Part shown: positions 1-64,000 of the stretch, one piece after another
Layout of the letters: every line of letters starts with the position of its first letter
How positions within the stretch are numbered: the first letter of the stretch is position 1
DNA from: a virus
Virus record (IMG/VR): IMGVR_UViG_3300025276_000020
Reading direction: 5' to 3' (one strand)
Length of the DNA stretch: 64,000 nucleotides
Translations under genes and position numbers: made by a program
Notes under the pieces: generated by a model
What the model was told of the DNA's origin: nothing
Database searches by the model: none
The model's input: only the letters and a program-made list of their open reading frames with translations

Positions 1-1032
1 ATCGAGTACTTCATTGAGAATGCTCCTGATACTATTTCACGTGCCAAGTTTAGTGCTGGTCGTGAACGCTCTCTAGGACTTGGAGCTATGGGATTCCATA
101 GTTTACTGCAAAAGCACGGTGTTGCTTGGGAGTCTGAGAAGGCTAAAGAGATCAATGATGTCGTTTTCAGTCAGATTAAGAGGCAAGCTGTGGCCGAGAC
201 TGAGAGACTAGCTGTAGAGCGTGGTGAGTACCCAGATGGGATTGGTTCGGGCAGACGTAACTCACACTTGCTTGCAATTGCGCCTAACGCATCATCTGGT
301 GTGATCCTAGCCACGTCTCCCTCCATCGAGCCTTTGAAAGCTAATGCATACACTCATAGAACACGTGCTGGCTCTTTCTTGGTAAAGAACAAGTATCTAT
401 CAGCATTGTTAACATTTAAAGGAGAAAACAATGACACTAATTGGACTTCTATTATTACTAAAAAGGGTTCAGTCCAACACCTGCCATTCTTAACAGAAGG
501 CGAAAAGGCTATATTTAAAACTGCTGATGAATTAGATCAGAACTGGGTGGTACAACATGCCGCAGACAGACAGAAGTATATCTGTCAAGGACAATCAGTT
601 AATCTATTCTTCCCTGCAGGAGCACCTAAATCATACGTAAGTCAAGTACATCTACGTGCATGGAAAGAAGGACTCAAAGGGCTGTATTATCTGCGTACAG
701 AGGCAAAGCAACGTGCAGAGAACGTTAGTGAGAAAGTCGAAAGAGTTGCACTAGCTGGAGATATGCGTAGCATCGTATACTCCAAAAAAGATTGTCCGTT
801 TTGTTCCATGGCTATGGAAGAGTTAAAGTTACGAGGTATTCCATTCGATAAGATTGACCTTAAAGAGATCGGCAAAACAGCCGCAGAAGTAACTGGACGT
901 AAAGATGTCAAAAGTGTGCCGCAAGTATATATCGCAGGTGAATATGTAGGCGGCTATAACGAGTTGATGGACTTTTTAAACAAACCACTCGCCATAGAAG
1001 AAGGCGAAGAGTGTAGAGCTTGCGAAGGCTAA
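1..1032 (+). CDS. nrdA: Ribonucleotide reductase class Ia alpha subunit, C-terminal part (5' truncated), with an inserted glutaredoxin domain
   Basis: LAIAPNASS, SPSIEP, QKYICQGQSVNL, GLKGLYYLR motifs; Grx domain (YSKKDCPFC...SVPQVYI..EYVGGY) then terminal CRACEG; frame is open from base 1. Confidence 0.95.
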   Translation: MEYFIENAPDTISRAKFSAGRERSLGLGAMGFHSLLQKHGVAWESEKAKEINDVVFSQIKRQAVAETERLAVERGEYPDGIGSGRRNSHLLAIAPNASSGVILATSPSIEPLKANAYTHRTRAGSFLVKNKYLSALLTFKGENNDTNWTSIITKKGSVQHLPFLTEGEKAIFKTADELDQNWVVQHAADRQKYICQGQSVNLFFPAGAPKSYVSQVHLRAWKEGLKGLYYLRTEAKQRAENVSEKVERVALAGDMRSIVYSKKDCPFCSMAMEELKLRGIPFDKIDLKEIGKTAAEVTGRKDVKSVPQVYIAGEYVGGYNELMDFLNKPLAIEEGEECRACEG

Positions 1033-1068
1033 ACATATAACAAACAAACATTAAAGGAAAGAGAATAC

Positions 1069-2073
1069 ATGTCACTATTAGATTTATCAAAAAGCTATCG
1101 CCCATTTCATTACCCATGGGCAGTAGAGTTAACTAAAAAGCACGAAGAGATCCACTGGGTCGAAGACGAAGCAGAATTGAGCGAAGACGTTCAAGACTGG
1201 AAAACAAAACTAACTGAAGATGAGAAGGACTTTGTGACCCAAATTCTTCGATTGTTCACGCAGTCAGATGTACAAGTTGGTGAGAACTATCACGAACTGA
1301 TGATTCCAAAATTTAAGAACAATGAAATCCGCAACATGCTTGCGTCATTTGCTAATCGTGAAGGTGTGCATCAACGTGCATATGCTTTACTGAATGATAC
1401 ACTGGGTTTACCAGACGAAGAGTTTCACACTTTCCTTGAATACTCTGAGATGGCAGACAAGTTAGACTTTATGAAAGAAGGTAACATTAACTCCCATACA
1501 GGTCTCGCTCTCGTAGTGGCTCAGTCAGTGTTTAACGAAGGGATGTCACTATTCGCATCCTTTGTAATGCTACTGAACTTTCAGCGTTTTGGCAAAATGA
1601 AAGGCATGGGAACAATTGTTGAATGGTCTATCCGTGATGAGACTATGCACGTTCAAGGTAACGCTAAATTGTTCCGTGAATTTGTAGAAGAGCATCCACG
1701 TATTGTCAACGATGAGTTGAAGTCTAAGGTGTATGAGATGGCTACTAACGCTGTTACGCTAGAAGACAAGTTCATCAAACTGGCTTTCGATGGCAAAGAT
1801 CAAGAAGGTATCACTGAGAAAGAGGTCAAGCAATACATTAGACATATCGCTGACCGTCGATTACTTCAGTTGGGCATGAAGCCTAAGTTTGGAGTAAAAG
1901 AGAATCCAATGCCATGGTTAGACTGGGTACTGAACGGAGCATCACACGACAACTTCTTTGAGAAGCGAGTTACTGAATACTCTGTTAATGGTATGGAAGG
2001 TGATTGGGGTTGGGATGCAAACGCATCTGAAGGCGAAGTTTGTGGAGTCGATGGAAACGGTTGTCCAGCTTAA
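1069..2073 (+). CDS. nrdB: Ribonucleotide reductase beta subunit
   Basis: HW..E, REGVHQRAY, EGMSLF, RDETMH di-iron motifs, NFFEKRVTEY; directly after nrdA. Confidence 0.96.
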   Translation: MSLLDLSKSYRPFHYPWAVELTKKHEEIHWVEDEAELSEDVQDWKTKLTEDEKDFVTQILRLFTQSDVQVGENYHELMIPKFKNNEIRNMLASFANREGVHQRAYALLNDTLGLPDEEFHTFLEYSEMADKLDFMKEGNINSHTGLALVVAQSVFNEGMSLFASFVMLLNFQRFGKMKGMGTIVEWSIRDETMHVQGNAKLFREFVEEHPRIVNDELKSKVYEMATNAVTLEDKFIKLAFDGKDQEGITEKEVKQYIRHIADRRLLQLGMKPKFGVKENPMPWLDWVLNGASHDNFFEKRVTEYSVNGMEGDWGWDANASEGEVCGVDGNGCPA

Positions 2074-2091
2074 ATAACACAGGGCTATATT

Positions 2092-2520
2092 ATGAATAAG
2101 TGGCAAGACGCTTACATGAAAACGGCAGAGACCTTCGGGTCTCTGTCAACTGCTGTTAGACTGAAAGTCGGTGCTATTGTTGTAAAAGACAATCGTATTA
2201 TCTCTATTGGTTATAACGGTACGCCATCTGGCTGGGACAACGTGTGCGAAGATACTTTTCATCATCACGAACTCGGAACAACCACCACGGTAACTAAATC
2301 TGAGGTAATACATGCAGAAGCTAACGCTATAAGTAAACTTGCTAGATCAAGCGAAAGTGGTTTAGACGCTGACATATATATAACTCACGCTCCGTGTGTA
2401 GAATGTGCAAAGTTGGTATACGGCACTGGCATAAAGAATGTGTATTATAGAACATCATACAGGAACACAGAGGGGATAGATTTTCTCAAGTCCTGCAATA
2501 TAAGGGTAGAAAAACTATGA
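2092..2520 (+). CDS. cd: dCMP deaminase
   Basis: KVGAIVVKDNRIISIGYNG, HAEANAI, PCVECAK zinc motifs. Confidence 0.92.
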   Translation: MNKWQDAYMKTAETFGSLSTAVRLKVGAIVVKDNRIISIGYNGTPSGWDNVCEDTFHHHELGTTTTVTKSEVIHAEANAISKLARSSESGLDADIYITHAPCVECAKLVYGTGIKNVYYRTSYRNTEGIDFLKSCNIRVEKL

Positions 2521-2684
2521 AGAGACAAGATTTAGTCTGCGAGTATTGTGATAGTGAATGTACCGTAGAAACAACTAATATGGAAGACCCAATTGTATTC
2601 TGTCCAATATGTGGATCAGAAGTAGATTATGAAGAATCTGAAATGGAAGATTGGGATGAGCAGAACGAAGAGGGCTGGAATTAA
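2517..2684 (+). CDS. Small zinc-ribbon protein with acidic tail (55 aa, not in ORF track)
   Basis: Hand translation MKRQDLVCEYCDSEC...FCPICGSEVDYEE...; ATG overlaps the upstream stop codon. Confidence 0.7.
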   Translation: MKRQDLVCEYCDSECTVETTNMEDPIVFCPICGSEVDYEESEMEDWDEQNEEGWN

Positions 2685-3098
2685 GTGTGGTATCTAGACG
2701 ATGTAGAATTCACTAGCGATATGATAGGAGACTATGTTGGATTCGTGTACGTTATCACAGACCTCATGAACAAAAAGAAGTATGTTGGAAAGAAGCTATT
2801 TCAATCCAAGCGAACTTTACCGCCACTGAAAGGTAAGACTAGAAAGCGCAAGGTCATTAAGGAGTCTGATTGGATGACTTACTATGGATCAAGCGAAGAA
2901 GTCAAGCTACTGGTTGAAGAACATGGTAGCAAAGCATTTCATAGAGAGATATTGCACCTGTGTCCGACACGTGGTACTATGTCATATCTAGAGGCAAAAG
3001 AACAATTTGATAGAGAAGTCCTTTTATCAGATGATTACTACAACGGCATTATTAACTGTAAAATACATAGGACACATGTAACAAAGCTTAGAGGATGA
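2685..3098 (+). CDS. GIY-YIG endonuclease (Endo II/DenA-like, catalytic domain only)
   Basis: GFVYVITD...KKYVGKK, YYGSS, YYNG motifs. Confidence 0.8.
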   Translation: MWYLDDVEFTSDMIGDYVGFVYVITDLMNKKKYVGKKLFQSKRTLPPLKGKTRKRKVIKESDWMTYYGSSEEVKLLVEEHGSKAFHREILHLCPTRGTMSYLEAKEQFDREVLLSDDYYNGIINCKIHRTHVTKLRG

Positions 3099-3102
3099 CA
3101 TT

Positions 3103-3378
3103 ATGCATATAATTTACGGAACAAAAACTTGTGGCTACTGCCATCAAGCTAAGAGTATACTGAGACAGAATGGATTGAATTTTGAATATGTCGATCTAAG
3201 CGAAGTGACTGAAGAAGAACAAGACGAACTGATGAAGATTGCTGGAGAGCAATTCAGATCAGTACCACAAATATTTACAAAAGAGACTAACGAATTCTGG
3301 GCCGGCCGTCACAGCAAAATAAATTGGAAATATATTGGTGGTTTTACTGAATTAAAGGATGCACTAAATGGATTATAG
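3103..3378 (+). CDS. Glutaredoxin
   Basis: CGYC active site, SVPQIF, YIGGF. Confidence 0.9.
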   Translation: MHIIYGTKTCGYCHQAKSILRQNGLNFEYVDLSEVTEEEQDELMKIAGEQFRSVPQIFTKETNEFWAGRHSKINWKYIGGFTELKDALNGL

Positions 3379-4510
3379 AATACTAAATATTCTGGATGAT
3401 GAAAAACATCGCCAGGATAGTACTGTTGAGCTTATTGCTAGTGAAAACTTTGCAAGCCAAGCTGTGATGGACTTATCAGGCAGTATCTTTACTAACAAAT
3501 ATGCTGAAGGCTATCCTGGAAAGCGTTACTACAACGGATGTGATCACGCAGATGAGATTGAACAACTTGCTATTGATACACTGTGTAGATTATATGGAGC
3601 AAACTTTGCTAACGTACAACCACACTCAGGTGCAAATGCAAACACAGCAGTTTACCAAGCACTACTGAAACCAGGCGATAAACTATTAGGCATGGATCTA
3701 GCAAGTGGTGGACACTTGTCACACGGTAGCGCACCTAATATTTCCGGTAAGATTTATGACTGTTATGCTTATGGCGTTGAAGAGAATGGTTATATTAACA
3801 TGGATCAAGTTCAAATGTTGGCAGAACTTCATAAACCTAAAGTGATTGTTGCTGGTGCAAGCGCATACCCAAGACAGATCGACTGGAAAGGTTTTAGAGA
3901 TATTGCTGATTCTGTAGGCGCATATCTTGTAGTTGATATGGCTCACTATTCGGGACTAATCGCTGGTGGTGTATATGATAATCCTTTGCCTTACGCAGAT
4001 GTTGTAACATCTACAACCCACAAAACATTACGTGGACCAAGAGGTGGTATCATCCTATGGAACAATGAAGAACTCACTCGCAAGATTAATAGTGCTATCT
4101 TTCCAGGCACACAAGGCGGTCCGTTGATGCACATCATTGCGGCCAAAGCACAGTCCTTTATTGAAGCAGATACACTAGAGTTTAAGCAGTACAGCAAAGA
4201 CGTTGTACGCAACGCTAAGGCTATGTGTGATGTGTTTAGACAGCGTGATATGCCTGTGCAGACAGGCGGCACTGACAGCCATATTATCCTAATGGATTTA
4301 AGTGATAGTAAGTACAGTGGTCGTGAAGCCGCAGACTTGCTAGAAGAAAATGGTATTACTGTAAACAAGAACGGTGTTCCAAATGATCCACGCTCTTTTG
4401 TAGAGACAAGTGGTATTCGATTGGGTACCGCCGCAGAAACAACTCGTGGTCATGACGATATGTGGTTTAGAAAACTAGCGCATAAAATTGCAGATATTTT
4501 AGAGGATTAA
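3368..4510 (+). CDS. glyA: Serine hydroxymethyltransferase
   Basis: LIASENF, NKYAEGYPGKRYY, NVQPHSG, GGHLSHG, TTHKTLRGPRGG (PLP lysine), FPGTQGGP. Confidence 0.97.
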   Translation: MDYRILNILDDEKHRQDSTVELIASENFASQAVMDLSGSIFTNKYAEGYPGKRYYNGCDHADEIEQLAIDTLCRLYGANFANVQPHSGANANTAVYQALLKPGDKLLGMDLASGGHLSHGSAPNISGKIYDCYAYGVEENGYINMDQVQMLAELHKPKVIVAGASAYPRQIDWKGFRDIADSVGAYLVVDMAHYSGLIAGGVYDNPLPYADVVTSTTHKTLRGPRGGIILWNNEELTRKINSAIFPGTQGGPLMHIIAAKAQSFIEADTLEFKQYSKDVVRNAKAMCDVFRQRDMPVQTGGTDSHIILMDLSDSKYSGREAADLLEENGITVNKNGVPNDPRSFVETSGIRLGTAAETTRGHDDMWFRKLAHKIADILED

Positions 4511-4513
4511 AAT

Positions 4514-4810
4514 ATGACTGATACTACTTACTTGCCGTTACCGTCTAGTGTGACAATTAAGAGATCCGATATTCATGGTCTAGGACTATGGGCTGTCGAA
4601 GATATCAAGGAAGGAACTGAGATAGGGATGTCTCATTTTTATTGGGGAGAAGATATTCAAAGAACTCCTTTAGGAGCATTCTACAATCATTCTGATTCTC
4701 CAAACATACACAAAGCACGAAGGGATAGTAGATACTTCATGATTGCAAGCAAAGACATTCTATCAGGTGAAGAACTTACTTGTACATACACGTTCTACAA
4801 GTGTGACTAA
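4514..4810 (+). CDS. Minimal SET-domain protein (putative lysine methyltransferase)
   Basis: SDIHGLGLWA, FYNHSDSPN, DILSGEELTCTY motifs. Confidence 0.85.
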   Translation: MTDTTYLPLPSSVTIKRSDIHGLGLWAVEDIKEGTEIGMSHFYWGEDIQRTPLGAFYNHSDSPNIHKARRDSRYFMIASKDILSGEELTCTYTFYKCD

Positions 4811-4998
4811 TTCCACCATCTAAAGTATAATCCAGATATAGCAACCGCTAGAATTACGAGGGCTAAGATTAATCCGCCCCAAGTATCTGAGTCAGACCAG
4901 TCTTGTCCTGCTTGTATTAGCTTATATTCGTTACCGTCTTTATCTAGAAGAGGTCTATTATCCACGAATAGCGTTATCAATGTGTTTGATGTATTCAT
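4807..4998 (-). CDS. Small membrane protein
   Basis: C-terminal hydrophobic helix; lies downstream of and overlaps the lipase gene. Confidence 0.45.
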   Translation of the reverse strand: MNTSNTLITLFVDNRPLLDKDGNEYKLIQAGQDWSDSDTWGGLILALVILAVAISGLYFRWWN

Positions 4999-5725
4999 CG
5001 ATACTATGATCGGAGAATGAGTCTATCTTGCCCTGTTTTAATCCCATCCAAATACCACGAAACTTATCTTTAACTCTTTGCCATCCAGTTGGATTCCTAA
5101 CTAAGCCATACGCATTGATGTAATGCTCTTCACCGTGATGCTTATATCCCATTACACGTAAAGGAACAGTAGTTACGATGTCGTTGTTATTCTTCCATCT
5201 ATGATGCACAACGTCTAAAGACTTACAGTATGTTGGCCAACCAACTTTAGGTGAACCGAACGTAAATACCATTGAAGGACTAGTTAGTGTATCATCGTGA
5301 GTACATCTAGACGCCATGATAGTAGCCATTGCCGCACCCAGAGAATGACCGCAGAACCATAGCATTTTCTTAGCGTTTACTGTTCTTGCAATGTCTTCAA
5401 TAATCATCGGCCATAGATCGTCTACTTCAGTCTTGAATCCGCTGTGAACTCTAGAGATTGTTTCAGCTAATACTGGGAATGCTTTTAGATCAGCTTTGAT
5501 ATCGCCAAATTCCGTAGGCTGTGTGCCTCTACATGCGATAACTAGATCAGACTTATTTTGAAATCTGTATGCCTGAGCTCCATCTCTTTCATAAAACTCT
5601 GTTGTGGTAAATCCTAATGCTCTGGCTGCCTTGCTTGCTTCTGGTTCATCTAAGTATGCTATCTGTGAGAGCCTTGCGAATAACAGTGAACGAACTAGTA
5701 TTGGTTGTGAAGTGATTTGGGTCAT
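4958..5725 (-). CDS. Lipase class 3 (alpha/beta hydrolase)
   Basis: IACRGT, VHSGF, GHSLGAA nucleophile elbow, TFGSPKVG, DIVTTVP, DH. Confidence 0.9.
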   Translation of the reverse strand: MTQITSQPILVRSLLFARLSQIAYLDEPEASKAARALGFTTTEFYERDGAQAYRFQNKSDLVIACRGTQPTEFGDIKADLKAFPVLAETISRVHSGFKTEVDDLWPMIIEDIARTVNAKKMLWFCGHSLGAAMATIMASRCTHDDTLTSPSMVFTFGSPKVGWPTYCKSLDVVHHRWKNNNDIVTTVPLRVMGYKHHGEEHYINAYGLVRNPTGWQRVKDKFRGIWMGLKQGKIDSFSDHSIDEYIKHIDNAIRG

Positions 5726-5747
5726 ATTTATTTCTCCTATATCAATT

Positions 5748-5755
5748 TATTTATA
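5748..5755 (-). promoter_or_regulatory. T4-type late promoter (TATAAATA) upstream of the lipase gene
   Basis: tatttata on + strand, about 23 nt upstream of the lipase start codon. Confidence 0.65.
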
Positions 5756-5764
5756 ATAAAAGAC

Positions 5765-5793
5765 TTGACAGGCACCGTATTATGGTGTATTAT
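5765..5793 (+). promoter_or_regulatory. Sigma70-type early promoter
   Basis: TTGACA-17-TATTAT. Confidence 0.7.
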
Positions 5794-6193
5794 GAGAGAG
5801 TAAATCATAACTCACAGGTCATTATATGTTAGATAAACAAACTATAGAAGATTTGGAAAAAGTTCTTGAGATCGCAACAGTGAGCCCATTTCGAGCATTC
5901 GCTATGAACGTGTGGGAAGATCATAAAGAAGAGGTCTTTACCTGGGAAGGTGACTTAGTCCAGTACACATCTAAAGAGTACTTTAGTAAAAATAAGTGGT
6001 TCCTGAAAAAACTATATAAGTCTACGCCTCGATAAAAGGAGAGTAGTTATGGAACTTTTACTATCATTGTTATTTTTACCTATAATGTACTTCATGGTAA
6101 AAGCCCTCTGGATCAGTACTCTGTTGTTAGATCAGAGAAAGAAGAACTATAGAGCGGGCACCCATGATTATTATGGAAATAAAATAGAAAAAA

Positions 6194-6235
6194 GTGAAAA
6201 TAATGGTTGACATCAACCAATAGTTGGTTTATAGT
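6194..6235 (+). promoter_or_regulatory. Early promoter cassette (GTGAAAATAATGGTTGACA family)
   Basis: GTGAAAATAATGG-TTGACA-17-TATAGT; TGGTTGA/TCAACCA palindrome. Confidence 0.75.
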
Positions 6236-6264
6236 ATAAGAGTAATAAAGAGAAAGATGATACT

Positions 6265-6531
6265 ATGATCAACTATATAAGCGCCTCAGAGAGTCAAGTC
6301 CAACTTTGGGATGAAGCAGGCATTGTAGCCTCGAGTTCAGACGCCAATGACCTAGCCAATGTTATTTTCGAAAACGGAGGTTTCGCTGATGCTGTGTATG
6401 CCTCTTCTTCAGTTGACTTTGCTTCAGAAGAGGGCTTTGATACTGATGAAGGTGCCAGTGAACTACTTGAGTCAGCGATTGTGATATTCAACAACTTTGC
6501 CCTATATAGTTCTATTAAGAACGCTAAATAG
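6265..6531 (+). CDS. Hypothetical acidic protein
   Basis: ORF directly behind the promoter cassette with a purine-rich RBS. Confidence 0.65.
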   Translation: MINYISASESQVQLWDEAGIVASSSDANDLANVIFENGGFADAVYASSSVDFASEEGFDTDEGASELLESAIVIFNNFALYSSIKNAK

Positions 6532-6707
6532 CAATAGAGCCACCAAGGGAGATTACCAGTGAAACACCTAAAAGAGATAGAGATGTCTTATGTTAAACAC
6601 CTTATCCATGGGTGGTCCATCGCTGGAGTCCTTATTGTGCATGGTCTATTTCCCTTCATGTGGGAAACAAAAGCTTCTGATATGCTATGTAAAAAAGATG
6701 AAAAAAA

Positions 6708-6748
6708 GTGAAAATAATGGTTGACATTACTGCCATCCATGCTATAAT
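6708..6748 (+). promoter_or_regulatory. Early promoter cassette
   Basis: GTGAAAATAATGG-TTGACA-16-TATAAT with TG extended -10. Confidence 0.8.
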
Positions 6749-6767
6749 ACTTGTATAAACTAAAGAA

Positions 6768-7121
6768 ATGAGAGAGTATATTATGATGAATGAGCAAATT
6801 GAAACACTGATCGAAGCAATCAAAACTGACTACCTTAAGTGGACAAGTCGTTCTGCTGACTATGAGTTGACTGATGTTAACAAGAAGATGATCGCTGAGT
6901 TTAATGAAGGTCTCTCTGTCACTGAAGGACAGAAGTATATCAAGATTCTCAGCAGAGGCAGTGTTTGGGGCTTTGTTGTTAAAGTCACTACTGATAAGTT
7001 GTTCAAGCAAGGTGATATATTGAAAGCCGCTGGTTACAATGCTCCTGCGAGAAACAAGCCACGTGGAAATGTGATAGACGGTGGTTACACAATCCAGTGG
7101 ACTGGTCCTAGATACCTCTGA
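6768..7121 (+). CDS. Hypothetical phage protein
   Basis: KYIKI...SVWGFV...GDILKAAGYNAPA...RGNV...WTGP.YL, a pattern I recognise from large phages. Confidence 0.7.
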   Translation: MREYIMMNEQIETLIEAIKTDYLKWTSRSADYELTDVNKKMIAEFNEGLSVTEGQKYIKILSRGSVWGFVVKVTTDKLFKQGDILKAAGYNAPARNKPRGNVIDGGYTIQWTGPRYL

Positions 7122-7205
7122 TAAAAAAAGTCAAGAATTCCGAAAAGAGTTCTTGACAATACACCTCGGATGTCGTATAATAGACATCTAATTGAGAGAG
7201 TTAAT

Positions 7206-7724
7206 ATGTTGAAGAATACCTTTGTTGAAGCGTTAGAATTTGCCACTGAGATGCATGAGGGGCAGACAAGAAAGTACAACGGTGGAGCTTATATTGAGCA
7301 TCCAATCGCTGTTGCTGATCTTGTTGAGGCTTATCTAGACGAGCAAGAGACTGAAGAAGAGATCGTTATTACAGCAATACAGATCGCTCTTCTTCACGAT
7401 ACTGTTGAAGATACTCCTGCTACTGAAGAGAACCTCGTTGAGCGTTTCAGTAAAGAAGTTGCTGAAGGTGTTTGGTACTTGACTAAGACTCCTAGCTTCG
7501 TTGGAAACAGGGCTGTTAGAAAAGAGTTGTGTCAGGCAAGACTTGCGGCTGCCCCTTGGTTGATTAGGGTGATCAAGACTTTTGACATGATGCACAATGC
7601 AACTACTATTGAAGCTAACGATCCTAACTTTTGGATTGTCTTTAAGGCAGAAACTATTGCATTGCTTGAAGCAATGGGAACTACCCACATTTGGGAAGAG
7701 CAGAAAGGAACGCCTCTTGTATAA
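7206..7724 (+). CDS. HD-domain small alarmone hydrolase-like protein (SpoT/Mesh1 (p)ppGpp hydrolase family)
   Basis: HEGQTRK..GAYIEHP..VA, ALLHDTVEDT, IKTFDMMHN; own promoter TTGACA(7153)-17-TATAAT. Confidence 0.85.
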   Translation: MLKNTFVEALEFATEMHEGQTRKYNGGAYIEHPIAVADLVEAYLDEQETEEEIVITAIQIALLHDTVEDTPATEENLVERFSKEVAEGVWYLTKTPSFVGNRAVRKELCQARLAAAPWLIRVIKTFDMMHNATTIEANDPNFWIVFKAETIALLEAMGTTHIWEEQKGTPLV

Positions 7725-7848
7725 AGACGAAATGTTAGAATCTATGGTTCTAGAAGAAATCAAAAAATGGGCGGGTAATAGATACTATGAACAGTGTCAC
7801 CCGTCCCTCTTCAGCGAATACTGGTTAAAGAGACTAGGATGAATTTTA

Positions 7849-7925
7849 GTCTCCTTAGCTCAGTTGGATAGAGCAACGGCCTTCTAAGCCGTAGGTCGCA
7901 AGTTCGAATCTTGCAGGGGACGCCA
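7849..7925 (+). tRNA. tRNA-Arg(UCU)
   Basis: Acceptor GTCTCCT/AGGGGAC, D-arm AGCTCAGTTGGATAGAGC, anticodon arm ACGGC-CTTCTAA-GCCGT, TTCGAAT, encoded CCA. Confidence 0.96.
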
Positions 7926-8564
7926 ATTTACGTATGACTACAAAAGATAAATATGAATCGAGAAAATGGAGTTTGGATACTTCGAGTTTTGTTAATGTTA
8001 TGGTTATCCTTCTCAGTGAAGAATACAGACGATTTATATGGTGTAAGATACAGTATGAGAAGTTTTGAACAATGTAAAAGAGTTATAAAAGAAAGGAATT
8101 AGAATGTATGTTTTTCTAGTTGTCTTAATGGTAAATGGAATGTACTCAGTACAAGCACCTAACATGGTGTTTCCTGATCTAGAGACATGTGAGCGTGTTA
8201 AGAATATGAACACAGAGGTTCTCAGAAACACTAGTCCATCAGACACGGCAAAATTCTATGCCAAATGTATCATGATACCTCGTGATATCAGCGTCTAGTA
8301 ACAAAAGAAAGGATCAGGGATGATCAAATCGAGGAATAGCCCGACTGTTAAATCAGCGGTTAACAATGATGAGATGTCATTACTTTTGTCCGAGTTCATG
8401 GATAAGTGTGATGATATTGAGCGAAAGCTAGACTTGCTTATTGATAGGCAAGAAGCTAAACTCTGTCAATGTGATGATGTGCCAAAGTTATAAAGAAAGT
8501 ACTTGACAAACGGTTCGTAATATGCGATAATGTGTACATAACTTGATAAGAGAGTGAGACCTAT

Positions 8565-8804
8565 ATGATGATGACTAAATATCAACTTGAAGAATTTAAC
8601 AGAGCTTTTAGGAGTGCTGTTGAGTCCACTGAAAACCACGAAGCAGACAATTCTATTAATTGGAACTTCGTTGATGCAGATATCACTATGACTATGCATG
8701 AGGTTTTTGGATCAGAGCTTGACGATAGTGAGCTTGAAATCGAGTTTAACTTTGCGGCTGAGAAGTATCTCAGCGACTACGGCCATTGGGCGTATGGCGC
8801 ATAA
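8565..8804 (+). CDS. Hypothetical protein
   Basis: Behind promoter TTGACA(8503)-17-GATAAT, with RBS. Confidence 0.6.
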   Translation: MMMTKYQLEEFNRAFRSAVESTENHEADNSINWNFVDADITMTMHEVFGSELDDSELEIEFNFAAEKYLSDYGHWAYGA

Positions 8805-8809
8805 CTAAC

Positions 8810-9008
8810 CAGTCGGTTTGCCACCGAATAGTATGCTAATGGTAATGCATATGAAGATGAAGCAGTTTCGCAACTGTAAAAAAATTACCCGATGACAGTA
8901 GTCCGTGTGCTGGGATGCGTTAGCACTGAAGCGTGGAGCCCTAAAGTTCATGATCAATAACAGATCACTTTAGTAGGCAGGGAAGCGTTAAGAGCACCCA
9001 GACCTTTT
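8810..9008 (+). ncRNA. Candidate structured ncRNA (about 200 nt) upstream of a tRNA; possibly manA-motif-like
   Basis: Five or more hairpins and possible pseudoknots; no substantial ORF. Confidence 0.55.
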
Positions 9009-9014
9009 AATAAG

Positions 9015-9090
9015 GCGTTTGTAGTTCAGTGGATAGAATATCGGTCTACGAAACCGAGGGTCAAAGGTTCGAATCCTTTCAAGCGCACCA
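9015..9090 (+). tRNA. tRNA-Arg(ACG)
   Basis: Acceptor GCGTTTG/CAAGCGC, anticodon arm TCGGT-CTACGAA-ACCGA, GGTTCGAATCC, encoded CCA. Confidence 0.95.
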
Positions 9091-9110
9091 ACATAGAAAC
9101 GGAGTATAAT

Positions 9111-9329
9111 ATGAGAAAGCAAATTTTAACAGCACTGAATCAACATGCATTAGGGCATATTGAAAAGCATCGAATGAACATTGAGGTGTATCTTGCAAAT
9201 CCTGTGGGTATTGGTGAACACTCTAATATCTTAGAGGCTATCGAATCGGAGTTGGACCAAATAGCCACTTATAGAGATCAGCTTGATATCATCAAAGAGT
9301 TCTTTGATGCGCCTGAACCACGTATCTAA
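9111..9329 (+). CDS. Hypothetical T4-like phage protein
   Basis: H.NIEVYL.NPVGIGEH pattern; GGAG RBS. Confidence 0.7.
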   Translation: MRKQILTALNQHALGHIEKHRMNIEVYLANPVGIGEHSNILEAIESELDQIATYRDQLDIIKEFFDAPEPRI

Positions 9330-9341
9330 TATCATAAATAA

Positions 9342-9438
9342 AGGTATAAGGTAAGACATATGACCCGACACACCGTGGACCCAAGCAATTATCTTATACC
9401 TGACCCTCTAAGGCTTTTATCGTCTTAGGGGGTTTTTT
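9342..9438 (+). ncRNA. Candidate small RNA with intrinsic terminator
   Basis: CATAAATA at 9333-9340; 13-bp stem 9342-9354/9389-9401; hairpin plus U-tract 9403-9438. Confidence 0.5.
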
Positions 9439-9678
9439 ACTGAAAGGGGAGAATTCCTATGAATGAAGTCGAAGAGGCTCTAGCTGAAATGGCAGAGAGT
9501 GAAGCTGAAATCGTAATCGTCAATGAACCTTATTTAGAACGCCCTACCAGAACAGATAGGATCAGACGATCTTATGTGGCACGTATAGCCCGAAAAGGCG
9601 TTAAACAAATACGACAACTTCGAAAGAAGAGAGAGCCCAAGCAAGGTTATAACAGCCTTAAGAATTGGAGAGAACGTA

Positions 9679-10146
9679 ATGGAAATTAATCATGCACCCG
9701 TGTTTGATAGAAAGAAAGCTATATCTTATTACGAGAACAAGGATGGCGTGTCTATCAAATACGTGTGTACAACTGATCTATTGGCAAGCGATTTGCCAGT
9801 AGATATCTTTTACCGAGAGAGTCCACATCCAGAGTTTGGCAATCGCTACTTTGGACTATACAAGAATCCTTTTGCTAATGATGCCCGAATCATGATTACA
9901 GACGCAGATGCGATAGAGACTTCTGATAGATATCAGTTTGGAATGGTAAAAGACAGAGATGGTAAGTACTGGTATTCCAGATCACATCATGAGTGTCTGT
10001 TCCTAGATGGAAACATGATTGATGGTGGTAGAGAGTATGTCCGATCTACGGGTGAGGTAACTAGGTTTAGAGTCAAAGATGGTGAAATGTTGCCCGAAGA
10101 GGCTGTGGATTACCCTGACTTTGTAGAAAATTTTAACTTTTCTTGA
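9679..10146 (+). CDS. Hypothetical phage protein
   Basis: HPEFGNRYFG, YSRSHH, IDGGREY motifs. Confidence 0.65.
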   Translation: MEINHAPVFDRKKAISYYENKDGVSIKYVCTTDLLASDLPVDIFYRESPHPEFGNRYFGLYKNPFANDARIMITDADAIETSDRYQFGMVKDRDGKYWYSRSHHECLFLDGNMIDGGREYVRSTGEVTRFRVKDGEMLPEEAVDYPDFVENFNFS

Positions 10147-10154
10147 TAAAAAGC

Positions 10155-10182
10155 TTGACATTGGCGCCAAACCTGCTATAAT
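10155..10182 (+). promoter_or_regulatory. Early promoter (cassette family variant)
   Basis: TTGACA-16-TATAAT with ACCTGC before the -10. Confidence 0.75.
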
Positions 10183-10594
10183 AGTATCTGATTTGAATGA
10201 TTGAGAGACTATATTATGTATGTACTAAGAAATCTTACTGATGATGCTATGACTGTTCTTAAGACCTTCCGCAACCAAGTAGAAGCTTTAGATTATCGAG
10301 AAGAGCATCTAATTCCTGCTGAGGTGTGGGTAGACTACGTGGAGCCTGTCACTAATGAAGACCTCATTCTTGATAACAGTAAACCAGCATATATTGTGAG
10401 AGTTAAATGATTAGATTTATATTAGGAATCTTTATAGTACTTGGCACAGTAGGTGCTGATGACTTTGCAACCGAAGCTGGCATACAGGGACCACCCTTAA
10501 TGCAAACTTTATTTTGGTGTATTGTTGGTGTAGCATTGATTAGTTCAGCTATACCTAAATTGATTCGTCAAGGTCATTTAGGCTGAGGTAGTAT

Positions 10595-11035
10595 ATGATG
10601 GAGTATTTTCTTGTCGGAAGACATAAGAATACAAAAGTGGTTGATCAGTATGTCGCTAACATGCTGGTCAGTCTCAAACTGCATAGACTTAGAAGTAAGT
10701 CGCTTATAATAAAGTTTGAGACGGTTTTAGATGGTGAATGTATGGGCTTGTGTTTCGGTGATAAAAACGTTGCTAAAGTCCAGATAGCGAGAAAGTCGAA
10801 CGGTGATAACTTATCGTTCCTTGAGCAGATGCAGACACTTGCCCATGAGTTGGTTCATGTGAGACAGTACATACGTGGAGAATTATCCTACAATAGTAGT
10901 GGAGAGTTCCAGTGGAAAAAGCGCAGTGCTGGTGGATATAAATATGAGAACCAGCCATGGGAGAAAGAGGCGATGGGGTTAGCAGACGTTTTGTTTACAA
11001 AATGCTTTCCCTTTCACATGAGTTTAGTAAATTAA
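10595..11035 (+). CDS. Zinc metallopeptidase-like protein (HExxH)
   Basis: TLAHELVHVRQY ... Y..QPWEKEA. Confidence 0.75.
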   Translation: MMEYFLVGRHKNTKVVDQYVANMLVSLKLHRLRSKSLIIKFETVLDGECMGLCFGDKNVAKVQIARKSNGDNLSFLEQMQTLAHELVHVRQYIRGELSYNSSGEFQWKKRSAGGYKYENQPWEKEAMGLADVLFTKCFPFHMSLVN

Positions 11036-11040
11036 AAATT

Positions 11041-11140
11041 TGGGCTATTTAACAGCAATGTTAAACAATCGCCAACCTCACTGTCACCGAAGTGAGGGAA
11101 AAGTTGAAACAGTATCAATCTGTGCGTGTTCAACAGCCCA
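11041..11140 (+). ncRNA. Candidate four-way-junction RNA or structured leader
   Basis: Closing stem TGGGCT/AGCCCA around three hairpins, one with a GCAA tetraloop. Confidence 0.5.
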
Positions 11141-11158
11141 TACCGATAGGAGAAATAT

Positions 11159-11296
11159 ATGGCAAAAACGTTAGGAGGATGGCGCCCAGAGTCGAATAGC
11201 AAAAAGACTTCCCAGGGCAATGGTAGAAATGTAAAGATGTCTTCAATGAATAAATCAAAGAAGGCTAGTTTTAAAAAATATAGAGGACAGGGTTAA
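11159..11296 (+). CDS. Small basic protein (45 aa, not in ORF track)
   Basis: MAKTLGG...KKTSQGNG...KKYRGQG; AGGAG RBS. Confidence 0.7.
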   Translation: MAKTLGGWRPESNSKKTSQGNGRNVKMSSMNKSKKASFKKYRGQG

Positions 11297-11440
11297 CCAG
11301 TCTTCGAGGTAAATTATGAAAATTGAATTTAATATTAACATTGACACAAGCGAGGATAAAGACATTGGCTTAGAGCTACTTGCTCTTATATCTGAGATGA
11401 AGGTCAGACTTGAACAACTTAATGAAGAAGAGGATGAAGA

Positions 11441-11719
11441 ATGAGCTTTAAGAAAAATGATATCATTACAGTGATAACTGTAGCTGGAGAATATGTGGGC
11501 AAATATGTGAACGAAAGTCCTGCAATGCTCGAAATGGGAGATCCTAAGATGCTAGTATCTGGAGAGCAAGGTGTCGGATTTGGCACAGGTATCTGCGTTA
11601 CAGGCGAAGATTCTCCCAAGTCTGTTAGGTTTTACACAGGAGGCATCGTGTTCGTCACTAAGACTAATGATGTCGTGACTAAGGCATATCATTCAGCTAA
11701 TAGCGGATTGATTGTCTGA
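11441..11719 (+). CDS. Sm-like/SH3-fold phage protein
   Basis: DIITVITVAGEYVGK...AYHSANSGLIV pattern. Confidence 0.55.
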   Translation: MSFKKNDIITVITVAGEYVGKYVNESPAMLEMGDPKMLVSGEQGVGFGTGICVTGEDSPKSVRFYTGGIVFVTKTNDVVTKAYHSANSGLIV

Positions 11720-11883
11720 TGATTAGAACTGTCGAAGTTATTCAGGATCCAGATGATCCCACTGCACTTGCTCTTGATTTTCCAGACGATCTTCTTATTG
11801 AAGCCGGCTGGAAGGTTGGGGACAGTATAGAATTTACAGACATGGGTAATAATACCTGGTCTTTACAAAAAACTGAGGATTAA
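11719..11883 (+). CDS. AbrB/MazE-like small DNA-binding protein (not in ORF track)
   Basis: LDFPDDLLIEAGWKVGDSIEF pattern; coupled to upstream stop codon. Confidence 0.6.
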   Translation: MIRTVEVIQDPDDPTALALDFPDDLLIEAGWKVGDSIEFTDMGNNTWSLQKTED

Positions 11884-11884
11884 T

Positions 11885-12148
11885 ATGAAGATGCTACATA
11901 ACAACGTTTTGCTCACTGAAGCAGAACAATCTACCACCACGGCAGGTGGTATTATTCTAACTGCTGATATTGACAAGGCTGTTAAGCCAGGTATCGTACT
12001 GAGTGTTAGTGAAACAGTTGCTAGTATTATGCCAGAGTTAATGGTTGGAGTAGAGGTGTACCTCAACTGGAAAGAGTCCATGCCTGTAACAATCGATGGT
12101 CAGAAAGCGGCAATCATAGATGCTAAACACATTAAGTGTATCATCTAA
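11885..12148 (+). CDS. groES: Co-chaperonin GroES-like protein
   Basis: LHNNVLL...TTAGGIIL mobile loop, GIVLSV, VGVEVY. Confidence 0.8.
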   Translation: MKMLHNNVLLTEAEQSTTTAGGIILTADIDKAVKPGIVLSVSETVASIMPELMVGVEVYLNWKESMPVTIDGQKAAIIDAKHIKCII

Positions 12149-12366
12149 TGACCATGCCTAAGGAAAGGTTCTATGCTGTTAGAAACACTCGTGAGTTTCT
12201 AGTAGAATTAATGGACCCTAAGAAAACTCCTAGAGTGCCCAAAGAGATACGACTTAAAGCGTATTACGCTATTAAGCATTTTCCAGGTGAGTACCACATG
12301 GAAGAGGCACGAAAACTTGCACCATCGGTATTTGGAGAAACAGAGTTAGAAGTTGACAGTGCCTGA
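12148..12366 (+). CDS. Hypothetical protein
   Basis: MTMP.ER...TREFL..L.DP..TPRVP..IR..A....KHFP pattern. Confidence 0.65.
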   Translation: MTMPKERFYAVRNTREFLVELMDPKKTPRVPKEIRLKAYYAIKHFPGEYHMEEARKLAPSVFGETELEVDSA

Positions 12367-13490
12367 TGTAGTTCACCCAGATTCGTGGGTAATACTTAAA
12401 CTGTCTCAAGGTGACAAATCGCACTATCGAGTACTTGCTGGATGGAGCGGTGGATACTTATACGGTGATAGCTGGAAAATAAACAGTGGAATCGTGAGTG
12501 TTGAATACGTAGATGAGTGCTATGTTTTTAGAGGAAAGAGTAGCAGTAGATATCACTGCCATGAGAAATCTTATGGTATGAGAATGTCTATTACCGGCAT
12601 ATATTCACAGCTTAAAGACATACACGGTGACAAAATTGAGTTGCTTGACGAAGATCACGATTGGTTAAACATGAATTGGATAGTAAAATGAAAGTAAAAA
12701 TTGGTCCTTACGCATCCCGCTGGCGCTCAAGTGTTCATGAGAACTACATGGAGACAAAGTATGGCGATAGGTTCTTAGATAGTTCTGAATCTTTTGACTT
12801 CTATGTCGAAGCTTTAGACGGCATGATCGATTGGGTATACGATCATACGATAAATTTATATCTAGATAACAAGGAACAAAGTGTTAAAGTTGATATACAT
12901 AAGTATGATACTTGGAGTATGGATACTACTTTAGCGCATATTGTTGTTCCTATGCTTAAACAGCTAAAGGCTACTACTCATGGTTATCCCTCAAGTCTCA
13001 CTGAAGAAGAATGGAATAACATTCTCGATGATATGATCTTTGCCTTTGAGAGTAAGAACAACAATTGGGAAGAACAGTTTTATTCGGGCGATATAGAGAA
13101 CGACACGTTTAAGGTCGATAGCGAAGGACGTGAAGAGTATCAATCACGTATCACAAAAGGGTTTGAATTATTTGGTAAATATTACGAAGGGTTATGGGAC
13201 TAATGGACAGAGAAATTGCAGATTTAGCAGAAACCACAAAAAGAGATAGTCGTAGAAAAGAATTCGAAAAGCTCAATGATGCTTGGTGGGATGCACTTTC
13301 ATATGATGAGAAGGAACATGCAATGTATGCAGTTTCTAGAAAAATATTTCAAGGCTCGATGTTAGATCAAGGATCTTATCGACATACGTTGTATGAAGTC
13401 ATGGGACTGAGCGGCAACTCTTACGACAGAGGCATGGACTGCGGAATGTTCGCTATTCATAATGCCGTAATAAAAGACATTGAATGAATT

Positions 13491-13661
13491 GTGAAAAAGT
13501 TATGGACTGTATGGAAACACGCTCTAGGATCTTTCGATGAGGAAGATGGATATGATGCGACTAACGAGAATAGAATCTCATATATCCGTACGTTCATAGT
13601 ATTGTCAAATCTAATGTGCGTTTATCTAATAATGATAAACATTCTAATAGGATGGTTATGA
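13491..13661 (+). CDS. Small membrane protein (paralog of the next gene; not in ORF track)
   Basis: KLWTVWKHALG...IRT + hydrophobic helix. Confidence 0.55.
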   Translation: MKKLWTVWKHALGSFDEEDGYDATNENRISYIRTFIVLSNLMCVYLIMINILIGWL

Positions 13662-13837
13662 GTAAATGGTGGAGAATCTGGGCTAAGAGTCTAGGAGAAA
13701 AGGTTGGTGAAACTGATAGACAAGCAAATACGGTAGCAGGTATTAGAACAGTTTGGTGGCTTACACATATGATAACTTGCGTAGCCATTATAACTAATGC
13801 AATAGCAAATCATGGATGGGGTCTAATAGGGCTGTGA
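13658..13837 (+). CDS. Small membrane protein
   Basis: KWWRIWAKSLGEK...IRT + hydrophobic helix. Confidence 0.6.
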   Translation: MSKWWRIWAKSLGEKVGETDRQANTVAGIRTVWWLTHMITCVAIITNAIANHGWGLIGL

Positions 13838-14160
13838 TAGACATTAGTGAAAAGGCAGTTGAGAGAATTAAATATAGTTTAGCTGATCGTCCAGATTGCT
13901 GTGCTGTACGTGTATCAGTAGTAACTTCAGGATGTGGAGGATATGCCTACCACTTAGAATATGCATTAGAAAACTCTGATTCGGAAGACACCACGATTGA
14001 AAAAGATGGAGCAGTTATTATAATTGATCCTAAAAGTTTGGTGCATTTAGTGGGTACCAGATTAGATTATGAGAAGGTAGGACTCAATGAGGGTTATCAG
14101 TTTGTTAACCCAAATGTTAGCGGAAAATGTGGATGCGGAGAAAGCTTCTACTATAACTAA
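13834..14160 (+). CDS. iscA: A-type Fe-S cluster carrier (IscA/HesB family)
   Basis: GCGGYAY, GTRLDY, F.NPN...KCGCGESF. Confidence 0.93.
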   Translation: MIDISEKAVERIKYSLADRPDCCAVRVSVVTSGCGGYAYHLEYALENSDSEDTTIEKDGAVIIIDPKSLVHLVGTRLDYEKVGLNEGYQFVNPNVSGKCGCGESFYYN

Positions 14161-14574
14161 ATAGGAGTAGGATCTAGATGTTTGAGGGTACGGTTATTGA
14201 ATGGGTAATAATTTTGTTTGTGGTAGTTTTAATAACGATAAGAGCGTGTATATATGATGATGAAGAAGAGGAAGAATGAGTACAAAAAATGATATAACCG
14301 GAGATAGCATCCGATCTAAAGCCCTTTCAAAACAGGGTAGAGATAACTGGGATACCATATTCGGAAAGAAGGAAAAGGTAGATGCGAGTAGAGATGACAA
14401 ACAGCGTCCTAATGAGGCAGATGGAAATACAAAGAAGTGAGCAAATTGTTATACCTGCTGTGTATCCTATAGTTGCAGATAAAGTCAACACCGCTAGTAA
14501 GAAGCGAGTGAGAATTGTTGAAGCCGCTAGTCGAACTGGAAACCTTATAGATATTAAAACATAGGAGGAATAAT

Positions 14575-15030
14575 ATGAGATTAGCAGGAATATTTGCAAT
14601 AATCACAGTCATGACTATCGGTGCATTCTACTGGTATTACAATGACACACAAGAGCGTTTACGCATTTTAAATGCCAACAACGCAAAGCTGGAGACAGCC
14701 ATTCAAATCAGTGAAGACGCTGTAACGTCTTTACAACAATCATATGCTCAGGCAAACGAACAGTTGACTAAAGTTAACTCGGAGTTTTCAGCTATCAGAC
14801 AACAAAACAGAGTTCTATCAGATAAACTAGGTAGACATGATCTAGGTAATCTAGCAGAGAATAAACCTGGTTTAGTAGAAAGAGTTATCAATGGAGCATC
14901 TCTGAAAGCAGGTAGATGTTTTGAGTTGCTTTCTGGTGCACCATTAACAGATAAAGAGAAGGAGGCAGAAAATGGCAAGAAGTTCAATAGTGAATGTCCT
15001 TGGTTGTTTGACAATTATAACAGTAATTAG
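14575..15030 (+). CDS. Putative inner-membrane spanin (Rz-like)
   Basis: N-terminal TM helix, long coiled coil, overlaps a downstream lipoprotein gene. Confidence 0.65.
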   Translation: MRLAGIFAIITVMTIGAFYWYYNDTQERLRILNANNAKLETAIQISEDAVTSLQQSYAQANEQLTKVNSEFSAIRQQNRVLSDKLGRHDLGNLAENKPGLVERVINGASLKAGRCFELLSGAPLTDKEKEAENGKKFNSECPWLFDNYNSN

Positions 15031-15439
15031 TGGTTGCAGTAGTATGCCCCAGCCGATCACGGTATCGGCAAAGCCCATTGAAAAGCCAAAGCTAGTTCTA
15101 CCAGTCTCGGATCAACTATTTCAGAGAAAGATTGATTGGGTTATCATTACGCCTGAAAACGTAGAAGAGCAGTTCAATAAGGTAAAAGAATCTGGTAGAT
15201 CAATTGCAATTTTTGGTGTGACTGATGAAGGCTATCAAAACTTGGGACTCAACCTATCAGACTTAAGAGCATACATTCAACAACAGCAAGCCATTGTTGC
15301 GGCTTATGAAGGATACTATCAAGAATCCGAAGATGCTATAGAAGAAGCAAACAGTGACATGGAAGAAGCTAAGACTGAAGCTGAAGAAGCCCGATCTGAA
15401 GAAGAAAATACTTCTATTTGGAAAAAACTTTTCAATTAA
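14972..15439 (+). CDS. Putative outer-membrane spanin lipoprotein (Rz1-like)
   Basis: Lipobox ISGC followed by Pro-rich segment and helix; overlaps the i-spanin candidate. Confidence 0.65.
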   Translation: MARSSIVNVLGCLTIITVISGCSSMPQPITVSAKPIEKPKLVLPVSDQLFQRKIDWVIITPENVEEQFNKVKESGRSIAIFGVTDEGYQNLGLNLSDLRAYIQQQQAIVAAYEGYYQESEDAIEEANSDMEEAKTEAEEARSEEENTSIWKKLFN

Positions 15440-15816
15440 GACTTGACAAACGTGACTTGATGGTGTATCATACACTAATAAATGCAAGATGACTAAGGAA
15501 AATATATGTCTGAAGAAGAAGAGTACATCGTAGTTACAACTGTAAGTATGTTCCGACAAAAGTATTGTGTACCTAAAAGCCAACTACAACTTGAGAACAC
15601 CTCTGTTCCTGTCGATCCTAAGTGGGCATTAGATGCCGTCACTTGTGAAGACGTGTCCGAGTTCTCTCAAAAGTGGCTAGGTGAAAATATTATCGATATG
15701 CAAACATATGACACTGATGGCATACTCGATCTATTCGATGAGGAGAATGATTACCTCGCAGAGTGGTCAATCGAGCAAAAGCTTGAATTTATCAATAAAT
15801 GGAAACCTGAACAACG

Positions 15817-16065
15817 ATGATTGTTATATACGGATCAGCCAACTGTGTTTGGTGCTTAAAGTGTATTCAGTTATGCCAAACGGCAGAGATGGAATATGAG
15901 TACAGACTTGTTGAAGATGATGTTGAGGATTTCAAGAAGAGATTTCCCGGTGAGAATGTCGTGCCACAGATATTGTGGAATGAAGAACACATCGGTGGAT
16001 ACGAGCAACTAGCTCAAAAAGTGAATGAAGTTTTAATAAATGAAAATGGAGAATATAATGACTAA
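15817..16065 (+). CDS. Glutaredoxin
   Basis: CVWC, VVPQI, HIGGY. Confidence 0.85.
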   Translation: MIVIYGSANCVWCLKCIQLCQTAEMEYEYRLVEDDVEDFKKRFPGENVVPQILWNEEHIGGYEQLAQKVNEVLINENGEYND

Positions 16066-16330
16066 AGATGAAATAAAAGATATGCTTAAAGCTGGATCAG
16101 TAAGGATCGAGTTCATTAAAGCAAACGGCGCACGTAGAGAGATGAATGCTACGTTGAGTGAATCCCTGATCGTGGTTTCGCCCCCTATTGAGGGCACAGT
16201 TGCGGGCAAGAAAAAGTCTAACGAGTTTGCATTACCTGTTTGGGATGTAGACGCTGTTGGCTGGAGATCATTCAGATGGGATAGCTTACGTGATGTGGCA
16301 GGACAGTTGTTGCCTAATGGAGTCCAATAG
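16040..16330 (+). CDS. WYL_2/SH3-like beta-barrel phage protein
   Basis: F.KANG..REM.ATL ... VWDVDAVGWRSFR. Confidence 0.75.
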   Translation: MKMENIMTKDEIKDMLKAGSVRIEFIKANGARREMNATLSESLIVVSPPIEGTVAGKKKSNEFALPVWDVDAVGWRSFRWDSLRDVAGQLLPNGVQ

Positions 16331-17261
16331 TCGAAACTCTGCGATTGTGACCAGTGTTGACTTGACGTTAGACCTTATTAGGCGAGACGTTAAGCACACA
16401 TTACTCGATGAGTTCGAGTTTGTCACATCTCCCAGTAAGGTAACTGACGGTGTGAGGACTATCTTCATGCCGTCGGTGCCTGCTGATCATCCTTCGCTTG
16501 AATGTCTAGAAGATGGTCGATGGAAAGAATATGAAGCAATCATATTTGCGTCTCACTGGCAACAGCAAATGTATAATCTATTCTTAGATATACCTTATGG
16601 TGCTGGAATAGTTCTACGTAATGCTATAGACACTGTACCTAACAAACTTTCTAGAAATAAGCCTAAGAAATTTACTAATATATTGTATGTGGGTGAAATG
16701 AATCGAGGACTCGACCTGGCTTATGGTGCTTTTAAAAAGCTTACTAGAAAGATGCATGAAGATACACGTATGATAGTCGTAACAAATCTAACAAATCCTG
16801 AAGAGATGACTCCATCGCTTCAATCACTGTCTAATGATATACGAGATAATCCTAAAGTCAGTGTGTTCAGAGATGCTACCGAAAAGGAACTACTATCTTA
16901 TATGCAGGAAGCACACATATTTGTGTACCCTACTGATTATCCTGAGATGTCGTACACTCCTTTACTGAAAGCTATTTCTGCAGGCTGTATGTGCATACAT
17001 TCTTCTACAGGTTCTTTTCCTGAAATGTGCTTGGGCGTTACATCAATGTACGGCATTATAGAAGATAGACCGACTCACGGCGTCAAATTTCTACACGAAT
17101 TAGAGAATGCTCTAAATGTGTATTCAAATCCGACAAAGCGAGAGAGGTTAATTGAACATCTTAATACTGCTAAACATACCGTAGATGCTATATATTCCTG
17201 GAGACGAAGAAAAGAACAATGGGAAGATTTATTAAAAAACCTCTTGACAAGCTCCTCATAG
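16257..17261 (+). CDS. GT-B fold glycosyltransferase (GT4-like)
   Basis: FASHWQ, NAID, ILYVG..NRGLD, AHIFVYPT.YPE.S...KAISAGC. Confidence 0.75.
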   Translation: MAGDHSDGIAYVMWQDSCCLMESNSRNSAIVTSVDLTLDLIRRDVKHTLLDEFEFVTSPSKVTDGVRTIFMPSVPADHPSLECLEDGRWKEYEAIIFASHWQQQMYNLFLDIPYGAGIVLRNAIDTVPNKLSRNKPKKFTNILYVGEMNRGLDLAYGAFKKLTRKMHEDTRMIVVTNLTNPEEMTPSLQSLSNDIRDNPKVSVFRDATEKELLSYMQEAHIFVYPTDYPEMSYTPLLKAISAGCMCIHSSTGSFPEMCLGVTSMYGIIEDRPTHGVKFLHELENALNVYSNPTKRERLIEHLNTAKHTVDAIYSWRRRKEQWEDLLKNLLTSSS

Positions 17262-17301
17262 TGTGTTAGGATGTATACATAAATCGAAATGGAGTTAGTT
17301 A

Positions 17302-18456
17302 ATGGCTAAATCAGCAAAAAAAGTAATGAGGTCAGCACCTCGAAAAAGCAAATCCGTAAAGTTGATAGAAGAAGGTCATATTGGTAGAGAGACTACCGAT
17401 TGGTCTAGTGTCCCTGCTGAAAAATATGAAGCTCGAACTATGGAGACTATGCGCCATTACGGGTACTTCTATGATAAGAAGAGTTACTTAGCCTGGACTA
17501 TAGCTTGGATCAAAGACAATCGTCCTTCGGATCTTAAAGACTATAAAGCCGCTGATGACTGGCGTACTAGCTCGACACTTGCGTCATTATGTAAGATGGA
17601 AAGAGATGGCTGTGTGTTGAGTAAATCTGCAAAGAGTTTCTTAGAGACTAATTTGAATAACGTTATCGCTTATGGTAAGACTGTAAAGACTGTGATTGAT
17701 CCAGAAGCTTCTGAGCCTGTAAAGCGAAAGAGTCCATCCGAACTATTGGGTGAAAAGACTAATGAGTTCATAGGAGAGATCGAAGGCTTTGTTGACGAAT
17801 TTACACAGGGTACTTTAGATAAAGATTGGTCGATCTATAATGAGATGATCAAGTTGAACTCTGCCGCACAGACTGCCCACGATACTATTAAGTATTATAA
17901 GAGCGTTCAGGAAGAGTTGCGTGAACTAGTCGAAGATAAGACAGAAGACCTTATTGAGGGATATGACAACTTTACTCCTAAACAGCAGAAGGCATTCTAC
18001 AAGTTCGTTAGCAATATCATTACTGACTGTGAGAAATTTCTTGTCAGCAAGAAAGCAACACGTAAGCCTCGCACTAAAAAAGCTACTCCCGCACATAAGC
18101 AAGTGGCTAAGGTATTATACTTGCCTTCTTCATCGGAGTTCAAGATCGCTAGTGTCAGTCCTGAAAAGATGGTGGGTGCTGAATCCATGTACTTGTTCAA
18201 TACTAAGACTAGGGTCATGAAGTATCTGGTGTCTGATCGAAGAGATGGATTTCAGGTGAAAGGTAGTACTGTAACTGGATTCTGTGCTGAAAGATCGTTT
18301 AAGAAGATGCTTAGAAAGCCTGAAGAGTACATAGCCCTTCTGGGTAAAGGTAGTAAAGCCAAGTCTCTCAAGGAATTGAAAGCATTAAAGACCAAAGAGA
18401 ATACGACAGACGGTCGTATTAATAGGGATACCATCATACTTAAGGTACTACAATGA
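17302..18456 (+). CDS. Conserved T4-like hypothetical protein
   Basis: C-terminal FNTKTR...KG.T...LRKP...GRIN.DTIILK; promoter TTGACA upstream. Confidence 0.7.
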   Translation: MAKSAKKVMRSAPRKSKSVKLIEEGHIGRETTDWSSVPAEKYEARTMETMRHYGYFYDKKSYLAWTIAWIKDNRPSDLKDYKAADDWRTSSTLASLCKMERDGCVLSKSAKSFLETNLNNVIAYGKTVKTVIDPEASEPVKRKSPSELLGEKTNEFIGEIEGFVDEFTQGTLDKDWSIYNEMIKLNSAAQTAHDTIKYYKSVQEELRELVEDKTEDLIEGYDNFTPKQQKAFYKFVSNIITDCEKFLVSKKATRKPRTKKATPAHKQVAKVLYLPSSSEFKIASVSPEKMVGAESMYLFNTKTRVMKYLVSDRRDGFQVKGSTVTGFCAERSFKKMLRKPEEYIALLGKGSKAKSLKELKALKTKENTTDGRINRDTIILKVLQ

Positions 18457-18875
18457 GCAATGTCATAGACTTCACAGCAAGACTTAAGAAAAGAGCAGAG
18501 GAAACAAAAGAGTCCGAAGCTCTATTCGAGGACTATGATAAGAAAGTTATAATGAGGTTTTCGATTGATGTAGCCCGTGATGTAGTAACTGCTATGCATG
18601 AGATGGGATACGATGTGGCAAATCGACCTAAATCTGTGCTAGACATTATGTCCTTGATCGAGACGGTTAGGGCTCTAATGTTTAGGAGTGTTGGCGAAGA
18701 TTATCACTATCAGCATATATCTGAACAGGTGTTTCAAGATGAAGAAATGGATTACAGTGAGGCTCTAGAAGAGTTTCTAGATGAGATGTACAAAGCAGAA
18801 GATGAAGAAATTACTTGACAAGCCGGCCAGTTTGTGTTATTATAATACATCAATAATACAAACAAGGAGAATATT

Positions 18876-19727
18876 ATGATACTGGTTGATATGAACCAAG
18901 TTATGATTTCCAATATGATGATGCAGATTGGAAATCACCAAAATGCTCAAGTAGATGAGAACATGTTAAGACACATGATTCTTAATACTCTGAGATTCAA
19001 TAGACAGAAGTTCCATCGTGAATTCGGTGAGTTGCTTATTACTTGTGATGATAAGAACTACTGGAGACGAGACATATACCCGTACTATAAAGCGGGTCGA
19101 AGAAAAGCACGTGAGTCCTCAGAGATAGATTGGAACGCTGTATTTACTTCACTGAATCGTATTCGTGATGAGCTTAAAACATACTTTCCGTATAAAGTAA
19201 TACAGATCGAAACGTGTGAAGCAGATGACATCATTGGTACTATCGTACACAAAGAAGGCACTACTTTGAACACAGGTGAGCCTATTCTAATTCTCTCAGG
19301 AGACAAAGACTACGTTCAGTTGCACACATATGCAAACGTTAAACAATATGATCCTACACGCAAGCGTTGGATCTCTAATGCTAACCCAGATACGTTCTTA
19401 CACGAGCATATCATTAAGGGCGATGCAGGTGATGGTGTTCCTAACGTTCTGTCAGCAGACAATGCACTTGTTATGGGTATCCGTCAAAGACCAGTGACCA
19501 AGAAAAGGTTGCTCGATTGGGCTGATATAAATAATATGGATAACGAAGTAAAGAGAAACTATTTACGCAATAAGGCAATGATCGACTTGACGCAGGTCCC
19601 AGACCCAATCAAGAATCAGATACTTAGTGAGTATGACGCAGAGAATCCAAAAGATCGAAGCCAGTTAATCAATTACTTCATTAAGAATAAATTAAGAAAT
19701 CTAATGGAAAGTATATCGGAGTTTTAA
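18876..19727 (+). CDS. rnh: T4-type RNase H / 5'-3' flap exonuclease
   Basis: ILVDMNQ, YWRR..YPYYK, EADDIIG, SGDKDYVQL, GDAGDGVPN. Confidence 0.93.
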   Translation: MILVDMNQVMISNMMMQIGNHQNAQVDENMLRHMILNTLRFNRQKFHREFGELLITCDDKNYWRRDIYPYYKAGRRKARESSEIDWNAVFTSLNRIRDELKTYFPYKVIQIETCEADDIIGTIVHKEGTTLNTGEPILILSGDKDYVQLHTYANVKQYDPTRKRWISNANPDTFLHEHIIKGDAGDGVPNVLSADNALVMGIRQRPVTKKRLLDWADINNMDNEVKRNYLRNKAMIDLTQVPDPIKNQILSEYDAENPKDRSQLINYFIKNKLRNLMESISEF

Positions 19728-19729
19728 AT

Positions 19730-20251
19730 ATGACTACAGAATCACTAGCAGAAATTACTGCTAAATGTTGTGAATTGAAAGAGCCGTCTGAACAGATAGC
19801 ATACTTGAGAGAGAACAACTCAATCGAACTGAGGAATATCCTCATATTAATGTACGACAAGAAGTGGAGTTTTAATATCCCTTCTAGCGCACCACCATAC
19901 ACACCATCTGTGCATCTAGAATCGCACGGCATGTTGTATCGTGAGGCACGTAAGTTGTCGTACTTTGTTAATGAAATGAAAGAAGGTGAAAATCTTAACA
20001 CTGTTAAGAAAGAGTCCATGTTCATTCAAATACTGGAAACTGTTGATGAGGCAGACGCTAAGTTGCTTCTACAGATGTTACGTAAAGAGCCTTTTGCCGA
20101 ATTATTGGCAGAGACCATTAACGAAGCGTTTGATGGAATTATCTCAGATCCAGTTCCTGCCACACCTCTAAAAAAGAAGCGTGGTCGACCAGCTAAGGTC
20201 AAGACTGAATCGTGGGAAACGCAGACCGAAGCTGGTACTCAACCAGCATAA
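19730..20251 (+). CDS. T4-like hypothetical protein with C-terminal AT-hook-like motif
   Basis: PPYTP...LYREARKL..F...KESMFIQILE; KKKRGRPAK; position after rnh. Confidence 0.65.
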   Translation: MTTESLAEITAKCCELKEPSEQIAYLRENNSIELRNILILMYDKKWSFNIPSSAPPYTPSVHLESHGMLYREARKLSYFVNEMKEGENLNTVKKESMFIQILETVDEADAKLLLQMLRKEPFAELLAETINEAFDGIISDPVPATPLKKKRGRPAKVKTESWETQTEAGTQPA

Positions 20252-20489
20252 CGTTACACCAACAAAAAGAGTGATGGACAGATGGGCAAAGGTAAGAAGT
20301 TTCGTGAGTGGATCGAAGATGAGGCTGAGAAGAATGAAGAACTCAGATTCAAGAAGAAAGACTCAAAGCGATACGACAAGCGTAAGGCTAGTATCAAAGA
20401 AGCTAGACGTGCTAAGAATAAGCACAAGGATACTTTCTTTAATTAGGGGTTGACTTTATAATGAAACGATGCTATAATAACAGCATCAA

Positions 20490-21092
20490 ATGAAAAGGTA
20501 TATTATGATAAAAAAGAATGAGAAATTGATGTTGGTCGACTGTGACGGTGTTCTGGTCGACTGGCTCTATAGCTTCAATAACTGGATGGAACAGCATGGA
20601 CATTTTGCTATTTCTGGAGTTACTGAATACGAATTGGGTGCCGTTTATGGGCTACCTAAAGCTGAGATGAAGGGACTCATTAAACACTTCAACGAGAGTG
20701 CGGCTATCTGTTGCATTCCACCTCTGCGTGATGCACTCAAGTATGTGAGAAAGATGCACGAAGATTTAGGATACGTATTTCACTGTATCACTAGTCTAAG
20801 TCTCGATCAACATGCTGGTATATTACGTAAACAAAACATCGAAAATCTATTCGGTAAGACAGCATTTGAGAAGATCATTTGCTTAGATACTGGTGCAGAT
20901 AAAGATGATGCACTTAAGCCTTACATGGATACAGGATGTATTTGGGTCGAAGATAAACCACAGAACGCTGAACTAGGTGCCGAATTGGGACTTAATGCGA
21001 TACTGATCAATCATGACCACAATGCGTATTATAGTCATGACGATGTTACTAGGGTAAATAACTGGAAAGAAATTTACGAAATGGTAGCATAA
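20490..21092 (+). CDS. HAD-family phosphatase/nucleotidase (T4 gp30.2-like)
   Basis: LVDCDGVLVDW, WVEDKP.N, NNWKEI. Confidence 0.8.
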   Translation: MKRYIMIKKNEKLMLVDCDGVLVDWLYSFNNWMEQHGHFAISGVTEYELGAVYGLPKAEMKGLIKHFNESAAICCIPPLRDALKYVRKMHEDLGYVFHCITSLSLDQHAGILRKQNIENLFGKTAFEKIICLDTGADKDDALKPYMDTGCIWVEDKPQNAELGAELGLNAILINHDHNAYYSHDDVTRVNNWKEIYEMVA

Positions 21093-21133
21093 CAGCGTTA
21101 TGAAGATATAAATATCCATGATGGGTACACTAT

Positions 21134-21162
21134 GAAGGCGATCTCAGGGTCGCCTTTCTTTT
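21134..21162 (+). terminator. Intrinsic terminator or hairpin
   Basis: GAAGGCGA-TCTCAGGG-TCGCCTTT then U-rich tract. Confidence 0.55.
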
Positions 21163-21181
21163 ATAAATTGGAGAATAAATA

Positions 21182-21418
21182 ATGCCGATATACACTTTCG
21201 AGAACATCGAAACTGGTGAGCAAGTTGATAAGATTATGAAAATGGATGATCGTGAATCTTACCTGTCTTCCAATCCCAATATGAAACAAGTCATCACTAA
21301 AGCTCCGTCTTTGGGTGATCCACATCGTATGGGAGTCATCAAGACACCAGATAGTTTTAACTCACTAATGAAGAACATTCATAAAAACAATCCGGGGTCT
21401 AAAATACAAACTAGATAA
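21182..21418 (+). CDS. FmdB-like small protein (cysteines absent)
   Basis: MPIYTF....GE; usual position upstream of phoH. Confidence 0.6.
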   Translation: MPIYTFENIETGEQVDKIMKMDDRESYLSSNPNMKQVITKAPSLGDPHRMGVIKTPDSFNSLMKNIHKNNPGSKIQTR

Positions 21419-21431
21419 GGATGGATTTCAC

Positions 21432-22187
21432 ATGCCTGCACAACAACAAGAGCGGTTAACCAAAAGGCAACGGCGAGTACTTAGACAGCAAGGAATATTA
21501 GACACAGAGAATAACCTCACATCAAATTTTACAGTCAGTAAAGACATCGGACCAATGACAGATAATCAATCTGTTGCATTCGATGCTTGGGATAATGGAG
21601 ATAATCTGATGCTTCACGGCATCGCAGGAACAGGTAAAACGTTTCTAGGATTACTCTTCTCACTCAAGGAAGTCATGGCAAAAAACTCATATTACAAAAA
21701 AGTGTATATCGTCCGGTCGATTGTGCCGACTAGGGACATTGGTTTTTTACCTGGATCACAGAAGGATAAGATGAAAGTCTATGAAGCTCCTTACTATGAT
21801 ATCGCATCCAAGCTGTTTAATCGAGGTGATGCTTACGAGATACTTAAGCAACGAAATCAAGTAGAGTTTATATCTACCTCATTCCTCAGAGGTTCCACAT
21901 TCGATGATTGCATCCTTGTGGTAGATGAGGTTCAAAACATGAGCGATCAGGAACTCCACACAGTCATGACACGTGTTGGCGAAAATTGCAGAATCATTTT
22001 CTGCGGTGACGTTAAGCAAGATGATTTGACTAGTGAGCGTAAGAAAGAGATGTCTGGCTTACGAGTTTTTATGAGAATCATTGAACGTATGAAAGAGTTT
22101 AAATTCATTGAATTCCAAGCGTCTGACATTGTACGTAGTGCATTAGTCAAGGCATATATTCTAGAACGAGACAGACAAGGACTATAA
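21432..22187 (+). CDS. phoH: PhoH-family ATPase
   Basis: GIAGTGKT, RDIGFLPG, FLRGSTF, DEVQN, TRVGE, GD..QDDL, DIVRS. Confidence 0.95.
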   Translation: MPAQQQERLTKRQRRVLRQQGILDTENNLTSNFTVSKDIGPMTDNQSVAFDAWDNGDNLMLHGIAGTGKTFLGLLFSLKEVMAKNSYYKKVYIVRSIVPTRDIGFLPGSQKDKMKVYEAPYYDIASKLFNRGDAYEILKQRNQVEFISTSFLRGSTFDDCILVVDEVQNMSDQELHTVMTRVGENCRIIFCGDVKQDDLTSERKKEMSGLRVFMRIIERMKEFKFIEFQASDIVRSALVKAYILERDRQGL

Positions 22188-22190
22188 ATA
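22183..22190 (+). promoter_or_regulatory. Late promoter TATAAATA
   Basis: Exact consensus upstream of the cluster ending in the PAAR gene. Confidence 0.7.
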
Positions 22191-22515
22191 CTATTATGGA
22201 AAATTACAAACAAAAATTAAAAGGCATGACCGAGCTAAACGCTGACGGTAATGAAACTCGAGGACGGGAGGGCGAAAGCCTTCTCGTTGAGATTCGACCA
22301 GAATCCCTCGGACAAATGGGCTGGGATTTTGGAGAAGATGCTGAAATCGCAGACTTAACAGATAAGAAATTGCTGAGAGGATAAGATGGCAGAACAACCT
22401 AGAATAAGAATTTTTGAACTTGAAGATGGAACTAGAGTTGGTAAACAATTACTTAATGCAGAAGTCGCTGTATTCTTGGCAGCCAACGCTGGATCATCTT
22501 TAATAAGGTAAACGC

Positions 22516-23016
22516 ATGGCAACCACTGCTCTTTTAGGTGCAAACTCTAATATTGCAAGCGATCAAAGCGGAGACGCATTCTTTGCTGGCAATACTGGTG
22601 TTGGCGAAGAGATCACTAGATTACCTCCCGTGTATGCAAACGATGGATATTCTGTGAACGTGTCTTTTGAAGATGCTGGAGGAACGGCAGTAACTTCTGT
22701 CTCAACACCTAACAATGCAAACTTTAATTTCACTGCCGGCACTGATAATGTGACTATCACTCAACAGAATGATCCGTTTAGTGTTTCCTATTCTTGCCTT
22801 ATGGAAGATTACACAACTCAGACCTTTACTACTCATACAGCCGCACTAGCGGCATCTAGTCCTGCGTTGCTCACGTTGATGTCCCTAACTATTCCAAATC
22901 CTGTGACTATCGAAGAATCTCACGTTTTCACTACATCGGATTCGGCAATCACATTGAACCAATCGAATCACTTTAAAGCTCAAAGCTTTATAAGTATCGT
23001 ACAAGCACTAGCATAG
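22516..23016 (+). CDS. Probable virion structural protein (Thr/Ala/Ser-rich)
   Basis: Beta-rich composition; lies in late cluster directly before PAAR. Confidence 0.5.
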   Translation: MATTALLGANSNIASDQSGDAFFAGNTGVGEEITRLPPVYANDGYSVNVSFEDAGGTAVTSVSTPNNANFNFTAGTDNVTITQQNDPFSVSYSCLMEDYTTQTFTTHTAALAASSPALLTLMSLTIPNPVTIEESHVFTTSDSAITLNQSNHFKAQSFISIVQALA

Positions 23017-23028
23017 AGGAATAAGCAT

Positions 23029-23331
23029 ATGCCAATGGCAGCCAGAAACACTGATGATATTCTTACAGGGCATCCATGCGATGTTACTTCGACTATCGTA
23101 GCAACTAAAGCAGTTAAGGTATTCATTCAAGGTCAAATGGCAGCCGTAGTGGGCGATGCTATAGCTCCTCACACCATTCTCGCTGGCTCATCTTGTGTTC
23201 CTCATGCCGCTGTAACTGGTCCAGGCTCGACTAAAGTATTCTGTGGAGGGTTTTCTGCAAACAGAGTAGGAGATGTCGCTGATATGGGAGCTATCATAAG
23301 CGGTTCAACTAAAGTGATAATAGGCGGATAA
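23029..23331 (+). CDS. PAAR-repeat spike tip protein (gp5.4-like)
   Basis: MPMAAR..D...GH, AAVVGD..APH, PH, RVGD, GSTKVIIGG. Confidence 0.9.
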   Translation: MPMAARNTDDILTGHPCDVTSTIVATKAVKVFIQGQMAAVVGDAIAPHTILAGSSCVPHAAVTGPGSTKVFCGGFSANRVGDVADMGAIISGSTKVIIGG

Positions 23332-23389
23332 AAAGGTTGACAACCACCTAAAAGTGTAGTATAATATATATTCAATTGAGAGGAATATT

Positions 23390-24058
23390 ATGTTTACACA
23401 CGTTGATCACAATTTAGTTGTCCAGGAGATGTCAGCAGACACCTCAGATAAAGGACGATTTTATACTACGCCATCCGGTGCAGTTCTACCATCAGTAACT
23501 ACAGTTCTAAGTGTCCAAGATAAATCTGGATTAGATGCTTGGAGAAAACGTGTAGGAGAAGATGAAGCTAATAGAGTCATGAATCAGGCTGCCACTCGTG
23601 GTACTGCCGTTCACCAACTCGCAGAAGATTACGTCAACAATGACGCTAATTGGAAGAAGGGCGCAATGCCCGCAAATCTATTCACATTCAATACAATCAA
23701 GACCGTTCTAGACAAGCATCTAGATAACGTCTGGATGCAAGAAGTTCCACTTTACAGTGAGAAGCTTTCGGTAGCTGGTCGAGTTGACTGTATTGCAGAG
23801 TGGGACGGTGTTCTATCGATCATCGACTACAAGACATCCAGACGTCCAAAAAGAATCGAATATGTAGAAAGCTACTTTATTCAAGAGTCGGTTTATGCCG
23901 CTTGTTTCTATGAGATGACTGGTATTCCAATCAAACAGATCGTCACAGTTATTGCTGTCGATGATAATGAGCCTCAGGTATTCATCGAGAAGCCTTTGAA
24001 TCATCTCCACAAGTTCGTAGCTCTACGAGAAAAATACAGAAAATTGAAGGGAATTTGA
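23390..24058 (+). CDS. PD-(D/E)xK exonuclease
   Basis: LPSVTTVL, RGTAVH, AGRVDCIAE, IIDYKTS, YFIQ..Y. Confidence 0.88.
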   Translation: MFTHVDHNLVVQEMSADTSDKGRFYTTPSGAVLPSVTTVLSVQDKSGLDAWRKRVGEDEANRVMNQAATRGTAVHQLAEDYVNNDANWKKGAMPANLFTFNTIKTVLDKHLDNVWMQEVPLYSEKLSVAGRVDCIAEWDGVLSIIDYKTSRRPKRIEYVESYFIQESVYAACFYEMTGIPIKQIVTVIAVDDNEPQVFIEKPLNHLHKFVALREKYRKLKGI

Positions 24059-24095
24059 AAATAAAGGTTGACATTGCTGTCCAACCTGCTATAAT
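24056..24095 (+). promoter_or_regulatory. Early promoter cassette
   Basis: AAAATAAAGG-TTGACA-16-TATAAT; AGGTTG-N11-CAACCT inverted repeat. Confidence 0.85.
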
Positions 24096-24280
24096 ACATG
24101 TATAAATTGATGAAAAGAGTGATGATATGAGAATTAAAGGTGCAACGACTGTTTTGAACAAAGAGTGTGAGTTTCTAGGATTAACCTGGGATCAACTGAT
24201 GATCTTTATTCAACGTAACCCATACGCTATGCCAATCAAAGTAATCGAGGCATACAAGGTATATATCTCTGAAAAGAGTT

Positions 24281-24318
24281 AAAATAAAGGTTGACATTGT
24301 GGTCCAACCTGTTATAAT
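24281..24318 (+). promoter_or_regulatory. Early promoter cassette
   Basis: AAAATAAAGGTTGACATTGTGGTCCAACCTGTTATAAT. Confidence 0.85.
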
Positions 24319-24739
24319 ATGTGTATAAACTAAAGAAAGTGAGTCAATATGACAAATTTAAATAATCTAACTAACATTGAAGTCGAGGGAATCGACATGC
24401 AGGACTATCCAAAGTTCTGTGACGCATTCATTGCGTATGCTGAAACTGCTGATGGAGTTGCTCTTACTGAGCAAGAACTAGATATCGTTAATGACGATCA
24501 ACAATACTACGATGTCCTCTATCAAGCCATCGAAGATCATATACATTAAGGATATAATATGTGGGTAGCAAAACCAAATCTGAATAACAAAAACGGAATC
24601 AAAGAGTTCCCGACAGCTAAAGAAGCTGTAGCTTACCTTGAGGAATACACCGGGATTGAAATGGCTTATGATAGAAATCGTAAGACCAAAGAGATCACCT
24701 ATGACTGGGAAATAATTGAAAAATTGTGGAAGAAAAGGG

Positions 24740-24767
24740 TTGACAATTCCTGATGACCTGCTATAAT
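24740..24767 (+). promoter_or_regulatory. Early promoter (cassette variant)
   Basis: TTGACA-16-TATAAT with ACCTGC before the -10. Confidence 0.75.
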
Positions 24768-24933
24768 ATAATCTGATGTTAAAAAAATGGAGAAATATTA
24801 TGAGTAGGGAAGATAAGATAAAAGAGTTGTGGGCAGAGTATCAAGCTATAATGGCTAATGCCTATATGGGTGATGAGAACGAAGTGCTAGAGAAAATTGA
24901 AGCACTCGGTGGATTAAATGATGAGGACTTAGT

Positions 24934-25341
24934 ATGAAACTAGTAATTCAAACGCAGTATCGTGAGAACTATGGCGCCCATGATTGGGACGGTGAGGGTG
25001 AATGTCCTCAGTACTGGAAGTTCAAAGGCGGCTCGACCTACGTTATTGAGAACGTTGGAGTTATTTCTAGCGTGGAGTATTCCGCTCTGAAGAATAGCGT
25101 TACTCGTCTGATTGAGTATAGTGATGAGGGGTCTGAAGAGTACCTATTACATTGTCATCTTGAAGAGGATGATAGTGTTGTTTGTGAGGAGTGGGAAGTA
25201 CCTTACATTCTTCAGAGAAATGGTTATGGGTTATACATAGCCAACAGAAGCCACGAGACCTACACTGAGTCATATGTCATGATGCCCGAAGGCGACCGTA
25301 CTGAGTACATTCGTTTTAATAAGGTTGGGATTGCGGCATGA
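24934..25341 (+). CDS. Hypothetical phage protein
   Basis: TQYRENYGAHDWDGEGECPQYWKFKGG. Confidence 0.7.
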   Translation: MKLVIQTQYRENYGAHDWDGEGECPQYWKFKGGSTYVIENVGVISSVEYSALKNSVTRLIEYSDEGSEEYLLHCHLEEDDSVVCEEWEVPYILQRNGYGLYIANRSHETYTESYVMMPEGDRTEYIRFNKVGIAA

Positions 25342-25640
25342 GGTGGTTAGGTTGGGTATGGGGAACTTTCAAATTAATCTGGAATGTTTCCTTGTACCTG
25401 ATCGTAATGTTAATAATCCTAGCGGTAATTATTAACTTGACAGGTATTTAAAATCCGTGTATAATAGCCTGGTACAACATGAAAAAGGATAATATATGTT
25501 CTATTTGAAAGTAACGAAGAAGTCTGGTTGGACATCGATGTATGAGATGTTCACCAAAGAGCAAGTAGAGTGGCTTAAAACCTCTCTGATTGCTGAAGAT
25601 GGTCTTGCAGAAGATCAAATTGAAATCGGTGAGATGTCTA

Positions 25641-25973
25641 ATGCTTAAAGTTAGTATTGCCGATGTGGGTGGGGAAGTTGTTCATGACACAGATGTTTAC
25701 ACTGTCAAGGACAACAACCACCTAAAAGACTTGACTGTGAGTAGTACTATGCTCAGAGCCAAGCAAATGACCTCTGGTCATTCACACGAAGGTCAAGAAG
25801 AAGTGTATCACTTTACTAAAGGTAGAGGCAGTATGCAGATCGATGACAAAACATTTCCTGTCGATGCTGGTGACATAATACTAGTAGACTCAGGAGAATA
25901 CCATAGGGTCTATAATGACTCTGATTTGGGACTACACTTCGTATGTGTGTTCAATGGAGGAAGAAACCACTGA
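25641..25973 (+). CDS. Cupin-domain protein
   Basis: GHSH..QEEVY.F..G, GD...V..GEYHRVYN. Confidence 0.85.
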   Translation: MLKVSIADVGGEVVHDTDVYTVKDNNHLKDLTVSSTMLRAKQMTSGHSHEGQEEVYHFTKGRGSMQIDDKTFPVDAGDIILVDSGEYHRVYNDSDLGLHFVCVFNGGRNH

Positions 25974-26524
25974 TGAACGTATTTGTACTACACCGAGATC
26001 CCGTAATCGCCGCTAATATGCAATGCGATAAGCACGTGGTAAAGATGATTGTCGAGAGCGCCCAAATGCTATCTACGGCACATCGAATGCTCGATGGTAC
26101 AATGTCAAAACGTCCATCAAAGTCTGGCAAAAGAATGGTGCCGCACTACACGCTCCCAGACTGGCGTGAACAAACGTTTTACAAAGCTGTACACTTCAAT
26201 CATCCATGCACTGTGTGGACGATGATGAATAGCGGTAACTACTCTTGGCACTGGGTGCATTTCAAAGCACTTTGTAAAGAGTACACGTATCGCTATGGTA
26301 AAGTACACAAAAGTGAATCGTTGTTGCTAGAGGCTTTAGAGAAGCAACCCACGAACATACCAAAGGGTGAAATGTCTAAATGGCCGTTAGCGATGGGTGC
26401 GGCACCGCAGTGTATGATGGAAGATGTCGTAAAATCATATCGTGCATTCTATCACACAAAACAAGAGAGGTTCAAGATGGCTTGGACTAAACGTGAAATT
26501 CCTGATTGGTTTCAGGTAGCATAG
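25973..26524 (+). CDS. Pyrimidine-dimer DNA glycosylase-like protein (DenV-related family)
   Basis: MNVFVL, CDKHVVKMIVESAQMLSTAH, HFNHPCTVW, EYTYRYGKVH, YRAFY. Confidence 0.8.
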   Translation: MNVFVLHRDPVIAANMQCDKHVVKMIVESAQMLSTAHRMLDGTMSKRPSKSGKRMVPHYTLPDWREQTFYKAVHFNHPCTVWTMMNSGNYSWHWVHFKALCKEYTYRYGKVHKSESLLLEALEKQPTNIPKGEMSKWPLAMGAAPQCMMEDVVKSYRAFYHTKQERFKMAWTKREIPDWFQVA

Positions 26525-27289
26525 GAGAAAAGATATGAGATATTATCTAATGACGCCAGATCATAAAAAGAGCATGGTCGAGTACACTAGGTTTACCAAA
26601 GAAATCGATGGTATCAGCACACACTTAGTTAAAGAGGAAGGCTATCGTGGCGGAAGCTTCGTAGTAAAAGTTCCTGAAACACTGGGTGAACTAGATGACT
26701 GGCTCAAGGAGCGTGATATTACCTTTGACGAAGCTGTAGAATCCTATGGAGCCGATCACACCTCATGGCCGTTTTTGCCCACCGCCGATTTAGATTGGAT
26801 CGATGTAGATGATTACGATCACGAGTTTCTTCAGGCACACGATGGATGCTGGAGTGACTGGGCGATAAATCAGTACACCTCTAGCGGTGCTGGAGACGAA
26901 GGAGTCTTGAGTGTCGAACAGAAAGATGAGATGCTAGATAAAATCTACGACATCTATGATGAAGAGTATGAAGAGGGCATCGAAGCAGATGGTTGGGATA
27001 TGCGAGGTTGCTACTGGGAAATACATTGTACCGTATCGCTAGAAGAAAGCGATGAACATGGAAATATATTAGACGAGGGTCTAGAAGACGATGACTGAAA
27101 AGAATAAAGAAACACTGTACATGATAATAGCTTTTTTACTAGCTACGACCTTATTTTACATATGGTTTGGATGGGCTGAAGTCCTAAAGGATGAACCTGA
27201 GGTAGAATATACATATCATGGACATGAAATAACTGCGGAAGAATTAGAAGAATTTGAAGATGAAATGTTATCTCCAATAGCTCCTCAGT

Positions 27290-27327
27290 AAAATAAAGGT
27301 TGACATCTCCGTCCAACCTGTTATAAT
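27290..27327 (+). promoter_or_regulatory. Early promoter cassette
   Basis: AAAATAAAGGTTGACATCTCCGTCCAACCTGTTATAAT. Confidence 0.85.
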
Positions 27328-27357
27328 ATACTCTTAATGATGAAAAGAGTGATATAA

Positions 27358-27600
27358 ATGAGTAAAAAGAAAACGCCTTTAGTATGGTACGTTAAGTGGA
27401 TCGCAACGATGGCTGTTCTGGTGTCGGTATCTTTTAGATATGCCGGTGTCGAATATCATGTACTAGACTTGGCTTTTGGTAGTGCAGGTGCCGTAATGTG
27501 GTTATGGGTGTCTATACTATGGAATGACAGGGCACTGATCATTCTCAATACAGTGATGTTTATCATGCTCTTTGGTGGTCTATTAAAGAATTTATTTTAA
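27358..27600 (+). CDS. Small 3-TM membrane protein
   Basis: WYVKW.AT, W.WVS.LWNDRALIILN. Confidence 0.7.
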   Translation: MSKKKTPLVWYVKWIATMAVLVSVSFRYAGVEYHVLDLAFGSAGAVMWLWVSILWNDRALIILNTVMFIMLFGGLLKNLF

Positions 27601-27606
27601 AATAAA

Positions 27607-27646
27607 TGAAAATAAAGGTTGACATTGCTGTCCAGCCTGATATAAT
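27607..27646 (+). promoter_or_regulatory. Early promoter cassette
   Basis: GAAAATAAAGGTTGACATTGCTGTCCAGCCTGATATAAT. Confidence 0.85.
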
Positions 27647-27671
27647 AGATACATAGATTGAGGAGAAAGAG

Positions 27672-29885
27672 ATGTTACAGTCAAAGTCAGTATTAGCCAG
27701 ATTGCTTGCCAACGAGAATATCAGTGTTGAGCAGGGCAACTATCCCACAGCATTTTTTGATGTAGAAAATCGTACTCTTGGTTTGCCTCTCTGGAAAGAG
27801 ATGTCTGCTGATGAGACCGATCTTCTGATTGGTCATGAAATTGGTCACGCATTATTTACCCCACAGACTAAAGAAGAGATCACCGTTCCTGGTGTTCCAC
27901 ATTCTTATATGAACGTTGTCGAAGATATCCGCATCGAGCGTAAAGTTCTTGACAAGTATCCTGGTCTAGTTTCTAATTTCAAACGTGGTTATCTTGGTCT
28001 CATGAATCGAGACATATTCGGTACCAAAGATAATGACATTAACGAAATGGGTTTCATGGATCGATTGAACCTTAAAGCTAAGGGTCGTGATCTAGTCGAA
28101 GTCGAGTTCTCTGAAGAGGAAATGCCTTACTTCAAAAAAGCAATGGCTGTCGAAACTTTCGAAGATGTTGCCAATGTTTGTAAAGAATTGGTCGCTTGGT
28201 TAGGTGACGGCAAGAAAGAGGAGCAAGAAGACGGTGATGAGACCACGAACGGTCAAAGCCAGTCTGAAGAGTCCGAAATGACTGCCCAAGACATAGCCGA
28301 TCTATTCGGTGAGAGTTCTGAAGAGCAGAGTGAAGAGGGTGAGCCTTCGGAATCAGAATCCGACTCTGATGAAGATGGTGATGAGGGCGAAGAGTCCGGA
28401 GCTGGTGAAGCTTCTGGTGAAAGTGAAGAGTCTGATCAAGAGGGTGAGAAATCTTCTAGCGGCGAGGAGTCTGAAGAGAAGTCTGAAGAGAATTCTGAGA
28501 GTTCAGTCAGTAGCGGTGCTGGTAATTCGCCTGATGATGTACCTGAAAATCTTCCTGAAATCAAAACTGAGAAAGCTCAACGTGAGAATATGAGTGATCT
28601 AGTTGAAGAAACTGATAAGCTGTTTCTTCAAGGCATGAACCGTGCAGTCTACGATATAGTTAAAGTTGGCTATAAAGAAGTGCTAGAAAATCGTAAAGAA
28701 TTTCGTAAAAAGCTTACTGAACATGATTATCAAACCGAGATGGATGATTCGAGCAGAGATTATGACGCTTTCATGTCCGAAAACAAGGGCGTTGTAAATC
28801 TTATGGCTAAAGAATTTGAGATGCGTAAGGCAGCCTATCGTTCAGCCAGAGCCCGTACTTCTACTAAGGGTTCGATTGACGTTAACAAGCTTCACGCCTA
28901 CAAGTATGACGATAACCTGTTTAAGCAAGTGACTACACTAGCAGACGGTAAGAACCACGGCATGATGATGCTAGTCGATTATTCTGGCTCAATGTACCAG
29001 CAACTCGATTCAGTGATACGTCAAACGATATCTCTGGTTCAGTTCTGCAAGCGAGTTAATATTCCTTTCGAGGTCTTTGCATTCACTACTGATAATAATG
29101 GACGTAACAGATTGGCAAATATCAGACAAGCTGGTGGTGTTAACACTAAGTTTGATTATGAAGACCTGGTTTTCATCGAACTGTTTTCTAATAAGATGTC
29201 CAAAAGTGAGTTAGAATACGCAATGCGTACTTCATTCTTTCACGGTCAGCAACCACGATGCATGGGACCTCTAGAGCGTTTAGGTAGTACGCCTTTGAAT
29301 GCGGCAATACTAGCTAGTCAGTTTGCCATTCAGGACTTCCTGCGTACTAATCCAGTGCATAAGATGAACCTGATTACTCTGACAGATGGAGCTAGTGATC
29401 CTGCTCGACACATTAGCGGAAAAGATGTTGAGAACCAAGATCGTGGTTGGGCTAAACGATACGTTATGAACGTCAAGGGAAAGCAAGTTGAAATTGCTTC
29501 ACGTTATGGATACGATTCTTCGAACACCTCAGCATTGTTGAACGCTGTTGCTGGTAAAAATGTTCAAACAGCCAACTTCTTCATCTGTACTCGAAGAGAC
29601 TTCAAATATGAACAGCATCGCTTATTGCCTTGGGACACTACTGCCCAACGAAAGGCTCAGAAAGATATGAGAGATAATGGAGTTTGGATCATGGACAATG
29701 CTGACGGATATGATCGCCGCTTCATCATGGTCGACAAGTCTGCTAGTATGTCTGGTGAGAATGATGAGTTTCAAGTTGATGCTGAAGCTACCCCAGCCCA
29801 GATCGCCCGAGCTTTTAAGAAGTTCAGTGGATCTAAGAAGGGTAACAGAGTAATTACCACTAAGTTTGCGGAATTAGTTGCATAA
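27672..29885 (+). CDS. CobT-like vWA protein with N-terminal HExxH domain and acidic linker (MoxR partner)
   Basis: GHEIGHALFT, NVVED.RIE, long E/S/D-rich linker, MIDAS DYSGS, STPL, LTDG. Confidence 0.85.
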   Translation: MLQSKSVLARLLANENISVEQGNYPTAFFDVENRTLGLPLWKEMSADETDLLIGHEIGHALFTPQTKEEITVPGVPHSYMNVVEDIRIERKVLDKYPGLVSNFKRGYLGLMNRDIFGTKDNDINEMGFMDRLNLKAKGRDLVEVEFSEEEMPYFKKAMAVETFEDVANVCKELVAWLGDGKKEEQEDGDETTNGQSQSEESEMTAQDIADLFGESSEEQSEEGEPSESESDSDEDGDEGEESGAGEASGESEESDQEGEKSSSGEESEEKSEENSESSVSSGAGNSPDDVPENLPEIKTEKAQRENMSDLVEETDKLFLQGMNRAVYDIVKVGYKEVLENRKEFRKKLTEHDYQTEMDDSSRDYDAFMSENKGVVNLMAKEFEMRKAAYRSARARTSTKGSIDVNKLHAYKYDDNLFKQVTTLADGKNHGMMMLVDYSGSMYQQLDSVIRQTISLVQFCKRVNIPFEVFAFTTDNNGRNRLANIRQAGGVNTKFDYEDLVFIELFSNKMSKSELEYAMRTSFFHGQQPRCMGPLERLGSTPLNAAILASQFAIQDFLRTNPVHKMNLITLTDGASDPARHISGKDVENQDRGWAKRYVMNVKGKQVEIASRYGYDSSNTSALLNAVAGKNVQTANFFICTRRDFKYEQHRLLPWDTTAQRKAQKDMRDNGVWIMDNADGYDRRFIMVDKSASMSGENDEFQVDAEATPAQIARAFKKFSGSKKGNRVITTKFAELVA

Positions 29886-29890
29886 ATAAC

Positions 29891-29929
29891 GAAAATAAGG
29901 GTTGACATTAGTGTCAATCCTGTTAAAAT
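29891..29929 (+). promoter_or_regulatory. Early promoter cassette
   Basis: GAAAATAAGGG-TTGACA-16-TAAAAT; GGGTTGACA/TGTCAATCC inverted repeat. Confidence 0.75.
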
Positions 29930-30160
29930 ATAATCTGAAATTGAGTTAAACCTTTGGAGATGAAAATGCAAAATGTTCAAGAAAAAATGCAGGCAATTAC
30001 TGCCGCTCAGAATGCCTTCGCTACTATAGAAAGTATTCGACCAGGTGCAATACCTCACGAGACTAAGGTATTGTTAGCCGAACTGAAAGTCGATCTAATG
30101 GATATCCAAGATGACCATGCCGTCCGATGGTTTGCAACCAAGCCATTTGAGCAATAAAAA

Positions 30161-30201
30161 GTGAAAATAATGGTTGACATTGTGGCTCAACCTGCTATAA
30201 T
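30161..30201 (+). promoter_or_regulatory. Early promoter cassette
   Basis: GTGAAAATAATGGTTGACATTGTGGCTCAACCTGCTATAAT. Confidence 0.85.
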
Positions 30202-30245
30202 ACTTGTATAGATTGAGATTAACCAATGAAGAGAGTACCTATATT

Positions 30246-31436
30246 ATGATGAATATTTCAAAAACCCAAGCTGAACTAATCGATGCCTTTGTAGCATCTA
30301 ATCCTAACCAAGACTCGTTTGAGCGAGCCGAGCTTTTCAAGTTCGCTGAAGAACAGGGCTTTTCTGGCTCTGCCGCTTATACACTAATGAAGCAAATGCC
30401 TCGTGTCGCACGTGGTGTCTATCAGATGGTAGGATCTGGCAATGTGATCCAGATGAATGCTCCTTTAGCCGCACCAGTTGCCGCACCTCAAGTCGAGCAG
30501 ACTCCCATAGCAAAAGCAGTTGCTAGGGTCCAGTCTACCTCTTCGGATGAAGTCTACATACCTTCTGCTGATCCTACTTTTGTGAAGTGGGGATATTTCT
30601 CTGACGTTCTTAAGATCGTCAAGTCTAATATGTTTTACCCAATGTATGTTGCCGGTCTGTCTGGTAACGGTAAGACGATGATGATCGAACAAGCCTGTGC
30701 TAACGCCAAACGTGAATATGTTCGTGTTCAGATTACACCCGAAACTGATGAAGATGATCTGATTGGTGGATTCCGCTTGCTGAATGGCGAGACAGTCTTT
30801 GCAAAAGGTCCAGTCATCAAAGCGATGGAAGCTGGTGCCCTACTGATGATCGATGAGATTGACCGTGGCTCTAACAAGCTAATGTGTCTACAGGGTGTGC
30901 TAGAAGGCAAGCCAGTTCTTATCAAGAAAACTGGTGAAGTGATTACGCCTGCTCCTGGCTTTAACGTGATTGCTACTGCTAACACTAAAGGTCAAGGTGA
31001 TGAACAGGGTCGCTTCATTGCGGCTACGATTATCGATGAGGCATTCCTCGAGCGTTTCACTATTACTCTTGAGCAACCTTACCCAACAGCGGCTACTGAG
31101 AAGCGTATCGTTACTAACCACATGTCAAAGTTTGGTGCAAACGATAAAGAGTTTACAGAAAAACTAGTTCAGTGGGCTCAAGCGATTCGTAAGACTTTCG
31201 AAGATGGTGGGATTGATGAGATTATCTCAACTCGTAGGTTGTGCCACATTGTACAGACCTTCTCGATCTTCAGTGATCGTATGAAAGCCATCGAGTTATG
31301 TGTCAATCGTTTTGATGCTGATACCCGTGCGGCATTCCTTGATCTCTACAGTAAGATCGATGCTGATGTAACCACTGAAGAGCCTACTGGTGAAGAAATC
31401 CAGAACACTGGAGACTATGAAGGCAGCCAGTACTAA
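30246..31436 (+). CDS. CobS-like MoxR AAA+ ATPase
   Basis: GLSGNGKT, ETDEDDLIGG, IDEIDRG, ATANTKG, AFLERF, ISTRRL. Confidence 0.9.
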   Translation: MMNISKTQAELIDAFVASNPNQDSFERAELFKFAEEQGFSGSAAYTLMKQMPRVARGVYQMVGSGNVIQMNAPLAAPVAAPQVEQTPIAKAVARVQSTSSDEVYIPSADPTFVKWGYFSDVLKIVKSNMFYPMYVAGLSGNGKTMMIEQACANAKREYVRVQITPETDEDDLIGGFRLLNGETVFAKGPVIKAMEAGALLMIDEIDRGSNKLMCLQGVLEGKPVLIKKTGEVITPAPGFNVIATANTKGQGDEQGRFIAATIIDEAFLERFTITLEQPYPTAATEKRIVTNHMSKFGANDKEFTEKLVQWAQAIRKTFEDGGIDEIISTRRLCHIVQTFSIFSDRMKAIELCVNRFDADTRAAFLDLYSKIDADVTTEEPTGEEIQNTGDYEGSQY

Positions 31437-31466
31437 ATACAGTACATGCGTTAACAGGAGCCTCTT

Positions 31467-31868
31467 ATGGCTTACAGCGACAAAGTACTCGACCACTATG
31501 AGAACCCACGCAATGTGGGTTCTTTCGACATTACAGATCCTAAAGTTGGTACTGGTATGGTAGGTGCCCCTGCTTGCGGAGATGTAATGAGGTTACAGAT
31601 CAAAGTTGGAGAAGATGGTATTATCGAAGACGCTAAGTTTAAAACTTACGGGTGCGGTTCAGCCATTGCCTCTAGCTCACTACTAACAGAGTGGGTTAAA
31701 GGTAGAACATTAGATGATGCAGAGTCTATCAGGAATACCCAGATTGCTGAAGAGTTGGCATTACCGCCAGTCAAGATACATTGTTCCGTACTTGCCGAAG
31801 ATGCGATTAAGACCGCAGTCAAAGATTTACGAGACAAAATACAAAAGCAAAAAGAGGAAGCAATTTGA
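31467..31868 (+). CDS. iscU: Fe-S cluster scaffold IscU
   Basis: YSDKVLDHYENPRNVG, GAPACGDVM, FKTYGCGSAIA, LPPVKIHCS. Confidence 0.97.
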   Translation: MAYSDKVLDHYENPRNVGSFDITDPKVGTGMVGAPACGDVMRLQIKVGEDGIIEDAKFKTYGCGSAIASSSLLTEWVKGRTLDDAESIRNTQIAEELALPPVKIHCSVLAEDAIKTAVKDLRDKIQKQKEEAI

Positions 31869-32266
31869 TATTCATCTATACATTATGTCTAGCAATACTA
31901 GCTAGAGTTTTTGTCAATCCCCTCCCAGAAGCAGAATATATCATCATGATAATACTTGGCGGATACTCTTCCTTATTTTACTTCATCACTACTCAAGTTC
32001 TTATCGGAATGAAAGATATGCGAATAGAGATAGAAGAGGGAAATCTATCTGAGATGTGGCAGATACGCATGATTCTATTGATGGCAATGTTCATCGTGTA
32101 TGAGCTTGGTTACATTGAACTATTCTACTACTGTCTTCCATACATCTTAATGGGCACAGTTGGTGACATATTTGCGACTCTTATGTTAATAGGATTCATA
32201 GAATATAGTGGTGATAGGGATCCAGACGAGGAAGACTGAGTATCTTCACACTTATTTACTAATTTT

Positions 32267-32290
32267 AAAGGCTCTAACGAGCCTTTTTTT
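32267..32290 (+). terminator. Intrinsic terminator
   Basis: AAAGGCTC-TAAC-GAGCCTTT then U-tract. Confidence 0.7.
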
Positions 32291-32297
32291 ATAAATA
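32290..32297 (+). promoter_or_regulatory. Late promoter heading the curli/cyclase cluster
   Basis: TATAAATA immediately after a terminator and before an AAGGAG RBS. Confidence 0.75.
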
Positions 32298-32319
32298 ACT
32301 ATAGTAAAGGAGTGAATTT

Positions 32320-32598
32320 ATGGACGTGCTAAGTTTGATAGCAGATGTTGGGTTTCCAATTGCGGCAGCCCTGTCAGGTGGATTTTTCGTGTTTCTTACG
32401 CTAAGGTTTATCCTCGACGGAGTATTGTCGGACATCAAAACACAAAGAGGCTTTGCACAAGCCTTAGATAATAGAATTAAGACGATGAACAATGAAGTCA
32501 TGAGAATAGACCTCATGATTTGTCACGCTCACAATGTAAGCCCAGACCTGGATAGAGTGGCGAGAGCCGATGGTCAGAAAGATGCGAGGAAAGATTAA
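32320..32598 (+). CDS. Single-TM holin-like/YvrJ-like protein
   Basis: I..VGFPI.AA TM helix plus coiled coil; paralog of 32975-33298. Confidence 0.55.
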   Translation: MDVLSLIADVGFPIAAALSGGFFVFLTLRFILDGVLSDIKTQRGFAQALDNRIKTMNNEVMRIDLMICHAHNVSPDLDRVARADGQKDARKD

Positions 32599-32801
32599 TG
32601 TACTATAAAGACTACGACTTAATGAAGTTCGATAACGGGTTTAGGGTTGTCAAAAAAGACAATCCAGACGATAAGTTTCATATGATCGATGAAGGTCTAT
32701 TGAAGATAGGGGATACGTTTGTAGTTGGTCCTAGTGGCTACTTCGAACATAGAGGCAATATTATGGACGCATTTGAGGATACAGATAATGCTTTGGCTTG
32801 A
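32598..32801 (+). CDS. Small hypothetical protein (paralog of next gene)
   Basis: DY...F.V...LLKIGDTFVV..SG. Confidence 0.6.
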   Translation: MYYKDYDLMKFDNGFRVVKKDNPDDKFHMIDEGLLKIGDTFVVGPSGYFEHRGNIMDAFEDTDNALA

Positions 32802-32982
32802 TTATAATATTAACCAAGTTGGCGCACATTTTAAAGTTGAGGGAGAGTGGGAAGGAGAAGTCATGGGTGTTCAAAAAGATGGAACAGCTAAAAACAACCA
32901 CTTATATAAGCCAGGAGATACTTTCGTTGTAAACGAAAATGGATGGTTAATGAAAATAGGATCAGATAAAGAAGATGCCTGA
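32788..32982 (+). CDS. Small hypothetical protein
   Basis: DY...F.V...LYKPGDTFVV..NG. Confidence 0.6.
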   Translation: MLWLDYNINQVGAHFKVEGEWEGEVMGVQKDGTAKNNHLYKPGDTFVVNENGWLMKIGSDKEDA

Positions 32983-33298
32983 GGCAGAAACACTTAATAT
33001 TGCTGAGATGATCTCGCAATACGGCTTTCCAATTATAGCCGCAGTAGGACTAGGGTACTTCATATACTATATCTGGAACTGGGTAACGGAAGAGGTCGAT
33101 CCGGTTATTGGCGAGTCACATATGACACTGATAGCACTGATCGATAGAGTAAGAATGTTAGATAATGACTTGATTAGGCTCAAAACTAAACTGGACATGA
33201 TCTTACAACAACAGGATAAAAACGATTATGAAAAAATATTTGATAACAACCGTGATAGTACTAACAGCGGTGATGACATCTCATTCGACAGCAAGTGA
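32975..33298 (+). CDS. Single-TM holin-like/YvrJ-like protein
   Basis: ISQYGFPIIAA TM helix; ALIDRVRMLDNDLIR matches ALDNRIKTMNNEVMR of 32320-32598. Confidence 0.55.
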   Translation: MPEAETLNIAEMISQYGFPIIAAVGLGYFIYYIWNWVTEEVDPVIGESHMTLIALIDRVRMLDNDLIRLKTKLDMILQQQDKNDYEKIFDNNRDSTNSGDDISFDSK

Positions 33299-33701
33299 GC
33301 TGACGCATGTATTTGTATCTCCAGCTTTTAATGGCAACGGTTACAGTTCGCACATACTGACAATAGAGCAGTTAGAGGCTAATAGAAGAAAAGAGATTAA
33401 GGACGAGAAAAAGGCACGGGAAGACGAAGCAGAACGTGATTTGAAATCTACCAATGCGTATAAGTTCCAGAACAATTTAGAGTCTAGAATTTATGCAACC
33501 CTCTCTAAGAATATAGCGGACTCGCTATTCGGTGAAGGTGGTGGAGAAACAATAGAAGGAGAATGGTACGAAGCAACTACTCCATTTGGAGATATAATTG
33601 CATGGAAACAAGAGGGCGGTAGAATATACGTAACTGTCACAGATTCCAATGGTGATATCGTTTCCGAATTTGACGTTCCTGTAGGAGATTTTTCGTTCTA
33701 A
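33228..33701 (+). CDS. csgF: Curli assembly protein CsgF
   Basis: Signal peptide then SELTHVFVSPAFNG.G; F.NNLESRIYATLS...LFG; directly upstream of csgG. Confidence 0.85.
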   Translation: MKKYLITTVIVLTAVMTSHSTASELTHVFVSPAFNGNGYSSHILTIEQLEANRRKEIKDEKKAREDEAERDLKSTNAYKFQNNLESRIYATLSKNIADSLFGEGGGETIEGEWYEATTPFGDIIAWKQEGGRIYVTVTDSNGDIVSEFDVPVGDFSF

Positions 33702-34489
33702 TGAAACAATTTCTTGCGCTATTAGCATTAGTACTGACTACAAGTGGATGTGCTACACTGACCGAAGACTTTGGATTTAAGCCCGAGCCAGAAACAGCAA
33801 AAGTAGTTAAGAATGAAAATACGGAATTTCTTACTATGCCAGCTCCTTCTACAGGTAAAGCAGTTGTAGCAGTATATGGGTTCACTGATAAGACAGGACA
33901 GAGAAAGCCTAGTGAAAGAATGGCTAACATTAGTACCGCTGTCACGCAGGGCTCTGAAGTTTGGCTGATCAAGGCGCTTCAAGAAGTTGGAGGAGGCACT
34001 TGGTTTCAAGTAGTAGAGAGAATAGGGTTAGAAAATCTAACTAAAGAAAGGCAAATAATTCGTCAGAGCCGAGCGGCTGTGAAGGATACAAGAGAATTGA
34101 GACCGATGCTATTTGCAGGGGTCTTAGTAGAGGGAGGCATAATTGGATATGATTCCAATGTGCTAACCGGTGGTGCAGGTGCTCGATACTTAGGTGTCGG
34201 TCCCAGTACCCAATACAGACAGGACATAGTGACTGTAACTATTAGAATGGTAAGCGTACAAAGCGGAGAAGTGTTGTTAAGTGTTTCAACTACAAAAACT
34301 ATTATAAGCACTGGAACAAGCATGACATTCTTTAGATTTTTCGATATGGGCACAAACTCGCTAGAGGCAGAAATGGGTCATTCTATTAATGAACCCGTCA
34401 ATTATGCCGTAAGAGTTGCTATAGAGCAAGCCGTCGTTGAGTTGATTAAAGAAGGAGAAAGGAAGGAATACTGGCAATACGTTAAGTAG
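33701..34489 (+). CDS. csgG: Curli secretion pore lipoprotein CsgG
   Basis: Lipobox TSGC; VAVYGFTDKTGQRK, STAVTQG, WFQVVER.GLENLTKERQIIR, EGGIIGYDSN..TGGAGARYLG, NEP...AV..AIE. Confidence 0.95.
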   Translation: MKQFLALLALVLTTSGCATLTEDFGFKPEPETAKVVKNENTEFLTMPAPSTGKAVVAVYGFTDKTGQRKPSERMANISTAVTQGSEVWLIKALQEVGGGTWFQVVERIGLENLTKERQIIRQSRAAVKDTRELRPMLFAGVLVEGGIIGYDSNVLTGGAGARYLGVGPSTQYRQDIVTVTIRMVSVQSGEVLLSVSTTKTIISTGTSMTFFRFFDMGTNSLEAEMGHSINEPVNYAVRVAIEQAVVELIKEGERKEYWQYVK

Positions 34490-34587
34490 ACCTTTATAAA
34501 ATTATAACACCTTTGATATGAGGAGTAAGTAAAACTAAAAAAATATGTTCGTTGTCGGGAGAGATCGAACAAAACGGAGTAATACAT

Positions 34588-35280
34588 ATGAGCAATTTAA
34601 AGCTTTACACTATAGCACTGATCGCATTTGCGGCTTTTGCTACAACCACACACGCTAGTGACGTGTACATTGTGCAGGCTGGTTCTAGCAGTACAATCGA
34701 TATCACTCAAACCGGTAATGGCAACACCGTGGGTAATTCAACAACTGCCACAACCTTAAATGGCGATAGTCAGGACATAGATATCAGTCAACAAGGTAAT
34801 TCCAACAAAACGGATATATCCACGAGTGCAGGATCTAGTTCAACAACCATCAATATATTGAATACTGGTGACTCGAACGAAACTGTGATGGGTATTGCCA
34901 CAACCGGAACGACCTTCACTTCAACGGTGACAGGCGACAGCAATCTGGTAACAGTCTGCGGTACCAACGACAACTCTGGAGTTGCATCTGTAGGATCAGT
35001 TACGGACGGAGTATCGACTGCTTCTACCACAGGCACAATAGCAACCTGTACAACAGAGGTCAGCGTTACTGATACGACTACAACTCTAGCGACCACTGGT
35101 GATTATAACACAGTCAATCTAGAATTGGATGCTGCCGATGCAGTGAATACTATAACAGTTGGCGGTAATGTGTCTAGTAACTTCAATGAGATAAATCTCA
35201 CACAATCTACTACAGATATTCCTGTAGTTACTATGACAGTTGATGGTGATAGTAATGCGATTAACATCATACAGAATTAA
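34588..35280 (+). CDS. Secreted curlin-repeat protein (CsgA/CsgB-like)
   Basis: Signal peptide ending THA; repeated I.Q.G..N / G..N beta-arc motifs; T/S/N/D-rich. Confidence 0.75.
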   Translation: MSNLKLYTIALIAFAAFATTTHASDVYIVQAGSSSTIDITQTGNGNTVGNSTTATTLNGDSQDIDISQQGNSNKTDISTSAGSSSTTINILNTGDSNETVMGIATTGTTFTSTVTGDSNLVTVCGTNDNSGVASVGSVTDGVSTASTTGTIATCTTEVSVTDTTTTLATTGDYNTVNLELDAADAVNTITVGGNVSSNFNEINLTQSTTDIPVVTMTVDGDSNAINIIQN

Positions 35281-36358
35281 TCTACTATTTACATTTATAC
35301 TATGTTTTGCTAGTTCCTTTGCGTTGGGTAATACTACGGAAACGATTGGTAGTATTACTTCGCAAAAGGGCAACCCTGCACAAATAACGAGAGATGGTGA
35401 TAGCATTTCTACGGAGAAGGGAACTGGTTTATCTATGGACGATGAGATCGTTACAGCAAAAACCAAACTGGGACTCACATTCATAGACGATACTAGAGTA
35501 AGTGTCACCGAACAATCCGTACTAATCATCGATGACTTTATCTATGATCCAAGTACTGGTACAGGCAAACTAGCAATGAACATCGCACTCGGCACTGTTA
35601 AGTACTCATCTGGTGCAATCGCAAGAAACTCAAGAGAAAATGTATCCCTAAAAACGCCCACTGCGACAATATCTGTTCGTGGTACTGACTTCACTATGAC
35701 CGTAGATGAACTGGGCAGAAGTATTGTTATTCTGTTACCGAGTTGTCCTCCCGTGGGCGATTGCTGGACAGGTGAGATTATGGTCTCTACCGAAGTGGGA
35801 CAGGTCATATTAAATCAGGCATATCAAGCAACATTAGTATCGAACAAAATGGCTACTCCGACTAAGCCTAAGATACTAGACATCACGGAAGCCAATATTG
35901 GTAACATGTTAATCATCACACCACCGCCAGAATTGAAAGGTATAGGATACATAGTTCAAGCAGAAGTTGCCGAATACTTAGATAGTGATTTGCTAGAATA
36001 TGCTGAACTAAATTCAGACGAATTAGAAGAAGATAAACTAGAATTCAAAGAGCTTGATGTAAACAGGCTAGACATAGATTTTCTATTCAACGTGCTAGAC
36101 GCTACTGCTATGCTACAAGACGAACAATTGGCTATTGACCCAGTTCTTCCTACAATAAATGCATATAGGACCACAGTTCAAGCATTCTACGATGAGGAAA
36201 AGATAGGCATTTATAGTGAAAGCTCTGTACACATTTCAGACGTAACTACCGAGCGTATAACAGACGGTGACGTAAACCTATACAAAGACAATGTGCCTGC
36301 ACTCATTCAGCTAAACGGAGGTGGAGATGTTATCATCAATATTACGCAAAGCCAGTAG
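35240..36358 (+). CDS. Secreted FecR-domain protein
   Basis: Signal/TM segment; F.DDT.V.V.EQS.L.IDDFIYDP, G.V.Y.SG.IA, TPTATISVRGTDF, GEI.V....G.V.L. Confidence 0.85.
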   Translation: MMVIVMRLTSYRINLLFTFILCFASSFALGNTTETIGSITSQKGNPAQITRDGDSISTEKGTGLSMDDEIVTAKTKLGLTFIDDTRVSVTEQSVLIIDDFIYDPSTGTGKLAMNIALGTVKYSSGAIARNSRENVSLKTPTATISVRGTDFTMTVDELGRSIVILLPSCPPVGDCWTGEIMVSTEVGQVILNQAYQATLVSNKMATPTKPKILDITEANIGNMLIITPPPELKGIGYIVQAEVAEYLDSDLLEYAELNSDELEEDKLEFKELDVNRLDIDFLFNVLDATAMLQDEQLAIDPVLPTINAYRTTVQAFYDEEKIGIYSESSVHISDVTTERITDGDVNLYKDNVPALIQLNGGGDVIINITQSQ

Positions 36359-37313
36359 TATTATAATTCTAGCGTGGTTCATATCCTCAGACGCTTATGC
36401 TGATACGGGTACTCCAGTGATGAACGTAAGTTCACAAGGCTCTACTTATATCTACGTCTATAATGGCAATGATACAACAACCTTTGCTGATCTAGTAGCC
36501 TTAGGCAATAGTATTGTTGGATGGATTGCTACTATGACATCTTATAGCGGCTTTGGATCTGGTTCGGTAGGAGATACTGCTTTTGTATGCAGTGTCAGTG
36601 GCAGTGGCGACAATCTATTTTTAACTATGTGTGACGCTGATGGCAATAGTTTTACCCCTGCGGCAGGTTCCTGGTACTCCTTTTCAGCTCCTGCAGCCGA
36701 CGCAACTCCAGTTTACGGATCAACTGCGCCAACTACCGCACAGCAGACTAAAATAAATGCAAAACTCGCATTAGCCGCCGCAGGACAAGGTGACACAGTT
36801 GAAGCAAGCATAACAGGTAGCTTTAATGATATATTCATAACACAAGCTGGTGGTATAAGTTACCTAGACTTAATAATTACCGGCAATCTTAATAATGTCG
36901 ATACTGAGCAGGATCTAAATTCAGGATCACACGGATATATCGATGCCACTATAATTGGTAACAGTAATGACATAGACATACTACAAAAAGGCATCGGCAA
37001 CAAAGCCGCTGTACTTACCGTAACGGGAGATAGTAATGATGTCGATATAGCGCAACACGGTCTTGGTGATAAATTTATAGACTTAGAGATTACTGGCGAT
37101 AATCACAAGGCAGATATATTTCAAAACGGATCAGGCGCTCATTCTGCTAGAGTCGAACTCGATGGCTCACAGCCATGGGATTTCAAGTTAGAGCAAAGAG
37201 GAGCAACCGATAAGAATTACACATTGCCACATACCATGAGTGATGGAGCTGGAGTTAGTGGAACTTGTAATGCTTCAGGCGGTTGCAACCTAATAGTATA
37301 TCAAAATGACTAG
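36321..37313 (+). CDS. Secreted protein with C-terminal curlin-like repeats
   Basis: Signal peptide ending AYA; repeats ITG..N.V.I.Q.G.G (TGDSNDVDIAQHGLG, TGDNHKADIFQNGSG); ends C....GC.L.VYQN. Confidence 0.75.
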   Translation: MEMLSSILRKASSIIILAWFISSDAYADTGTPVMNVSSQGSTYIYVYNGNDTTTFADLVALGNSIVGWIATMTSYSGFGSGSVGDTAFVCSVSGSGDNLFLTMCDADGNSFTPAAGSWYSFSAPAADATPVYGSTAPTTAQQTKINAKLALAAAGQGDTVEASITGSFNDIFITQAGGISYLDLIITGNLNNVDTEQDLNSGSHGYIDATIIGNSNDIDILQKGIGNKAAVLTVTGDSNDVDIAQHGLGDKFIDLEITGDNHKADIFQNGSGAHSARVELDGSQPWDFKLEQRGATDKNYTLPHTMSDGAGVSGTCNASGGCNLIVYQND

Positions 37314-37663
37314 AGTCGATAAATCTCCTGTTGTTTACTGGACATCAGAATGGGTGAAAACTGGTAAGACAGAAGTCTATGCAGATAAGAACGGTGACAA
37401 GCGTACTAGACCCGAACTTAGTCTGGTAGGCGAACGAAATCCCAATTGGAAACCTATAGCAAGACGTTACTAAATAGATGTACAAAAGATACACATAGAA
37501 GAGTATATGTTGTGCGAATAGATAAAACATGGGGAGAGTGGCACTGGGTTAACGATGATGGTGTTACTGTAAGTCCTCGCTTTATAACAAAACAAGAGGC
37601 TTGCTACTGGCTAGTGCAATTCGAATGCGATAGATCAGAGCCAATGAAAGTAGATACAGAGAC

Positions 37664-39700
37664 ATGAAAATCATCCTTTCGCCATTATTTGCTATTATCA
37701 CTACGCTAATTCTAGCGTGGGTAACACTATCTAATCCAACTCTACTACAAAGCATTGATCTAAAGATCGCAGATCAACTCATAGTCGAAGAAAAGCAATT
37801 CATCGATGATGTGGTATTAGTAGACATATCAGAAAAGACTTTAGAAACTCATGGGCAATACCCACTACCAAGAGACATCTACGGGGATTTAATCCTCAGA
37901 TTGCGTCAAGCGAATGCAGGCATTATCGTATTTAATCTATCATTCCCAGAAGAAGATCGAACAGGTCAAGACGAATATTTCACGGATATGCTCGGGCAAG
38001 GCGTCATCTTATCTCATTTCCCTAGTAATAAGGCTCAAAACAGATCAGCATACAGTACTGCTATTGTACAGGTTGGCGGTGATGCTTTGGATTATATTTA
38101 CAATTATCCTGGTATAGCCGCAAACTTAGAGAAGTACGAGAACGTAGCAACAGGCATTGGAATTGCAAATACTCTACCAGAAATTGATGGAGTAGTAAGA
38201 CGATTACCCATGCTTGCTGGAGTACAGGAATCCTTATATCCTTCAATCGTTTTAGAGATATTCAAGGCTTACACTGGATCAAATACCTTTCAAGTAAAAA
38301 ACAGCGAATTTGGTGTGACAGCAGTTAGAGTAAAAGGGTTTCCAATCATCAATACGGATTCCTTAAGCCGCATATGGATGAACCCAAACTATGATTTTAC
38401 TCGATATGATCTAACGGATACGATGCCAGATTTGAATGGAGCAACAGTTTTTGTTGGGGTTACTGCTGACGGCATATCAAACCCCGTACCTACGGCTTCT
38501 GGTGCTGTCTATGGGCACGATCTTACTGCTAGGGCATTCACATCCGTAAAGAATCAGTATAATATTGTTACTCACCCATTAGAAGAATTCATTAAACTTA
38601 TCGGAATCATTGTGCTAGGTCTTTCTATTATTGGTCTGAGCTATGTTAGATTTGGTTGGGCATTGTCTATAGGCATGACAGGCGCACTGATCTATCTTCC
38701 TGTATATTTCTTCAATACTGATCTATCACTACTGATCACTACAGTTCAAGGATTGATGGGCATCATGATTTTCACTCATGTCTATGCCGTCAAGTATGGA
38801 CAAGAATACTTTCAAAAGATGGCTATCAAGAAGCAGTTTGCTGGATATGCATCTCCTGCGGTCGTCAAGATGCTTCAAGAAAACCCTGCCTTAGTCAAGG
38901 ATGGAGTTAAGAAAGAAGTGTCAATTGTGTTCTCTGATCTTCGTGGCTTCACGCCTCTTGGTGAGTCGTTTGGTGACGATGTAAAGGGTCTTACTCAAGT
39001 GATGAACGGATACATGGATGCAATATCTAAACCAATTCTAGATGTAAATGGAATGGTTATCAAGTATATCGGTGATGCGTCTATGCACATACACAATGCT
39101 CCCATAGACGATCCAGATCACCCTAAGACTGGCATACAGACATGTCTCAACATGCTAAGAGCAGTGGAGGAATTCAATGAAGAACTTACAAAAACTGGTC
39201 GCCCACCAGTCGGCATGGGTGCCGGTATTAATACTGGTCTTGGTTATATTGGCGAAATGGGCTCTACTGCACGACACTCCTACGACATTCTCGGAGACGC
39301 AGTTAGTACGGCAGCCAGATTAGAAAGTTCGTGCAAAGCATATGGTGTTGTTCTGATCGTAGGTCCATCAACATATCAAGCAACCCGTGAAGACTTTTTC
39401 TACTTAAAATTAGATGATTTGGCAGTTAAAGGTAAGACAGTAGGACTAGACATATACACAGTACTTGATCTAGATTCCGAAGAGCATTACGGAGTTGAGA
39501 TCGCTAAACACGGGTACATGCATCATAAATACAGTTCTAGACAGTTCAATGAAGCTATTGAGCTATGCAAAGAACTCAAAGGAAGCTTCGAAGGTCATAT
39601 GGACGGGTACTACGACATATGGATAGAACGCTGTGCCTACATGGAAACACTGAACCTTCCAGACGATTGGGACGGAATCTTTAGAGCCACTAGCAAGTAA
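37664..39700 (+). CDS. CHASE2-domain membrane adenylate cyclase (class III)
   Basis: CHASE2 motifs VVLVDISE..L...GQYPLPR, DGVVRRLP, GATVFVG.TA, TAS..VYG; 3 TM helices; cyclase FSDLRGFT, IKYIGDA, GAGINTG, GEMGS, YDILGDAVSTAARLES, VKGK. Confidence 0.93.
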   Translation: MKIILSPLFAIITTLILAWVTLSNPTLLQSIDLKIADQLIVEEKQFIDDVVLVDISEKTLETHGQYPLPRDIYGDLILRLRQANAGIIVFNLSFPEEDRTGQDEYFTDMLGQGVILSHFPSNKAQNRSAYSTAIVQVGGDALDYIYNYPGIAANLEKYENVATGIGIANTLPEIDGVVRRLPMLAGVQESLYPSIVLEIFKAYTGSNTFQVKNSEFGVTAVRVKGFPIINTDSLSRIWMNPNYDFTRYDLTDTMPDLNGATVFVGVTADGISNPVPTASGAVYGHDLTARAFTSVKNQYNIVTHPLEEFIKLIGIIVLGLSIIGLSYVRFGWALSIGMTGALIYLPVYFFNTDLSLLITTVQGLMGIMIFTHVYAVKYGQEYFQKMAIKKQFAGYASPAVVKMLQENPALVKDGVKKEVSIVFSDLRGFTPLGESFGDDVKGLTQVMNGYMDAISKPILDVNGMVIKYIGDASMHIHNAPIDDPDHPKTGIQTCLNMLRAVEEFNEELTKTGRPPVGMGAGINTGLGYIGEMGSTARHSYDILGDAVSTAARLESSCKAYGVVLIVGPSTYQATREDFFYLKLDDLAVKGKTVGLDIYTVLDLDSEEHYGVEIAKHGYMHHKYSSRQFNEAIELCKELKGSFEGHMDGYYDIWIERCAYMETLNLPDDWDGIFRATSK

Positions 39701-39703
39701 TTA

Positions 39704-39750
39704 GTCCCATACCTTGGGACCGTGACCTGAGTATGTCGTAAAACTGCTCA
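39704..39750 (+). other. Hairpin plus H-type pseudoknot right after the cyclase stop codon
   Basis: GTCCCA/TGGGAC; TGAC/GTCG with TGAGTA/TGCTCA. Confidence 0.4.
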
Positions 39751-39767
39751 CTTTCCTCAAAAAACTT

Positions 39768-39806
39768 CAAAATAATGGTTGACTTTTCTGCCAGCCATGC
39801 TATAAT
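39768..39806 (+). promoter_or_regulatory. Early promoter cassette
   Basis: AAAATAATGG-TTGACT-16-TATAAT; TGGTTG..CAGCCA. Confidence 0.8.
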
Positions 39807-40415
39807 AGTTGTATAAAATAATGAAAGAGAGTGATAATATGACAGCATTTACCAAAGAAGACTTTACCTGGGACGGAATGTACCTAATGTATAGAGGCAG
39901 ACACACCCAGAGTGTGAACATGGAAGTCGCAAGACCTACTTGTCACCCATCTTGGCATGGGTTACCAAAGCCAGAATTCATCGCTAGATTCAAGTACGGA
40001 TATAAGCCTTGGAAAGCTTGGGTCAACTTCTTAGTTAAGAACACTACTGTTGAGCAATACTTGGCTCTACAAGAAGCAGAGCATCCAGTCGGTGCGATGA
40101 AAGCCTTAGGTTACAAGGGGAAGTGTTAATGATAGAGTATTTTAAAGAAATCACGGTGTGGGATAGCAATATCCCAAATCACACATACATGATCGATAAA
40201 GACGGTCATCTCGTTGGGTACATCAAAACAGGTACCACCGAAGAAATCATCTTCGGCAAGCCCATGAAGCAGTTTTCTAAGTCCCGCAGAAAATTCGTCA
40301 AGCTAAAAAGGTAGTATAAATATCTCACTTTTGCATAAAAAGACTTGACACAGGATTTATATCGTGTATAATAAAGTTATAGACTTAGAAGTATAATCAA
40401 CAGAGGCTAATCTAA

Positions 40416-41009
40416 ATGAATATTAAAACAACTGGATATTGGTTATCGGGTGCTATGTCAGTAGCATGTTTACTTGGTTTGTCGTACATGGGTGTTCATG
40501 TTGCTCAAGTGCAAGCTAATGAAGTTGCGACAATAAAGAAAGCTCAAGAAGTCTCTATTGTCCAAGCACAAATACTCCGTGAAGAAAGAGAGTATGAGTA
40601 CGCAACTCAACATCGCTGTCTAGCGTTAAATATATATCACGAGGCTAGAAGTGATGGAGACTTAGGTCAACAAGCAGTTGGCTTTGTTACTATGAATAGG
40701 GTAGAGAATGATAGGTATCCTGAGACCATATGTGACGTTGTGTATCAAGCACACGTGAACGCAAAGGGTAGTCCAATCATAAACAAGTGCCAATTTTCTT
40801 GGTATTGTGACGGTAAATCAGACACCCCAAAAGATAAAGAACGTATTCATACTGCCATGTTAGTGGCAGAATATGTCATGTCGCAATATAATAAGATACC
40901 TGATATGACAGGTGGTGCTATTATGTACCATGCTCACTACAGTAATCCATACTGGTCTAAGGCATACGAGCGTACAGTACGAATAGATAGTCATATATTC
41001 TACAAATAA
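40416..41009 (+). CDS. Cell wall hydrolase, SleB/Hydrolase_2 family
   Basis: CLALNIYHEAR, V.MNRV...YP.TICDVVYQ, CQFSWYCDGK, YHA.Y..PYWS, IDSHIFY; N-terminal TM. Confidence 0.92.
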   Translation: MNIKTTGYWLSGAMSVACLLGLSYMGVHVAQVQANEVATIKKAQEVSIVQAQILREEREYEYATQHRCLALNIYHEARSDGDLGQQAVGFVTMNRVENDRYPETICDVVYQAHVNAKGSPIINKCQFSWYCDGKSDTPKDKERIHTAMLVAEYVMSQYNKIPDMTGGAIMYHAHYSNPYWSKAYERTVRIDSHIFYK

Positions 41010-41029
41010 GATAGGTGTGAAAGTTAGTA

Positions 41030-42238
41030 ATGATAGATACAAGCAAGTTCCAGGACGTGATAACAGGCTTAAAAAATAGCGGTAATTACAGAGTCTTTAA
41101 TGACATAATACGTGAGAGAGGTGAATTCCCTCAAGCATTATATTACGGTCCATATAACATTAAGAACATAGTTAATTGGTGTAGTAATGACTATCTGGGC
41201 ATGGGACAACACAAAGTAGTATTAGATGCAATGCACACGGCTTTAGATCAGACTGGTGCAGGTAGTGGCGGTACTAGAAATATTGCAGGTACTAGCCACT
41301 ATCATGTTGCATTAGAGCGTGAACTTGCCGAATTGCACAATAAAGAAAGCGCACTGTTGTATACTAGTGCTTATGTGGCAAACGAGTGGACGTTAATTGC
41401 TCTCAGTAAGATTATTCCAGATATAGAATTTGTGAGCGACAGTAAGAACCACGCAAGTCTTATTCAAGGCATGAAACACAGTGGTGCACCCAAGCACGTA
41501 TTTGAACACAATAACATGGAACAGTTGCGTGAAGTCCTATCTAATATAAAGGGTACTCCTTGCATTGTGTTTGAAAGCGTGTATAGTATGGATGGATATG
41601 TAAGCTTAATCGAAGAGATACTGGATATAGCTGAAGAATATAAAGCTATGACGTATATAGATGAAGTACATGCTGTTGGATTATATGGAAATACTGGCGC
41701 AGGATTCACTGAGTTATTGGGAGTGCAACATAGAGTTGACTTCATCAATGGAACGCTAGGTAAGGCTTTTGGTTGTCAAGGAGGATACATATCTGGCGAT
41801 GCCATTGCTATCGATGCTATACGCAGTATTGCGAGTGGATTCATATTTACAACAAGTCTAAGCCCAGTGATGTGTGCAGGTGCATTGAGTGCTATCAAGT
41901 ATCTTAAGAGCAGTAATGGTGTGGAGCTGAGAGCTATTCACCAAGAACGTGCAAAGAAACTAAAAGACGTACTCAAGGAAAGAGATATAGATGTGCTAGA
42001 GAATGAAACTCATATCGTGCCTGTTATGATAGGAGATGCTGTAAGATGTAAGTCTGTCAGCGATGAACTTATTACACGTTACGATATATATGTACAACCT
42101 ATAAATTATCCGACAGTATCTATGGGAACTGAAAGACTTAGATTTGCGCCTACTCCACTACACACAGATGCTATGATGCTCGATTTAGCTGAAAAACTCA
42201 AAGAAATAATAGGATTTAGAAAGTCAAACTTTTTATAA
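41030..42238 (+). CDS. hemA: 5-aminolevulinate synthase (C4/Shemin pathway)
   Basis: WCSNDYLGMG, GAGSGGTRNI.G, NHASLIQG, FESVYSMDG, DEVHAVGLYG, GTLGKAFG, YVQPINYPTV..GTERLR. Confidence 0.95.
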   Translation: MIDTSKFQDVITGLKNSGNYRVFNDIIRERGEFPQALYYGPYNIKNIVNWCSNDYLGMGQHKVVLDAMHTALDQTGAGSGGTRNIAGTSHYHVALERELAELHNKESALLYTSAYVANEWTLIALSKIIPDIEFVSDSKNHASLIQGMKHSGAPKHVFEHNNMEQLREVLSNIKGTPCIVFESVYSMDGYVSLIEEILDIAEEYKAMTYIDEVHAVGLYGNTGAGFTELLGVQHRVDFINGTLGKAFGCQGGYISGDAIAIDAIRSIASGFIFTTSLSPVMCAGALSAIKYLKSSNGVELRAIHQERAKKLKDVLKERDIDVLENETHIVPVMIGDAVRCKSVSDELITRYDIYVQPINYPTVSMGTERLRFAPTPLHTDAMMLDLAEKLKEIIGFRKSNFL

Positions 42239-42241
42239 ATA
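42234..42241 (+). promoter_or_regulatory. Late promoter TATAAATA
   Basis: Exact consensus upstream of the P-loop kinase gene. Confidence 0.7.
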
Positions 42242-42274
42242 AGACTAGTAAATCAAATAATAAGGAACCCAATC

Positions 42275-42979
42275 GTGTTAACGTTTGAAAATTATCTTAA
42301 AGAAGAGTTTGTTACCCTTAAGAGGGAACTAGAAGAAGGTGTCAACGATCCAGCTATTTTTAAAGCAGTGTTCTTAGCCGGTGGACCTGGCTCTGGTAAA
42401 TCATTCATTGTTGGTAAGACTGGACTCACATCGCTTGGATTCAAAGTTGTCAACTCTGATGACGCATTCGAGAAAGCAATGGCTAAAGCAGGTATGGAGA
42501 TGGACCCAGAGAATATCTTCTCTGTGCAAGGTCAAGAGTTACGTGGTAAAGCAAAAGTCTTAACAGGCGTTAAGCAAGCAATGTATATTAAAGGTCGTTT
42601 AGGGTTAGTCATCGATGGTACTGGTAAAGATACTCAGAAGTTGATCAAACAGGCAAAATCGTTAAAATCTATTGGGTATGACACTAGTATGATCTTTGTT
42701 AACACCGATCTAGCTACAGCGCAGTCACGTAATAAAGCACGTAAACGTACACTACCTGAAGATGAAGTAGAGCAGTATTGGACAACAGTTCAGAAAAACA
42801 TTGGTGCATTCCAGACGTTTTTCGGCAAGCAAAAGTTTACTGTAGTAGATAACTCTGAAGGTAAAGACTACGGCGTAGAGACTCTACGAGCTTATAAAGA
42901 AGTCACTAAATTCGTGAAAGCAAAGCCTGATAATTCCAGTGCTAAAGCATGGATTAAGGCACAACGAAAAACAAGGTAA
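42275..42979 (+). CDS. P-loop kinase (zeta-toxin/AAA_33-like)
   Basis: KAVFLAGGPGSGKS, VNSDD, LVIDGTG, RNKARKR lid. Confidence 0.8.
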   Translation: MLTFENYLKEEFVTLKRELEEGVNDPAIFKAVFLAGGPGSGKSFIVGKTGLTSLGFKVVNSDDAFEKAMAKAGMEMDPENIFSVQGQELRGKAKVLTGVKQAMYIKGRLGLVIDGTGKDTQKLIKQAKSLKSIGYDTSMIFVNTDLATAQSRNKARKRTLPEDEVEQYWTTVQKNIGAFQTFFGKQKFTVVDNSEGKDYGVETLRAYKEVTKFVKAKPDNSSAKAWIKAQRKTR

Positions 42980-43178
42980 TCTTAGGAGGCAATATGTCTA
43001 ACGTGATCGAATTTCCTACAAAGCCGAAGCCTACCGAAGTTGAACTTCAAGCTACACAAATAGGAGAACAGGCTACCCTTATTGAATTGCAGATGCTAGA
43101 GATACAAAAACTCCAGCGTCTTATGGAAGAGAAAGATATTTAATGTAACGCATTGAGCGTTTGAATTGGAGATGTTAA

Positions 43179-43715
43179 TTGAATTTAAAAGAACTAACGT
43201 GGGATAACCACAGAGATGCTGAACGCAAGAAGTTTGCATCAATCCTAATGAGTGGCAAGATAGACCCAGCCCTCTATCATCGATACCTCGTAAATCAATT
43301 TTATAACTACGTTTCACTAGAGTACAAGTTACCTCTAACGGAACTTGGTCTGACCGATATTGCCAGGTCTCAATTGATAGGAGAAGATATTCGTGAACTC
43401 GAAGACTTATATGGATTTGATAGAATGGATATTACAATCGCACAATGTACTAAGGATTATACCGAGTACTGCGAGAACTTATATGAGAATGATAAAGATG
43501 GTCTAGTGGCACATATGTATGTCCGACACTTTGGAGATATGTACGGCGGAGCTATGATCGCTAAACGTATTCCTGGTAGTGGCAAGATGTACCAGTTTGA
43601 GAAAGTAGAAGAACTAAAAACGAATGTTCGTAATCTGTTGAGTGACAGTATGGCACCAGAGGCTAATAGATGTTTTAAATTTGCAATAAGGCTATTTGAG
43701 GAGTTATTACAATGA
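43179..43715 (+). CDS. hemO: Heme oxygenase (HemO-type)
   Basis: LKELTWDNHRDAE proximal His; AHMYVRHFGDMYGG distal helix; EANRCF. Confidence 0.92.
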   Translation: MNLKELTWDNHRDAERKKFASILMSGKIDPALYHRYLVNQFYNYVSLEYKLPLTELGLTDIARSQLIGEDIRELEDLYGFDRMDITIAQCTKDYTEYCENLYENDKDGLVAHMYVRHFGDMYGGAMIAKRIPGSGKMYQFEKVEELKTNVRNLLSDSMAPEANRCFKFAIRLFEELLQ

Positions 43716-43854
43716 AAGAAAGTAAGAGCGAACTTGACGCAACATACGAGAAAGTCATGGAAGCATTCGATAGGCGAGAACATCGCCAAAAACGAATGAA
43801 CCTGATGATCTTAGGTCTATATGCAGTAATAGTGATTACTATGTTTGTGGGAGC

Positions 43855-44544
43855 ATGGTTATGAGTATAGTATGGAAAAGTCTCATCGATCTACAAGATC
43901 ACTTCATAGAGGAGTTTTCTGGCAGTGGAATCGAAGTACAAGAACCTGGTATGGAGCAGTTCAACAAACCTGGTTGGGTAAATAGAGTTTGGACATCCCA
44001 AGACTATCGTAGGGCACACGTTGATGTTGTCGATATGCGTGAAGAGAAGAAGATGTGGATGATGCACGTCTGTGTGTTTCCTCACACCGATAGTGATGCA
44101 CCTATCTATGGATTTGATGTAATAGCTGGTGCTAATAAGATGACTGGCGCATTCCACGATTTCTCTGCTACGACTAATATAGAACACCCAATGATTGATT
44201 GGTTTGGTACGGTCGCATCTGCACTATCATGGAAGAGAGAGCGAGAGTTACCTGAATGGGCTAAAGCTATATTCACTGATCATATGATTGCCGCAGGTAT
44301 GGTTAAAGATCCTATAGAGATTGCACAGATAACTGGCACGGCAATGGAAACACTATCATATTATCTCAAAGAAATCGGTAACTATAACGGATACTCTTCA
44401 CAAGAATTGGGCATAGCCACACAGAATAACTATGCACATTATCAGAAACAGAATCCTCACACACCTAACGTAATGAAGAGCCTAGGCATCGATCCTGATG
44501 ACGTAGACTTATTCATTCAGAAGTGTCTTTTTCCAGAGCTTTAA
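43855..44544 (+). CDS. pcyX: Ferredoxin-dependent bilin reductase, PcyX/PcyA-like
   Basis: RRAHV, MHVCVFP, PIYGFDVIAG, AFHDFS, RELPEWAKAIF, QKQNPHT, LFP; next to heme oxygenase. Confidence 0.85.
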   Translation: MVMSIVWKSLIDLQDHFIEEFSGSGIEVQEPGMEQFNKPGWVNRVWTSQDYRRAHVDVVDMREEKKMWMMHVCVFPHTDSDAPIYGFDVIAGANKMTGAFHDFSATTNIEHPMIDWFGTVASALSWKRERELPEWAKAIFTDHMIAAGMVKDPIEIAQITGTAMETLSYYLKEIGNYNGYSSQELGIATQNNYAHYQKQNPHTPNVMKSLGIDPDDVDLFIQKCLFPEL

Positions 44545-44630
44545 TAGTCTTTCGTATACATAGAAAGTAGGGTAATTCTGCCCTACATTTTGTGAGCGAC
44601 AGGGTAAAGCTGTCAAACAAGGAGAAAGAT

Positions 44631-44945
44631 ATGAAATCATTACTAGTTGTAATACTAGCAGTACTGTCTACGAGCGCATTCGCCGCACCATACGTAGAAT
44701 ATTCGAATCAACAACGATACACAGACCTGGACTACTCAGGTAAGTACAATCATGTACGCATTGGATACAAAGCAGACAATGGAATATACCTCGAAGCAGG
44801 TAGAGATCAAGACGGCAACGCTTTTGAGACTGGATATAGTTTCAATTTTAACGAGCGACTGAGCATTAATGGTAAGTGGGAAGGTTCCAATACCGATAAG
44901 CTGAGACACACTGTTGAGACTGAGATCAGGTACACATTTAAGTAA
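44631..44945 (+). CDS. Small secreted porin-like beta-strand protein
   Basis: Signal peptide ending AFA; alternating beta strands; C-terminal RYTF(K) beta-signal-like end. Confidence 0.6.
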   Translation: MKSLLVVILAVLSTSAFAAPYVEYSNQQRYTDLDYSGKYNHVRIGYKADNGIYLEAGRDQDGNAFETGYSFNFNERLSINGKWEGSNTDKLRHTVETEIRYTFK

Positions 44946-44954
44946 GGATATATT

Positions 44955-45914
44955 ATGGAACTACTAACTATCTGGAGCCTTATTGGGTTTCTTTTTGCCG
45001 CTTATGCAGTAATTGCAAATGATTCAGTGCAGACGCTCGGCACTTGGATGGCATCAAACAATGAGCGATTCAACTACAAGACTATGTGGGCAGCCGCAAG
45101 TGCTGTGCTACTAGCAACACTGTGGTATGGTTGGACTGTAAATGGTGGAGACATCAGTTATGGTCGATTGAATAAGATTCCCTGGCAAGAAGTTCAGTGG
45201 TATCATGCCGCCGCACCAGGAATACTCGTACTACTTACAAGACTAGGTGTACCGGTATCAACATCCTTTCTAGTGTTGAGTGCTTTTGCAAGTACTTTTG
45301 TGCTAGAAAAGATGTTGATGAAGAGCATCATGGGTTATGGTATTGCCGCTCTGTTTGCATACGGTGTGTGGTACGTTGTATCACGTACACTTGATGAGGC
45401 AGAACCAGTACAAGAAAAGAACAAAAACTATTGGCGAATAGCGCAGTGGTTTGCAACAGGCGGATTATGGTGGACTTGGTTGTCGCATGATATGGCTAAT
45501 ATTGCTGTGTTCTTACCTCGTGTTGTGCCAGTCGATCTAATGTTCTTGATATCATCTGTTTTCGTGATTGGTCTATTCTTTATGTTTAAAGAACGAGGTG
45601 GTAAGATTCAACAGATTGTACTAGAGAAGCACAACACAAGATATGTCCGTAGTGCAACTCTGATCGATTTGTTCTATTGGTTATGTCTGTACTTCTTCAA
45701 AGAACTTAATGATATTCCTATGTCAACTACGTGGGTCTTTGTTGGTATGCTTGCTGGTCGTGAACTTGCTATCGCAACGTTTACAGGTAAGATGAAAATA
45801 AAATCTGTATTCCCTTTAGTGGGAAGAGACTTTATGAAGATGATGATTGGACTCGGTGCTTCAGTTGCTATCGTCTTAACAATACATTATGTACTGATAC
45901 CAAACGGACTATAA
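44955..45914 (+). CDS. Multi-pass membrane transporter, PiT (phosphate/sulfate permease)-like
   Basis: Duplicated PiT-type signatures ANDSVQT / HDMAN and PVSTS / PMSTT; many TM helices. Confidence 0.65.
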   Translation: MELLTIWSLIGFLFAAYAVIANDSVQTLGTWMASNNERFNYKTMWAAASAVLLATLWYGWTVNGGDISYGRLNKIPWQEVQWYHAAAPGILVLLTRLGVPVSTSFLVLSAFASTFVLEKMLMKSIMGYGIAALFAYGVWYVVSRTLDEAEPVQEKNKNYWRIAQWFATGGLWWTWLSHDMANIAVFLPRVVPVDLMFLISSVFVIGLFFMFKERGGKIQQIVLEKHNTRYVRSATLIDLFYWLCLYFFKELNDIPMSTTWVFVGMLAGRELAIATFTGKMKIKSVFPLVGRDFMKMMIGLGASVAIVLTIHYVLIPNGL

Positions 45915-46066
45915 AATGATAGATAGGGTCAGGAAAGCATTGACAGGTAAAAGATCACGTGTTATACTGATCCTATCCTTCACATTCTTCTTAGTGAAGG
46001 GTCTCGCATGGTTAGCTCTATGGGCATATGCGATGTATTTTGGTTACACATTTTTTGATTAATGTC

Positions 46067-46104
46067 TTGACAAGTGCGTCAAAATGGTGTAAACTGTATA
46101 AATA
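46067..46104 (+). promoter_or_regulatory. Tandem early (TTGACA-17-TAAACT) and late (TATAAATA) promoters for tmRNA
   Basis: Both motifs lie directly upstream of the tmRNA acceptor piece. Confidence 0.7.
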
Positions 46105-46109
46105 AGACG

Positions 46110-46405
46110 TAGGTTGACAGTTGTTAATCTACAATTTGATTTGTTGAAGCAGATTGATACTGAACAGGACTCGGGTTCGAATCCCGACAGCTCCACCAAA
46201 AGCATACTGAATATGGCTAGTATGTTTTTGATGGGGCTGAACTGGGAATCGACTGGCAGGGTAGAAAAGTGGAGAATCCGGGTACGAGCTCCGTTAACGC
46301 AAGAAACTAAAGTAAACGCAAACGATAATTTTGCTCCTGTAGACTACGCCCTAGCGGCATAGTTGTACGGGGTTCGCCAGTACCTGTCAACAGAAACTGG
46401 CACCT
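46110..46405 (+). ncRNA. ssrA: Circularly permuted two-piece tmRNA, tag ANDNFAPVDYALAA
   Basis: Acceptor piece ends GGTTCGAATCCCGACAGCTCCACCA (46198); hairpin spacer; coding piece starts GGGGCTG (46233) giving G3:U70; tag 46318-46362; GTTGACAG/CTGTCAAC pairing between pieces. Confidence 0.93.
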
Positions 46406-46435
46406 TTTTACGAAACAAACAAAGAAAGAAAACAG

Positions 46436-46798
46436 ATGAAAAACGTAATTTTGGCTACGGCCGCACTAGTAGCCTCAGCATCAGCAGTCGCCGCATTCGA
46501 TGTGACTGACACATTTAGTATTGACAGCGAAGTAAAAACGTGGTATAATACAAGTCAATCAACATGGACTGCACACTACGAAGTTAAACCAACTTACTCA
46601 CCCTCGGCTCTACCAGGTATGGCTGTATATGTGATGAACGATGGCGATCTACGTGATGTAAAGTATGATGGCGTTGAACTTGGAATGGAATACAAAATGG
46701 ATAACTCAATGGTTAGCCCAGTATTGAAAGCCAAGGTAGGATATGATGAAGATTGGAATCGTGGTGACATTTTTGTCGGTGCAACTTTCAACTTCTAA
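46436..46798 (+). CDS. Secreted porin-like beta-barrel protein
   Basis: Ala-rich signal peptide; amphipathic beta strands; C-terminal VGATFNF. Confidence 0.65.
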   Translation: MKNVILATAALVASASAVAAFDVTDTFSIDSEVKTWYNTSQSTWTAHYEVKPTYSPSALPGMAVYVMNDGDLRDVKYDGVELGMEYKMDNSMVSPVLKAKVGYDEDWNRGDIFVGATFNF

Positions 46799-46862
46799 AG
46801 TATAGGCTTGGTGCACCTTAACGCACCAACTTTTAACATTAACTACAACACGGTGAAAAATT

Positions 46863-47120
46863 ATGACAGGTATTATTATCCCCTCAAGCGATCACGACAA
46901 AAAGCGTATCAAAGAATGTATGCAAGAGATAAGTAACTCTTATCTACGACAGGAAGCTGAACGTGAGTTTGTCAAAGAAGCCCTAATCTCTCTAGAAGAC
47001 GATGTAGGCATCCCCAAAAAATATCTAGGTAAAATGGCTCGTATCTATCATAAGCAGAACATGAGCGAATTGCTGTCCGAAATCTGTGAGATCGAAGCTT
47101 TATTGGAAAGTGTTCAATAA
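46863..47120 (+). CDS. dsbA: T4 DsbA-like dsDNA-binding protein
   Basis: IKE..QEIS.S..R.EAE....KE...IPKKY..KMARIYHKQN; synteny before gp33. Confidence 0.7.
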   Translation: MTGIIIPSSDHDKKRIKECMQEISNSYLRQEAEREFVKEALISLEDDVGIPKKYLGKMARIYHKQNMSELLSEICEIEALLESVQ

Positions 47121-47598
47121 ACACTTGACACGAGCCCAATTCGATGTTATACTATACAAGTATAAACAATAGAGGAGTATCTTAATGAATCATATCAAGA
47201 CATATTTCAAAGAAGGCACCGATGGTGCGAGAGCAGAAGTCTTCTTAGAAGAAGGGGTCTACTGTATTCGATATTACATGGGTATTGGAGATACTGAGTT
47301 TTTCCGTAGAGAGGAGTTTGAAGACAAGTCTAGGCAATATGTCGAAGATGCGGCTGAGAATTGGGCTTTAGGAATTAAGGTACTAAATGGCTAGAGTTAC
47401 ATATAACGAGCCAACACTCTATAACGTTGATATAGACCCTAAAGAAGGCAAAGTAATCTTAGGTGGTGAAGAGTATATTATTAATAATAAACGTGAAGCA
47501 AGCGTTTTTAAAACAGCCTATTTACTGGGCAGGGAGCATAAAAAATCGCAAATACTAAAGACATTGGGCTTATAGCACAACTAAATTCTGAAACGATA

Positions 47599-47793
47599 AT
47601 GAAAGAAATTTCAGCAAATATCGCTAAGGGTGTACCATACATTGATGCAGTGATTGTATACGCAGAATCGTATGGACTGGAAGTAGAGGTAGTTGGAGAG
47701 ATCATTCGAAGATCACCTGTACTTAAGGCAAAGATTTATAGAGAAGCAGAAGAACTAAATATGGTAGAGAAGTTAACAAGGCTGCCAGTGTGA
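47599..47793 (+). CDS. gp33: Late transcription coactivator gp33
   Basis: YIDAVI.Y.E...LEVE...LKAKI..EAEELN...LPV; synteny with gp59 and gp32. Confidence 0.85.
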   Translation: MKEISANIAKGVPYIDAVIVYAESYGLEVEVVGEIIRRSPVLKAKIYREAEELNMVEKLTRLPV

Positions 47794-48395
47794 CAGACCG
47801 ATCAATGTACTCAACTAGAGAGGCGTTTGAACTCTATAGCTACTACATTGCTCTGAAGAAGCACTTTACCACTTCGTATGATTTTCACAAATATGGTGGT
47901 AAGATGAGGTTGTCTGTAGATAGTTTTGAACGCAGAAAAGATAAGTTCTTCTTCTATAAGTTGGGAAAGCGTAAGGACTCTAAAGAGTTTCTACTCGCTA
48001 ATGTGATTGATAATCCAGAAATATGGATTGGCAATTTGATAGATAACAAGACCGCTGATGAGATATTCAGAGAGTGGTCAAAGAGACAACAGTCTTTGGG
48101 ATACGTGTTTGGCAATGAGCTAGATGAATTGAACGAAGACTTTAACTCTAACTTTATTGTTGAAGACGGACAGTACTCTAGGGTATTACAACTCTACAAC
48201 ATGAAGCGACTGAGCATCGAAACTCTAGTCATCTTAGATGATCTGACAGGATGCTTTAAATATTGGGATAAGAATATCAACGATACCATCGTTTATCCTA
48301 ATATAAATAAGATTGTTAAGAAATATCGACCTTTTTTAAATTATGATAAAGTGAAAATGAAGAAAATATGTCTTGACAAATACACCGCGGTCTAG
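47790..48395 (+). CDS. gp59: Helicase loader gp59
   Basis: YIALKKHFT..YDFHKYGGK, FERRKDKFFFYKL, SIETLVIL, KYRPFL. Confidence 0.92.
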   Translation: MTDRSMYSTREAFELYSYYIALKKHFTTSYDFHKYGGKMRLSVDSFERRKDKFFFYKLGKRKDSKEFLLANVIDNPEIWIGNLIDNKTADEIFREWSKRQQSLGYVFGNELDELNEDFNSNFIVEDGQYSRVLQLYNMKRLSIETLVILDDLTGCFKYWDKNINDTIVYPNINKIVKKYRPFLNYDKVKMKKICLDKYTAV

Positions 48396-48468
48396 TATAA
48401 TAGACCAATACAACGATATACATCGTAACATAAACCGCTATATATAGCATAATACAGGAAATACTAAT

Positions 48469-49407
48469 ATGACAACATCATTCTCTGCCTTAAAGAAGGC
48501 ACGTACTTCATCTTTCGATAAACTGAATTCTCAGTTACAGAAGATGGGATCACCCAATAACAACAAAGGCGATGATCGCTTCTGGAAACCAGAAGTAGAC
48601 AAAGCTGGCAATGGTTATGCCGTGATTCGCTTTTTACCAGCACCGTCAGGTGAAGATATGCCATTCGTTCGTGCGTGGGACCATGGCTTTCAAGGACCAG
48701 GTGGTTGGTACATTGAAAACTCTCTTACAACTTTAGGTCAAGACGATCCAGTCTCTGAGTACAACTCAAAGCTTTGGAACTCTGGTCATGACGAAGATAA
48801 AGAAACTGCTCGTAAGCAGAAGCGCAGGTTATCATACACTGCTAACATCTATATCGTGAAGGATAGTGCTAACCCATCACGTGAAGGTCAAGTTTATCTT
48901 TATAAGTTTGGTAAGAAAATCTTCGACAAGCTGAACGATGCAATGAATCCTCAGTTTCAAGACGAAGATCCGATCAACCCATTTGACTTTTGGGAAGGTG
49001 CAGATTTCAAATTGAAGATCCGTCAAGTAGAAGGCTATCGTAACTACGATAAGTCTGAGTTTGACTCGATTTCTCCTATCAGTGATTCATCTGGTACAGC
49101 GTTATCAGACGAAGCCATGGAAGAAAATTGGAATAAGCAACATTCTCTAGCAGATATTGTCGATCCTAAAAACTTCAAGTCTTATAATGAACTGAAAGCT
49201 AAATTGTATAAGGTTCTAGGTCTTGATGGCAGTAAACACGCACCCACAACAACTGCTGAGGACGATAGTACGGGTATGAACTTTGCTCCTAACTTTAAAG
49301 AGCGTGAAGCTCCTGAAGTGAGCGAGGCTTCATCCCCAACTCTTGCGAGTGACGACGGAGACGGAGAGTCTCTAGATTTCTTCAAGAGTCTAGCTGAAGA
49401 TAGTTAA
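48469..49407 (+). CDS. gp32: Single-stranded DNA-binding protein gp32
   Basis: DDRFWKP..DKAGNGYAVIRFLP, HGFQGPGGWYIENSLTT, YKFGKKIFDK, NYDKSEF, acidic tail. Confidence 0.96.
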   Translation: MTTSFSALKKARTSSFDKLNSQLQKMGSPNNNKGDDRFWKPEVDKAGNGYAVIRFLPAPSGEDMPFVRAWDHGFQGPGGWYIENSLTTLGQDDPVSEYNSKLWNSGHDEDKETARKQKRRLSYTANIYIVKDSANPSREGQVYLYKFGKKIFDKLNDAMNPQFQDEDPINPFDFWEGADFKLKIRQVEGYRNYDKSEFDSISPISDSSGTALSDEAMEENWNKQHSLADIVDPKNFKSYNELKAKLYKVLGLDGSKHAPTTTAEDDSTGMNFAPNFKEREAPEVSEASSPTLASDDGDGESLDFFKSLAEDS

Positions 49408-49423
49408 GCTATCTAGTTAGGGG

Positions 49424-49462
49424 AGAAAGGCGGCTTACATGGATGTGAGTCGCCTTTTTTTT
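49424..49462. terminator. Intrinsic terminator between convergent genes
   Basis: GAAAGGCGGCTTACAT-GG-ATGTGAGTCGCCTTT then T-tract. Confidence 0.85.
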
Positions 49463-49483
49463 GTTTAAGAATTGGGATTCTAA

Positions 49484-51259
49484 TTAGAAGCCCATGGCGT
49501 TTGATAGATTACCAGGCATTCCTAATGTCGTGTTTTGATTTCTCACATTAACGTTATTTACAGGTGCAATAACAGGTGCGGCAACACTCACTTGAGAGCC
49601 TTTAGAATCTGCTCTGCCCATGGCGTCTGCTTCTACAGCAAGAGCGGTTATCGCATCTCCCCTACTAGAGGCTGCGCCCGGCAACAATTCACCTGTCTTT
49701 GCGTCTAATCCTGCATATGTATACACTGAGTTTGGTATCGCTTTCGCAACGAGGCGGGAGGGATCATACCATGCTCTATCTGAGTCAGGATCAGGCAATA
49801 TCATTCGTAAAATACTTTTGATGAAGTTTTCACCCATCTCACCTGCACCCTTTGCGATGCCCATTACAGTACCACCTGGATCAGTAAACATTTTCTTAAA
49901 GAAGTTTTTAACTGCTTCCCATGCAGGATCGACTAATGCAGTAAGACTGAAGCTTTTAAGTGTCTCAGCGATACCGTCAAAACCTAGTTTCTCCATCAAC
50001 CAAGCAGGGAGCTTGATAAAGATTAGATCGATTGCTTCAGTGAAGCCTTTGATAATTCCTTTAATACCACCTTCTATACCAGCTTTAAGCTTATCGCCAA
50101 AACTACCATCTTCGCTAGTGAAGCCTTGATAGAATCCAGTAACAAAGTCGATGATGCTTAACAGTACTTGCGTGAATGGTCTCATAACTGTCTTAAGAAT
50201 GATCTCGAAAGGCGCAAGTAGAGGCTTAAGAAACCCGCCAACTTTGCCTAAGAATCCTAATATACCGCCACCGTCAATGGCACCGAATGCTGTCTTCACG
50301 CTATCTGTTATACCAGCTAAGCCTACAGGCATAGTTAATTTAATTCTAGGTATTCCATCGAAGAACTTTCCGACACCATCCTTAATACTAGTAAGTTTAT
50401 CTCCAAATGCTGTAGCTGGTCCAGCAAACTTCTCAGTCATTCCCAACTTGACTCCATCGAAGAATCCATTGATACTGTTCTTAATCGCAGTTATCTTTCC
50501 ACCGAATGCTTCTATTGGGCTTGCAAACTTCTCAGTCATTCCTAGCTTAATTCCATCAAAGAATGTGTTAGCGGCTGTTTTAATGCCAGTTATCTTTCCA
50601 CCAAATGCTTCGGCAGCCATAGTCCATTTCGTGTTTATACTAGCCTGTATGCTGTCAAAGAATGCGTTAGTTCCAGTTTTGATTAAATCTATTTTAGGAC
50701 CAACAGATATGCTGAGTTTAGTTTTGGTAAAATCATACGGCATACCCTTAGCATCTACAAATGATATTTTAGGTATATCGGGGAATCTAGGTTTAAAGGC
50801 TTTAACTTTTTTCCCGAACTCTTCAATGCGAATGCCCATGTAAACAATCTCATCAGTAAATTTTGTCCAACCCATGTTGAAAGTTTTGAACTTTCCTGGT
50901 AGCGCCATAGCTTTAATAGCCGCATCGAATCCAGTCAAAGATGCGGCAATTGCCACAATTCCAGATCCTAAACCCATCATTCCCATACCCATACCGCCGG
51001 ATCCACCATCTCCGCCATCCATACCTTTACTAGCAACTGATTCTGTTACAGCTTGCTTAGTAATTTTAGCCGTTGCTTTTGATTGAGCTAGATTGGCAGC
51101 CATTTGAGCTTTTCTTGCGGCATTAGCCGTCAGGTCAAAAGTAGCTTGTAGTATCTTAGTCTGGTTATCCATAGAATCACGCATAGACTTCAGATGTGGT
51201 GCTATCTGGTCTGTAGTGTCACTTGATAAATTGACTGTGGGCAGAGACGTGGTTGCCAT
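49484..51259 (-). CDS. Putative tape measure / baseplate hub protein (gp29-like) with 33-aa repeats
   Basis: Helical G/A/F-rich protein; repeats FFDG.KLGMTEKFA....AFGGKIT.IK; beside gp51 and gp26. Confidence 0.6.
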   Translation of the reverse strand: MATTSLPTVNLSSDTTDQIAPHLKSMRDSMDNQTKILQATFDLTANAARKAQMAANLAQSKATAKITKQAVTESVASKGMDGGDGGSGGMGMGMMGLGSGIVAIAASLTGFDAAIKAMALPGKFKTFNMGWTKFTDEIVYMGIRIEEFGKKVKAFKPRFPDIPKISFVDAKGMPYDFTKTKLSISVGPKIDLIKTGTNAFFDSIQASINTKWTMAAEAFGGKITGIKTAANTFFDGIKLGMTEKFASPIEAFGGKITAIKNSINGFFDGVKLGMTEKFAGPATAFGDKLTSIKDGVGKFFDGIPRIKLTMPVGLAGITDSVKTAFGAIDGGGILGFLGKVGGFLKPLLAPFEIILKTVMRPFTQVLLSIIDFVTGFYQGFTSEDGSFGDKLKAGIEGGIKGIIKGFTEAIDLIFIKLPAWLMEKLGFDGIAETLKSFSLTALVDPAWEAVKNFFKKMFTDPGGTVMGIAKGAGEMGENFIKSILRMILPDPDSDRAWYDPSRLVAKAIPNSVYTYAGLDAKTGELLPGAASSRGDAITALAVEADAMGRADSKGSQVSVAAPVIAPVNNVNVRNQNTTLGMPGNLSNAMGF

Positions 51260-51269
51260 TTAAACTATC

Positions 51270-51596
51270 CTATTGAGACTTATTTGAGTAAGCTTGAGTT
51301 GTGTAAAATGCCGCAACGATAGCCGCTACTGACACAAAGTACGTTGGTGCGATATCGCCCAATGTTTTAGATGCCTGATCTAGTCCCATAAGAACGGCAA
51401 GTACTACTGCAAACGGGTATAAGAGCATGCCGAATAGTGCAAACCAAGCCATGTTACGCTGTGCGTCTTCACGCTTATCAGCATTTTCGATTTGTATCAT
51501 TCGTTCGTGTTTAGATAGCTCTTCGTTTGATACGATTCCATCACCGTCTAGATCAGCGTCATTTAACATGCTGTCTACTGGTAGTTTTTTAGCCAT
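51270..51596 (-). CDS. 2-TM membrane protein with EF-hand-like loop
   Basis: DLDGDGIVSNEE loop; two hydrophobic helices. Confidence 0.6.
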   Translation of the reverse strand: MAKKLPVDSMLNDADLDGDGIVSNEELSKHERMIQIENADKREDAQRNMAWFALFGMLLYPFAVVLAVLMGLDQASKTLGDIAPTYFVSVAAIVAAFYTTQAYSNKSQ

Positions 51597-51605
51597 GTCT
51601 TTCTC

Positions 51606-51773
51606 CTAGCTTTGTTGTTGATTCGTTGTTTCTATAAAGTCCACTAACATATCCATATAAAGATCACGCTCATACGGTATTAAGTTTTCTATATCACTTA
51701 TACTATATTTATGATGTTGAGCCACTGCGAAGATATTTTTATAGTATGCCATAAGGTTATTATGGCTCAACAT
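51606..51773 (-). CDS. gp51: Baseplate hub assembly catalyst gp51 (not in ORF track)
   Basis: Hand translation MLSHNNLMAYYKNIFAVAQHHKYSISDIENLIPYERDLYMDML; follows gp26. Confidence 0.85.
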   Translation of the reverse strand: MLSHNNLMAYYKNIFAVAQHHKYSISDIENLIPYERDLYMDMLVDFIETTNQQQS

Positions 51774-52486
51774 TATGTAAAAAAAGAGTCCATACCCTCC
51801 ACAACAAATTCTTTATCCTTATCATTCTTATCTTTATACTGGATCGTGTGCGTAAGCTTAGGCATAGTGTCAAAGAATGTCTTAATATCTCCAATAACAG
51901 CGCCATTAAATCCATCTACGAAATCACTAATTTCAACTTTACTGAAGTCTTCTAGCTTGAATATCTCATCAGTATTATTATCCACCAATATATCAATACA
52001 TCCAGTCATAGTCGAGAACATTTGATCGGTCTGAGAAAGATTATCATCAACCTCTTGTAACATTTTAACTTCGGATAAAGTTGGATATTTCATCATAATA
52101 TGGTATTGATCATTCAGTACAATTTTCTTGTTATGACCCTCAGGAGTCTTTACGCTAATGTCATTTATGTCAATTTCGACATTCACATTCTCTTCAGTTT
52201 CTTCGTCTACGAATCCAAACTTCATCATATTGTCTACTGACTTGCCACGAATCATTAGAATAAGATACTCTAAATCAAATGTAGCAAGCTTATCTACGTC
52301 AACGCCTGTTGTACAGTTGTTAATGATCTGTTTTACTGCTAGAAAGATTTGATTCTGATCTTCTGATTCTTGTGCTATCAGAAGAATTTTCTCTTCTTTA
52401 ACCGTAAATGGTCGAAATTTTGCCTTTTTGTCTGTAGACGGAACAGTAACCTCAAATAAAGGTTGGTCAATTTTAGGTAAACCCAT
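51773..52486 (-). CDS. gp26: Baseplate hub subunit gp26
   Basis: LPKI..P, FRPFTVKEEKILL, FDLEYL.L.IRGKSV, MKYP, FFDTMPKL. Confidence 0.9.
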   Translation of the reverse strand: MGLPKIDQPLFEVTVPSTDKKAKFRPFTVKEEKILLIAQESEDQNQIFLAVKQIINNCTTGVDVDKLATFDLEYLILMIRGKSVDNMMKFGFVDEETEENVNVEIDINDISVKTPEGHNKKIVLNDQYHIMMKYPTLSEVKMLQEVDDNLSQTDQMFSTMTGCIDILVDNNTDEIFKLEDFSKVEISDFVDGFNGAVIGDIKTFFDTMPKLTHTIQYKDKNDKDKEFVVEGMDSFFT

Positions 52487-52515
52487 AGTGTTATACTCCT
52501 ATTGTATAGTAATAA

Positions 52516-53256
52516 TTAAAAAGATTTCAAAATAGTAGAGACATTAGATGCTTGGTTAATAGCATCTTGAATGCTTCTAGGTCGCTTCAATCCTCGAATC
52601 GCTTGTGTGAAAGTATTTATTGTAGATAGATAGCTTAATAATCCATTAACTCCACCTCTGCCATCTATCATAGAACCTGTGTCTGCGCCTGTAACTTTAA
52701 TTTCATCGTATGTGAATCCTACAGGCAGTGTCATTATCTCAGTGTTTCCCCAAGATTCTGTTACATTACCCACTTGAACTGGGTATGCGCCACTCATCGT
52801 GTATGTGTATGTGATACTTTCTGACGCATAAGAATATACTACAACCTCTACAGTAGAGGCATAATCAGACTTGTATCCTAATTCGTACGGTAGTTGTCCG
52901 TCAACTGCTGACATTGGTCCACCAGACGTGTCGTAGTTAATCTGCAACTGCATCCATCTGTGAAAGAATTTCATAATTTCGAAATTGCTATCTACCATAA
53001 AAACTGTAGGCAGAATAGGAAATAACATAGAAGTTGGTCGTCTAGTAGTCGCACCAAATCCTTGAACTTGATAATCAGTTGTTACTACGTCAAACTCTGG
53101 AAGTGTAACAGTTCGGCAGAAGAAGCGTAGATCAGGAATAATACCCTCATCGTTTCTTAGGGATTTAGGGGGTGTTATATTGACCATAAACAGGTTATCT
53201 TTAGCTAAACCGTGTCTACTAATAGTTGAATTAAATTCTTGAATGTTAAACGCCAT
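52516..53256 (-). CDS. Baseplate-tail tube initiator (gp54/gp19-like)
   Basis: N.F.V.I, FCRTVTLP, FFHRWM, AYP..VG...SW, GFTY. Confidence 0.7.
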   Translation of the reverse strand: MAFNIQEFNSTISRHGLAKDNLFMVNITPPKSLRNDEGIIPDLRFFCRTVTLPEFDVVTTDYQVQGFGATTRRPTSMLFPILPTVFMVDSNFEIMKFFHRWMQLQINYDTSGGPMSAVDGQLPYELGYKSDYASTVEVVVYSYASESITYTYTMSGAYPVQVGNVTESWGNTEIMTLPVGFTYDEIKVTGADTGSMIDGRGGVNGLLSYLSTINTFTQAIRGLKRPRSIQDAINQASNVSTILKSF

Positions 53257-53260
53257 TGCC

Positions 53261-53851
53261 TTATCCTATTTTTCTTTTTGAGTCTGACCAGACTTGAGTC
53301 TTCGATGCACCCTGGAATCTTTCTAGTGGTAAGAACAGTGCAACGTCCCATTCTGAGGGATATATGTACATGAACTTGCTACGTACCTGTGTAGTAAGAT
53401 AGCGTTTAATGCATGGTTGAAATTCTTTATACTTAGCCGCACTCTCTAACATCTGATAGCTAATTTTAAGTCTAGTAGACTCATCAAATCGAGTGTTGCT
53501 TGCCGTGTCATATAGTGCGTCCATCAACTTAGCACGTAATGGCAAAGGAAGATAGTGCATATTTAATCCGTAGAACCCACCCTTTACTTTCTTAAAAGGA
53601 AATACTAACGGGAATCTATCAAAATATGGTAGAGTTGCTTTACCCTTTGCGTCATAATAATACATGTACATCTGTCCAACGAGAGGTCTAGCTGTTAAAC
53701 GATCTGCATCGCCTTTTAACAGTTTACCATCGTTGATTCTCTTATAGTCACTAGCACTTTTTCTATACCAGTCACGTGCCTTTGCTGTACGAGCTGGTAT
53801 TTGTCCAGCCCGAACACCTTTGGTGAGAATTTCGTCAAACAGAATTGCCAT
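53261..53851 (-). CDS. gp2: DNA end protector protein gp2
   Basis: GQMYMYYYDAK....LPYFDRFPLV, GLNMHYLP, CIKRYL. Confidence 0.9.
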   Translation of the reverse strand: MAILFDEILTKGVRAGQIPARTAKARDWYRKSASDYKRINDGKLLKGDADRLTARPLVGQMYMYYYDAKGKATLPYFDRFPLVFPFKKVKGGFYGLNMHYLPLPLRAKLMDALYDTASNTRFDESTRLKISYQMLESAAKYKEFQPCIKRYLTTQVRSKFMYIYPSEWDVALFLPLERFQGASKTQVWSDSKRKIG

Positions 53852-54279
53852 TAGAGTACAACCACACCTTCGTTAATTAAACGCTCACGGTTGACTAGGT
53901 GAGCCGCATCGACATCATCTTTACTACCACCAAAATATGCAACAGCATGACCCTCATCAATAAGAACCTCTGTTACTTTACGACCATCTTCTAGTATAAA
54001 ATCGCCTAGAATACGACCAAATTTGCCCTTCATGTCTTCGCCCTTCTTAGACACTTGAGTCTTTAGAATAGAGCCATTCTTTAATAATTCTTTTAGCTTG
54101 GCTTTAGACGCTAGACCGAACTTCTTCTCGACTTTATCACGTGTCCGTGACTCAGGAGTATCGATGCCCATAATTCTAACACGCTCTTTTCTCAGCCAAA
54201 CGCCAAACCCTAGATCGATGTCTACATCTACTGTATCACCGTCTATTACTCTTACTACTTTACATTTATATTCATACAT
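53851..54279 (-). CDS. Thermonuclease (SNase-like)
   Basis: RVIDGDTVDV, RVRIMGIDTPES, GKFGRILG. Confidence 0.9.
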   Translation of the reverse strand: MYEYKCKVVRVIDGDTVDVDIDLGFGVWLRKERVRIMGIDTPESRTRDKVEKKFGLASKAKLKELLKNGSILKTQVSKKGEDMKGKFGRILGDFILEDGRKVTEVLIDEGHAVAYFGGSKDDVDAAHLVNRERLINEGVVVL

Positions 54280-54299
54280 ATTGTTGTCCTTTAACTTAA

Positions 54300-54743
54300 T
54301 TATTTTATCCCTAAATGATCTTCATGCATTATCTGCCAGATGAATCCATGATCTTTACAATACTCTTCTGCCGCCGCCCATTTCGCTTGGTTAACACCCC
54401 AAGTCTTTACTTCATTAATATATCTTTTAGTAGGCTTCTTACCTCTCTGAACTGTGGGTGGTACAGTTTGATACTTAGGTTTGACTTCTATTAAAATCTT
54501 TTCTTTCTTCTTACTTCTATTTATCTGTTCCACATAGAAGTCTGGGAAATATCTGTGCCATCTCCCATCAATAGGACTTTTATACGGTATAACAATTTCT
54601 TCACTACACCACTTAATAACGTGTGGATGTTTGTCTAAATAAGACATAAGCTTCAATTCCCAATGCGATCTGTAAATCACATTAGTTGGATCACCTAGAT
54701 ACTTATTTGGATTTCTAGGTCTAAAACTTCCCTGATACGCCAT
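54300..54743 (-). CDS. gp4: Head completion nuclease gp4
   Basis: NPNKY.GDPTNVIYRS.WE, HRYFPDF, IEVKP, NQAKW.AA. Confidence 0.93.
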   Translation of the reverse strand: MAYQGSFRPRNPNKYLGDPTNVIYRSHWELKLMSYLDKHPHVIKWCSEEIVIPYKSPIDGRWHRYFPDFYVEQINRSKKKEKILIEVKPKYQTVPPTVQRGKKPTKRYINEVKTWGVNQAKWAAAEEYCKDHGFIWQIMHEDHLGIK

Positions 54744-54801
54744 CTGATCTCATATAAATAATTGTAGTTGTATTAACTAATATTTATAAAGGTCGAAAAC
54801 C

Positions 54802-55869
54802 ATGTCTACAGGCAGAATAACACCAGCGGAAACTGTAATAGATCAGAGAATGAAGAAGCGTAATAGCTCTACTCTGACTTTCCCGCACACGCTTGGTCAC
54901 CATGCCATGATATTTAACTTTAAAGAGTATAGCTACGGCAATTCTGCTCACGCTACAGTAGTAAATACCGAGAGCATCGTTTTACCTTTGCCTAAAAATC
55001 TTCAAGACAATATGAATATCAAAGTCGGCGCTGATGAGATTGGAGTAGCTGGATCAATGGCAGCAAATGCCGCTAAAGGCATGAAGAATATTGGCGGTAT
55101 AGGAGGGTTAGCGACAAAGATATCAGGTATGTTTAATACGACTCTAGATGCGGCTAAAGGAGCGTCTGCGGCTGATATTAATGTCGCAAATGCACAAGCA
55201 GTTGTATCAGGAGCGACAGACACTGCCTTATTTCTTGCGAGTGCAGGACTAGGTGCTATCGGACCAGACCTTGCGAAAGGTATTGGAGCAGGAACAGGAA
55301 CTGCTGTTAACCCGTATGCAACATTAGTATTCAGCGGAGTCGATCTAAAAGTACACACATTCGAATGGACATTATCACCTGATAGTCCTGAAGAAGCAGA
55401 TACGTTAAGACGAATTATTGGCACTATTCAAAATCAGATCACTCCCGAGATGTCTGGAGTTGGTGGAGTTAAAGTAGAAGAATCTCTTAGTTCTGTAGGA
55501 GAGACTACACTATCAAGAGGTCTATTAAAATATCCTTCGATGGTTGATTGCTTCTTTTACGGTATTGATAGCAATTTCTTCTATAAAATGAAGACGTGTA
55601 TGATCAGTCAGTTTAATGTTGACTATGCACCTAACGGTATTGCATTAAATAGAGGTGGTAAGCCAAGCGCAGTGAGAATTAATATGGTTATGACAGAGGC
55701 AGCTATTCATACGAAAGCTGACTACGGTGCTGAACTGTTTCTACCACCTGCTGTAGCAGAAGAAGAGAGCGAAGAGACCGCAACAAACGAGACACAAGAC
55801 GGATCAGGAGATAAATTAGACAGCAATGGTGTTCCGATACCTGCAAATCAAGGAGGAGCAACACCATGA
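54802..55869 (+). CDS. gp48: Baseplate tail-tube cap gp48
   Basis: IVLPLP.NL, NPY..LVF.GV....HTFEW.LSP.S.EEA, VDYAPNG. Confidence 0.8.
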   Translation: MSTGRITPAETVIDQRMKKRNSSTLTFPHTLGHHAMIFNFKEYSYGNSAHATVVNTESIVLPLPKNLQDNMNIKVGADEIGVAGSMAANAAKGMKNIGGIGGLATKISGMFNTTLDAAKGASAADINVANAQAVVSGATDTALFLASAGLGAIGPDLAKGIGAGTGTAVNPYATLVFSGVDLKVHTFEWTLSPDSPEEADTLRRIIGTIQNQITPEMSGVGGVKVEESLSSVGETTLSRGLLKYPSMVDCFFYGIDSNFFYKMKTCMISQFNVDYAPNGIALNRGGKPSAVRINMVMTEAAIHTKADYGAELFLPPAVAEEESEETATNETQDGSGDKLDSNGVPIPANQGGATP

Positions 55870-56414
55870 GTTACTTCAGCAAATTCCCGCTAGTATTAAG
55901 AGATAAAGAATATGTGGTCGATATCACGAGAAGAGCAAAGCTATCAGACTCTATCGCTAACACGAATTATCTTCCCTACACAGTTAAAGAAGGCATGAGA
56001 CCAGAAGATGTTGCCTACTTATACTATGGAGATGCAGAGTTAGCATGGTTGGTGCTATTAGCTAATAATATACTTGATCCATATACTCAATGGCCTAAGT
56101 CACAAGCCAATTTAGACGCATTTATTATAAAAGAATACGCTACACAATCAGGTACAACTAATGAAGCAGTCCTCACGTGGGCACAGAACACATCATTAAC
56201 AAATAATATCAAATACTATAAGAGTAAATACGTACCTGAAATACAAATCAATCACGCAACATACTCAGCTAATCCAACGTCAGAATGGTTACCAGTAAGA
56301 GTATATGACTACGAGTTCGAATTAAATGAGAAGCGTAGAATCATATCACTATTTAATGCGAACTATGTCGGTGAGATAGGTAAGTTGCTAGAGAAGAGAT
56401 TAAATGGAAAGTAA
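55866..56414 (+). CDS. gp53: Baseplate wedge subunit gp53
   Basis: YFSKFP, RPEDVAY.YYG....WLVLLANNI.DP..QWP, YE.ELNE.RR.I. Confidence 0.9.
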   Translation: MSYFSKFPLVLRDKEYVVDITRRAKLSDSIANTNYLPYTVKEGMRPEDVAYLYYGDAELAWLVLLANNILDPYTQWPKSQANLDAFIIKEYATQSGTTNEAVLTWAQNTSLTNNIKYYKSKYVPEIQINHATYSANPTSEWLPVRVYDYEFELNEKRRIISLFNANYVGEIGKLLEKRLNGK

Positions 56415-57762
56415 TAATGTAAATGTCGCTGAAGCAGGTTACTATGAACTGATCAGCTTTAAGATACGCACACTCAAATCAAAGCCAGATGAGGGTATTG
56501 AATTAAATCAAATCGTCACTAACTGGCTTATAACTGAAGGTATCGATAGTCCTAATATAATGGGATCGTGTATCGTAGTAGACTCAGAAGGACTCTTAAG
56601 AAAACTTCCTATATTAGGCGAAGAATACATTACTATCGAATATAAAGACTTCTTTGGTAAGACAAGCAAGAAAGAATTCTATTGCTTCTCGGTACGTGAC
56701 GTTAAACCCTATGATGAGAGCAAAGATAACCTATTGAGCTACAGCTTAGACTTCACATCAATCGAGAACTTCAACGCTAATCAACAAGAAGTCGCTAAAT
56801 CATACAGTAATATGCTTGTATCAGATATGGTAAAGAATGTCTATGAGGAATTCTTTCTTAGACAAGAGAACACCTCTAGTGCAAAGCCGATTGAAATCGA
56901 ACCTACAGTAGGCAACCAATCGTTCTGTATCCCAACGCTGTCGCCCGCCAGAGCGATAGACTTCCTCGCCAGAAGAGCATACGGCGGTGATAAGTCAACA
57001 AACAATTATAAGTTCTTTGAGACAAGAGAAAGCTTTTATTTCTGTACACCTAACTACCTGGCTGAGAAGTATAAGGACATGACATCAACACCTCAGGCGA
57101 TAAGTGATAATAATCTTTTATTTAATACAAATAAGGTGTATGATAACAATACTCCCGAAGGACAACTCTCGGCACAACAAACAATCATGCAGATGAGCTA
57201 TGGTAATCCCACTAATACTATAGAAGAGATAGGATCAGGTCAATATAAGAGATCAGTATTCGAAGTAGATATATTAAATAGAACCACATCAAGAACAGCA
57301 TTCGATTATAGAGAGTATGCAGACAGAAACAATCTAGGTGATATCAAGATCAATCATAGCGAAGACTTTATTAGCGATAAAATGCCTCGTATTGCAGAGA
57401 CATTCGTTATAAAGGACTATAATACACCTGGTCAGATAGAGAGAAGCGATAGAAGTTATCCCTTTTACGCAGAGGTAATTAATTCACGCAGGGTATTTAA
57501 TTCTCACCTTGCTAAGTATGCAATTAATTGCGGCATAAACGGTCGAATTGCACTGGTTCCAGGAATGGTTATATTTATAATGGTTGATCGAATCGAAGTG
57601 GCTAAGAATCCACAGGCAGACAAAGAGCGAGACGGCTTCTATATGATCACAAACATAACGAATGTACACGAAGACGATAACTATATGCAGATGATAACGA
57701 TGACCAAAGGCGGTCTATCACAGTCCTATGATAGAGTCTTGTTCAGTGAGGGAGGAGAATAG
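56404..57762 (+). CDS. Baseplate hub-like protein (gp27-like)
   Basis: E.I....G.C...D...L...LPILGEE, FFE, G.YMI..I; between gp53 and gp5. Confidence 0.6.
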   Translation: MESNNVNVAEAGYYELISFKIRTLKSKPDEGIELNQIVTNWLITEGIDSPNIMGSCIVVDSEGLLRKLPILGEEYITIEYKDFFGKTSKKEFYCFSVRDVKPYDESKDNLLSYSLDFTSIENFNANQQEVAKSYSNMLVSDMVKNVYEEFFLRQENTSSAKPIEIEPTVGNQSFCIPTLSPARAIDFLARRAYGGDKSTNNYKFFETRESFYFCTPNYLAEKYKDMTSTPQAISDNNLLFNTNKVYDNNTPEGQLSAQQTIMQMSYGNPTNTIEEIGSGQYKRSVFEVDILNRTTSRTAFDYREYADRNNLGDIKINHSEDFISDKMPRIAETFVIKDYNTPGQIERSDRSYPFYAEVINSRRVFNSHLAKYAINCGINGRIALVPGMVIFIMVDRIEVAKNPQADKERDGFYMITNITNVHEDDNYMQMITMTKGGLSQSYDRVLFSEGGE

Positions 57763-57763
57763 T

Positions 57764-59845
57764 ATGAGCGGAGGGTTTAGAAATCCATTGTGGTTCGTTG
57801 GTGTTGTAGAGTATCGTCACGATGCCACTAATGATGGTCGTGTGAAAGTGAGAGCATTTGGTATTCATAGCGAAGACAAAGAAGCAATGCCTACTGAAGC
57901 CTTACCATGGGCTATTGTTATTGATGGGTCATACGGAGCCTCTTCTAGCATACCTGATACTGGTGAATGGGTGTTTGGTTTCTTTATGGACGGACGAGAC
58001 GCACAGCATCCTATGATACTAGGCAGGATACCAGGCATTAACTTGCAATTACCACCAGAAGCAGGTGCGCCTAATGAAGTGTCTATGATACCAATGGCGT
58101 CTATAGATAAGTATGGTAAGCCTCCTTTGCATCGAGCGATGGGTGGTGAAGACGCAGAGATAGGTCAAGCAACTATACAAGCCGCATCACAGAAGAACGA
58201 TATCGAATCAGCTACAGGCGAAACATGGTCTGAGCCACCTATTATAACACCAGAAAAGAATCTTGACAATAGAATTTATACCAGTAAGAATGACAATAAC
58301 TTTGTAGTCCTATCTGATAGTGAAGACGGAGATGGTACATATATCTTAGTATCACATAGTAGTGGTTCTGCTATACAGATAGATGGTAACGGTACTGTCT
58401 TTATTAAGTCCTTTGGTGACACATACAATAGCTCTGAAGGGTTTACTATGAACCGTACTGAGAACGATCACGTGACCAATGTTGGTGGTGATTATCTTCT
58501 TAAGGTAGAGCGTGGATCAGGTAAGGTATGGATTAATGGCGACTTAGATATCGAGTGCGAGAACTTTAATGTTACAGCCCGTGGTACCGCCAATATTAAT
58601 GCCGCTGTCTCTACGAACATATCTGGTGGTAAAGTAGGAATCTTTGGTACTAGTGATGATATTAACTTAGCCGCTCAAGCAAACATTAAGATGAAAGCGG
58701 GTACTGCCTTGAACTTTGGTGGTATATATGGACAAGCATTATATGGTGATATACATCTTGACAGTTATAAGATGAATCTGTATAGTAGTGCTTATACTAA
58801 GATACACAGCTTAGGTACTCCTGCTGTCTCTACACAGACATTACCGTTTCCTGATGTGGGTCATCTGGGGATCGATATCAATAGTACGACATCATTGCGT
58901 ATGAATTCTCTCCTTACTATGGACATTAATGCTGTTGGTGCGCTTGGTATTAACGCAGGAGCTGCCCTAGGAGTCAAGTCTGTTGGTACTATGGACTTAT
59001 CAGCGGGTGCACAGCTAGGCATAGGCGCTGGTGGACTCGTTAATATGGACGGATCATTAGTGCTTATTGGTAATGGTACTGCAAGTGCTACAGCAGGCGT
59101 AGCGACAAGCACAATCACAGCATCTAAGGCAGCACAGCTAGTTCAGTCTGGTACGGCTGCAATACCTCCTTTAAGTATAACAGAAGTTGCCGCTGTTGTC
59201 AACCCCGGAGATATCCCTGCTTCACGTATTGGTGTAGGGTATTCGACAGGTGCTAATAAGCGAACAAGGAAGCCTGTACACTTGACAAGTCGCATGACTG
59301 ATGATACAACAGACGGAGCATCCATACCAGGTGCAGTTACCTCTGCGGCGAATGCCGCTACTGCTGTCACTAAGGCAGGTACGTATGAGTCGAAAGAAGA
59401 ACTAGAAGCAGACGTGTCGTTCCAAGATAAGTTAAAGTCTATGATAGAGAAGTTCCCTGGTCTTACGAAAGATGAACTGTATAGAGTTGTACAAGGCGAA
59501 AGTAATTTCAACACATCTGCACTAAATAGTGATAGTGGTGCAACTGGTCTATTCCAATTTATACCAGGCACTGCTGATTTCTTGGGCTATACGACAGGCA
59601 AGATACAGAATATGAATGCTACAGAACAGCTAGGCGTCTATGATGAATACCTCACTAAGTTTGATTATCGTGGGGGTGATCTAGGAATCATGCAAGCCGC
59701 ACCAGCATATGCTAACAAGCCTAAAGACTATGAGGTTTATGCATACGGCACTAAAGCATGGGAACAGAATAAAGGATGGAGAGATACCTCTGGTAAGATA
59801 ACAGTGTCGAGTATCAATGACTATTATAAAAATCAAAACGTTTAG
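57764..59845 (+). CDS. gp5: Baseplate central spike gp5 with C-terminal lytic transglycosylase-like domain
   Basis: OB-fold WFVGVVE...GRVKVRAFGIH...LPWA, VFGFFMDG..AQ.P; beta-helix repeats; C-terminal GESNFN.SA.N...ATGLFQF. Confidence 0.88.
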   Translation: MSGGFRNPLWFVGVVEYRHDATNDGRVKVRAFGIHSEDKEAMPTEALPWAIVIDGSYGASSSIPDTGEWVFGFFMDGRDAQHPMILGRIPGINLQLPPEAGAPNEVSMIPMASIDKYGKPPLHRAMGGEDAEIGQATIQAASQKNDIESATGETWSEPPIITPEKNLDNRIYTSKNDNNFVVLSDSEDGDGTYILVSHSSGSAIQIDGNGTVFIKSFGDTYNSSEGFTMNRTENDHVTNVGGDYLLKVERGSGKVWINGDLDIECENFNVTARGTANINAAVSTNISGGKVGIFGTSDDINLAAQANIKMKAGTALNFGGIYGQALYGDIHLDSYKMNLYSSAYTKIHSLGTPAVSTQTLPFPDVGHLGIDINSTTSLRMNSLLTMDINAVGALGINAGAALGVKSVGTMDLSAGAQLGIGAGGLVNMDGSLVLIGNGTASATAGVATSTITASKAAQLVQSGTAAIPPLSITEVAAVVNPGDIPASRIGVGYSTGANKRTRKPVHLTSRMTDDTTDGASIPGAVTSAANAATAVTKAGTYESKEELEADVSFQDKLKSMIEKFPGLTKDELYRVVQGESNFNTSALNSDSGATGLFQFIPGTADFLGYTTGKIQNMNATEQLGVYDEYLTKFDYRGGDLGIMQAAPAYANKPKDYEVYAYGTKAWEQNKGWRDTSGKITVSSINDYYKNQNV

Positions 59846-59853
59846 GACATAAC

Positions 59854-61527
59854 ATGAGTGCGATTTGCGAAAATACAACACCACTAGCATCTAGATTCGA
59901 TTCTTCGATATTAAGACTTGACAGTGGAGCCTTTTCTGATATAATAGATATAACTAAGCTGGCAGATACTAACCCTGTTGAGAAAGTCAATAGGCAATCA
60001 TTAGTAGATGTTACGAAGAAGACTAACGCTATATTAGGTGGTCTTGATCTATCTAACTATGATACACTAAGGGACCGATACGAGCAAGCACCATTAAGCT
60101 TTGTTGACATCGCTGACTTTGTGGTAGATAATAACTATAGTATAACAGACCTTGACGATGATATCAAGAACTATAATCCATTTAATCCAACAGAAGTCGT
60201 ACCCGTACCTGTCGATTCATACTTAACTGACTTAGACTATCACCTGAATAAGAACTTAGGCAAGTCGATCTCATCTGGTATGTGTGGTGCATTCGCTAAT
60301 GTATTCGGACAACTCACTGCCTTATTCATTCTTATTGATACTGCTAGTGAATTAATGGGTGACATTAAGAACTTATTAGAGAAAGATCCCTTAAAAAAGG
60401 TCAAAGCTATCACTCTGAACCAAGTTATTACGAAGATAAAGGACTTGGTGCTTGAGATTATAGACAAAGTTGTAGAACAATTACTTAAACAGATAGAGAA
60501 AGCAGTGACTGCCACCGTTGGAGCACTCAATGATATACACGGTACTGGTCAAAAAGCATTCAAAAAGATACAAGAGATAGCAGAAGACATCAAAGAACTA
60601 TTCTCCGAAGAAGGTATTAAGGACTTTAAGAAGAAAGTAGAAGCCTTTCTAGCTAAGACTTCAGCACAGTTCGAACGCCTTACTGTAGAGAACGTTGCTC
60701 TATTGATGTTTAGATTCTGTCAACTGACTGAAGTGATTCAAGGCTTACTCAAGGGACCTGTTGATGGACTCAAAGCTCTCTCTAGTGCTATGATCGCAGA
60801 ACATGCTGTACTGAGTGCCCTGAGTCTACGAGAGACAGAGAAGGCAGTCAAAGCAGGTGCTATACGTATTGATCCTAAAGAACGTAGAGACGCTAAGACT
60901 AAAGCTCAAGAGACAGTGAATGCATCAGCACCAACTATTAAAGAAGTAGTAGCTGACGCTTCAATACAATCTAATTATATCACACCTTCTGAACTAAGTC
61001 AAGTAGAAATTAAAACTATTTCCGATAATCGTACAGAAGCAGGCGTACCAGGGAAGTTCACATACACAAGTGCTGTTATTAATCAGAACGACTACGAAGG
61101 TAAAGAGCTTAAGGGTGCGGGATATAAGAAGATAGATCCAGTAGTACTAGGTAAGCTACTACGCATATGTGAGCAGACAGGACAGTCATACGTTATTAAC
61201 TCTGGCTATAGATCGCCTAAGAAGAATAAGAAAGTTGGTGGTGCTAAATTGTCACAGCACATGACAGGTAAAGCCATTGACGTACAAGTAAAAGGATCGT
61301 ATGAAGACAGAGCAGAGTTTGTTGTGGCAGCGAGTCGAGCAGGCTTTACTGGCATTGGTGTATACTCATCATTCATACATCTAGACATACGTGACTATAG
61401 AGTCAGTTGGGTCGGGGGTGAGAGATATACTCCTAGCGATTACCCTGTACCAGATAGTCAACTCAGTAAATGGGTCGCTCATGTAGATAAGCATGATAAA
61501 GATTTATTCCGTACGAAAACAGCATAA
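59854..61527 (+). CDS. Helical protein with C-terminal peptidase M15 (Zn) domain
   Basis: INSGYRS...N..VGGA..SQHMTGKAID, GIGVY..FIHLDIR. Confidence 0.85.
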   Translation: MSAICENTTPLASRFDSSILRLDSGAFSDIIDITKLADTNPVEKVNRQSLVDVTKKTNAILGGLDLSNYDTLRDRYEQAPLSFVDIADFVVDNNYSITDLDDDIKNYNPFNPTEVVPVPVDSYLTDLDYHLNKNLGKSISSGMCGAFANVFGQLTALFILIDTASELMGDIKNLLEKDPLKKVKAITLNQVITKIKDLVLEIIDKVVEQLLKQIEKAVTATVGALNDIHGTGQKAFKKIQEIAEDIKELFSEEGIKDFKKKVEAFLAKTSAQFERLTVENVALLMFRFCQLTEVIQGLLKGPVDGLKALSSAMIAEHAVLSALSLRETEKAVKAGAIRIDPKERRDAKTKAQETVNASAPTIKEVVADASIQSNYITPSELSQVEIKTISDNRTEAGVPGKFTYTSAVINQNDYEGKELKGAGYKKIDPVVLGKLLRICEQTGQSYVINSGYRSPKKNKKVGGAKLSQHMTGKAIDVQVKGSYEDRAEFVVAASRAGFTGIGVYSSFIHLDIRDYRVSWVGGERYTPSDYPVPDSQLSKWVAHVDKHDKDLFRTKTA

Positions 61528-61554
61528 ATAGATATAACACAAAGGTAATTACTA

Positions 61555-61968
61555 ATGGCAGAGACGATCACACCACGCACTAGATTCAAAGCTGTATACT
61601 CAGACTTCCATAAGGATCTTTCGCCTATTCCAGGCAGGGGTGATATAGCACGTAGACTGAATGAGAACTCTGTACGAGAAGCTATTAAGAACCTCATACT
61701 ATTAGACAAAGGAGAGCGACTGTTTCAGCCTAACTTAGGCAGCGATATTCGTGCATCGTTATTCGAGAACGTTACACCTACTACTATCATTCTACTCAAA
61801 GACAAAGTACGTGAGGCACTTAACGCATATGAACCACGCTGTAATCTATTAGATGTAGAAGTACTAGGTGACATAGACGAGAATGCGATAACAGTCAACG
61901 TTGTTTTCAACGTCATAAATAGTGAAGCACCACAATCAATTTCAATAGGCATCGACAGGGTAAGATAA
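61555..61968 (+). CDS. gp25: Baseplate wedge subunit gp25
   Basis: YSDF, AIKNLIL..KGERLFQP.LGS, YEPR. Confidence 0.92.
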   Translation: MAETITPRTRFKAVYSDFHKDLSPIPGRGDIARRLNENSVREAIKNLILLDKGERLFQPNLGSDIRASLFENVTPTTIILLKDKVREALNAYEPRCNLLDVEVLGDIDENAITVNVVFNVINSEAPQSISIGIDRVR

Positions 61969-63726
61969 ATGGCAAACATATCACCAGTAACTAACTTAGA
62001 TTTCTTCGCTACGAAGACAGCACTTAAGACGTTTCTTAAGAATCAGGATAGGTTTGCTGACTACGACTTCGAAGGATCGAACATGAATGTTCTCCTAGAT
62101 GTACTATCATATAATACGTTCTATAACAACTACTATTATAACATGGCTATTAGCGAGATGTTTCTCGACTCAGCACAAGAACGTAATAGTATTATATCAC
62201 ATGCCAAGGAATTAAACTACCTACCACGTTCACGTAGATCCTCGATGGCTACTGTTACGTTGAATATCACTGCTACACAAGACTCGAACTACTTTACTAT
62301 TCCTGCTAATACATCACTGTCAGGTAAGTGTGGTAATACTACATTTTCTTTCTTGACAGACAAGACAAATACTGCTATACGTAATGCTAACACAAACACG
62401 TTTACTATCACAGGCATGCAAGCATTTCAAGGGCGTCTTATGAGTGAGACGCTATCTGTATCAGACTCTATTCTATCTAACTCATGGATTGACACACGCT
62501 CATTGTATGTTACAGTGAATGGTGTAGAGTACGTACAGAAGAGCGACATCTTTGGCATTAGTGCTACACAGAAAGTATTCTATCTCCAGCCCGAAGAAGA
62601 TGGCAAGTATAGCCTACAGTTTGGTCAGAACACGTTTGGTGCTCAGCCAGAGACTGCTGACGTTATCGTTGCTACGTATAGGATATGTAATGGTGGTGAT
62701 GCTGATGGTGTCAAGTCGTTTACGATAGCACAGAACATTGGCGGCGCCTCATCTATATCAACAAACGTTACAGTACCTTCTACTGGTGGATTTCTTTCTG
62801 AGACTATCGAGTCTATACGAACATTCGCACCTAAGGCATTACAAGTACAAGATCGTGCTGTTACAAAGAGTGACTATGAAGTACTACTGAGAAATCGATT
62901 TCCTAACATTCAAGCTATATCTGTATACGGTGGTGATGAAGTTATACCACCACAATATGGTAAAGTGATTATCTCTGTAGACGTTACTGGTGGACAGGGA
63001 GCGGCAGACTTTGAGATCGCTGACTTTAAAGAGTATCTGAAAGACAAGACACCACTGACTATCGAACCAGTATTCGTAGCGGCTAAGTTCTTATTCATTG
63101 ACACAGTAGTCAATGTAGTGTATGATGCAAACATCACTACGAAGAGTGCGGCTCAGATACGAAGCGAAGTTATTGCTTCTATTGTAGCATACCAGACTAC
63201 GAATCTCAATGACTTTAATAAGACATTGCGCCAGTCTAGGTTATCTGCTACACTTGATGCTCTCGATAACTCTATCATCTCTACTGATATCTTTGCACAG
63301 CCTATCATTGAGATCAAGCCTACATTGTCTATTGTCCAGAATCCCGCATTCTCTTATGAGTCTACGCTAGTACAGCCGTATCCATTTGATGCTGTTACTG
63401 GCTTCTCATCATTCACACCAGCTATTAAGACTACTAAGTTCACGATAGAAGGATCTCTTGTCACACTACAAGACGACGGTAAGGGCTCTATCATGGCTGT
63501 GACAGCAGGTACTACTATAGAAGGTGTATTCAAACGTAACGTTGGTACAGTTGATTATAGCACAGGTGCTGTTAAGTTGTCAAATCTTATTGTTGATTCA
63601 TATGAAGGCGATGCTATTAAGTTCACTGCTAACACAATTAATAAAGATGTCAAGTCTCCTAAGGACAGAATCATCTCTATACGCAACCAAGACATTACAG
63701 TTAACGTAACACAATTAACGGAATAA
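61969..63726 (+). CDS. gp6: Baseplate wedge subunit gp6
   Basis: LDF...K..L..FL, DYDFEGS, LSYNT, EMFLDSA, QDRAVT..DY, PPQYGKVIIS, GTVDYSTG. Confidence 0.93.
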   Translation: MANISPVTNLDFFATKTALKTFLKNQDRFADYDFEGSNMNVLLDVLSYNTFYNNYYYNMAISEMFLDSAQERNSIISHAKELNYLPRSRRSSMATVTLNITATQDSNYFTIPANTSLSGKCGNTTFSFLTDKTNTAIRNANTNTFTITGMQAFQGRLMSETLSVSDSILSNSWIDTRSLYVTVNGVEYVQKSDIFGISATQKVFYLQPEEDGKYSLQFGQNTFGAQPETADVIVATYRICNGGDADGVKSFTIAQNIGGASSISTNVTVPSTGGFLSETIESIRTFAPKALQVQDRAVTKSDYEVLLRNRFPNIQAISVYGGDEVIPPQYGKVIISVDVTGGQGAADFEIADFKEYLKDKTPLTIEPVFVAAKFLFIDTVVNVVYDANITTKSAAQIRSEVIASIVAYQTTNLNDFNKTLRQSRLSATLDALDNSIISTDIFAQPIIEIKPTLSIVQNPAFSYESTLVQPYPFDAVTGFSSFTPAIKTTKFTIEGSLVTLQDDGKGSIMAVTAGTTIEGVFKRNVGTVDYSTGAVKLSNLIVDSYEGDAIKFTANTINKDVKSPKDRIISIRNQDITVNVTQLTE

Positions 63727-63729
63727 AAC

Positions 63730-64000
63730 ATGCTAGACGTTTCAAGTAATATTTCGACATTCATCGAAGAACAGTATCCTGCTCTCTATAGGGAAGAGGG
63801 TAACTTTCTTGTTGAGTTCACGAAAGCATACTACGACTTCAACGACTCTACTATGGATAGAAATATTCCAAAGCTACGAGACCTTGATACGACACTAGCT
63901 AATTTTCTCATCTTCTTTAAGAAGAAGTTTCTGCATGAGTTACCTCTTGATACGATAATCGATACTAAGTTTATTATAAAACATATTCAAGACTTATACA
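63730..64000 (+). CDS. Baseplate wedge initiator gp7-like, N-terminal part (3' truncated)
   Basis: IEEQYP..YRE....VEF.KAYY, RDLD.T, IKHI.DLY; follows gp6. Confidence 0.7.
   Translation, partial: MLDVSSNISTFIEEQYPALYREEGNFLVEFTKAYYDFNDSTMDRNIPKLRDLDTTLANFLIFFKKKFLHELPLDTIIDTKFIIKHIQDLY

Follow-up and report, generated by a model that had tools for sequence, protein, structure and literature searches.

A late-promoter curli module of an uncultured myophage with a FecR-domain protein and a CHASE2 cyclase as a possible periplasmic sensor pair

Within a 64,000-nucleotide stretch of viral DNA (IMG/VR record IMGVR_UViG_3300025276_000020, hereafter the window), a single co-directional gene cluster represents a further copy of the viral type VIII secretion (T8SS, curli) module known from marine T4-like and podo-pelagiphages; its carrier in this case is an uncultured myophage of ~40% GC. 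We consider it moderately likely that this is a late-expressed curli module in which a FecR-domain protein and a CHASE2 cyclase form a periplasmic sensor that is tied to the curli apparatus and sets cyclic nucleotide synthesis. The gene order 'HK'-CsgF-CsgG-CsgA/B-FecR-CsgA/B-AC is known from podo- and myo-pelagiphages (Wittmers et al., 2022, PMC9599517), and the phage Melnitz is already annotated in GenBank with a viral T8SS region that includes FecR and adenylate cyclase genes. Both contradict the first-pass annotation, which knew of no phage for which the combined module had been described. Papers on the viral T8SS omit the CHASE2 domain, the FecR-CHASE2 pairing, the domain layout of the FecR protein and the D-K-D-D-S-R active-site variant of the cyclase (Zaragoza-Solas et al., 2020, PMC7029224; Buchholz et al., 2022, PMC9004378; Wittmers et al., 2022).

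Following a terminator and the T4-type late-promoter motif TATAAATA, the cluster runs through small membrane ORFs, csgF, csgG, curlin 1, the FecR-domain gene, curlin 2 and a small ORF to a TM-CHASE2-3TM class III cyclase (Table 1), with overlaps at o3/csgF, csgF/csgG, curlin 1/FecR, FecR/curlin 2, curlin 2/s1 and s2/cyclase. The genes for CsgF, CsgG and the curlin-repeat proteins stand together in the order of Wittmers et al. (2022), and the FecR-domain gene stands after curlin 1 and is followed by curlin 2 and the adenylate cyclase. Every element of the csgF-csgG-curlin-FecR-curlin-cyclase cluster described in the first-pass annotation was recovered in place by Pfam and topology analysis. The synteny check that it proposed also came out in its favor, as csgFG, the curlins, FecR and the cyclase co-occur in the same order in all related phages examined. 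The same order is found in Melnitz and HTVC008M (GenBank records MZ577097 and KC465899) and in every IMG/VR or MAG-binned phage locus whose flanks are long enough, at identities of 30-93%. Since this order is kept across related phages down to ~30% identity, the module is not a chance assembly.

Table 1. Features of the curli module and its upstream boundary in the window.
Feature	Position	Strand	Description
Intrinsic terminator hairpin	32267..32286	+	8-bp stem and T run; closes the upstream CobS/NifU block
T4-type late-promoter motif TATAAATA	32290..32297	+	22 nt ahead of the o1 start
o1	32320..32598	+	92 aa; N-terminal TM segment, coiled-coil tail; paralogue of o3 (phrog_18771)
o2	32598..32801	+	67-aa soluble ORF, conserved
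o3	32975..33298	+	107 aa; paralogue of o1 (phrog_18771); overlaps the csgF start
csgF	33228..33701	+	Pfam CsgF E=1.9e-13, 51.2 bits (cut-off 25.8); signal peptide
csgG	33701..34489	+	Pfam CsgG E=3.7e-54, 183.7 bits; predicted outer-membrane lipoprotein pore
Curlin-repeat protein 1	34552..35280	+	Curlin_rpt 25.0 bits (cut-off 20.7); signal peptide
FecR-domain protein	35240..36358	+	phrog_37870; Pfam FecR 32.2 bits (cut-off 24); signal peptide
Curlin-repeat protein 2	36321..37313	+	Curlin_rpt 31.6 bits (cut-off 20.7); signal peptide
s1	37306..37473	+	55-aa ORF; conserved in nearest relatives, 42-69% identity
s2	37446-37667		Poor conservation
Cyclase	37664..39700	+	phrog_35576; Pfam CHASE2 E=9e-33, Guanylate_cyc E=1e-15

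The gene set and order match those of the pelagiphage and Melnitz T8SS (PMC9599517; PMC7029224; PMC9004378), with two small membrane proteins, CsgF, CsgG, curlin, FecR, curlin and cyclase in common. The location is likewise shared, a T4-like myophage island with replication and AMG genes on one side and structural genes on the other. However, the window phage, at ~40% GC, belongs to another lineage than the known pelagiphage carriers. Its proteins share from ~32% (curlins) to 65% (o3) identity with those of Melnitz, the cyclase standing at 47%, and 28% to 48% with those of HTVC008M, and its module differs in the additional small ORFs o2 and s1 and in an endolysin close downstream.

At the upstream boundary, the terminator is directly followed by TATAAATA, an AAGGAG ribosome-binding site and the ATG at 32320. 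The motif occurs 13 times in the window against 5.65 expected, its next + strand copy downstream lies at 40315, and in most related phage loci it sits directly upstream of o1. The claim that the cluster starts at a terminator/late-promoter boundary is upheld by the hairpin and this conserved motif. Because of these two elements, the conservation of the motif upstream of o1 and the expression of the viral T8SS region in metatranscriptomes (Wittmers et al., 2022), the module would be transcribed late in infection. Two small paralogues, o1 and o3, precede csgF; the first is probably the 'HK' of Wittmers et al. (2022), and no HK domain was detected in either, even at E<=1. In Melnitz, o2 is found downstream of the cyclase. 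Near the other end of the cluster, it is doubtful that s2 is a real gene.

The mature N-terminus of CsgF keeps an SPAFNGNG motif, which we take to resemble the CsgG-binding NPNFGG peptide of E. coli CsgF, and topology prediction places the lipobox of CsgG at ...SGC with Cys17. Curlin 1, whose true start is likely the Met at ~34588, has Thr/Ser/Gly/Asn-rich repeats, and curlin 2 consists of an N-terminal domain of ~150 aa and then ~5 CsgA-like repeats of 22-23 aa. The module thus has in common with csgBAC-csgDEFG of E. coli and Salmonella the CsgG lipoprotein pore, CsgF, and subunits that bear curlin repeats and Sec signal peptides; unlike those operons, it has an added FecR protein and cyclase, and neither CsgE nor a CsgD-type protein was found. 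A search for CsgE (PF10627) came back empty for Melnitz, HTVC008M, the Caulobacteraceae genome and two related contigs, as well as for the window ORFs scanned, and alphaproteobacterial curli operons also lack it (Wittmers et al., 2022). No CsgD-type family was present among the ORFs scanned, and no TonB-receptor or ECF-sigma domain among those scanned in 27.6-44.5 kb. The absence of csgE, csgD, a TonB-dependent receptor and an ECF sigma reported in the first-pass annotation therefore stands for the scanned window ORFs. Judged by eye, some CsgG constriction-loop residues appear different from those of the E. coli and Salmonella curli systems.

The FecR protein is composed of a beta domain (aa 37-200), an acidic disordered linker of ~90 aa (~aa 215-305) and a six-strand C-terminal domain (aa 313-370) with an invariant Q370. 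In structure comparison, its modelled FecR fold matches the PupR CCSSD (Z 14.8) and BDI_1681 (Z 13.8); the C-terminal domain alone could not be modelled. Ahead of the FecR domain lies only a signal-peptide-like helix (aa 8-28), with no N-terminal cytoplasmic anti-sigma domain. A role as an anti-sigma factor was considered and rejected, as the signal peptide alone precedes the FecR domain and no ECF sigma is adjacent. In related complete phage genomes, the sole sigma70_r2-like match is a distant ORF of ~200 aa.

Two weak similarities point from the FecR protein toward surface fibers. Its last 56 aa score P=4e-4 against the curlin 2 profile, compared with P>=0.22 for 20 shuffled controls, with an HHalign probability of 34%. 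The first half of the FecR domain (model residues 33-128) superposes on the MpIBP/LapA retention module 5ix9 over 73/76 residues (Z 7.3, rmsd 2.1 A), a Z range that may reflect a common arrangement. Both proteins combine a small periplasmic beta domain with a flexible linker, and the remainder, associated with a surface fiber in LapA/MpIBP (5ix9; bioRxiv 10.1101/198937), would be so in the phage protein. In LapA/MpIBP, however, the adhesin is tethered through its own outer-membrane pore, which is TolC-like and of the type I route, unlike the system in the window. The LapA/MpIBP retention domain is also cleaved by LapG under c-di-GMP control, whereas the likeness of the window protein is structural only and moderate.

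Outside the curli setting, FecR and CHASE2 form a general bacterial sensor pair that is common in Proteobacteria. In an unbiased alphaproteobacterial set, a FecR-domain gene directly adjoins 14 of 40 CHASE2-cyclase loci, compared with a rough chance estimate of 1-3%, which bears out the statement in the first-pass annotation that such cyclases often sit beside FecR-domain genes. The adjacency also occurs in Noviherbaspirillum and other loci, and the 'BiofilmReg' operon of Burkholderia and Pseudomonas joins a LysM-FecR protein to a CHASE2 histidine kinase (PMC5192318). The phage pair shares with these CyaD1/CyaK-type and BiofilmReg pairs an exported FecR-domain protein adjoining a TM-CHASE2-3TM sensor with cytoplasmic output. 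In the FecR partners of bacterial CHASE2 cyclases, adhesin-like repeats of the RTX, cadherin or Big_9 type often follow an N-terminal FecR domain in the same protein; across both types of pair the partners bear LysM, TPR, RTX, cadherin or Big_9 parts and have no curli genes nearby, in contrast to the curlin-like C-terminus in the phage. A further parallel is found in S. meliloti, where an outer-membrane protein is required for the cAMP response of a CHASE2 cyclase to an external protein signal (PMC7529298; PMC13001267). The NsrA-CyaK/CyaD system, in which a FecR domain has been ascribed to SMc02177 in published work, shares with the phage module an outer-membrane protein plus an inner-membrane CHASE2 cyclase. 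NsrA is a single large beta-barrel protein and not a CsgG pore, however, and no counterpart of the S. meliloti receiver Clr was found in the related phages.

A trans-envelope sensor is a plausible though inferred reading of the module. Sec-exported products would assemble a CsgG/CsgF outer-membrane pore and two curlin-repeat fiber subunits on the infected cell. The FecR-domain protein and the CHASE2 cyclase may contact each other as a two-protein periplasmic sensor, and the long flexible linker and curlin-like C-terminal domain of the FecR protein probably connect it to the curli apparatus. In this scheme CHASE2 would sense the condition of the pore or fiber, or something bound to it, and set cytoplasmic cyclic nucleotide synthesis, with lysis timing, superinfection control or aggregation as possible downstream effects. 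Two observations speak against the scheme: no cNMP-binding domain that might receive the signal was found in Melnitz, HTVC008M or two related contigs, nor in an incomplete Pelagibacter MAG, and the cyclase of the window has Ser in place of the transition-state Asn. A more specific form, which we regard as quite unlikely, is that the FecR protein is a trans-outer-membrane tether, with its C-terminal domain in or capping the fiber, its linker passing through CsgG/CsgF and its FecR domain at CHASE2. Were this the case, the module would be a virus-encoded surface mechanosensor, and fiber assembly, pulling, contact with a particle or cell, or an incoming phage would be reported by the infected cell as a cyclic-nucleotide pulse that times lysis or blocks superinfection. 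Given the phage-only D-K-D-D-S-R active site, the nucleotide of such a pulse might not be cAMP.

The strongest alternative, although on balance an unlikely one, is that two separate functions are merely co-located, with curli fibers serving aggregation ('sibling capture') or superinfection protection and FecR-CHASE2 acting as a host-takeover sensor in the same hypervariable island. FecR is present without the cyclase in many podophage modules, from which the cyclase is often missing (Wittmers et al., 2022). Unrelated opposite-strand genes lie between curlin 2 and the cyclase in locus L016, L010 and L014 likewise have inserts, and the split cyclases of L014 and L016 each follow their own TATAAATA. 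The catalytic half of the cyclase also recombines independently of the sensor half, and curli genes were found near none of 69 bacterial FecR loci or 40 CHASE2 loci. Against separate functions, most phage copies have the FecR gene nested between the two curlin genes, both of which it overlaps in the window, and the C-terminus of its product is itself curlin-repeat-like. The module also exists in a rare chromosomal form in two Caulobacteraceae MAGs, the six genes clustering in a Caulobacteraceae chromosome too, and T8SS gene-frequency ratios are near 1 over 65 ocean stations (Wittmers et al., 2022).

It has also been proposed that CsgG/CsgF serves a new purpose as a gated channel resembling a secretin or pinholin, whose opening is tuned by other genes of the cluster to time lysis (Buchholz et al., 2022, PMC9004378), which we find decidedly doubtful for the window. 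The late-promoter motif fits such a device, as do the small single-TM paralogues o1 and o3 and an endolysin-like Hydrolase_2 gene, which in the nearest relatives lies ~120 bp or less past the cyclase and in the window occupies 40416-41009. However, CsgG is a Sec- and Lol-dependent outer-membrane lipoprotein and cannot depolarize the inner membrane as a holin does. The proposal assumed that fiber subunits were absent (PMC9004378), whereas two conserved curlin-repeat proteins exceed the Pfam cut-off here, and no endolysin is adjacent in Melnitz or HTVC008M.

Sensor output depends on the cyclase, in which TM1, CHASE2 (~aa 16-319) and three TM segments precede the class III cyclase domain (aa 416-592) and a C-terminal tail of ~80 aa. 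Its catalytic signature is D425 K467 D471 D541 S548 R552, in which the metal-binding D425 and D471, the substrate residue K467 and the transition-state R552 are invariant; the mapping was confirmed against CyaB 3r5g. The transition-state Asn (GDxVNxAxR), present in all 43 bacterial CHASE2 cyclases and in solved adenylate cyclases, is replaced by Ser548 in the window and by Ser in eight other phage copies. Nine phage copies, including the window and Melnitz, read D-K-D-D-S-R, compared with D-K-D-(S/T/R)-N-R in 43/43 bacterial, two Caulobacteraceae and seven phage copies. This paired change, of Thr/Ser to Asp and Asn to Ser, could mean that the enzyme has lost its activity or yields something else than cAMP, which we judge very unlikely. 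No other part of the protein is as well conserved as the catalytic half, which is 75-86% identical between lineages whose CHASE2 halves are ~35% identical; this speaks for an active site that is under constraint and functional. The two metal-binding Asp residues, the Lys and the Arg are intact, and a Lys-Asp pair normally specifies adenine in class III cyclases. The closest solved relatives are adenylate cyclases, and the product is most likely cAMP, which is not certain because of the phage-only variant.

That FecR and the cyclase instead regulate T8SS expression, FecR sensing iron and cAMP driving curli transcription as cAMP-CRP does via CsgD in enterobacteria, is the reading given by Wittmers et al. 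(2022, PMC9599517) and suits the Pfam family name, but it is scarcely credible here, as the FecR protein lacks an anti-sigma domain on the cytoplasmic side, neither an ECF sigma nor a TonB-dependent transducer turned up nearby, no CsgD or CRP-type cNMP-binding protein was found in related phages (Melnitz, HTVC008M and two related contigs), the cluster lies behind a phage late-promoter motif and not a cAMP-dependent promoter, and FecR beside CHASE2 sensors is a general pairing that is not iron-related.

The combined module has already been published, since the T8SS region described by Wittmers et al. (2022; PMC9599517) in podo- and myo-pelagiphages, 'HK'(s)-CsgF-CsgG-CsgA/B-FecR-CsgA/B-AC, contains the same set of genes, including FecR and the adenylate cyclase (AC). 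The first-pass annotation, which knew of no description of such a module in a phage, is superseded on this point, and the window is a further member of a known group; taken alone, another copy of a published cassette is an ordinary result. Two other reports (Zaragoza-Solas et al., 2020, PMC7029224; Buchholz et al., 2022, PMC9004378) deal with the curli genes only; neither 'cyclase' nor 'FecR' appears anywhere in their main texts. In the work of Wittmers et al. (2022), the T8SS region was detected at 65 of 65 GOV2.0 stations and expressed in metatranscriptomes, with a share of approximately 0.1% among assembled viral proteins, and it was argued that the whole multigene unit is the target of selection. 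FecR was interpreted there as a regulator linked to iron, and the cyclase as one controlling the T8SS; the word CHASE2 is absent from that paper.

The window comes from a T4-like marine myophage, with a GC content of approximately 40%, baseplate and tail genes, a tmRNA, and genes encoding a CobS-like ATPase, NifU, heme oxygenase, and bilin reductase. The gene layout previously read from 32290-39700 is right on all checkable points, as the Pfam matches, the terminator and TATAAATA boundary, the close and in several cases overlapping packing of the genes, the export signals, and the cyclase layout agree with it. Signal peptides are found in the translations of CsgF, both curlin-repeat proteins, and the FecR protein, while CsgG carries a lipobox. 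The translated cyclase shows the expected order of a transmembrane (TM) segment, CHASE2, three TM segments, and the catalytic domain.

Positions of the module, its surroundings in the window, and compared loci
Feature	Position	Basis or remark
tRNA-Arg genes (anticodons TCT and ACG)	7849-7925 and 9015-9090	
CobS-like AAA ATPase, NifU-like Fe-S scaffold, unknown 124-aa ORF	30204-32239	
Hairpin terminator	32267-32286	
T4 late-promoter motif TATAAATA	32290-32297	directly after terminator; then ribosome-binding site and first ORF
CsgF	33228-33701	Pfam
CsgG	33701-34489	Pfam
Curlin repeats	within 34552-35280 and 36321-37313	Pfam
FecR domain	within 35240-36358	Pfam
CHASE2 and class III cyclase domain	within 37664-39700	Pfam
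TATAAATA of Hydrolase_2 gene	40315	
sigma70-like promoter of Hydrolase_2 gene	40345-40372	perfect match
Hydrolase_2 endolysin-like gene	40416-41009	
Class I/II aminotransferase	41030-42238	
Zeta-toxin/AAA_33-like kinase	42275-42979	
Heme oxygenase and ferredoxin-dependent bilin reductase	43179-43715 and 43855-44544	
TATAAATA ahead of tmRNA	46097	
tmRNA (ssrA)	46106-46453	tag peptide ANDNFAPVDYALAA
Insertions between curlin 2 and cyclase	L010 6109-7896; L016 12627-14079; L014 5601-7204	
Broken cyclase frame	L013 4825-6663	
Caulobacteraceae cluster	L019 7026-13046, and L018	MAGs CANGCO010000005, CANGEH010000001

Full-length relatives of the cyclase occur in the Methylophilales phage Melnitz (47.5% identity) and the Pelagibacter phage HTVC008M (31%). 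The synteny proposed as a check in the first pass, csgF, csgG, curlin, FecR, curlin, cyclase, is common to both of these records, with matching annotations already present for Melnitz, and the module recurs in eight IMG/VR contigs and nine low-GC phage contigs from assorted MAG bins wherever the contig is long enough. The small ORFs o1 and o3 encode paralogous membrane proteins (phrog_18771) that travel with the module, although in two contigs (L014 and L017) they are located downstream on the opposite strand; the 'HK' label for these ORFs was not reproduced by Pfam. In most loci TATAAATA lies immediately upstream of o1, and where an insertion has split off the cyclase (L014 and L016), the cyclase carries a motif copy of its own. 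Insertions interrupt the interval between curlin 2 and the cyclase in three contigs; that of L010 includes a 595-aa ORF to which no Pfam family matched, alongside a small ORF weakly matching an OMP barrel, and that of L016 contains genes on the opposite strand, among them a cytidylyltransferase. In L013, two ORFs take the place of one cyclase frame and curlin 2 is also short, through decay of this copy or an error of assembly. The FecR-domain protein has more than 4,000 close metagenome relatives. Against genome contigs, its lone sequence gave no match as a query and a 14-sequence alignment lacked a sufficiently conserved stretch, whereas a 6-sequence alignment was productive.

An anti-sigma role for the phage FecR protein is rejected because the protein has no anti-sigma domain and neither an ECF sigma nor a TonB receptor gene is found near its gene, the latter two absences having been noted in the first pass. 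Instead, FecR may be read as a partner of CHASE2. The pairing of these two domains is well founded in bacteria and is general and independent of iron signalling, as seen from both sides of the pair and in a published operon. When the best 40 CHASE2 matches in 251 alphaproteobacterial genomes were scanned over 8 kb per side with a locally built FecR profile, a FecR-domain gene was immediately adjacent in 14 of the 40 loci, in agreement with the earlier claim that alphaproteobacterial CHASE2 cyclases often lie beside FecR genes. Conversely, a CHASE2 gene adjoins several of 69 bacterial FecR loci (L031, L032, and four Noviherbaspirillum genomes), and in an operon of Burkholderia and Pseudomonas a CHASE2 histidine kinase is encoded together with a periplasmic protein of LysM-FecR type (PMC5192318). 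CsgG, CsgF, and curlin were found in none of the 40 CHASE2 loci within 8 kb per side, and curli genes in none of the 69 FecR loci.

Many FecR partners of bacterial CHASE2 cyclases are fusions in which an N-terminal FecR domain precedes RTX, cadherin-like, Big_9, or laminin-G repeats. Since such proteins of 1000-2100 aa often adjoin alphaproteobacterial CHASE2 cyclases (loci L137, L140, L144, L129, and L161; also the distant FecR relatives P0265, P0267, and P0270), CHASE2 is suggested to sense surface adhesins at their periplasmic end. The 800-1600-aa FecR proteins of the deep search were also considered as NsrA-like barrels, which Pfam ruled out by identifying them as FecR-RTX fusions.

The AlphaFold2 model of the phage FecR protein (42 homologues, mean pLDDT 81.7) begins with a signal helix at the N-terminus, followed by a beta domain modelled with confidence (aa 37-200). 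A leucine-spaced, acidic linker of approximately 90 aa, modelled at low confidence, then leads to a confident C-terminal domain of six strands (aa 313-370). A structure search related the N-terminal domain to the periplasmic domains of PupR (Z 14.8) and BDI_1681 (Z 13.8), both FecR-family regulators. The first half of this domain can be superposed on PDB 5ix9 (Z 7.3, 73 of 76 residues), a periplasmic retention module with which RTX adhesins (MpIBP, LapA) are anchored via their outer-membrane pore, and this moderate likeness fits the repeat fusions of the bacterial FecR partners. The last 56 residues of the phage family share a conserved pattern with an invariant Gln at the end and match the curlin 2 profile (P=4e-4), whereas P>=0.2 was obtained with column-shuffled controls and with the rest of the protein. 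This profile comparison is no more than suggestive of a curlin-like C-terminal domain, which found just weak Ig-like matches (Z ~3) in the structure search with the full model and was unusable when modelled alone (pLDDT 43).

Invariant residues of the cyclase are the two metal-binding Asp (D425 and D471), K467 as the substrate Lys, and the Arg R552. The two remaining catalytic positions are (S/T/R) and N in 43 of 43 bacterial CHASE2 cyclases, two Caulobacteraceae copies, and 7 phage copies, whereas they are D and S in the window, Melnitz, and 7 further phage copies; the residue mapping is upheld by alignment to P. aeruginosa CyaB (3r5g). Catalytic halves of the D/S variant are 75-86% identical across lineages in which the CHASE2 halves are only about 35% identical. 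In addition, the cyclase of four loci closely related to the window (L006-L009) is a mosaic, with a CHASE2 half 88% identical to that of the window but a catalytic half just 40% identical and of the other, HTVC008M type, which points to a recombination break between sensor and output halves. Thus, the output domain is exchanged by recombination and strongly constrained. The enzyme is likely to be active, with cAMP as its probable product.

A chromosomal version exists in two related Caulobacteraceae MAGs, in the order csgF, csgG, curlin, curlin, FecR, CHASE2-cyclase and without o1 and o3. Its flanks are ordinary chromosomal genes (methylmalonyl-CoA mutase, acyl-CoA dehydrogenase, TetR regulator, DsbA), with a single marginal, non-structural PHROG match (metallophosphoesterase). 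FecR and cyclase have been stated not to lie inside bacterial T8SS operons, so this cluster is a rare exception; no full-length relative of its FecR protein was found in any other of the 401 Alphaproteobacteria or 301 Caulobacteraceae sampled. All module copies form a single clade in a CHASE2-cyclase tree built by FastTree only and with composition warnings, with L021, a freshwater phage contig, as the sister of the Caulobacteraceae pair, and the GC content of the Caulobacteraceae module is below that of its flanks. Exchange of the module between phage and bacterium, in one direction or the other, is clear.

The interpretation given in the first pass is partly supported as a whole. Indirect grounds make a link of FecR-CHASE2 to the curli apparatus plausible, and the proposed feeding of the signal into a CRP-type regulon has so far found no support, the cNMP-binding domain PF00027 having been found neither in Melnitz, HTVC008M, and two related contigs nor in one incomplete Pelagibacter MAG. 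If FecR is taken to partner CHASE2 and not to regulate iron, the result is a concrete, testable model for a module carried by phages that infect the most abundant heterotrophs of the sea, and it joins this module to a widespread bacterial sensor pair of FecR-domain surface proteins and CHASE2 cyclases or kinases. Tests are feasible, since cultures of both Melnitz and HTVC008M exist.

Around the module, a CobS gene lies upstream in the nearest relatives as well. Downstream, the endolysin-like gene, which has its own TATAAATA and sigma70-like promoter, is followed by the aminotransferase and then the kinase gene. The tmRNA is likewise preceded by TATAAATA, and a riboswitch-controlled tmRNA has been reported for Melnitz (PMC9004378). 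The heme oxygenase and bilin reductase genes stand side by side as auxiliary metabolic genes, and their homologues adjoin the curli module in L015.
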